Positions 1 through 31,169 of a stretch of DNA of 31,169 bases are shown here, piece by piece. Source of the DNA: a virus. Its lineage: Duplodnaviria > Caudoviricetes. The translations under genes and the position numbers were made by a program. Each line of letters starts with the position of its first letter. Position 1 is the stretch's first letter. The notes under the pieces were generated by a model. That model worked only from the letters and a program-made list of their open reading frames with translations, did no database searches and was not told the DNA's origin. Location: the IMG/VR virus record IMGVR_UViG_3300027780_000044, positions 1-31,169 of that record. One strand, written 5' to 3'.

Positions 1-15
1 TCTACAACTTGTCAT
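1..15 (-). CDS. 5' fragment (MTSCR...) of a gene running off the window edge; possibly a UvsW-like helicase
   Basis: ATG at 15-13 overlaps the upstream TGA as ATGA; only 5 codons visible; helicase guess rests on recalled gene context only. Confidence 0.3.
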
Positions 16-1313
16 ATGTTCTCCACTCGATCCTGCCATTTTAAATTGTATCCTGATACAGTACTACCCTGATCATAATACATTACTAAGTCAATTCCAT
101 TTATATATAATTCTGGATTTCTCATTGCTTGTCTAGTTAGCACTAGCGATGCAATAGGGTACCAATCACTTTTGTATAATGGCTTAGGAACTTTATTATT
201 ACTAATATACACTACTTTAGTGTTTTTGTCAACATAATTATTTAACCCCTTGGTATGTATGAATTGGTTAAATTCCCTTGCATATTCAAACTTCTCATTC
301 TCCAATCTAAACATAACACTCATTTGTGAGCTTGGTATGTAGTTTGAAAGTACACTATGGAAGCGATTTAGTTGCGTCATACAAGATGTTTCGTCTAGTA
401 CTACTAGTAACGGAAATCTATCTAACTCGTATAATGTTTGACCAAACTCAGTTACTGGCCAAGTAATATCATTAATACAAACTTCAGTTGTTTTTCTTTC
501 AACAATTAGTGTTGTTAGACTACTACAGTTGTTTGCTCGTAAACTATGTTGTACTTGCTCTTGGTCAAAATATTCTAATCCGTAATAGTTCTTTCTGTCG
601 TAGTACTGATACAGATTGCTTTCAGTTGGTAGTCCTAGGTCTGCTGTTGCACAATCAATGCCGTGCTGTATATAATTAATAAACTTATTATCTTTAATGC
701 CCGGAATATAATTAAAGCTATTCTTATCCATAGTAGTGAGCTCGTTGTATACTGACATTACTGATTCGTCAATGTCAAACTTTTGTTCAAACCGCATAGC
801 AATGTTTACTAACTTCCAAATATATTTTTCAGTTAACGGAAAGAAATGCTTGTGCTTTTCGTAGAAATAATTCTTATCATTACCGTTTTTTAATTCTTCT
901 AGTCTACTAATAACTTTCTTGTTAAACGGAAATCTAATTACAATCATTGTTTCTGTATTGCCGTCTCTACTAACTTCTTCTAACTTAACCCAATGCGAAC
1001 TATCTAACTTTCTAATTGGTAATCGTAGATTATCTAAATGGTCCTTAATAGCAATATTATGTTTAGCAAACTGTTCAGCATAGTATTCAACTAGTAATTT
1101 CTTAACTAGCTCGTGCTGTTTGTGCGTTAGTGCAGTACCACGAAACACTTGTTTAGCAATACTAAACATGATTCTATGGTTATCTTCATGCAACGTAAAC
1201 GAATGTAGGTCATGTAATTCAGGATTGGTACTAAACTTAAAGTTACTAATACTAGCAACTAGTTCTACGCAATCTTCAACGGTGAGATCATTGATGTCAT
1301 TTGTTTGCTTCAT
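12..1313 (-). CDS. hypothetical phage protein, 433 aa
   Basis: Long ORF with its own sigma70-type promoter; no firmly recognised motif. Confidence 0.8.
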   Translation of the reverse strand: MKQTNDINDLTVEDCVELVASISNFKFSTNPELHDLHSFTLHEDNHRIMFSIAKQVFRGTALTHKQHELVKKLLVEYYAEQFAKHNIAIKDHLDNLRLPIRKLDSSHWVKLEEVSRDGNTETMIVIRFPFNKKVISRLEELKNGNDKNYFYEKHKHFFPLTEKYIWKLVNIAMRFEQKFDIDESVMSVYNELTTMDKNSFNYIPGIKDNKFINYIQHGIDCATADLGLPTESNLYQYYDRKNYYGLEYFDQEQVQHSLRANNCSSLTTLIVERKTTEVCINDITWPVTEFGQTLYELDRFPLLVVLDETSCMTQLNRFHSVLSNYIPSSQMSVMFRLENEKFEYAREFNQFIHTKGLNNYVDKNTKVVYISNNKVPKPLYKSDWYPIASLVLTRQAMRNPELYINGIDLVMYYDQGSTVSGYNLKWQDRVENI

Positions 1314-1319
1314 ACAACT

Positions 1320-1348
1320 ATTATACTAGGTTATAGCTCAGAAGTCAA
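1320..1348 (-). promoter_or_regulatory. sigma70-type (early) promoter
   Basis: TTGACT-N17-TATAAT, then 6 nt to the ATG at 1313. Confidence 0.85.
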
Positions 1349-2182
1349 GTGTTTTAGTGGAATACCTTGGCTTATTTCTTCCAAAGTATATTCTGTGTGG
1401 GCGTAGTCGTTAAGCCATTGTTGCCTATCTGGCATAAGAGGTTGTTCTATATCGTGTAGGAAGTCTATGTCATTACTGGCGTCATACGCTAACGATGCGG
1501 TACCTACAAACGCTGGAATGCCGTTAATGATACTATGCACACCCGGGTTGCTAGAGTAGCTTAAAGTAGCGTGTGCGTTGTTAAACTGCATGTCAAAATC
1601 GTCATATGTTCCGCTAAGTTTTTTTGGTTGTTCCCTATAGACATTTTTAAATTCGTGTTCAATGTTTGGTAATGGGCAACGAGGATGAGGTCTAAATATA
1701 ATAGGACGTTTGCTGTATGCTTGGAGAGTTGTAATAGCTTCAATTACCCATTTACTTTGTACGGGCATTCCTACCCATTGTAAACTCTTGTCATGTTGGG
1801 CACATAGAAGAATATGTTCTCCTTGTGTACGCCAAGGCTTTAATGTTAACCCCAGTGATAGTACGCGAGTATCGTCATTGCTATCAGGCCCAAAGTAAGC
1901 GTCTCTGTTAATTCCATTTAGTCCTACCTTCCATGTTGTGCCACGTTGTATGCCACCAACTTCTAAAACTATTACTGGTTTATTTAATGCTCGGAAGTGA
2001 TGCCAAACTTTTTGGTTTCCAGCCATCCTACCATGCCAAAGCACACTCCATATAACAGCAACATCGCTATCATAATCATTGTAAGTAACGGTATGACCAC
2101 TAGCAAACAAACTGTTTGTAAAAGCATCAAAAATTGGTTTGCTATTGAGTGCGCCATTATCTGTCCATAAACTAAACTTCAT
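1331..2182 (-). CDS. GT-B glycosyltransferase-like protein, capsule polysaccharide synthesis (KpsS/KpsC-like)
   Basis: LLCAQ...D, IIFRPHP and YSSNPGVHSIINGIP motifs; paralog of the two ORFs at 2984-4926. Confidence 0.65.
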   Translation of the reverse strand: MKFSLWTDNGALNSKPIFDAFTNSLFASGHTVTYNDYDSDVAVIWSVLWHGRMAGNQKVWHHFRALNKPVIVLEVGGIQRGTTWKVGLNGINRDAYFGPDSNDDTRVLSLGLTLKPWRTQGEHILLCAQHDKSLQWVGMPVQSKWVIEAITTLQAYSKRPIIFRPHPRCPLPNIEHEFKNVYREQPKKLSGTYDDFDMQFNNAHATLSYSSNPGVHSIINGIPAFVGTASLAYDASNDIDFLHDIEQPLMPDRQQWLNDYAHTEYTLEEISQGIPLKHLTSEL

Positions 2183-2987
2183 TCCAATATGTTTCGCTCC
2201 GTGGTTGTAAAAGGTCCTTCTTTCGACTTCTACCTTCTTCTTTTCTTACACCCTTAAGGTGATCAAACCATGCTCCGAGCTCGCAATTAATTAACGGGTG
2301 TCCTTCTCCGTTTACAAGATGTCCACTAAAGTCTTTAATGTTAGGGTGCTTTATTCTAATCTTTTTTAAGACTTCATCAAACACATAACTATCATGCCAC
2401 TCTTCCATTTTAAAGATGCCGTCATCATGTTCTTCGTACACTCTTTCAAACTCTTTTAAAAATGCATCAGCACCAGGAGTTCGTAGGGTAAGTCCATACC
2501 AACCACACTCTGGCCATTTTTTCATTCTACCTAAGTAGTGTAACCATTGTGATGCAGGTACTAAGTTTCTAAACTCGCCATATGTAATAGGACTGTGTAC
2601 ATACGTGTCACCATCAATCCAAACTAAAATATCTGTTTCAAGATCCTGTGCGGCTTCAAATACTGCATACGTTTTGTTTGCAAACCGTACTGCGTCCCAC
2701 TTAAATTCTTTGTGATGATCTCTAGGACGTCTTGCAGGCCACGGACATTTACCGTTTGCTTTAGGATCATTCTTGTGTCGTTCCTTAAATGCATTAAGTT
2801 TTGGTAACGCTTGTTTAGCATCAACAACAACAATGTTTGCGCCTGGTGGAACTACAGGAATACAATCTTCTGCATATACTATTAACTTTATTGCTGGGTG
2901 AACATTCTTTGCCCAACTATCAATAAGACGTTGACCGTACTGTTCAAGTCCCGGTTGGTGGAAAGTTGTTATACATTTTATTCTCAT
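2172..2987 (-). CDS. GT-A (DXD) nucleotide-diphospho-sugar transferase
   Basis: LVWIDGDT DXD motif, EWHDSYVFD, DHLKG; start MRIKCITT chosen from ATGA overlap at 2984-2987. Confidence 0.75.
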   Translation of the reverse strand: MRIKCITTFHQPGLEQYGQRLIDSWAKNVHPAIKLIVYAEDCIPVVPPGANIVVVDAKQALPKLNAFKERHKNDPKANGKCPWPARRPRDHHKEFKWDAVRFANKTYAVFEAAQDLETDILVWIDGDTYVHSPITYGEFRNLVPASQWLHYLGRMKKWPECGWYGLTLRTPGADAFLKEFERVYEEHDDGIFKMEEWHDSYVFDEVLKKIRIKHPNIKDFSGHLVNGEGHPLINCELGAWFDHLKGVRKEEGRSRKKDLLQPRSETYWNEV

Positions 2988-3922
2988 TTTACGTACCTTT
3001 TCATCCACTGCCATGCTTCACCACTTTTCAAATCTGCGAAGCTCCAATGGCATTGTGATATTTTTCTAATCCAAACTTCTCTGTCTAATGCTCTTAATTT
3101 GTTTAACGCATCAAGTCTTTGAAAGCAAACTTCTTGTACTTGGCTTGCTCTAAAGTCTTCACATATAACAGGAACTCCTTCAATAACACTTGCTACACCT
3201 GGGCTACTGTTGTACACAATAGAACAAAATGCTGTTTGTAAATCTGCTACTATTTCCTTTTCAAAACTAATTCTAATGTTATCACCAACAATTTTCTTTA
3301 CATACTCAGGTGCTTTTTTATCGCCTGGGTGAGGTCTAATTACAATAGGTCTAGTTGTGTGTTGTCTAATTTCTGCAATCTTTGTATTAGCCCAAGTAAC
3401 AACATCTTTACCTTTCATACTCCAACCGCCATTGCGTTGTAAGCATAGTAATATGTTATCCTTGTCAGCATAGTTCCAAGGCTTTAACTTAACACCAAGG
3501 TCACGTTGTATTTTTGTCCACTGCTCATCGCCCGGACTGTCATTACAATATTCAGCTGTGTCAGCAAACACACCATCAAAACTATATCGTAAGTAATGAT
3601 GAGGTTCGTTAACTTTTGCTTTATATAAAAACAAGTTACTGTCTGCTGTAATAAATCTCTTGTTAGCTGTGTTAGCCGCAATGCTTCTACGTAAGTTAAT
3701 GTGTGGAACGTGGGCACTATTTTCGTGCATGTATCCTTGCATTACTGCTACGTCACATTGCATTACATCAAAGCCATCATATACTAATCCGTTATCACCA
3801 CTTACTCTAACACCCGAGACAAAGTTTCTAATAATATCTAACTTGTGGTTAGGCTTAAAAGGTTTATTAACTTTGTTTTTATTTCCAGGCGGAATAACTT
3901 TAGTGTAACCTATGACTCTCAT
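2984..3922 (-). CDS. GT-B glycosyltransferase-like protein (KpsS/KpsC-like)
   Basis: ILLCLQR, IVIRPHPGD, YNSSPGVASVIEGVPV; start MRVIGY from ATGA overlap at 3919-3922. Confidence 0.65.
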   Translation of the reverse strand: MRVIGYTKVIPPGNKNKVNKPFKPNHKLDIIRNFVSGVRVSGDNGLVYDGFDVMQCDVAVMQGYMHENSAHVPHINLRRSIAANTANKRFITADSNLFLYKAKVNEPHHYLRYSFDGVFADTAEYCNDSPGDEQWTKIQRDLGVKLKPWNYADKDNILLCLQRNGGWSMKGKDVVTWANTKIAEIRQHTTRPIVIRPHPGDKKAPEYVKKIVGDNIRISFEKEIVADLQTAFCSIVYNSSPGVASVIEGVPVICEDFRASQVQEVCFQRLDALNKLRALDREVWIRKISQCHWSFADLKSGEAWQWMKRYVK

Positions 3923-4926
3923 TTGATTACGCTCCAAGCATAGCCACTTAACATTTCGTCATATGTAAATTGGTTGTTTGCCAAGTATCTACACAAGTAT
4001 GTTAATTGTTTACGTCCTGGATGTTCTACAAATTCGATTCTACTAATTTTTTGTTCACAAATATCTTGAGCACAATTTGGCCCTAATGTTATTGCAGGTT
4101 TACCATAAACCATTGCTTCAAGTGCGGCAATACTATTATATGTTACTAAGCAATGTACATCGTCTGCAAGTGCCTGTTCCATTGTGTTTACACTTACACG
4201 ATCTTCTCTACTTGGCTTCTTGCGTACTTGTACTGGCCTTGACGTATGCTTTCTAATACTAGCAACTGTTTCAGCAATCCATTGCTCTAAGTCTTTATCA
4301 AAGTATTTCATTACTTTTTCACTTGGAGGAACTACTAGTATTTTACGTCCTGGTGTTGCATCTTTAAATGGAATAGCCAACGAATTAAAACGTCCGCCAC
4401 TATACCACTTGTCTGATCCAGGTTGCTCTCTGTCAGGCATGTGTAAATTTTGTAGTGCATTTTTTGCAATTCTATGATAAGTCTTTTTACCGTTTGGGTT
4501 ACGTGTGCTAGGATTGTTACCTATATAACCCGTGTCCATAAAGTAAAACTCTCTACCTCGTTCAATACACATTTTGATTAGTTTTTGTTTTCCTAATCCT
4601 CTTACTAGTAACGGAGTATCATCATCCCAGTCAACATCGTCAGCACGGATATATTTTCCGCCACTGCCTAATGCCATACCCATTACAAACGAGTCAATAA
4701 GACCAAATGATCCTTTAACTTTCTTTTCAACTTTTTTAATTCCGCTGTCAACACAAATAACAGGAGGATTCTTTACGTCCTGGAATACTTCTGAAACTGC
4801 TTCAACAGCATGCCTCTGTTCTCCAGTTGCAACGCTGTGTAAGATTTTATCAACCATTACTTTTAAATGTGGTAATATCACTCTTGTATCCCACTCACCA
4901 GTATTTTGTACAATCTCTTCTCCCAT
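3919..4926 (-). CDS. GT-B glycosyltransferase-like protein (KpsS/KpsC-like)
   Basis: ILVVPPS, VRKKP, VTYNSIAALEAMVYGKP. Confidence 0.6.
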   Translation of the reverse strand: MGEEIVQNTGEWDTRVILPHLKVMVDKILHSVATGEQRHAVEAVSEVFQDVKNPPVICVDSGIKKVEKKVKGSFGLIDSFVMGMALGSGGKYIRADDVDWDDDTPLLVRGLGKQKLIKMCIERGREFYFMDTGYIGNNPSTRNPNGKKTYHRIAKNALQNLHMPDREQPGSDKWYSGGRFNSLAIPFKDATPGRKILVVPPSEKVMKYFDKDLEQWIAETVASIRKHTSRPVQVRKKPSREDRVSVNTMEQALADDVHCLVTYNSIAALEAMVYGKPAITLGPNCAQDICEQKISRIEFVEHPGRKQLTYLCRYLANNQFTYDEMLSGYAWSVIK

Positions 4927-4927
4927 G

Positions 4928-5623
4928 TTAAACCTCCATCATTTGATACAAGCACTTCTTCCATAATTGATTATATTGACAATGTCTGTAGTTTTCAAAC
5001 CACGGACCGCCCTCAGTATAATGAATTAACTTAGGTGTGCCGTCTTGTGGTTCGCTGTAGTGTCCTACCAGCCAATTCCATTCAGGTGACAGGTTACCAA
5101 TTAAGCTGTCATCGTTTAGCCAACTAAAGCGATGCAAATACGCACCGTTAATCTCTGGCTCGTTAACTAAATCCATTGTTAGTCTTTTATTAGCAGGATG
5201 TCCACAGTTAATAAGCATCATGCTTGACCAATTCTTACGTGGATAAACAGTTTGCACTTGTCCATCCATCTTAATACCTTCTTTAGGTTCATAGTCGTGT
5301 TGCACACACATTACTGCTTTTGTATCATCTGCTTGTGCAAACAACTCTGCAATATCTGTAGTAAGTAACATATCACAATCCATGAATACTGCCCAACCAT
5401 CAAAGTTAGCAAGTTCCGGAACTAGGAAGCGAGTAAACGTAAACTCAGTACTTGCTAGTTTATCATTACCTCTATGATACCAACCTTGATCTCTTAGAGT
5501 GCTTTGTTTTAACGGATATACTTTTGCATTTGGACTATGCTGTTCAATGCTGAACTTGCATACTTGGTATGCCATATCTTCTCTAGTGTCGTACCCAATA
5601 TATACTCTAAAATCGTTGTTCAT
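4928..5623 (-). CDS. GT8-like glycosyltransferase
   Basis: IGYD, STEFTFTRFLVP, FMDCDM (DXD), YPRKNWSS, HYTEGGPWF. Confidence 0.85.
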   Translation of the reverse strand: MNNDFRVYIGYDTREDMAYQVCKFSIEQHSPNAKVYPLKQSTLRDQGWYHRGNDKLASTEFTFTRFLVPELANFDGWAVFMDCDMLLTTDIAELFAQADDTKAVMCVQHDYEPKEGIKMDGQVQTVYPRKNWSSMMLINCGHPANKRLTMDLVNEPEINGAYLHRFSWLNDDSLIGNLSPEWNWLVGHYSEPQDGTPKLIHYTEGGPWFENYRHCQYNQLWKKCLYQMMEV

Positions 5624-6294
5624 GCTTGTGTCTTTCTTATATAAACTGCCGTGGCATCAATAGTATGTATCTCTTGAGTGTTGCCAAACACCTCATGAAA
5701 GGCTTTACTACTACCTCTCCAACTATTGTAATCGTCCAAAACCATTATTCCTCCTACACTAAGCCTAGGCCATAGTGTTAATATCTCTTGTAAAGTACTC
5801 TCATACCAATCAGTATCTAACCGTAATAGTGCAATAGTGTTTGGTAAATTAGTGTCATCTAAAAGTGTTTCTTCTACAGGACCTTTAATAAAATTACATT
5901 GATGTGGCGGAATATAATTGAATACATTTGTACTAACTTCTCCAATCTCTGCTCTACACCACTGATCAAATCCATGCTTTGCTTTCTTACTATGCTTTGC
6001 ATATTTTACATCGCCGTCTGTTGTAATTTTATGATCATGTACAGTTGGTAATGTCATTCCTTCAAATGTATCAAACAACCAAAAGTTTCTTTTAGTTTTA
6101 GCATTAGCCAACCAAGCACTAATAATATGACCGCCTTTCCACACACCACACTCAACAATGTCACCTGGAATATTATTTGCATCAAGTTCTCTAACTGCTC
6201 TTACAGTCTGAGTGATACGTTGTCCACTAGTCATTGTAAATGGTTTAGCTTCTTCAACAATCCTTAATTCTTTTTTAGTTGGTATGAAATCCAT
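5620..6294 (-). CDS. TylF/MycF/NovP-family sugar O-methyltransferase
   Basis: PGDIVECGVWKGG, LFDTFEG, LRLDTDWYEST, LDDY; start at 6294 follows the upstream TAG (track start 6333 is possible). Confidence 0.9.
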   Translation of the reverse strand: MDFIPTKKELRIVEEAKPFTMTSGQRITQTVRAVRELDANNIPGDIVECGVWKGGHIISAWLANAKTKRNFWLFDTFEGMTLPTVHDHKITTDGDVKYAKHSKKAKHGFDQWCRAEIGEVSTNVFNYIPPHQCNFIKGPVEETLLDDTNLPNTIALLRLDTDWYESTLQEILTLWPRLSVGGIMVLDDYNSWRGSSKAFHEVFGNTQEIHTIDATAVYIRKTQA

Positions 6295-6295
6295 A

Positions 6296-7126
6296 CTATA
6301 CTGGAGCTCCTTCATGCCATTCATAAGCATCACTTCCGCTATCAGTATACCGTCTTTCTATATCTTCTTCAACACATTCAGTACCACGTTGTATTTCTAA
6401 TATGTGTGCATTAACTGTTAGTGATGGATTACTTGGTAAGTGCCATACTTCTTTATTGATTTCATAAGGAACACTCTTTGGTGTTAGGTAAACAATTTCT
6501 TGTCTGTCCTCCCACTCAGTTACCATTTTAACTTCGCCTTCAAGTATGTTCCATTGCTCTGCACGTTTAAAATGTTTTTGATCACTTAGTGCTTTGCCAG
6601 GGTATATTACAAGCTCTTTTACTTTGTAACCTTCATCGGGTTTGTCATCTAGTACACGCCAATACCCCCAATCACGTTCAGTCTTTTGTGTCTTCCATTC
6701 GTCTAATATCCAACTACTTGAATTCATTTTGTCCTCTCCGCCAACACCAAAGACGAAGCTAACCTTTGGGTCATGCAAGTAGTCTTCCATCTCTGGAATG
6801 TTGTCTGCTGTTCTATCCCCACCATTAGCAAAGACGACTTCGTCTTGACCTCCGATAGTTGATTGTAAGTGATGGATAGCGCCGCTGGCACTATTGAATT
6901 TGTCATCGTTTAAGCAAAGTACTACACGATCGACAATACCAAGTTCGCTAATAATAGCAACTCGATCTTTAAAGGGCATAAATGGCCGACCCTTTTTTTG
7001 AGTCAGCCATTCATCTGAGTTTAATCCAACAACTAGTTGATCACCAAGTTGTTTCGCGGCCTTAAAGTATTCTATATGGCCTGAGTGTAGTGGATCGAAT
7101 CCACCTGTTACTAGTACGTATTTCAT
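6296..7126 (-). CDS. cytidylyltransferase-like (HxGH) domain fused to a type II mannose-6-phosphate-isomerase-like cupin
   Basis: TGGFDPLHSGH, GLNSDEWL, FANGGDR, KMNSSSWIL; C-terminal RDWGYWRVL...LSDQKHFKRAEQW...EEDIER. Confidence 0.85.
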   Translation of the reverse strand: MKYVLVTGGFDPLHSGHIEYFKAAKQLGDQLVVGLNSDEWLTQKKGRPFMPFKDRVAIISELGIVDRVVLCLNDDKFNSASGAIHHLQSTIGGQDEVVFANGGDRTADNIPEMEDYLHDPKVSFVFGVGGEDKMNSSSWILDEWKTQKTERDWGYWRVLDDKPDEGYKVKELVIYPGKALSDQKHFKRAEQWNILEGEVKMVTEWEDRQEIVYLTPKSVPYEINKEVWHLPSNPSLTVNAHILEIQRGTECVEEDIERRYTDSGSDAYEWHEGAPV

Positions 7127-7131
7127 ACTAG

Positions 7132-7137
7132 TATTTA
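7132..7137 (-). promoter_or_regulatory. late-promoter-like box heading the glycan operon
   Basis: TAAATA-CTAGT-ATG; same box as at structural genes. Confidence 0.6.
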
Positions 7138-7141
7138 AACT

Positions 7142-7726
7142 TTAGCGATTTACTGTTTGTATATACTGGATTACATTTTCGGGAGTTGATACAACATATG
7201 GGTCATCATCAGATCCATCATTGTTATATCCTGGTTCAATGAAGCTTTCGTTAACAATCATGTTCTCAATATACATAGCATATCTCCATGACCTGTTAGC
7301 AAAACCTAAATGCTTCTTATTGCACAACATGCCAAGGCCGAATGTAAAGTCTGCATTACCGTCTGCTAGTAATTTAACTTTGGTACAACCTAGTTCTTTA
7401 GCCCATGCATTCATTACAAATGCATCGTTAACACTTACACAATAGACTTCGTCCACGCCTAGTGCTTTAAACTCGTCATACATTTTTTCGTATGTTGGTA
7501 GTTGTTCTGAACTACATGTTGGGGTAAATGCACCCGGAAGTCCAAAGATAACAACTTTCTTATTTGCAAATAACTCTGCACTAGATTTGTTAACCCATGT
7601 TCCGCCAATAGCACAACCACCATCGTCACCAACTTCATCACCTTCACGAAGAACGAAGTTGACTGTTGCGGGTATCGTATCCCACTTTTCAATTATTTTC
7701 TTTTCACCTGGTAATTGGTAACTCAT
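7142..7726 (-). CDS. peroxiredoxin (Prx5/redoxin family)
   Basis: GLPGAFTPTCS, CVSVNDAFVMNAW, LADGN, RSWRY. Confidence 0.95.
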   Translation of the reverse strand: MSYQLPGEKKIIEKWDTIPATVNFVLREGDEVGDDGGCAIGGTWVNKSSAELFANKKVVIFGLPGAFTPTCSSEQLPTYEKMYDEFKALGVDEVYCVSVNDAFVMNAWAKELGCTKVKLLADGNADFTFGLGMLCNKKHLGFANRSWRYAMYIENMIVNESFIEPGYNNDGSDDDPYVVSTPENVIQYIQTVNR

Positions 7727-7740
7727 TTTTCTTCCTATTG

Positions 7741-8196
7741 TTATAAACTAGCATCTTCCATGCCAGCTACTCTTAATTTAACTATGTTTGTAAGTTGCCA
7801 TTGCTTTTGATCAAGTGCTTTACAAACACCTAACCACTTGTTACGCATAAGTGCAAACTCATTAATAATCTTTTCGTAGTCGACAACGTCCGATTCGCCG
7901 TCTACGTATTTTTCGCAATCACGACTTGACAATGCTCTTGCATAGCTTTCTAAGTATTTTCTAAAAAAGCTACTTCGAAGTCTACGTAATTCAATGTTCA
8001 GGTATTCTAATATTGCTTCGAGCTCTTGTAACTGATTGAATCGTTGCTCAACCATTCCCGGCATCTCTGCCGCGGCTCTTTCAACATTACCTTTAATTTT
8101 GCATTCCATTCGCGCCTGGATCAATTCATTCTCGTAATGATCAATTGCTTTTGGAATGTTGCTAATGTCTCTAGCAATATCAGAATACCATCCCAT
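7741..8196 (-). CDS. uvsY: UvsY recombination mediator
   Basis: Helical 151 aa, LSSRDCEKYVDGE and KQWQLTNIVKLR pattern; near uvsX and gp32. Confidence 0.7.
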   Translation of the reverse strand: MGWYSDIARDISNIPKAIDHYENELIQARMECKIKGNVERAAAEMPGMVEQRFNQLQELEAILEYLNIELRRLRSSFFRKYLESYARALSSRDCEKYVDGESDVVDYEKIINEFALMRNKWLGVCKALDQKQWQLTNIVKLRVAGMEDASL

Positions 8197-8426
8197 TAGT
8201 ATTCTTCCACTTCGTCTTCGTCTACGTCGACATCTTCTTCGAGATAGTAACCAATCGCTTTGTCTAAGTTAGCATCAGAGCCAAGTGCATCTCTAAACGC
8301 TTCGTCGGTACTACCAATGTCAGCACATAGATCAACATATTTTTCTGCTACTGTTTCGATGTGCTTCTTGTCTAAGTACTCTTTAAACACTTGCCACACT
8401 TCGATAATATCTGAACCTGAATCCAA
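8196..8426 (-). CDS. small acidic hypothetical protein, TTG start
   Basis: AAGGAG SD before TTG; stop overlaps the uvsY start (TAATG). Confidence 0.75.
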   Translation of the reverse strand: MDSGSDIIEVWQVFKEYLDKKHIETVAEKYVDLCADIGSTDEAFRDALGSDANLDKAIGYYLEEDVDVDEDEVEEY

Positions 8427-8460
8427 TTTATACTCCTTAGTTTACGTTATACGAATATAG

Positions 8461-9555
8461 TTATTCGTTTGGTTGATCTTCAACATCGGTTTCGACTTCG
8501 TCGTCTTCAACTTCAGGACTTTCTTTAGCCTTTGCAAGTTTAGCGGCAAAGTCTACCATAATTGTGTCAAGAGCGTCACCGCCTGCTTCCCACACTTTAC
8601 GATACTCTTTGATCTCTTCACCTGTAGAGTCTGTGTACCTTAGTCTGTTTCCGTCTTTAACAAGCATTCCTTTTTTCTCAAACAAGTCAACTAAACCACT
8701 GTATGGGTTCATACCTGTTTCATAAGGAATTTTAACTTGTACGCCTTCGAACGGTTTTGCATAACGAGTTTTCATTACTTTACAACCAGCTCTAATACCA
8801 CGTACTTCGCTTATCTTGTTACCGTCTTGATCTTCTTTTAACTTCATTTTCTTCATTGCAACAACAATACTTGATGCATAGATAAAGCCTTGACCACCTG
8901 ATATCTTATCGTCTGGGTCAAACATATCTTGTGAAGCGTATGTGTGATTAGTACAAACTAATCCTACGTTACAACTACCAATCATGTTAACAGTATTACG
9001 GACTAATGAAGTTAGTGCTTTAGGCTTACGACCCATATCACCTTTCATATCACCCTTGTTAAACTGGTCAACATCTGTAGGTGTAAGTAACATACCTAAA
9101 CTGTCAACTACAAACAAAATCTTAGGACGTTCTTCGTCTGGCATTGTTTTATAGTCAATCATAAACGTACTAATAGTTTTAGCAACGTCATCAATCATTG
9201 ACATGTTTAGTTTAAGAAGTTTATCTTCTGATGTATCAACATCGAGAGCTTTAAGCCAACTCTCATCAAGTGCGTTCTCTGAGTCAATTAAGACTACAAA
9301 GATACCTTGATCTTGTGCCGCTTTTACAATGTTACCTGCACAGATATAACTTTTACCTGCACCAGATTCTCCTGCAAAAACAGTAACCTTACCTAGTGGA
9401 ACACCTTTGTGAAAGTCGCCACTAATAAGATAATTTAAGGCATAGTTACCTGTACTAATCCAATCAGTTGGATCGTTAAATCCACTACTCATGCCTGTGA
9501 TTGATTTAGTTAAGTTTTTACGAAACTTAGAAACGTCAAATGCTTTATTAGCCAT
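8461..9555 (-). CDS. uvsX: UvsX / RecA-like recombinase
   Basis: Walker A GESGAGKS, IDSENA, VVDSLG, GDMGRK, NHTY, ISGGQG. Confidence 0.95.
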   Translation of the reverse strand: MANKAFDVSKFRKNLTKSITGMSSGFNDPTDWISTGNYALNYLISGDFHKGVPLGKVTVFAGESGAGKSYICAGNIVKAAQDQGIFVVLIDSENALDESWLKALDVDTSEDKLLKLNMSMIDDVAKTISTFMIDYKTMPDEERPKILFVVDSLGMLLTPTDVDQFNKGDMKGDMGRKPKALTSLVRNTVNMIGSCNVGLVCTNHTYASQDMFDPDDKISGGQGFIYASSIVVAMKKMKLKEDQDGNKISEVRGIRAGCKVMKTRYAKPFEGVQVKIPYETGMNPYSGLVDLFEKKGMLVKDGNRLRYTDSTGEEIKEYRKVWEAGGDALDTIMVDFAAKLAKAKESPEVEDDEVETDVEDQPNE

Positions 9556-9580
9556 TGTATCTCCTTATCAGATTATTCCA

Positions 9581-9611
9581 AGTAGGGTGTAGCATTTCTA
9601 CTACACCCACT
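9581..9611. other. intergenic stem-loop between gp32 and uvsX
   Basis: GGGTGTAG-N8-CTACACCC; no U-tract in the coding direction. Confidence 0.6.
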
Positions 9612-9621
9612 CAGTTTTTAA

Positions 9622-10593
9622 CTAGCCTTGGCGTGAACGGATCATTGCAAGAATGTCTTCCGCTTTGTTACCATCGCCTGCCGCTTCAGTTACCGCCGCT
9701 GGTGCTTGTGGCACTACCGGTGCAGTTGCTTGTGCTACTGCTGGTGCATGTTGAGACTGTGGACTCGGTGTAGTTGCTTTAACAGGATCGCCTGTTGCCG
9801 CTCTTACGCCTGCTGGTCTAAAGTATTGACCAAATGCTTCCAAGTCGTATGCTTCACCATCAACTGATGCTTCAAACATTTTCTTGATAACTTCAACTGC
9901 TACTGGGTCCGGCTTCTTCGGAAGGTAGTCGCTCATGTTATACAAGCCATTGTCTTCAATTGCCTTATACTCTGCTTCATCTAACGGACGCTCTCTACGA
10001 GACCAGTTTGATGTTGAGTAATCAGCATATCCGCCTTTGGATGTTTTAGCAATCCTAAAGTCTACACCTGCGGTATAGTCTGTCGGTAGCTCGTTCATAT
10101 CCGGATCCATTAATGCTCCCTTAATAATTTGGAAGATTTGTGGGCCAATTATAAAACGTCTGATTGGGTTTTCTGGAGTTGTATCCTCGCTAATACCGTT
10201 ATCAGTCACAAAGCCTTGGAATACGTATGAACGCTTCTTCCAATACTTTCGACCCATATCTTCTAGCTTTGGATCTTTGAACCAAGCACGTACTTCGGAA
10301 AGTACTGGACACGTATCACCATACATTTCCATACAAGGTACTTGTACCTGTACTGGACGAGAATCTGTCTCGCCTTTAATTCCAGCAAATGGAAGTTTGA
10401 TCATCAAACGTTCTTGCCAGAAAAATGTATTATTTTCGTCACCATCGGGTAAGAATCGGACAGTACTGTTCGTTCCTTCTTTCAAGTTCCAAAATGGGTA
10501 AATTGCGTTGTCGCCGCCGCTTGAGTTGTTTGAACCACCTGTGCGTGATTCCTGCTCTTTGAGTTTAGCTCTAATTTCTGCTAAAGTTGCCAT
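9622..10593 (-). CDS. gp32: gp32-like single-stranded DNA-binding protein
   Basis: VRFLPDG, CPV, YWKKRSY, GPQIF, GYADYSTSNW; GGAGG SD. Confidence 0.9.
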   Translation of the reverse strand: MATLAEIRAKLKEQESRTGGSNNSSGGDNAIYPFWNLKEGTNSTVRFLPDGDENNTFFWQERLMIKLPFAGIKGETDSRPVQVQVPCMEMYGDTCPVLSEVRAWFKDPKLEDMGRKYWKKRSYVFQGFVTDNGISEDTTPENPIRRFIIGPQIFQIIKGALMDPDMNELPTDYTAGVDFRIAKTSKGGYADYSTSNWSRRERPLDEAEYKAIEDNGLYNMSDYLPKKPDPVAVEVIKKMFEASVDGEAYDLEAFGQYFRPAGVRAATGDPVKATTPSPQSQHAPAVAQATAPVVPQAPAAVTEAAGDGNKAEDILAMIRSRQG

Positions 10594-10677
10594 AGTTATG
10601 CCTCCTATATGTTTTTAAGCCTATGTGCTTTTGTGTGGAATATTCCACTGTGCCTATTTGTGTAGTAGCACTATTAT

Positions 10678-10706
10678 AGTGTACTACAGATATTTAGTAA
10701 AGTCAA
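10678..10706 (-). promoter_or_regulatory. gp32 dual promoter: sigma70-type with a nested late box
   Basis: TTGACT-N17-TACACT with TAAATA (10691-10696) inside the spacer. Confidence 0.7.
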
Positions 10707-10732
10707 CCGTTGGGTTGCCAAAAAAGTGATTC

Positions 10733-12643
10733 TTAGTTATTAATGCCTGCTAACGATTTGATTCTTTCCATCTCGTTATCTTTTCCTGCCATTAGTCTGC
10801 CTATCATCTTCTCAGCTACTGGTACGCTGTTTTCACCAAATTCTTTTTCACAAGCAGTAATTACCGCTTGTTCGCCTTTTGGAAAGTTGTTAGTTGTGTA
10901 GTCATAATAACTCTTAACTAGCTCTTCTAACTTCTGTCCTGGTGTTCTATCATCACCTTCTTCGCCGTCCATATCGTCCGGAGTGTCAGGGTGCATCATC
11001 TGTCCTTTACTATTGATTTTGACATCCATAGTATCGTCGTCTTCGTATTTGTCAGCATCTTTTTGTAATGCCTTCTTACGTTTAATTATTTCAGCGGATA
11101 ATTCTGGATCTTTTGATGTCTCTGGATCCATTTGAAGATCTTGCAATGCTTTTTGTTTAGCATCGTAGTCATCTTTATCTACTGTCTTTGTATACTGTGA
11201 TTCTGTTTCAAGATCACCTGTATCAATTTTATTCATAACTGCTGGGTTTTTTCCTTTAAGATATTTCATTACAAGTGGTCTAACGCAAGTGTCTGCGTCT
11301 TTCTGGCCAACTTGTTTAAACATGTCAAGTAGCATCGGATCGTCTATAACGCCCTTCATGCTTTCGATAGCATTTGAGCCGTTGATACCAGCTGGAAAAT
11401 GCTGAGACATTAAGCCATTAATCTTTTTAACCGCGGCTTCTATTTGTCTCTCGTCGCCATCAATTAATGCATTGTCATTCTCTCCTACGATTGAATCCAT
11501 GTGTCTTTCAAATTCCATTTCTGGAGTTTGTACTTCTGCTTCGGCAGTTGCCTGTGCTTCGCCTGTGCCTTGACAATCATTACAGTCTTTATCACCATGT
11601 TTGCCTGTTCCATCACAATGAGCACAATCCATATCACGCCCGCCACCTTCGCCTAGTAACTCTTCTGGCGATAATTCTTTTGCTGTTGTTACTTCACTTA
11701 CTAGTCTATATACGTAAGGGAATACATCTTTTAATTCTTCGTTAAATGTTCTAATAGTTAATTGATCAATCCAATTTTCTGCAACATCTTCTGGAACATT
11801 TTCATTTACTACAGGAGCAAAGGTTGCAAATGTTTCTGTATAATATGCTTTGCGTTGTAGCTTTAGTACTTCTGTTTTGATGTTTTCTAATCTTACATCT
11901 ACTGCTTCCATGTAACCTTTTAAGCCTTCTGCCATTACGCTTGAACGGTTCATGTAAGTTTTAAATTTACGTAGCTTGTTTAACTCTGTTGACATTTCAA
12001 CAATGTGCTTACCAAAATCATCATACAAGTTTCCACCTTCACTTACGTGTCGGGCCATTGCTCTTGCACCGTTTAAGTGTCTGAATGGATATTTAAATCT
12101 TTCGCCATCAGCACTTTCAATATACATGCTGTGTACGTTTTGTGTTCTTGATCCAGCAACTTCTTGGTTGACTGGCTTTGTATGTTTTAGTACTAAACGA
12201 GCAGTATCAATGTTTTCGAAACTTGTTCTGCTTGTGCCGTACATATTTGATTCACTCATTTGGGTTTCTCCGGCAGTTCTTGTTAAGTGTGCATAATCTC
12301 TTTTGTCGAGGTTGCTTTTTGTAATATCTCTTGTGTCAAAGTTTAACATGTGTTTTTTTGCAAAAATACGGATCTCTTTTAAAAAATTATACCAATTATT
12401 TTTTTCACTTTCCCCTGCTTCTGCCATAAAGTCTTGATTGTATAGAACTACCACACCGTCTTCGTCTAGTGTAATACTTACCTTACCTAATACTTCTTGT
12501 CCTTCTTTATAATCGAAGTCAAAGTACTTTGCAAGTTTTGGGTCATCAGTTACTGTGCCCTGTCCGTCACCAATTGTGACTGAAGGGAAACGCCCTCTAA
12601 TCTTAGCGAATAATTTTTCTGATACTGGTTCTAAGTTGTTCAT
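10733..12643 (-). CDS. acidic 636-aa hypothetical protein, probable head/internal protein
   Basis: Late box upstream; next to terminase; CxxCxGxG twice; C-terminal ERIKSLAGI. Confidence 0.6.
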   Translation of the reverse strand: MNNLEPVSEKLFAKIRGRFPSVTIGDGQGTVTDDPKLAKYFDFDYKEGQEVLGKVSITLDEDGVVVLYNQDFMAEAGESEKNNWYNFLKEIRIFAKKHMLNFDTRDITKSNLDKRDYAHLTRTAGETQMSESNMYGTSRTSFENIDTARLVLKHTKPVNQEVAGSRTQNVHSMYIESADGERFKYPFRHLNGARAMARHVSEGGNLYDDFGKHIVEMSTELNKLRKFKTYMNRSSVMAEGLKGYMEAVDVRLENIKTEVLKLQRKAYYTETFATFAPVVNENVPEDVAENWIDQLTIRTFNEELKDVFPYVYRLVSEVTTAKELSPEELLGEGGGRDMDCAHCDGTGKHGDKDCNDCQGTGEAQATAEAEVQTPEMEFERHMDSIVGENDNALIDGDERQIEAAVKKINGLMSQHFPAGINGSNAIESMKGVIDDPMLLDMFKQVGQKDADTCVRPLVMKYLKGKNPAVMNKIDTGDLETESQYTKTVDKDDYDAKQKALQDLQMDPETSKDPELSAEIIKRKKALQKDADKYEDDDTMDVKINSKGQMMHPDTPDDMDGEEGDDRTPGQKLEELVKSYYDYTTNNFPKGEQAVITACEKEFGENSVPVAEKMIGRLMAGKDNEMERIKSLAGINN

Positions 12644-12648
12644 GTTAA

Positions 12649-12656
12649 TATTTATC
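12649..12656 (-). promoter_or_regulatory. late-promoter-like box
   Basis: GATAAATA-TTAAC-ATG, overlapping the gp17 stop. Confidence 0.65.
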
Positions 12657-14241
12657 TCATATTAGTTGAAACGAAGATAGGCATGGGCGGTTCGTAATCT
12701 TCGGATGATTCTGCCTGGTTAAATGTTTCATAAATGCGTGGATCCCAGTCTTTTAGTACTGCGATTACACGCATTGCTAGTAGAGTAGCACTTACTAAGT
12801 CGTCTGTTTCACCCGGTTTTGCTTTAAAACTACTGCCACTAGCTACAAAGCCTTTAAGTTCTGTTATTAATACTTTACTATTTACTTCTAGTTTATCTGT
12901 TTCTATCATAGTTTTTAATCGACTACATGCACTAATCTTAGTACTGTGTGTAGTGTTAAACCCTTTGCGGAACTTACGCACATGGCCTTTACGCATTGGC
13001 TCACTGGTAAGTAACCCTGGTATGTTCTCTTCTCCAAGATCTCTAATAACAATTAATGCACCTTCTCCGATGCTGTTGTTTTCAACGCTCCAATAAATAT
13101 TTTGCCCGTTGGAATTACACTCTTGTTTAATATATTCGCAGATGTCTTTTAAAACTCTAATCTGACCTGGTATAGCTGTTTGATTATGTCGCCACTCTGC
13201 TACTTGTTTATAAGTAGGTACTTCAAATACTTGTATAGCCGCATAATCGCCACCAGTACCCATACTAGGATCAAGTGAAACAACATAGCTATTATCGCCT
13301 GTTGGCTTCTTGTACCAACGTGTTTGTCCCATATTTAATATAGGTTCTTTACCTTCTAGCGTAGCAAGTTTAATTGAGTTAATTAATGTTTCATCGTAAA
13401 TTAAGAATTCACAGCCGTACTCACGTCTAAACTTCTCTTCACCAATACGACCAATTTCATTCTTCTTCCATTCTTCATCTCTATCAGGATGTTCATCCCA
13501 ACTACATGTAAAACCAAAGAATCCGTTTTCACCTAGTATTGCTTCATTACCATGTTCGTCAAACTTCTTTTGGCTTTCTTTCCAAATAATAGCAAAGGTA
13601 TCTTCATCACTGTTTGGTGTACTTGTAATAATAGCACGACCACCTGTTGCTAGTGTAGGAGATATAGAAGTCCAAAATTCAGTAGCAATGTTTGGGTTTA
13701 CAAACGCAAACTCGTCACAGTATAGTAATGATATGGACATACCACGTCCTGTGTTACCTGTTGTAGTAGCACTAACAATACGTGATCCGTTTTCAAATTC
13801 CATGCTACCTTTGTTGTAGTTAGTAACACCTGCTCTAATATGATCTGGACACATTTCATACACGTATCTAATACGTTGCATAATTTCTTGAGCGCCTGTG
13901 TACTTGTGTGCGGCAATTAGAATAGTTTGGTCTGGATGAAACATAGCATACCAACACAAATAAATTGCGGCAGTAGTAGTCTTACCAGTTTGTCTAGGTA
14001 ACATATTAATGTTAAAACGATAGTCGTGATAACTTTGAAGCAACCGTACTTGATAACTAAACGGATCAAATAATAGTTTGCCTTTTACTGGATGCTGAAT
14101 GAACGCAAATTGCTTTGCAAAGTACAAGTATCCGTCTTTAGGATCCATGCATTTACGTAACGACTCAATGTGTTCTTCGGTATATGTATCTCTTGTGTGT
14201 GCCTTTTTGGTTAAGACACCGTCTAAGCTCTTTGTTGCCAT
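12652..14241 (-). CDS. gp17: terminase large subunit (T4 gp17-like)
   Basis: PRQTGKTT Walker A, LLYCDEFAF Walker B, ITSTPN, SLDPSMGTGGDY and DDLV nuclease motifs. Confidence 0.97.
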   Translation of the reverse strand: MATKSLDGVLTKKAHTRDTYTEEHIESLRKCMDPKDGYLYFAKQFAFIQHPVKGKLLFDPFSYQVRLLQSYHDYRFNINMLPRQTGKTTTAAIYLCWYAMFHPDQTILIAAHKYTGAQEIMQRIRYVYEMCPDHIRAGVTNYNKGSMEFENGSRIVSATTTGNTGRGMSISLLYCDEFAFVNPNIATEFWTSISPTLATGGRAIITSTPNSDEDTFAIIWKESQKKFDEHGNEAILGENGFFGFTCSWDEHPDRDEEWKKNEIGRIGEEKFRREYGCEFLIYDETLINSIKLATLEGKEPILNMGQTRWYKKPTGDNSYVVSLDPSMGTGGDYAAIQVFEVPTYKQVAEWRHNQTAIPGQIRVLKDICEYIKQECNSNGQNIYWSVENNSIGEGALIVIRDLGEENIPGLLTSEPMRKGHVRKFRKGFNTTHSTKISACSRLKTMIETDKLEVNSKVLITELKGFVASGSSFKAKPGETDDLVSATLLAMRVIAVLKDWDPRIYETFNQAESSEDYEPPMPIFVSTNMR

Positions 14242-14246
14242 ACTAC

Positions 14247-14252
14247 TATTTA
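14247..14252 (-). promoter_or_regulatory. late-promoter-like box for gp17
   Basis: TAAATA-GTAGT-ATG. Confidence 0.65.
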
Positions 14253-14255
14253 CTC

Positions 14256-14282
14256 AAAAAAATACCCGCCGAAGCAGGTATT
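14256..14282 (-). terminator. intrinsic terminator with C(UUCG)G tetraloop
   Basis: AATACCTGC-TTCG-GCGGGTATT followed by a T-run. Confidence 0.9.
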
Positions 14283-14318
14283 GAGTTTACTCTTGTGACG
14301 TTTTATTATTATTTGCTA

Positions 14319-14672
14319 TTAAGCAGTAGTTAAGCTAGTTGATAGCGTAACATCAGTACCTGTAACATCAATGTTGTTAGGTCCTACTGCTGTTCCAAGT
14401 GCTCTAATACGTGCTTGAATGTCTGCCGCTGAACTGTTACCGTCCATGATAACACAAATTTCACCTGATGCATCATTCTTTACAAAGTACATTAACGGGC
14501 TAATTTCCTTCATAATCATTTCTGCCGCTTCATCAACAGCATCATCTTCAGCTCTTAAATCAACATCTGTATTACCAGCAACTTGTACTGTAATTAAATA
14601 TGCTTTTACGTTGTGTGAGTATAGTGTTCCTGCTGTAACGCCTAACCCTACTACTCTTGTTACTCCAGCCAT
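14319..14672 (-). CDS. small putative virion protein, 117 aa
   Basis: AAGGAG SD, Ala/Thr/Val-rich, followed by a terminator. Confidence 0.6.
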   Translation of the reverse strand: MAGVTRVVGLGVTAGTLYSHNVKAYLITVQVAGNTDVDLRAEDDAVDEAAEMIMKEISPLMYFVKNDASGEICVIMDGNSSAADIQARIRALGTAVGPNNIDVTGTDVTLSTSLTTA

Positions 14673-14682
14673 CTATATCTCC

Positions 14683-15372
14683 TTAGTGATTACCGCAACT
14701 ACTTGCGTATAGTTTTTCAAACTTTTCTTTTCCGCAACCAAATTTAGAATCTACTTTTTTAAGCATTTCATTTTTTGAACATCCACTTGCGTCAAGTCGT
14801 TTCATTTCTTTTTTACAGCCAGCTTCGTCGAAACTATCTGTTGCTTCGCCAAACTTTTCAGCAAACTTAGCTTTTAATTCTTCTCTAATTTTATCTTCTA
14901 GTGCCATTGGATTATCTCCGCCTGCTACTTTTGGATAAGATTTCTTAGGACCGTTTAGTCCTCCTGACAAATCCTTTGTCATGTACTTTGTGTCTTGGTA
15001 TTTCTCATCTGGACTATTTGAATAGTCTGACTCATCTTCTCCACATGGCTCATCTGGCATTGGAAGTTTCTTTGGCATATCCGCCATGTCACCTTTTGGC
15101 ATGTCGTCCATGTCTGGTCTGTCTAGTCCTTTGATAGCCGCCATTGACTTCTCAATGTCACCACGCATACCTAAGTCTGGTCCCATATCTTCTGGCTCTG
15201 GTTTAAAACCGTAGCCCATGTCGCCTGTTGGAGCAATTGGATTAATATCTTTATCACCTAATACTTTAAATAGTTCACCTACTTCTTGTGGACTATCACC
15301 TGTTAGTGAAATGTTCATTGATGCCGCTTCGTTAAGTGCGTCAATTGATTTATAAATGTCTTCTAGTTTCAT
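14683..15372 (-). CDS. acidic low-complexity protein, putative internal head protein
   Basis: GGAG SD before MKLEDIY (15372); D/P/M-rich; Cys-containing C-terminal module. Confidence 0.6.
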   Translation of the reverse strand: MKLEDIYKSIDALNEAASMNISLTGDSPQEVGELFKVLGDKDINPIAPTGDMGYGFKPEPEDMGPDLGMRGDIEKSMAAIKGLDRPDMDDMPKGDMADMPKKLPMPDEPCGEDESDYSNSPDEKYQDTKYMTKDLSGGLNGPKKSYPKVAGGDNPMALEDKIREELKAKFAEKFGEATDSFDEAGCKKEMKRLDASGCSKNEMLKKVDSKFGCGKEKFEKLYASSCGNH

Positions 15373-15373
15373 G

Positions 15374-15946
15374 TTATTTGCTCCCAATTGGACTAGTGGT
15401 TTCGGGCATTCCCATGTCCTTAATTTGATCTTTGTTTGCTATAGTATCAATAGCACCAATTGGGCTATTCTCTCTTTCACTACGTGCTTTTTCTAGTTCT
15501 GCTAGTAAGCCCATAATTCTTTCTCCGCCGACTTCTGCGTGTACTTGTGGATCCGATTCTGGTAAGTCGCCACCCAAATTTGGCTCATATATTTTATTGT
15601 ATTCTGTATCTTGATATTGCTCTTGTGGTGCACCTTCAGTTCTTACAATAATATATGCTTCATCAATTGCACATGTTTGTGAAAGGTATTGTGCAACTAC
15701 TGGAGGAATAGTAGGGTAAGCTAATTCTACATCGTAGTAGGTAACTTCCATGTTTTGTAACTGTGGAAAATCTAATGGACGTTCAACAATAGGAGTTTTC
15801 TTTCCTGCTGTCATGTTCATAACACCAAACTTCTGTAGTGCAGTTTCCATAGTATCTACACAACCTTCTGGTAGATCCCCGGCTAAGCCGATTTTAAATT
15901 TGTATGTTTTCTTTGACTCAGTCAAATATTCTGCAAAAGTTTTCAT
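15374..15946 (-). CDS. hypothetical protein with capsid-targeting-like N-terminus
   Basis: AAGGGA SD before MKTFAEYLTE (15946); late box at 15965-15970. Confidence 0.65.
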   Translation of the reverse strand: MKTFAEYLTESKKTYKFKIGLAGDLPEGCVDTMETALQKFGVMNMTAGKKTPIVERPLDFPQLQNMEVTYYDVELAYPTIPPVVAQYLSQTCAIDEAYIIVRTEGAPQEQYQDTEYNKIYEPNLGGDLPESDPQVHAEVGGERIMGLLAELEKARSERENSPIGAIDTIANKDQIKDMGMPETTSPIGSK

Positions 15947-15963
15947 ATCATTTCCCTTATACA

Positions 15964-16452
15964 TTATTTATCCATGTTCTTCAATTTTTCAAGCAAACTA
16001 TTACGGTCAGTTACTACGTAACCTTCGCCATTAACTAGTCCAGAGTCTTCATATCCACTGTCCTTGTCCATTTTTTCTTTTTTAAGTTGAAGATCAATCA
16101 TTTTTAATTTTTTATCTAGTTTCGCAACTTTGGCATCGAGAGCCGTTTTAAGCATTCCTCCAGCCACTTCAAATACTCTGCCACTATACCTTGCCTCCAC
16201 GTTCATGCCCAAGTCCATAAGATCATCGTATGCACTAGTAGCCTTCATTGCAATGTCGTTAAGCTCTTGATCTGCTAACTCGCCCAAGCCTTTTACAGCT
16301 GGCAATGCCGCAGTAATTTTATCCAATTCTGAAATAGTTCTAAAGTCTTCTTGTGGGCTAGACTTAACTACTTCGTTAGATTTTTGTTGCTCTGCCTTAA
16401 TAATCTCTTGACTATCTGGTAAATTGAGTAACTCTTCTAATTTTTTAGTCAT
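15964..16452 (-). CDS. probable terminase small subunit (gp16-like)
   Basis: Helical 162 aa with GRVFEVAGGMLK resembling the gp16 R-x-F/Y-EV motif; C-terminal VVTDRNSLLEKL; late box at 16479-16484. Confidence 0.6.
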   Translation of the reverse strand: MTKKLEELLNLPDSQEIIKAEQQKSNEVVKSSPQEDFRTISELDKITAALPAVKGLGELADQELNDIAMKATSAYDDLMDLGMNVEARYSGRVFEVAGGMLKTALDAKVAKLDKKLKMIDLQLKKEKMDKDSGYEDSGLVNGEGYVVTDRNSLLEKLKNMDK

Positions 16453-16486
16453 TGCTGTTATCCATTATATGCTACTATTATTTATC

Positions 16487-16924
16487 CTATTTCCTCTTGC
16501 CCTGATGGAAAATGTCTTTTTCGGTAATAACTCTAAAGAAAATTCGTTTTTGTTTACACCATGCTCTAGCGGCTTCCCACTTAGCTATATTTTGGATATA
16601 CTGTGCTTGACGCCATTTATCACGGCCAACATTTTCTTTTACTGTTTGGTTGTCAGGTTTAACTTCAATAAGTTCTACATGAGGTTTACCATTTCTATCA
16701 GCATATTCTATTAAAAAATCTGGTACGTAAACTGTGTGCTTACCAGTTAATGGATTCTTATATGGTATCTTAACACTTTCACTTGCCCACTTAGTTACCG
16801 CAGGACTCTCATCGCAGAATTTCATAAATGCAAATTCCCAACTTGATCGATAAAGAGGAGTTTTGTTACCTAAGTATTTTTCTGGATATTTTAATGTAAA
16901 GCGGCCTTGAGCAAACTTACCCAT
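16487..16924 (-). CDS. gp4: head completion nuclease (T4 gp4-like, TnsA-N fold)
   Basis: PEKYLG, YRSSWE, WASE, IPY, YVPDF, IEVKP, AKWEAA, ITEKD. Confidence 0.88.
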   Translation of the reverse strand: MGKFAQGRFTLKYPEKYLGNKTPLYRSSWEFAFMKFCDESPAVTKWASESVKIPYKNPLTGKHTVYVPDFLIEYADRNGKPHVELIEVKPDNQTVKENVGRDKWRQAQYIQNIAKWEAARAWCKQKRIFFRVITEKDIFHQGKRK

Positions 16925-16928
16925 AGAA

Positions 16929-17339
16929 CTATACCACTATGTTTCTAGTTTCTAATTTATTAGTTGCTTGATCAACTTTGTAACCTAGAGTACTAATTTT
17001 TGATCTGTTGTAGTTTAGAATCTCTGTAATAACCGTGCTTAGTTGTACATCGTCAAATCCACCTAGTGTATCTAACAATTCAAATATTTTTACATCGTCC
17101 ATCTTTGCTTGTTGCATAACGATAGTTGCAATACTATTTGCACTTATTTCATCAAAGCCTCGTTTAGCAAAGAACGCAACAGTAGCGTCAACTTCATTAC
17201 TAGCAAACTCAAACGGTTCTGTGTAGTACTGATTAAAAAACTGTTTTACCTTAGTAGCACTATCGCCACCAGCGGCAGGTAAGTTACCGTATAAGTTTGT
17301 CGGTGTACTTAACTTGTCAGTTGATGTATTGTCGCCCAT
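16929..17339 (-). CDS. hypothetical protein, 136 aa
   Basis: AAGGA SD; tightly packed in the structural operon. Confidence 0.75.
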   Translation of the reverse strand: MGDNTSTDKLSTPTNLYGNLPAAGGDSATKVKQFFNQYYTEPFEFASNEVDATVAFFAKRGFDEISANSIATIVMQQAKMDDVKIFELLDTLGGFDDVQLSTVITEILNYNRSKISTLGYKVDQATNKLETRNIVV

Positions 17340-17348
17340 ATTATTCCT

Positions 17349-18713
17349 TTACGTCGAGATTATATTTGTACTATTACCATTAGCAGTTGATATAGCCTGC
17401 TGACGTTGACCTGCTTTTTGTATACTTGACAACGCGGCGTATGCTGTATTTATAGCGTCAGGAGTTGGAACTCCGCCATTATTGATGTGGTTTTTCTTAA
17501 ATGCTCCAGCTTTAGCTAACGAGTCTGCCGCGCCTGCATTACTAGTCAAGAAGTTTGTAACACTAGATAAAGGGTTACCAATTTTGCCAGTGGCCATTCC
17601 TGCAAACGCTGTTAATCCTGCAACTGTTGCTACAGTACTACCTAGTCCGCCAAAGCCACTTGACTTAGGAAATGCAAGGTTTGCTACTCCACTAACATCA
17701 ATGCCTGCGGCTTTACCAATTTGATCTTTAAGAATTCCAAACCCTTCTTGTTTTAATCCATCTCTACCTAAGGCTTTAGCATTTTGTGTAATGCTAGTTG
17801 CTTTTAATACTGTTCCTAAGAAACTTGCAGGACTGCTAAATGCCGCGCCACTACTAATGTCTCCAAATATACTAGACGCACCTTCTGCAATTCCGCCAAC
17901 GCCAAACACACTCGATGTTCCGCCACCTGCTAATGAATTAGGACTTGGTGTTTGGTCATAATGTCCACTAGCACTACCAAACGACTTAGGTGAAATACCA
18001 TCTTTAACTGGACCTCTTGAATACCAAACTGTGTCGTATTGTAATGTCATTGAGTTTTGTACACTATCACTCGAACTGTTGTCCATAGTATCGTGTTCCC
18101 AACCACTAATAATAGGATTAACTAATGTGAAACAGGTATATCTTTTTCTTGACATTTGATAAATTTGAATACTTTCAAAAAAGTTTTTAAAACTATCGTT
18201 ATCCATGCCGTATCTAAACTTATTTGCTTCTTCTGTTCCTAGCCAGTTGCCTCTATTATATGCCGCATTTGATGTATTAGGATTATTACTGCCGTCTACA
18301 CTTGCATAGTTTCCATCTTTAAAATAATATCTGTAATATGCTTCCCACAAAGCAGTAGTCTGCCCGTAGTTGTCATCATGGAATGTAACATTGATTGGAT
18401 CGTAATCTAATCGTGTTTGTAAATTTCGTTTTCTATTGTACTGATGCTTTAGTGTAGTTGCAATTTGATACTTTGGTAAGTCAACTTGCTTAACAAGCAT
18501 ATTAATTTCTTGTGTTTTTAGTTGCGGGATTAATTGTACTGCATCTGCATTTAAGTTAAAACTTACATGATACAGAAACTTTGACTTAGGAGTTAACCTA
18601 TGTGCATCATCAACATATAATCTAGCGGCATGTGCCGCGTCTGCTAAGTTACCTTTGGGGCTTAATGCACCCGTTAGTAAGTTGTCTAAAAATCCGTTAA
18701 GTCTATTCGCCAT
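17349..18713 (-). CDS. tail-tube-like baseplate/tube junction protein (gp54/gp48-like) with Gly/Ser/Ala-rich tail
   Basis: LVKQVDLPK, YDPINVTFHDD, MTLQYD echo the tube fold; follows gp19; late box at 18733-18738 and AGGAG SD. Confidence 0.6.
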   Translation of the reverse strand: MANRLNGFLDNLLTGALSPKGNLADAAHAARLYVDDAHRLTPKSKFLYHVSFNLNADAVQLIPQLKTQEINMLVKQVDLPKYQIATTLKHQYNRKRNLQTRLDYDPINVTFHDDNYGQTTALWEAYYRYYFKDGNYASVDGSNNPNTSNAAYNRGNWLGTEEANKFRYGMDNDSFKNFFESIQIYQMSRKRYTCFTLVNPIISGWEHDTMDNSSSDSVQNSMTLQYDTVWYSRGPVKDGISPKSFGSASGHYDQTPSPNSLAGGGTSSVFGVGGIAEGASSIFGDISSGAAFSSPASFLGTVLKATSITQNAKALGRDGLKQEGFGILKDQIGKAAGIDVSGVANLAFPKSSGFGGLGSTVATVAGLTAFAGMATGKIGNPLSSVTNFLTSNAGAADSLAKAGAFKKNHINNGGVPTPDAINTAYAALSSIQKAGQRQQAISTANGNSTNIIST

Positions 18714-18762
18714 ACTTAATCTCCTATGCTAATATTTATCCAATGTAATTAAGTGCATAGAT

Positions 18763-18797
18763 AAAAAAAAGGATGCCTAATTAAAGACACCCTTTTT
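18763..18797 (-). terminator. intrinsic terminator after the tail tube gene
   Basis: GGGTGTCT-N6-AGGCATCC (with G:U pairs) followed by T8. Confidence 0.75.
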
Positions 18798-18824
18798 ATA
18801 TACTTCAGGAAATATTAGTTGTTA

Positions 18825-19454
18825 TTAACTAGCGCCGCCGCCAGTAATAGCTGTGTTAACTGTACGTCCTACTGCTGTTCCAATTCCTGTACCTTGTGGG
18901 CTTTGGATAGCATTGTCATATCTGATTGCTAGTGCAACAGTAACTGGATCGTTAGTAGAGTAAGACAAGCTGTTATAGTTTGCTGACTCTAAGTAACAGC
19001 CATACAATTCAAATGTCTCTAGTACACTTGCTGTATTAGCACCGTTACCACCGTCTAGTATTTCAATTCTAGTAACAAATTTGTAATCGCTACCTGACGC
19101 CGCCGAACTTTGTTCGAAGAAGTCGAATTGTTTCTGTAGTTGCTCGCCTACAAGTTTCTGTACATTGTTACTAACATCTTCACGTAAGTTAAGTGTAATT
19201 GGTTCCCAAGTGTGTTTACCTGCTAGGTATACACGTGAGTTATACACGTCTACTGTGATTTGTTCGAAACTAACGTTAGGTCTTGTTACGTCTACAACCT
19301 GTTTTGTAAGTTCTGTTGTTGGTGTTGATACTCCAAAATTTTCAAGACTCACTCTAAAGCGGTATTGTAGTTTCGGCATCAACAAACCTTGGTTACTAGC
19401 GGATGAGCTAGAATCCAAAGGTACTGTAATTTTGCTTAGTGTTGAAATTGCCAT
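18825..19454 (-). CDS. gp19: tail tube protein (gp19-like)
   Basis: PKLQYRFRV, VTRPNVSF, YLAGKHTWEPITL, LYGC, IRYDNA; directly after the sheath; late box at 19477-19482. Confidence 0.88.
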   Translation of the reverse strand: MAISTLSKITVPLDSSSSASNQGLLMPKLQYRFRVSLENFGVSTPTTELTKQVVDVTRPNVSFEQITVDVYNSRVYLAGKHTWEPITLNLREDVSNNVQKLVGEQLQKQFDFFEQSSAASGSDYKFVTRIEILDGGNGANTASVLETFELYGCYLESANYNSLSYSTNDPVTVALAIRYDNAIQSPQGTGIGTAVGRTVNTAITGGGAS

Positions 19455-19487
19455 TATAATATCTCCTGCTTATAAGTATTTATCATA

Positions 19488-22400
19488 TTAGAGTCCTGCT
19501 ATTTCACCAGTGTTTTTAAGTCTCAATGGAATGTAAATAAACTCCACTGCTTTCACTGGTTCAATTGCTATATCCAAGTAAAGTTCATTTCTATCAATCC
19601 TTGTTGGCGTGTTATTACTTTCGTCACACACAACTAAGAAGTCATATAATGCTCTTTGCCCAACTAGTTCTAATAGTAAACTATCTGCTTGTGCTTTAAT
19701 CTCATCACGTGTAATCTTATCATTTGGCTCAAAGATATAAGGCTTAGCAAGTTTGTTAAATTGTGAACGTAAGTAAATCACTAGTCTTGCAACGTTGATT
19801 CTGTCTAAAGCACTAGCATTCTTAGCTCTTGTCTTTTGACCAAAGTTAACAAGTCCTGCGCCACTTAAGAACGTTACAGGGTTAATAGCATTACTGTATA
19901 ATGTATCACGCTGTCCTTCGTTAAGTGCTACACTCTGGAATTCACCTTCGCTAGTAATGTAACCTGCACTTGATGCGTTAGTAATTCCACCACGTCTTGT
20001 TCCTGCTGGAGCAAACCATGGAAAGCTAACTTGATCGCTTAGTGCCATTGTGCGTAAGATACCATGTGAAGCTGGAACAACTACGTTGTTACCTGCGTTA
20101 TCACTTGTGAATAAACTTGGATAAAACACACCTAAGTATTCATCATATGTAACTAATCCATCATCGTTATCTTCTACTGCAAGGTTTACGTTAGTTGCAT
20201 ACTCGTTTAATGAAGTTGCATCTGGTGTTAATCTAAATGGTAAGTCACCTACAACAAACGCACTAATGCCTCTATCATAGTTAAGTGTTTTCATTTCACC
20301 AATTAGCTCTGAGTAACCTGGGCAAGCCATTAAGTTAAAGATTCTTGAATTATCATCTCTAATATCAGCATTGCTGTTAACCATTGCTTGTAACGCTTGT
20401 ACTACAACTTTACGTTGAGCTTTACGTCCAAAGCTACCTGCACCATTTGCTTGGTTAGCTGATTCAGTAACCCATCTGTTAGTAGCATATGCACTCATTG
20501 ACTCGTCATTGTTAAATCTAATGTTAAGTCCTGTAGTATCAATATAGTTACGTACATATTTCTTAACGTTAAATCCTGAACGTCTTGTGTTCCATATCAA
20601 CATACCTTTTGGATATAGTGCTGGGTCTGGAGCATCAAAGTCAATAAAGTTGCTTACTAGTAATTCAGCAATAGTTCCTGCTGTATCACCACTTGTACCT
20701 GCTTTTCCGTAACGTGCATCTGCAAACAAAATTCCGTCTTCAGTAGTTTGATCACCTGTATCAAGTGCAACCCACTTTAATGAAACTCCGTTGTATTTGT
20801 AAATTTTCGGATAGTTTTCTAAGTCTGCTGTTGAAATCCAAATATCGCCAGTTTTAAGATCAGTTGTATCTGATTGCTTAGTTGGCTCACTTGCAGAAAC
20901 AATTGGACCAGCTGGGTCTGTTTTGTCTGCCGCGTTAGCGTTAAAGACTGGACTTGTTGAATCTGCATAACCTACCCATGTAGTACCGTTGTTGATCATA
21001 ATATCAACTTCGTCTACAACACTATTGTACCATAATGCACCATCAGTTGTTAATGCTGTTGGAGCAAGTGTACTTGGTGTGTAAGTTAAGTATTTCCAGT
21101 TACTAGCAACCCAATCATAAGCATTGCCTGTTGCATCTGTATACAAGTTAGGTGTTGCTAATGCCGCATTTGAGCCGTTGTAAGCTACAAATCCTGCTAA
21201 AGCTAAACCATCGTTAGTATCTGTAATGTGAACATCGCCACCGTCATTGTGTTCAATAACAATTCTGTTACTTGCATCAACACTTGCTATTACGTTATTA
21301 AATCCGCCGGAGTTAATTGCTCCTGCAATAACGTCTGCATCAGTTGCCGCGCCTGTAGTTGTTACACTAATAGTAGTCGCCGCACTTAGTACTGCACTTG
21401 CTGGAGTTGTTTCTGCAATATTAAATGCATAAGTTCCTGCTGTCATCTGTGCCGCAATAATGTCTGAAGTAATTTTAGTATTACCAGTTGCTTGACGTCT
21501 GTGAATCTTAAAGTCACCAATTGGATTAGCCGCTTCATCATTATTAGTTTTGATGTAAACAGTTCCTACTGGTAAGTTTTTACCGCCACCTGACTTATCT
21601 AAACCGTATAATGCCGCTTCTGGAGTTGCATACATTGGAGCACTTTTAGTTTCCCATAAGCTAGTTGTAGCATTCCATGCTTTAACTTTCCAATTAGCAC
21701 CCAAGTTAGGCTGTGTAGTTTTAACCCAAATACTTCCTGTTGGACGTGGGCTAGTGTCAGTTGACTTGTACTCTGGAACACTAGTATGCGGAGCAATACT
21801 TAACGCTGGCGCTTTAAATGTTGCCGCTGTTAAGCCAATCTCTGCTAATAGTGTCGAAGCGTTAGTTGCTAATACAATGTCTACGCCTGTTGAGTAAATC
21901 TCTAATTTGTTATTAACTACTGCTGATGTAACACCTGCAATACCTGCTGATCCAATAGCTGTTACAATGTCACTTAGACCTGTTCCAGCACTTGTTACCA
22001 CAGTACTGTTAATACTCATTGTAGCGCCACTTGTTACAGTTGCGTTGGAAATTGTACCTGTTACGGTTGCCCAACTGCTGATCCAAGCTGTAGATCCTGC
22101 TTGTACCCAAGTACCACCTGCTTTCTTATAATAAAGTTTGTTAAGTGTAGTAGTTGCAACAATAGCGTAGTCACCAATAGCACCAACAGAAGTTTTTGGT
22201 ACACCGCCTGTTACTTTAGTAGCGTCTGTAATTACTGTTGGAACTTTGTTAGCAAAGCTCTGTCCACCAGTAACAGTTCCTGCCGCCCCGTTCCATTGAA
22301 AAATACCAAACACGCTGTTTGCTGTATCGAACCAATATGTGCCATCTGCTGGACTAGCCGCTGGTGCTGTCGCAGAAGCCATTAGCTCTGATGTGTTTAG

Positions 22401-22739
22401 TGTTGCTCTTGTAATGTAAGCTCTATTTGCCACACCAAGGTATGAGTAAGCCGCTTGTAGGCCATATTCATTTAACTCATTACCATGTAATGCGTTGTTG
22501 TTGGTATCCGTATAAAATGACGGATCTCCAAATAAGTCTGTTAATTCTCTTTGCGAGGTAACCAAATAAGGTTTCCCTGCATTTGTTGCGAGCGTTCCCG
22601 CCGCAGTTCCTGTGCCTGCACCGTTCTTTTTATCTTGTGCAGAAACAACAAAAATCATTGGTACTGTACCTGGTTCAGCTGGTGTATAGAAACTTTCGTC
22701 TATAACGCTGACCTGTACTCCTGGTGATACTAAAGCCAT
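19488..22739 (-). CDS. gp18: contractile tail sheath protein (gp18-like), 1083 aa
   Basis: LVSPGVQV, LFGDP, PWFAPAGTRRG, RINVARL, FEPND, CDESNNT, PVKAVEFI. Confidence 0.96.
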   Translation of the reverse strand: MALVSPGVQVSVIDESFYTPAEPGTVPMIFVVSAQDKKNGAGTGTAAGTLATNAGKPYLVTSQRELTDLFGDPSFYTDTNNNALHGNELNEYGLQAAYSYLGVANRAYITRATLNTSELMASATAPAASPADGTYWFDTANSVFGIFQWNGAAGTVTGGQSFANKVPTVITDATKVTGGVPKTSVGAIGDYAIVATTTLNKLYYKKAGGTWVQAGSTAWISSWATVTGTISNATVTSGATMSINSTVVTSAGTGLSDIVTAIGSAGIAGVTSAVVNNKLEIYSTGVDIVLATNASTLLAEIGLTAATFKAPALSIAPHTSVPEYKSTDTSPRPTGSIWVKTTQPNLGANWKVKAWNATTSLWETKSAPMYATPEAALYGLDKSGGGKNLPVGTVYIKTNNDEAANPIGDFKIHRRQATGNTKITSDIIAAQMTAGTYAFNIAETTPASAVLSAATTISVTTTGAATDADVIAGAINSGGFNNVIASVDASNRIVIEHNDGGDVHITDTNDGLALAGFVAYNGSNAALATPNLYTDATGNAYDWVASNWKYLTYTPSTLAPTALTTDGALWYNSVVDEVDIMINNGTTWVGYADSTSPVFNANAADKTDPAGPIVSASEPTKQSDTTDLKTGDIWISTADLENYPKIYKYNGVSLKWVALDTGDQTTEDGILFADARYGKAGTSGDTAGTIAELLVSNFIDFDAPDPALYPKGMLIWNTRRSGFNVKKYVRNYIDTTGLNIRFNNDESMSAYATNRWVTESANQANGAGSFGRKAQRKVVVQALQAMVNSNADIRDDNSRIFNLMACPGYSELIGEMKTLNYDRGISAFVVGDLPFRLTPDATSLNEYATNVNLAVEDNDDGLVTYDEYLGVFYPSLFTSDNAGNNVVVPASHGILRTMALSDQVSFPWFAPAGTRRGGITNASSAGYITSEGEFQSVALNEGQRDTLYSNAINPVTFLSGAGLVNFGQKTRAKNASALDRINVARLVIYLRSQFNKLAKPYIFEPNDKITRDEIKAQADSLLLELVGQRALYDFLVVCDESNNTPTRIDRNELYLDIAIEPVKAVEFIYIPLRLKNTGEIAGL

Positions 22740-22773
22740 TTTGTTTTCTCCTGTTGATATAGCATGTTACTAT

Positions 22774-22844
22774 TATTTAGCCATGTTTGCCAAAATGCAT
22801 GGTTTATATGCGGTGAAAAAGGGGTCGAAAAGGGGAGCTAAATA
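22774..22844. promoter_or_regulatory. divergent late boxes (sheath on minus, HNH-like on plus)
   Basis: TAAATA at 22774-22779 (-) and 22839-22844 (+), both preceded by C. Confidence 0.65.
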
Positions 22845-22849
22845 AAAGT

Positions 22850-23188
22850 ATGAGACCTTTATGCATATGTGGCGTTAAACCGGTAGCAATTAACTACTAC
22901 AAAAAGGGAAAGCCTTTCTATAGAAGTAAATGCGAGTCATGCACGAAAAACGGTAAGCCAACCAATGGAATACCTAAGTGGAAGCAGGCAGGATACCAAA
23001 AGAAAAATATTTGTGACAAGTGTGGATACACTAGCAAACACAAAGAACAGTTTTCAGTTTATTATATTGATGGTGATCTTAACAATGTAAGGTTTGGCAA
23101 CTTAAAGACAATATGTGCCAATTGTACTAAGATTATCTACAAGGAAGGCTTTAGATGGAAGCAAGGTGACTTGCTACCTGACTTCTAA
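22850..23188 (+). CDS. Cys-rich HNH-like protein with degenerate active site
   Basis: CxC, CxxC three times; VYYIDGDLNN...NLKTICANCT in place of VHHIDG..NN...NL..LC.NCH. Confidence 0.7.
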   Translation: MRPLCICGVKPVAINYYKKGKPFYRSKCESCTKNGKPTNGIPKWKQAGYQKKNICDKCGYTSKHKEQFSVYYIDGDLNNVRFGNLKTICANCTKIIYKEGFRWKQGDLLPDF

Positions 23189-23744
23189 GTTCTTCAATAG
23201 TACTGTTGTTTTCTAATATCTGTGAAAATTTAGTATGTGCCCATGCCCATTCACTTGGGTGTACATCAGTTGGTTCAGTATTAAACTCAAGATACTCAGT
23301 AAACCACTTAGGATCTTCACCACGCTTAACACGCCAAACATGCCCACCAACTTCGTGTAACATTTTTGCTTCATTAGGAAAACGTGTATCAGGTAATATC
23401 CAATTCTTGTTAGGATTGTCTAATAGTGTTTGTTTGACTAAGCTAACCCAAATACCATCATAGAATCCAGAACGCATACATTCTGTACCAAATTCTTGTA
23501 ATACTAGTCTAGGAGTAATCGTTCTGCCTGTTTCTTTAGTCCAAAACTCGTTTACTTGCTCTCGCCATTGCCTCGACTCTTCTGTCTTTCCGTCAAGCAT
23601 TTCGCGATCCCACCCAAACATAACGCCTACGCTATCTTTAAGTTTGTCTGCAAATGATATTTTTTGAAAATTATGTTCGCTAATTAAGTAATCAGCAATG
23701 GTATCTTTACCACTTCCTATTAAACCACATACACCGATAATCAC
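23151..23744 (-). CDS. gp1: deoxynucleoside monophosphate kinase (T4 gp1-like)
   Basis: GLIGSGKDT P-loop, SFADKLK, TPRLVLQEFGTE, DTRFPNE, HPSE; GTG start after GAGGAG. Confidence 0.93.
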   Translation of the reverse strand: MIIGVCGLIGSGKDTIADYLISEHNFQKISFADKLKDSVGVMFGWDREMLDGKTEESRQWREQVNEFWTKETGRTITPRLVLQEFGTECMRSGFYDGIWVSLVKQTLLDNPNKNWILPDTRFPNEAKMLHEVGGHVWRVKRGEDPKWFTEYLEFNTEPTDVHPSEWAWAHTKFSQILENNSTIEELRSQVASHLASI

Positions 23745-23772
23745 AGATTGACTCCTCATAAACAATAAAACT

Positions 23773-23801
23773 ATTATATAGTAAATTTATGCTGATGTCA
23801 A
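23773..23801 (-). promoter_or_regulatory. consensus sigma70 promoter for dNMP kinase
   Basis: TTGACA-N17-TATAAT. Confidence 0.9.
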
Positions 23802-23808
23802 GTGTTAG

Positions 23809-24567
23809 TTAGCCAATACTGAATCCGTAGCCTACGCCGCCAGCAATTTGTAATACAAGTTCTTGTTCTAACTTTTCCATTTCAGCTTGTGCTTCAGCTT
23901 TGAGTGCGTCTCCGTTTAGTGTCGATCCGCCTTGTGGTCCTGCAATAGTAGCAAATTTAGAACGTGCTTCGCCTAACATATACTTACAAACTGCAAGGGT
24001 ATAATCCTTAATCCATATTTTGCCTAGATAGTCGTTTAGTAATTCACTATCTGGTCTGTGATTGTACACATACATTAATAATGTTTCTTCTGCTCTAGGT
24101 CTTTGTAAAACTGTTAATTTTTTAGTTGTAGTATTCCAATTAAATTCGATAAACGAACCAAACATTCTTCCTACTAATTCTTGATACTGTGAAAACATAT
24201 CATACGTTGCTAATCCACCCATGTTACTACTTGATAATAGGTAAGTGTTTGTGTATGCCATGTTGAATGGTTCAAACTGTGTACCGCCATCACCACCTCC
24301 ACTACGTGATCCAATTGAACGTCTAAATAATTTTCTTACTTCTACTACTTCGTTAGGTAGAATGTATTCGTTCTGATCAATAATAGTAGGCATAAACAAG
24401 TATGACTCTTCAACACTATTATCACTACGTTGTCTAAATTTCCCTAAGGATTTTTGCAAAGCAGTTTCGTAGTGTATAGGATCGAGTTCAACATCAACCA
24501 TGCCACCGCCTAACATCGCAGTTACATAATCGAATACTTCTTGTTTTTGTGTGCTTAAATCGGCCAT
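23809..24567 (-). CDS. gp13: neck protein (T4 gp13-like)
   Basis: LGGGMVDVEL, WIKDYTLA, KFATIAGPQGGSTLNG, AEMEKLE. Confidence 0.85.
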   Translation of the reverse strand: MADLSTQKQEVFDYVTAMLGGGMVDVELDPIHYETALQKSLGKFRQRSDNSVEESYLFMPTIIDQNEYILPNEVVEVRKLFRRSIGSRSGGGDGGTQFEPFNMAYTNTYLLSSSNMGGLATYDMFSQYQELVGRMFGSFIEFNWNTTTKKLTVLQRPRAEETLLMYVYNHRPDSELLNDYLGKIWIKDYTLAVCKYMLGEARSKFATIAGPQGGSTLNGDALKAEAQAEMEKLEQELVLQIAGGVGYGFSIG

Positions 24568-24584
24568 ATGTCTTGTTCTCCTAT

Positions 24585-24609
24585 AGTATTTATGCTAACG
24601 ATAAATACT
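24585..24609. promoter_or_regulatory. back-to-back late promoter pair forming an inverted repeat
   Basis: AGTATTTAT-GCTAACG-ATAAATACT. Confidence 0.75.
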
Positions 24610-24615
24610 TATACT

Positions 24616-25773
24616 ATGCCAAGACTAAGTTTATATAAACCCGAAAGAGGGGCCGACTACACGTTCTTAGACAAGACGATCACCGAGATGTTTACGATTG
24701 GTGGTACCGATGTCTTTGTACACAAGTATTTAGGTCCAAACAATCCTGATGAAGCAGATGCTACTCCATCACAGCCTCGCTATGATGCAGTAAAAGAAAC
24801 TAATATTCAAGATATGTTGTTCCTCGAAAACCGGGATAGAAAATACGACCCTGATGTTTACGTTATGCGTGGTATTTACAGCGTTCAAGACATTGACTTT
24901 GATATGAGTCAGTTTGGATTATTCTTACAAAATGATACATTGTTTATGACAATACCTATCAACTATAGTGTTAAGACACTAGGGCGTAAGATAATGCCAG
25001 GAGATGTTATTGAACTTCCTCACTTAAAAGACGAGTATGCACTTAACGATTATAGTGTTGCACTAAAACGTTTTTATGTTGTAGAGGACGTGAATAGAGC
25101 CGCAGAAGGATTTACCCAAACGTGGTATCCACACTTATACAGGATTAAACTCAAACAAATTGTTGATAGTCAAGAGTTCAAAGAAATACTTGATTTACCA
25201 TCTGAAGAAGGTAGTACAAATACTTTGCGTGATGTGCTTAGTACGTACGAACAGGAAATGCAAATTAATAATGCAGTTCTTGCTCAAGCAGAAGCAGATG
25301 CACCTAGTGCAGGCTTTGACACTACGCACTTGTATACACTAGCTGTAGACGAAAATGGTAAACCGGACTTACAAACAACAGACATGAATGATCTTGATGC
25401 TAGTTCGCAAGAATTGTTAGCTGATAGAATCAATCAAACACCATCACGTAGCGGATATCAAGGATATTTACTTGGTGACGGTATACCACCTAATGGTGAA
25501 GCATTTGGACACGGTGCTGGCTTTCCTACAACTGCAATCGAAGGAGACTTTTTCTTGCGTACAGACTTTATGCCAAACAGATTATTTAGAAATGACGGCA
25601 AGCGTTGGGTTAAACAAGAAGATAATGTACGCATGTCATTAAGTAATACTGATACTAAGGCTACACAAAAAGGTAAATTTATTAACAACACTACAACTAA
25701 TCAAATTGGTGGTGAAACTGTTGTCGAAAGACAGCCGTTGAGTAAAGCACTCAAACCTAGGGCAGACAACTAA
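24616..25773 (+). CDS. neck protein (gp14-like) with C-terminal extension
   Basis: GTDVFV, MSQFGL, MPGDVIELP pattern; precedes gp15; start MPRLSLY downstream of the late box. Confidence 0.65.
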   Translation: MPRLSLYKPERGADYTFLDKTITEMFTIGGTDVFVHKYLGPNNPDEADATPSQPRYDAVKETNIQDMLFLENRDRKYDPDVYVMRGIYSVQDIDFDMSQFGLFLQNDTLFMTIPINYSVKTLGRKIMPGDVIELPHLKDEYALNDYSVALKRFYVVEDVNRAAEGFTQTWYPHLYRIKLKQIVDSQEFKEILDLPSEEGSTNTLRDVLSTYEQEMQINNAVLAQAEADAPSAGFDTTHLYTLAVDENGKPDLQTTDMNDLDASSQELLADRINQTPSRSGYQGYLLGDGIPPNGEAFGHGAGFPTTAIEGDFFLRTDFMPNRLFRNDGKRWVKQEDNVRMSLSNTDTKATQKGKFINNTTTNQIGGETVVERQPLSKALKPRADN

Positions 25774-27191
25774 TGCAACATTTTTATGATGGACAAATAA
25801 GAAGATATATTACTCAACTAGTTAGACTAATGAGTAACTTCTCGTATAAAGATGGCAAAGGAAATTTAGTCCAAGTTCCTGTTATGTATGGAGATATTAC
25901 ACGACAAGTTGGTTCTATTATTAAAGATAACAGCGAAAACAAAATTCCAAGTGCGCCACGCATTGGTTTATATGTTACCGGTCTAGAAATGGATCGTACT
26001 AGAACTGCTGATGCATCTTATACAGGTAAAGTGCATATTAGAGAACGCACTTACGATGCAGACAACAATGAATATTTAAATACACAGGGTAAAAATTATA
26101 CTGTAGAACGTATGATGCCTACTCCGTTTTTATTAAATGTAAACGCAGACATTTGGTCTACTAACACAGAACAAAAATTACAAATACTAGAACAACTATT
26201 AATGTTGTTTAATCCTAGTTTAGAAATACAAACTACTGACAACTACGTAGACTGGACAAGTTTAAGTGTTGTTAATTTAGAAAACATTAACTTTAGTTCA
26301 AGAAGTATTCCTATGGGAACTGAAACTGAAATTGATGTTGCAACACTAGGATTTCAAACACCTATCTTTATTAGTCCTCCAGCTAAAGTTAAAAAACTTG
26401 GAATTATTACAAGTGTTATAATGAGTATTTTTGACGAAACTAAAGGAACTATTGATTTAGGAGACTCAATGCCTGAGCTTCAAGCATATGATGATAGTTG
26501 GAATAATACTGTTAAGAATAAAGAAAAAGATAATAGAATACGTATTGTAGCTACAACAGCGGCAGGATATGATGCTATTGTTACTAACACTATTGTTCAA
26601 CTTGGCAAGAACGGAATTAGTGGAGAAATTAGTTGGCGTACAGTACTTGAATCTGAACCAGGTGAGTATACCGCAGGACTAAGTCAAATTTATCTAAACA
26701 GAATAGACTTAGGTGCACCAATTGTTGGAACATTTGCACTTAATACATTAGATGAAACACAGATTATTGTTAATTGGGACATTGATACTATTCCAACTAA
26801 TACAGTTATGGGGTTATCAGGTAGTCCGCAAAAAGGAACTATTGATGCAATTATTGATCCTACAAGAACTAACCCAACAAGTCTTAAACAATCAGGTGTT
26901 AGAATATTATTATTAGGCGATATTGGTGCTACTGGCAATACAGACGGTGCTGATGCTTGGAAGAACGCAGGCGGTGTTGATTCACTTGTTGCTAAAGAAA
27001 ATGATATTATTGAGTGGTCTGGAACAGAATGGCAAATAGTATTTGATTCGAGTACCAAAACAGATACAGCTACAGATGTAACTTATACAACCAATTTAAA
27101 CACAGGCGTACAATACAAATGGGACGGTCTAGAATGGACATTGTCCTTTGAAGGCGAATACCGAAAAGGAAGCTGGCGTATAGTTCTGTAA
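25773..27191 (+). CDS. gp15: tail sheath stabiliser / tail terminator (gp15-like) with C-terminal extension
   Basis: HFYDGQIRRY, VPVMYG, PRIG, MPTPF, LQILEQLLMLFNP. Confidence 0.82.
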   Translation: MQHFYDGQIRRYITQLVRLMSNFSYKDGKGNLVQVPVMYGDITRQVGSIIKDNSENKIPSAPRIGLYVTGLEMDRTRTADASYTGKVHIRERTYDADNNEYLNTQGKNYTVERMMPTPFLLNVNADIWSTNTEQKLQILEQLLMLFNPSLEIQTTDNYVDWTSLSVVNLENINFSSRSIPMGTETEIDVATLGFQTPIFISPPAKVKKLGIITSVIMSIFDETKGTIDLGDSMPELQAYDDSWNNTVKNKEKDNRIRIVATTAAGYDAIVTNTIVQLGKNGISGEISWRTVLESEPGEYTAGLSQIYLNRIDLGAPIVGTFALNTLDETQIIVNWDIDTIPTNTVMGLSGSPQKGTIDAIIDPTRTNPTSLKQSGVRILLLGDIGATGNTDGADAWKNAGGVDSLVAKENDIIEWSGTEWQIVFDSSTKTDTATDVTYTTNLNTGVQYKWDGLEWTLSFEGEYRKGSWRIVL

Positions 27192-27198
27192 ATAAGTA
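27189..27198 (+). promoter_or_regulatory. late-promoter-like box(es) heading NUDIX-hldE-hldD
   Basis: Overlapping TAAATA and TAAGTA; TAAGTA-CTTGT-ATG. Confidence 0.5.
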
Positions 27199-27203
27199 CT
27201 TGT

Positions 27204-27650
27204 ATGGAAAACATTATCTGTTCAGGTGCATTATTCTATTCGTTGAAAACTCAACGTTTTTTATTCCTACATCGAACACAATCAAAACAAAACAATGTTT
27301 GGGGATTAGTTGGTGGAACTAATGAAGACCAAGAAATCCCATATAAAGCACTTCTTAGAGAAATTGAAGAAGAGCTAGGTAATCTTCCTAAAATTATTAA
27401 ATCAATACCGTTAGAAACGTTTGTGAGCAATGACGAGAAATTTAGTTTTCACACATACCTATGTGTAGTCAATGATGAATTTATGCCAATATTAAATCAA
27501 GAACATGATGGATATGCGTGGTGTAGTTTCAACAAATGGCCCAAACCTTTGCACCAAGGTCTTCGTAACACACTACAAAATAAGATGAACTTGACCAAGT
27601 TACAAACGGTATTTCAACTAGTTTCGTTATTACAAGAATCGGATATTTAA
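27204..27650 (+). CDS. NUDIX hydrolase
   Basis: Intact Nudix box G-TNEDQ-E-IPYKALL-REIEEELG. Confidence 0.92.
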   Translation: MENIICSGALFYSLKTQRFLFLHRTQSKQNNVWGLVGGTNEDQEIPYKALLREIEEELGNLPKIIKSIPLETFVSNDEKFSFHTYLCVVNDEFMPILNQEHDGYAWCSFNKWPKPLHQGLRNTLQNKMNLTKLQTVFQLVSLLQESDI

Positions 27651-28793
27651 ATGAATAAAGTTTTAGTAATCGGCGATGTAATCGTTGACAAATACATTTA
27701 CGGAACTTCAACACGGATTAGTCCAGAAGCACCTGTGCCTGTAATTACATATATTAATGAAAAACAAACGTTAGGTGGCGCAGGGCTTGTACATAAAAAC
27801 TTGCTTAGTTTAGGAGTTGATTCTACACTATATGAAACAGGACATGAATATAGTATTAAGACTAGAGTTATTTGTGACGGGCATTATGTTACACGTATTG
27901 ACGATGATAAACGTGCAAGTGGTGACGCAGTATTAGCCGTTGTATTGGCTAATGACTTTTCACAATACGAATATGTAATACTAAGTGACTATGACAAAGG
28001 TGTATTAGACAATGCAAACCAAATTATTGCACATATTACTAGTCAAGGACCTAAAGTAATTGTAGACCCTAAACGTTATGCACACGAGTATGAAGGTGCT
28101 TGGTTAGTAAAACCTAACAATAGTGAATTTACTAAATTTGAATTTGACGAATGGCAAGGTAATATTATTACTACTAGTGCAGGGGCTAACGTAGTTGCTA
28201 CAATAGACAATATTGAATATGATATACCTGTTGCACAAGCTGAAGTGTCTGATGTTACAGGAGCAGGAGATTGTTTCCTTGCTACGTTTGTATATGCACT
28301 AACAAAAGGTTACACCCATAAACGTTGTTTAGAATTATCAGTCAAAGGTGCTACCGAAGCAGTTAAACATGTAGGAACACATATCATAACAATTGATGAT
28401 ATTAATGATAGTGTTGTATGGACCAACGGCGTATTTGACATACTACATATAGGTCATTTAAAGCTTCTACGACACGCACACACGCTTGGTAAACACCTCG
28501 TGGTGGGCATTAACAGCGATGCGAGTGTGAAGCGTTTAAAAGGTGATTTAAGACCCATTAATAACGAGCAACTACGCAAAGAAGCATTATTAGAATTAGG
28601 GTTTATTAACGAAGTTGTTATTTTTGACGAAGATACACCACAAGAAACTCTCGAAATTGTTAGACCAGACATTATTGTTAAAGGTGGCGATTATACTGTA
28701 GCAACGACAGTAGGAAATGAGTTAGCTGAAGTAGTTATCTTTCCAACAGTAGACGGACATAGTACAACAAATTTGATAGAGAGGATGACATGA
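27651..28793 (+). CDS. hldE: bifunctional heptose-7-phosphate kinase / heptose-1-phosphate adenylyltransferase
   Basis: RISPEAPVPV, LSDYDKG, VDPK, DVTGAGD; NGVFDILHIGH, GINSDASVKRLKG, KGGDY, HSTT. Confidence 0.92.
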   Translation: MNKVLVIGDVIVDKYIYGTSTRISPEAPVPVITYINEKQTLGGAGLVHKNLLSLGVDSTLYETGHEYSIKTRVICDGHYVTRIDDDKRASGDAVLAVVLANDFSQYEYVILSDYDKGVLDNANQIIAHITSQGPKVIVDPKRYAHEYEGAWLVKPNNSEFTKFEFDEWQGNIITTSAGANVVATIDNIEYDIPVAQAEVSDVTGAGDCFLATFVYALTKGYTHKRCLELSVKGATEAVKHVGTHIITIDDINDSVVWTNGVFDILHIGHLKLLRHAHTLGKHLVVGINSDASVKRLKGDLRPINNEQLRKEALLELGFINEVVIFDEDTPQETLEIVRPDIIVKGGDYTVATTVGNELAEVVIFPTVDGHSTTNLIERMT

Positions 28794-29608
28794 ATATATT
28801 GATTACAGGCACAGATGGATTTATTGGAAAACATCTTGCGGTATACTTACAACACAAGGGACATAACGTTGAAGGGTTTGAATGGAAGCCAAACGTTATA
28901 CCTGATCCTGAACCATATGATAGAGTAATTCATCTAGGTGCTATTAGTAGCACTACTGAAACAGATATTGAAAAGGTAATGGAACAAAATTACGAGTTCT
29001 CAATGCGACTCCTACAACTATGTGATCAAAAAGGTACTTCATTAATGTATGCTTCTAGTGCTAGTGTGTATGGCGACACGTTTGCAGAAAATTCTAAACT
29101 GCAACCACAAAGTCCTTATGCATGGTCAAAGTATTTGTTTGATAGATTTGTAATGCAAGTGCCAGAGTTTATGGTTAATGTACAAGGATTTAGATTCTTT
29201 AATGTATACGGTCCAGGCGAAGAACACAAAGGTGACCAACAAAGTGTATTTGGCAAGTTTGAAAAACAAGCCAAAGAAACAGGAGTTATTAAAGTTTTTG
29301 AAGGCAGTGATAAAATAGAAAGAGATTTTATTCACGTTGGTGATGTATGTGAAATTATTGAAAAATTTATCGACGTTGACAACACAGACATTTGGAATAT
29401 TGGTACAGGGTATCCAAGGACGTTTATGGATATTGCTACGTTGTATGCTGTGAAGTATGATGCTAAGATTGAAGAAATTCCAATGCCATCAGAGCTACAA
29501 GGGCAGTACCAGTATTACACATGTTCAGACAATAAGAAGTTAATTAATAGTATAGGTGTTCATAAATTCAGAACAATAGAGGAGTATGTAAATGCCAGCA
29601 AGACATAG
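28790..29608 (+). CDS. hldD: ADP-L-glycero-D-manno-heptose 6-epimerase
   Basis: TGTDGFIG, HLGAISSTTE, YASSASVYG, YAWSK, FRFFNVYG, YQYYTCSD. Confidence 0.88.
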   Translation: MNILITGTDGFIGKHLAVYLQHKGHNVEGFEWKPNVIPDPEPYDRVIHLGAISSTTETDIEKVMEQNYEFSMRLLQLCDQKGTSLMYASSASVYGDTFAENSKLQPQSPYAWSKYLFDRFVMQVPEFMVNVQGFRFFNVYGPGEEHKGDQQSVFGKFEKQAKETGVIKVFEGSDKIERDFIHVGDVCEIIEKFIDVDNTDIWNIGTGYPRTFMDIATLYAVKYDAKIEEIPMPSELQGQYQYYTCSDNKKLINSIGVHKFRTIEEYVNASKT

Positions 29609-30005
29609 CGGTAAAGTAGATAAAGGTTGGGGATACGAATTAATTTGGGCCACTAACGATCAATACTGTGGTAAGATTATGGTATTTGATAGAGTTGGTG
29701 CTAAGTTTAGTATGCACTTTCATAAAGAAAAAGACGAATCATGGTTTGTAAATGCAGGGTCATTTAAGTTACGCTACATTGATACATCAACTGCATTAGT
29801 AATGGAAAGAGTTTTAAACTCCGGCGATACATGGAGAAATCCTCCATTAATGCCGCATCAATTAGAAGCATTAGAAGCCGGTAGTAGTATTACTGAAGTA
29901 AGCACTCCTGACTCTATTGAAGATAATTATCGTATTGCTCCAGGTGATAGTCAACCACCACCGCCACAACAAGAGATTGTTAATGATCCAAATACACAGG
30001 CGTAA
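29592..30005 (+). CDS. cupin (sugar isomerase-like)
   Basis: KGWGYE, SMHFHKEKDESW, PH, EVST. Confidence 0.8.
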   Translation: MPARHSGKVDKGWGYELIWATNDQYCGKIMVFDRVGAKFSMHFHKEKDESWFVNAGSFKLRYIDTSTALVMERVLNSGDTWRNPPLMPHQLEALEAGSSITEVSTPDSIEDNYRIAPGDSQPPPPQQEIVNDPNTQA

Positions 30006-30579
30006 GTTAGATCTAAATTTAAGTCAATTAAAACATAATTGTAATTTTGTTTATAGGCAAATTATAGACGAGATTGCAATTCCTAATCAAGAAATTGATA
30101 CTAAACATACATCAATTCCAACGGCAGTAAGTCAATACTATAACTTGTTTACAAGTATTATGCCTGGTATGTTTGAACTACAACGTGCTATTAGAAACGA
30201 ATTTAAAAACAACATTCCGCATGATGAAAGTCTAGAGTACTGGATTGTTGGTTGGTTAAATTATTGGCCTAAACAAGGAACAACACTTACCTGGCACGGA
30301 CACGAGTACGGAGATGATGATAATTGTTTCCACGGGTACTTGGGTGTACAAAGTGAACCATCGCAAACTATATATCGCAACATAGGCGAACAAGCATTAG
30401 AAATTGCTGTTGAAAACAAAAACGGACAGTTAGTTATTACTAACAGCAAAGGTGTCGAACATATGACTAGTGATTGGAAACAAGATGAACCTCGTATTAC
30501 TATTGCGTTTAATATACAACCTAGAGAAACTGTTTTACAAGAAGTAGGAAATAAACTTAATTATTATGTCGGACTTTAA
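29983..30579 (+). CDS. putative 2OG-Fe(II) oxygenase-like protein
   Basis: WLN...WHGH...H...RITIAFN; start at 29983 preferred over 29917. Confidence 0.65.
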   Translation: MIQIHRRKLDLNLSQLKHNCNFVYRQIIDEIAIPNQEIDTKHTSIPTAVSQYYNLFTSIMPGMFELQRAIRNEFKNNIPHDESLEYWIVGWLNYWPKQGTTLTWHGHEYGDDDNCFHGYLGVQSEPSQTIYRNIGEQALEIAVENKNGQLVITNSKGVEHMTSDWKQDEPRITIAFNIQPRETVLQEVGNKLNYYVGL

Positions 30580-31141
30580 AGAGCTATTTTCTGTTCCCAT
30601 ACTAGAACATAATGTTCCAAGTCGTATTGCAGATGACGTTGAACAGTTTGTAGTACCACGTTTAGAACTAATACCAAGACCTAGCAACGATGCTCCGCAT
30701 AGTACAGATTATTTTGAACCTAATAAAGTAGTACATTTAATGAATGATGTACCAGAGCTGTTTAGTGAAATACAAGAGTGTGTTAACAAGTTTCAAGATG
30801 CATGTCATATTAAACAACTAAAAGAAGCTAATCAATACACTTGGTGGACACAAAATTATCACGAAGGTGATATACATAACGAACATGAACACGGCATGAA
30901 TCAAATATCTGGAGTATACTGGGTAAGAGCAAATGAAAATGCTGGTGGGTTATGTTTTAGAAATCCTAATCCGTTTGTCGAATATGCACAATGGATGGAT
31001 TCACAATATGGTTATCAAGAATACGAATTCCAACCTATAAAAGGTAAGTTATTACTTTTCCCTTCTTACTTAAAACATGCAGTAATGCCTAGTAGCAGTA
31101 ACGTTGTACGTACTACTATAGCATTTAATGTAGTGTCTTAA
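30566..31141 (+). CDS. putative 2OG-Fe(II) oxygenase
   Basis: LFSVPI, HEH, ISGVYW, LLLFPSYLKHAV, RTTIAFN. Confidence 0.85.
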   Translation: MSDFKELFSVPILEHNVPSRIADDVEQFVVPRLELIPRPSNDAPHSTDYFEPNKVVHLMNDVPELFSEIQECVNKFQDACHIKQLKEANQYTWWTQNYHEGDIHNEHEHGMNQISGVYWVRANENAGGLCFRNPNPFVEYAQWMDSQYGYQEYEFQPIKGKLLLFPSYLKHAVMPSSSNVVRTTIAFNVVS

Positions 31142-31169
31142 GCCTGAGCTTCACCCCATCTTAGAATAA
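31138..31169 (-). CDS. 3' end of a convergent gene (...ILRWGEAQA*), probably a large virion/fibre protein
   Basis: Minus-strand frame ends in WGEAQA-TAA, a terminus recalled from T4-like virion proteins; shares TTAA with the plus-strand stop. Confidence 0.5.
   Translation of the reverse strand, partial: ILRWGEAQA

Follow-up and report, generated by a model that had tools for sequence, protein, structure and literature searches.

To our knowledge, virion glycosylation by phage enzymes has been proven in few phages only. XacN1, a sister of the Rak2-like phages, has virion glycoproteins detected by Schiff stain. In cluster O mycobacteriophages, an O-methyltransferase and three glycosyltransferases (GTs) act on the capsid and tail tube (PMC11600133). 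Chlorovirus PBCV-1 glycosylates its capsid with virus-encoded GTs and methyltransferases (A064R, A061L), and the Kdo clusters of the giant viruses CroV and Fadolivirus encode predicted Kdo pathways (PMC9614988). Flagellin is glycosylated in the cytoplasm by a lipid-free route (PMC7591256), and for cyanophage sugar clusters, modification of the host surface is the standard published reading (PMC7824862 and PMC12801897).

The window (the whole stretch of DNA analysed, 31,169 nucleotides) comes from an uncultured marine jumbo phage related to PA5oct and Rak2, a myophage whose host is probably Gram-negative. Between uvsY and a helicase gene, with uvsX-uvsY-prx upstream, its minus strand carries seven coupled ORFs (7126 to 1331). 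G1 to G7 start at 7126, 6294, 5623, 4926, 3922, 2987 and 2182, with junctions, in order, of +1, -4 (ATGA), +1, -4, -4 and -11; recomputing them returned the same ATGA overlaps, 11-nt overlap and 1-nt gaps that a first-pass annotation had described. The features are as follows.

7132..7137, minus strand: late-type promoter box (TAAATA), 5 nt upstream of the G1 ATG
6296..7126, minus strand: G1, nucleotidyltransferase of HxGH type with a fused cupin of mannose-6-phosphate-isomerase type (PF01467, E 3e-13; PF01050, E 1e-13)
5620..6294, minus strand: G2, TylF/NovP/MycF-family sugar O-methyltransferase (PF05711, E 1e-35)
4928..5623, minus strand: G3, GT8-like GT-A glycosyltransferase with a DCD motif (PF01501, E 1e-5; phrog_28018)
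3919..4926, minus strand: G4, Kdo-transferase-like GT-B paralogue, degenerate in lacking the Gln and having KP for HP (alignment with G5 and G7; motif counts)
2984..3922, minus strand: G5, Kdo-transferase-like GT-B paralogue, QRxxGW and RxHP, no nucleophile Asp (alignment; motif counts)
2172..2987, minus strand: G6, GT-A glycosyltransferase with a DGD motif and a GT6/GT8/PBCV-1 A064R-like fold (AF2 pLDDT 93; Foldseek; VIA)
1331..2182, minus strand: G7, GT-B with a retaining beta-Kdo transferase fold, QHD(131)KS and RPHP (AF2 pLDDT 93; Foldseek; VIA; motifs)
1320..1348, minus strand: sigma70-type promoter of the next gene, TTGACT-17-TATAAT, likely the end of the late unit

On balance, and with considerable doubt, we read this block as a system for late cytoplasmic glycosylation of virion proteins with an acidic, sometimes methylated oligosaccharide. 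It shares with the mycobacteriophage cassette (clusters F1 and O; PMC11600133 and PMC12619734) tandem GTs and an O-methyltransferase, soluble and without lipid-carrier genes, but it also has an enzyme for sugar activation and enzymes with the Kdo-transferase fold; tblastn with G3, G4, G6, G7 and TylF gives no mycobacteriophage match. The inventory first proposed, a nucleotidyltransferase-cupin (G1), a TylF protein (G2) and five GT-like proteins, is backed by Pfam matches, paralogy and folds, the last five being two GT-A enzymes (G3 and G6) and three paralogous GT-B enzymes (G4, G5 and G7). A synteny comparison over related phage loci, which the first-pass annotation had suggested, finds a six-gene core in stable order in 80 of 82 loci. 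TylF is present in only 12 of the 82 and is accessory rather than core; the claim that it methyl-caps the glycan would hold for no more than one subclade. (Other relatives have methyl-, sulfo- or pyruvyl-transferases of other kinds.) G7 occurs in 401 IMG/VR stretches, and its family comprises 4,941 proteins at 90% clustering.

G1 combines CTP_transf_like and MannoseP_isomer domains (Pfam) with an HSGH motif at residue 14; it falls under every NCBIfam equivalog cut-off, and its sequence suggests that it likely makes an NDP-sugar. G2 scores 123.5 bits against a PF05711 cut-off of 23 and is homologous to members of its family with solved structures, NovP (E 3e-22) and MycF (E 6e-16). G3 and G6 each pair a GT-A fold with a DxD motif. 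For G3 the fold comes from PF01501, at a score just over the cut-off, and D82-C-D84 is invariant in 20 sequences; for G6 it comes from the model, with a VIA Z of 13.1 to both 2p6w and 4cj8, and D125-G-D127 is invariant in 48 sequences. The PBCV-1 capsid GT, 2p6w, is thus the joint top match of G6, a likeness at the level of fold only and tied with a bacterial GT6; PBCV-1, like CroV and Fadolivirus, differs from this phage in having a eukaryotic host. G3 may resemble plant Cdi, a GDP-L-galactose transferase (PMC12168206). G3 and G4 are fused in 32 of 74 loci; a predicted G3+G4 complex scores 0.18 against a mark of 0.32, which speaks neither for nor against an association.

Pfam, PHROGs and NCBIfam give no usable assignment for G4 to G7, and profile searches of these four against PDB sequences are blank or at chance level; folds alone resolved them. 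Foldseek, also suggested in the first-pass annotation, places G6 with the GT-A enzymes and G7 with the retaining beta-Kdo transferases: ranks 1-13 for the G7 model are all KpsC or WbbB, and in VIA, KpsC, WbbB and KrkA fill the first four places among 48,161 chains (Z 14.1, 12.8, 12.6 and 11.0), the best alignment (Z 14.1) having an rmsd of 3.5 over 235 aligned residues. The G7 model has the modified GT-B fold with a reduced N-terminal domain, which is assigned to G4 and G5 by homology only. Set against KpsC (GT107), WbbB (GT99) and KrkA (GT140) as described in PMC10148158 and PMC12887879, G7 aligns over about 230 residues, G7 and G5 share RxHP and a Gln following the first C-domain strand, and Asp131 of G7 lies 33 residues ahead of the RxHP Arg, versus 32 in KrkA. 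The phage enzymes differ in their identity to these proteins of 11-15%, in their motif (QxD in G7, QxxxG in G5, none in G4) and in being three paralogues in a phage without capsule export genes. The HP of the (K/R)xHP CMP-binding motif is found in 80/80 G7-labelled and 81/81 G5-labelled sequences and in 0/57 for G4. Canonical QXXXD, the nucleophile motif, is found in 0/80 G7 and 0/57 G4 sequences, and G5 of the window reads QRNGG; G7 has QHD/EKS, with the position acidic in 164/164 motif-matched sequences, and an accessory paralogue outside the window has QXXXD in 25/25. No window protein matches PF05159, which 3 of 111 family members match weakly. The closest viral folds to G7 include four Tetraselmis virus 1 proteins (TM 0.65-0.78). 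PMC13326640 and PMC10955285 add nothing about the enzyme family of the block. The retaining Kdo-transferase fold of the three transferases and the kdsA/kdsB genes that lie near the block in most relatives had no place in the first-pass annotation; in the window's own subclade, kdsA/kdsB are at their usual site in 0/9 covered loci.

The block shares its TAAATA box with the sheath, both tube, both neck, both terminase and two virion genes, each of which has it within 45 nt upstream, as first noted for most of these; in the window it is missing in front of SSB, uvsX, uvsY, peroxiredoxin, dNMP kinase and the gene that follows the block. Among distinct relatives it stands before G1 in 90 of 100, with 10.7 expected, and in 81 at exactly 5 nt, as against 0/48 for SSB, 2/72 for uvsX and 2/91 for uvsY (0-3% of replication genes) and 1/52 for the next gene. 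Where G6 is inverted, a back-to-back TAAATA pair occurs at 22 of 23 junctions; in the colinear arrangement the box occurs at G7 in 0 of 50. A gp55-type late sigma factor is encoded on a contig of the same subclade. Box conservation, the late sigma and hydropathy together give good support to the earlier description of a soluble glycan-building unit under a late-type box. The PA5oct preprint reports sigma70-like promoters only, so we infer the late role of TAAATA, and with no terminator between the block and uvsX-uvsY-prx upstream, earlier read-through into the block is possible. Metatranscriptome contigs cover the block (uninformative on timing, strand and starts), and contigs from two runs span uvsX to G1, which is not proof of a single transcript.

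KpsC, WbbB and KrkA themselves act on surface glycans, and the enzymes of the block could instead work late in infection on host lipid carriers, remodeling LPS core, O-antigen or a capsule linker to block superinfection or grazing. HldE-like and HldD-like genes lie within the window; of 71 cellular G3 homologs, 15 adjoin WaaA-like or KpsC genes (6 are beside a sugar-phosphate transferase); host export machinery could stand in for the missing flippase; and the published reading of cyanophage clusters is of this kind. Those clusters (P-SSM2, S-SCSM2R) likewise hold a HIGH-type nucleotidyltransferase, cupins and GTs (PMC7824862 and PMC12801897), and in S-SCSM2R a G3 homolog is three genes from kdsB/kdsA, but they are sporadic, whereas the six core genes of the block form a fixed set, and its late-type box is conserved. 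Its stable order (80/82) weighs against a host-surface role, as do homologs within structural operons of small podoviruses and late-type control retained despite gene inversion, since late control would leave a lytic phage little time to change the cell surface. Nor do the seven proteins have a membrane anchor: the absence of a flippase, exporter or membrane protein, claimed at first pass, agrees with hydropathy, which shows no transmembrane-like stretch in any of them (maximum over 19 residues 1.38 or less). A set of 70 neighbour proteins, chosen to represent 80 loci, contains no KpsMT, Wzx/Wzy or Wzm/Wzt, the export and polymerase genes of a group 2 capsule or O-antigen locus, in line with the first-pass argument against a normal capsule locus. 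We regard remodeling of the host surface as unlikely, though it is the likeliest of the three alternatives.

In unrelated phages, homologs are placed among late genes: Caulobacter phages Colossus and CcrSC have them between tail and lysis genes, podovirus MW202512 between those for capsid and adaptor, and MW202713 beside terminase, with a TibC-annotated gene; in Pelagibacter phage Mosig they follow ribonucleotide reductase genes, outside the structural genes. With its soluble GTs in tandem, a methyltransferase and a link to morphogenesis, the block has the arrangement expected of phage virion glycosylation. In bacteria, G3 homologs often have flagellin, FlgK/FlgL, Maf and TPR genes as neighbors: within 7 kb of the 71 cellular G3 loci there are flagellar genes at 12, a TPR protein at 19 and a Maf gene at 3, and 27 of the 71 have a flagellar, TPR, Maf or type I secretion gene. 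Flagellin O-glycosylation islands (FlmG, Maf) are also cytoplasmic and lipid-free and use ulosonic acids (PMC7591256). These neighbors count in favor of the virion reading; together with the solubility of the block's enzymes, they also suit a system that glycosylates a host protein (a flagellin or pilin receptor) or makes a soluble oligosaccharide, with no virion glycan. The block, however, contains no TPR-GT or Maf enzyme and no substrate-recruiting TPR domain, and late timing and structural-gene placement in other phages better fit a virion target; we give this alternative little credence. Nothing in the block was recognized as a protein glycosyltransferase that would start the chain, and phmmer with TPR, TibC-like, GT9 and Maf-like queries found no match in two partial (incomplete) genomes and 80 loci. 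Two candidates were set aside: L176:4048-5043 as a GT9-like initiating enzyme, with no PDB or Pfam support, and the C-terminal Ser of the tail tube as an acceptor sign, with no comparison set.

Phage DNA is the other conceivable target, hypermodified with a sugar chain just before packaging. Phage GTs decorate 5hmC with heptose, with a Kdo-like sugar and with chains of up to three sugars, once with a cytidylyltransferase partner (10.1101/2023.12.21.572611), and the position between uvsY and a helicase gene suits such a role. Known DNA systems nevertheless need a 5mYOX/TET or thymidylate-synthase-like enzyme. PF00303 matches in 0/5 complete phage genomes carrying the cassette families and in 0/5 partial jumbo contigs (27-57% complete), while positive controls did match; C5-methylase is likewise found in 0/5 partial contigs. 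Tet_JBP (PF12851) exceeds its cut-off in 0/5 complete and 0/5 partial, a cut-off that no control genome passed either. The top fold matches of the G7 model are Kdo transferases rather than T4 beta-glucosyltransferase, which would also argue against DNA. A suspected DpdA-like DNA modifier in G006 found no confirmation, so we do not propose that DNA is protected by 7-deazaguanine. DNA hypermodification is, we believe, improbable; the first-pass preference for a virion glycan over DNA modification gains from the PF00303 result and the G7 fold, with DNA kept as a lesser rival.

For virion glycosylation, the proposed course is this. A sigma factor of the phage itself would likely drive late transcription of the block, and the glycan would be built while virions assemble. 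G1, whose domains are observed, would likely isomerize and activate a sugar phosphate to an NDP-sugar, and G3 and G6, with their fold and DxD motifs, likely add neutral sugars. G7, possibly with G5 and G4, likely uses a CMP donor to transfer Kdo or another, related ulosonic acid; the predicted G7 fold and the kdsA/kdsB genes of most relatives point to a CMP-Kdo-type donor, which in the window's subclade the host would supply. TylF likely O-methylates the chain, and alternative tailoring enzymes in relatives would give strain-specific coats. The putative acceptor is Ser/Thr of capsid, tail or fibre, with a presumed initiating enzyme. The virion-protein target named at first pass is retained as the best inference, from gene contexts and the want of a PF00303-type hydroxymethyl-base enzyme in five complete genomes. 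The lack of an initiating transferase in the block, the Mosig context, surface-polysaccharide neighbors, the missing QXXXD, a subclade without kdsA/kdsB and possible read-through all count against it, and our confidence is only slightly past the halfway point.

A broader proposal is tentative and rather doubtful: that this widespread marine jumbo-phage lineage coats its particles with a variably methylated glycan containing Kdo or ulosonic acid. The glycan would be built by a mostly viral Kdo-transferase-fold family that an algal giant virus also has and whose member G7 would work with a QxD nucleophile loop of reduced length, and accessory tailoring genes would serve as "serotype" cassettes of the phage. 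If virion glycosylation is correct, a common lineage of marine jumbo phages would have a glycan coat among its core traits, and marine phage "LPS genes", usually read as modifying the host surface, would be open to reinterpretation. The enzyme family offers chemistry new to the Kdo-transferase fold, and because homologs occur in cultured phages (CcrColossus, CcrSC and Mosig), the target can be tested directly.

The block is a genuine late-type glycan operon, conserved strongly, and it encodes an unnamed family of proteins with a predicted Kdo-transferase fold. Its seven minus-strand ORFs (G1-G7, in transcription order) are joined as the first-pass annotation described, by three ATGA overlaps, one 11-nt overlap and two 1-nt gaps, and its statement that the block lacks a membrane protein is borne out by the absence of membrane segments from all seven products. 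No terminator-like site was found between the peroxiredoxin gene and G1. Two features mark the other end:

1348-1320, minus strand: sigma70-type promoter of the next gene, at the end of the block
12-1313, minus strand: gene for a 433-aa protein without a protein-family match, read from a near-consensus promoter of the sigma70 type and in every case situated between G7 and a helicase

IMG/VR stretches hold 401 relatives of G7, and the family profile matched 4,941 proteins among 7,135 candidates. Where loci extend from uvsY across the block into the next gene (n = 82), the core set of G1 plus G3-G7 was matched in 80, with G1 missing from the other two. G2 is a clear TylF-family enzyme; the methylation step proposed for it would apply to a single subclade, TylF being an accessory gene that occurs in only 12 of the 82 loci, all from the peroxiredoxin-bearing subclade to which the window belongs. 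A G3-G4 fusion gene is seen at 32 of 74 loci, and in other relatives the core is surrounded by inserted genes (FkbM and other methyltransferases, sulfotransferases, pyruvyl-transferases, GT8/GT25/GT29 genes, NDP-sugar enzymes). Among 40 loci covering the site downstream of the block, kdsA and/or kdsB are found in 28 of 31 outside the window's subclade (20 with both) and in 0 of 9 within it; nor did either gene turn up in two large, incomplete contigs from this subclade. In one relative (L260:10551-11642) a SAM synthetase gene adjoins kdsA/kdsB.

The claim that G1 shares its promoter-like box with structural genes also held: within the window TAAATA precedes G1, at a distance of 5 nt, as well as nine genes for structure or packaging, and it is missing ahead of the six replication-type or early genes compared. 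In 100 distinct G1 upstream sequences, drawn from 159 related loci, the box is present in 90, at exactly 5 nt in 81 (shuffle expectation 10.7), despite a varying gene upstream; control counts are 0/48 for SSB, 2/72 for uvsX, 2/91 for uvsY and 1/52 for the gene after the block, against 16/16 for a virion gene, all from mutually related loci whose counts are not independent events. Some of the missing G1 boxes belong to four loci (L014, L017, L048, L063) in which a 231-aa gene, a putative homing endonuclease, overlaps the G1 start by ATGA. When G6 is inverted, a back-to-back TAAATA pair is seen for G6 and G7 (22 of 23 distinct cases); when it is colinear, the box stands at G7 in 0/50 and at G6 in 2/50. 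The window has the same layout between divergent neck genes (24567-24616). The gene classes carrying TAAATA, together with its likeness to the T4 late-promoter consensus, suggest a late promoter, and a late sigma factor of the gp55 type (phrog_12791, E 2e-74) is encoded on a contig from the same subclade. The accessible part of the PA5oct preprint gives only TATAATA/TTGAC promoters. Upstream of SSB (10696-10673, minus strand) a TAAATA some 97 nt ahead of the start overlaps sigma70-like hexamers, and SSB-uvsX may be under dual control.

The G7 model (pLDDT 93) resembles retaining beta-Kdo transferases: its best four of 48,161 chains are KpsC-N, KpsC-C, WbbB and KrkA (Z 14.1-11.0; next unrelated row, 10.5). 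Among the viral folds closest to it are four proteins of Tetraselmis virus 1. G4 and G5 are paralogues at 19-23% identity, placed in separate clades of a midpoint-rooted tree of 49 sequences. Retaining beta-Kdo transferases are defined, in the portions available of PMC12887879 and PMC10148158, by QXXXD and (K/R)xHP motifs. G7 and G5 carry the HP motif and G4 does not; QXXXD occurs in none of the three, and an accessory paralogue missing from the window has it in all 25 copies. G4, G5 and G7 therefore fall outside GT99, GT107 and GT140; their predicted activity is probably, like that of enzymes in those families, on a CMP-ulosonate. In a survey of 279 distinct G7-, G5- and G4-type proteins, G7 showed a Q-H-D/E-K-S motif whose acidic residue is conserved throughout the 164 motif-matched sequences, with Asn at this site in one more distant homolog. 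Because this acid stands 33 residues ahead of the Arg of RxHP, against 32 in KrkA, G7 may retain the nucleophile on a loop two residues shorter. G1 is a fusion of an HxGH nucleotidyltransferase with a cupin of the mannose-6-phosphate-isomerase type, and it reaches none of the equivalog cut-offs. The DxD of the GT8-like G3 is invariant, and G6 (GT-A fold, pLDDT 93) has top matches tied at Z 13.1, the PBCV-1 capsid glycosyltransferase and BoGT6a.

By CheckV the window is 9% complete, and thus a fragment of a myophage genome; its genes include sheath, tube, neck, terminase, SSB, uvsX and uvsY, and its terminase is 54% identical to that of Pseudomonas phage PA5oct and 44-45% to those of Rak2-like phages. 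Since a 186 kb contig of the same subclade is rated 53% complete, the complete genome probably measures some 350 kb. Seven studies of marine RNA, through 14 runs, contain the 1331-9555 stretch, and contigs from four runs cover the block, which records presence in RNA libraries, without timing. Phage contigs of this lineage within GTDB MAGs such as Marinimicrobia and Methanobacteriota (L180, L182, L183, L189, L202, L218, L247) are probably contamination rather than host evidence.

What the proposed glycan would be attached to must be judged from context. Sugar hypermodification of DNA has a precedent, phage glycosyltransferases attaching heptose, a Kdo-like sugar or trisaccharides to 5hmC (10.1101/2023.12.21.572611, from the text available), and is improbable here: among five complete phage genomes carrying the cassette families none has a thymidylate-synthase-family gene and none has Tet_JBP over cut-off, the TET search lacking a positive control, and neither was found in five partial jumbo contigs, with the same caveat for TET. 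GTP cyclohydrolase I and QueE-like genes (L170:2567-4522, L269:5217-6990) and a Vut_1 transporter suggest 7-deazaguanine metabolism in relatives, in which no DpdA was confirmed.

Modification of the host surface, the reading that available portions of PMC7824862 and PMC12801897 give for cyanophage clusters, agrees with the Kdo fold and with HldE/HldD-like genes in the window. Late control and the position of podovirus homologs in structural operons suit it less, and we hold it unlikely, if a better candidate than DNA. The HldE-like kinase/adenylyltransferase, HldD-like epimerase and cupin (27651-30005, plus strand) lie directly 3' of neck, tail-terminator and NUDIX genes, the last with its own TAAATA box, and possibly form a second, heptose-type sugar module. 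Outside the window, at loci L171-L172 (G001 23-48 kb) and L267 (G006), baseplate and tail genes are directly followed by an extensive cluster of genes for radical-SAM proteins and Asp/Asn-hydroxylase-like oxygenases, with possible GT2-like genes, perhaps a further virion-modifying system.

A search of 50,697 annotated phages placed G3 and GT-B homologs between tail and lysis genes in Caulobacter siphoviruses (with Maf-like and GT9 genes in Colossus), a G3 homolog within the structural operon of podovirus MW202512, and, in MW202713, G6 and GT-B homologs next to the terminase gene, together with a gene annotated as TibC. The homologs in Mosig depart from this pattern, coming after ribonucleotide reductase genes. 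Cellular G3 loci (the best 80 of 142 GTDB matches, minus 9 contigs judged phage, leaving 71) have within 7 kb flagellar genes in 12, a TPR protein in 19, Maf in 3, HlyD in 4 and any of these in 27; TylF occurs at 7. Pointing away from a protein target, WaaA-like or KpsC genes adjoin 15 and a sugar-phosphate transferase 6. These are all raw counts from a few clades, with no genome-wide baseline. Two marine alphaproteobacterial single-cell genomes (L188, L190: 6992-12409) carry, among housekeeping genes, a chromosomal cluster of G3, G4-like, TPR, G6 and QXXXD-GT-B genes, a cellular cognate of the phage core.

Published parallels, so far as the sources are accessible, include Schiff-positive virion proteins in XacN1, a sister of the Rak2-like phages (PMC5852040), and cluster O mycobacteriophages, where an O-methyltransferase and three glycosyltransferases glycosylate capsid and tail tube (PMC11600133); the available part of PMC12619734 reports core glycosyltransferases in another jumbo lineage and names virion glycosylation as one option. 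The mostly open-access literature yielded no account of this operon, nor of KpsC-fold enzymes in phages. A host protein as the target, or a soluble product, is improbable. The virion glycan proposed by the first-pass annotation keeps the support of late-type control, proteins without membrane segments and homologs among structural genes; the Mosig context does not fit it. Because of this control and these proteins, the late/structural contexts in Caulobacter siphoviruses, MW202512 and MW202713, the flagellar, TPR and Maf neighbors of cellular G3, the Tetraselmis virus 1 folds near G7, and virion glycosylation in XacN1 and cluster O phages, we cautiously favor virion proteins as the most likely acceptor of the glycan this operon would build.
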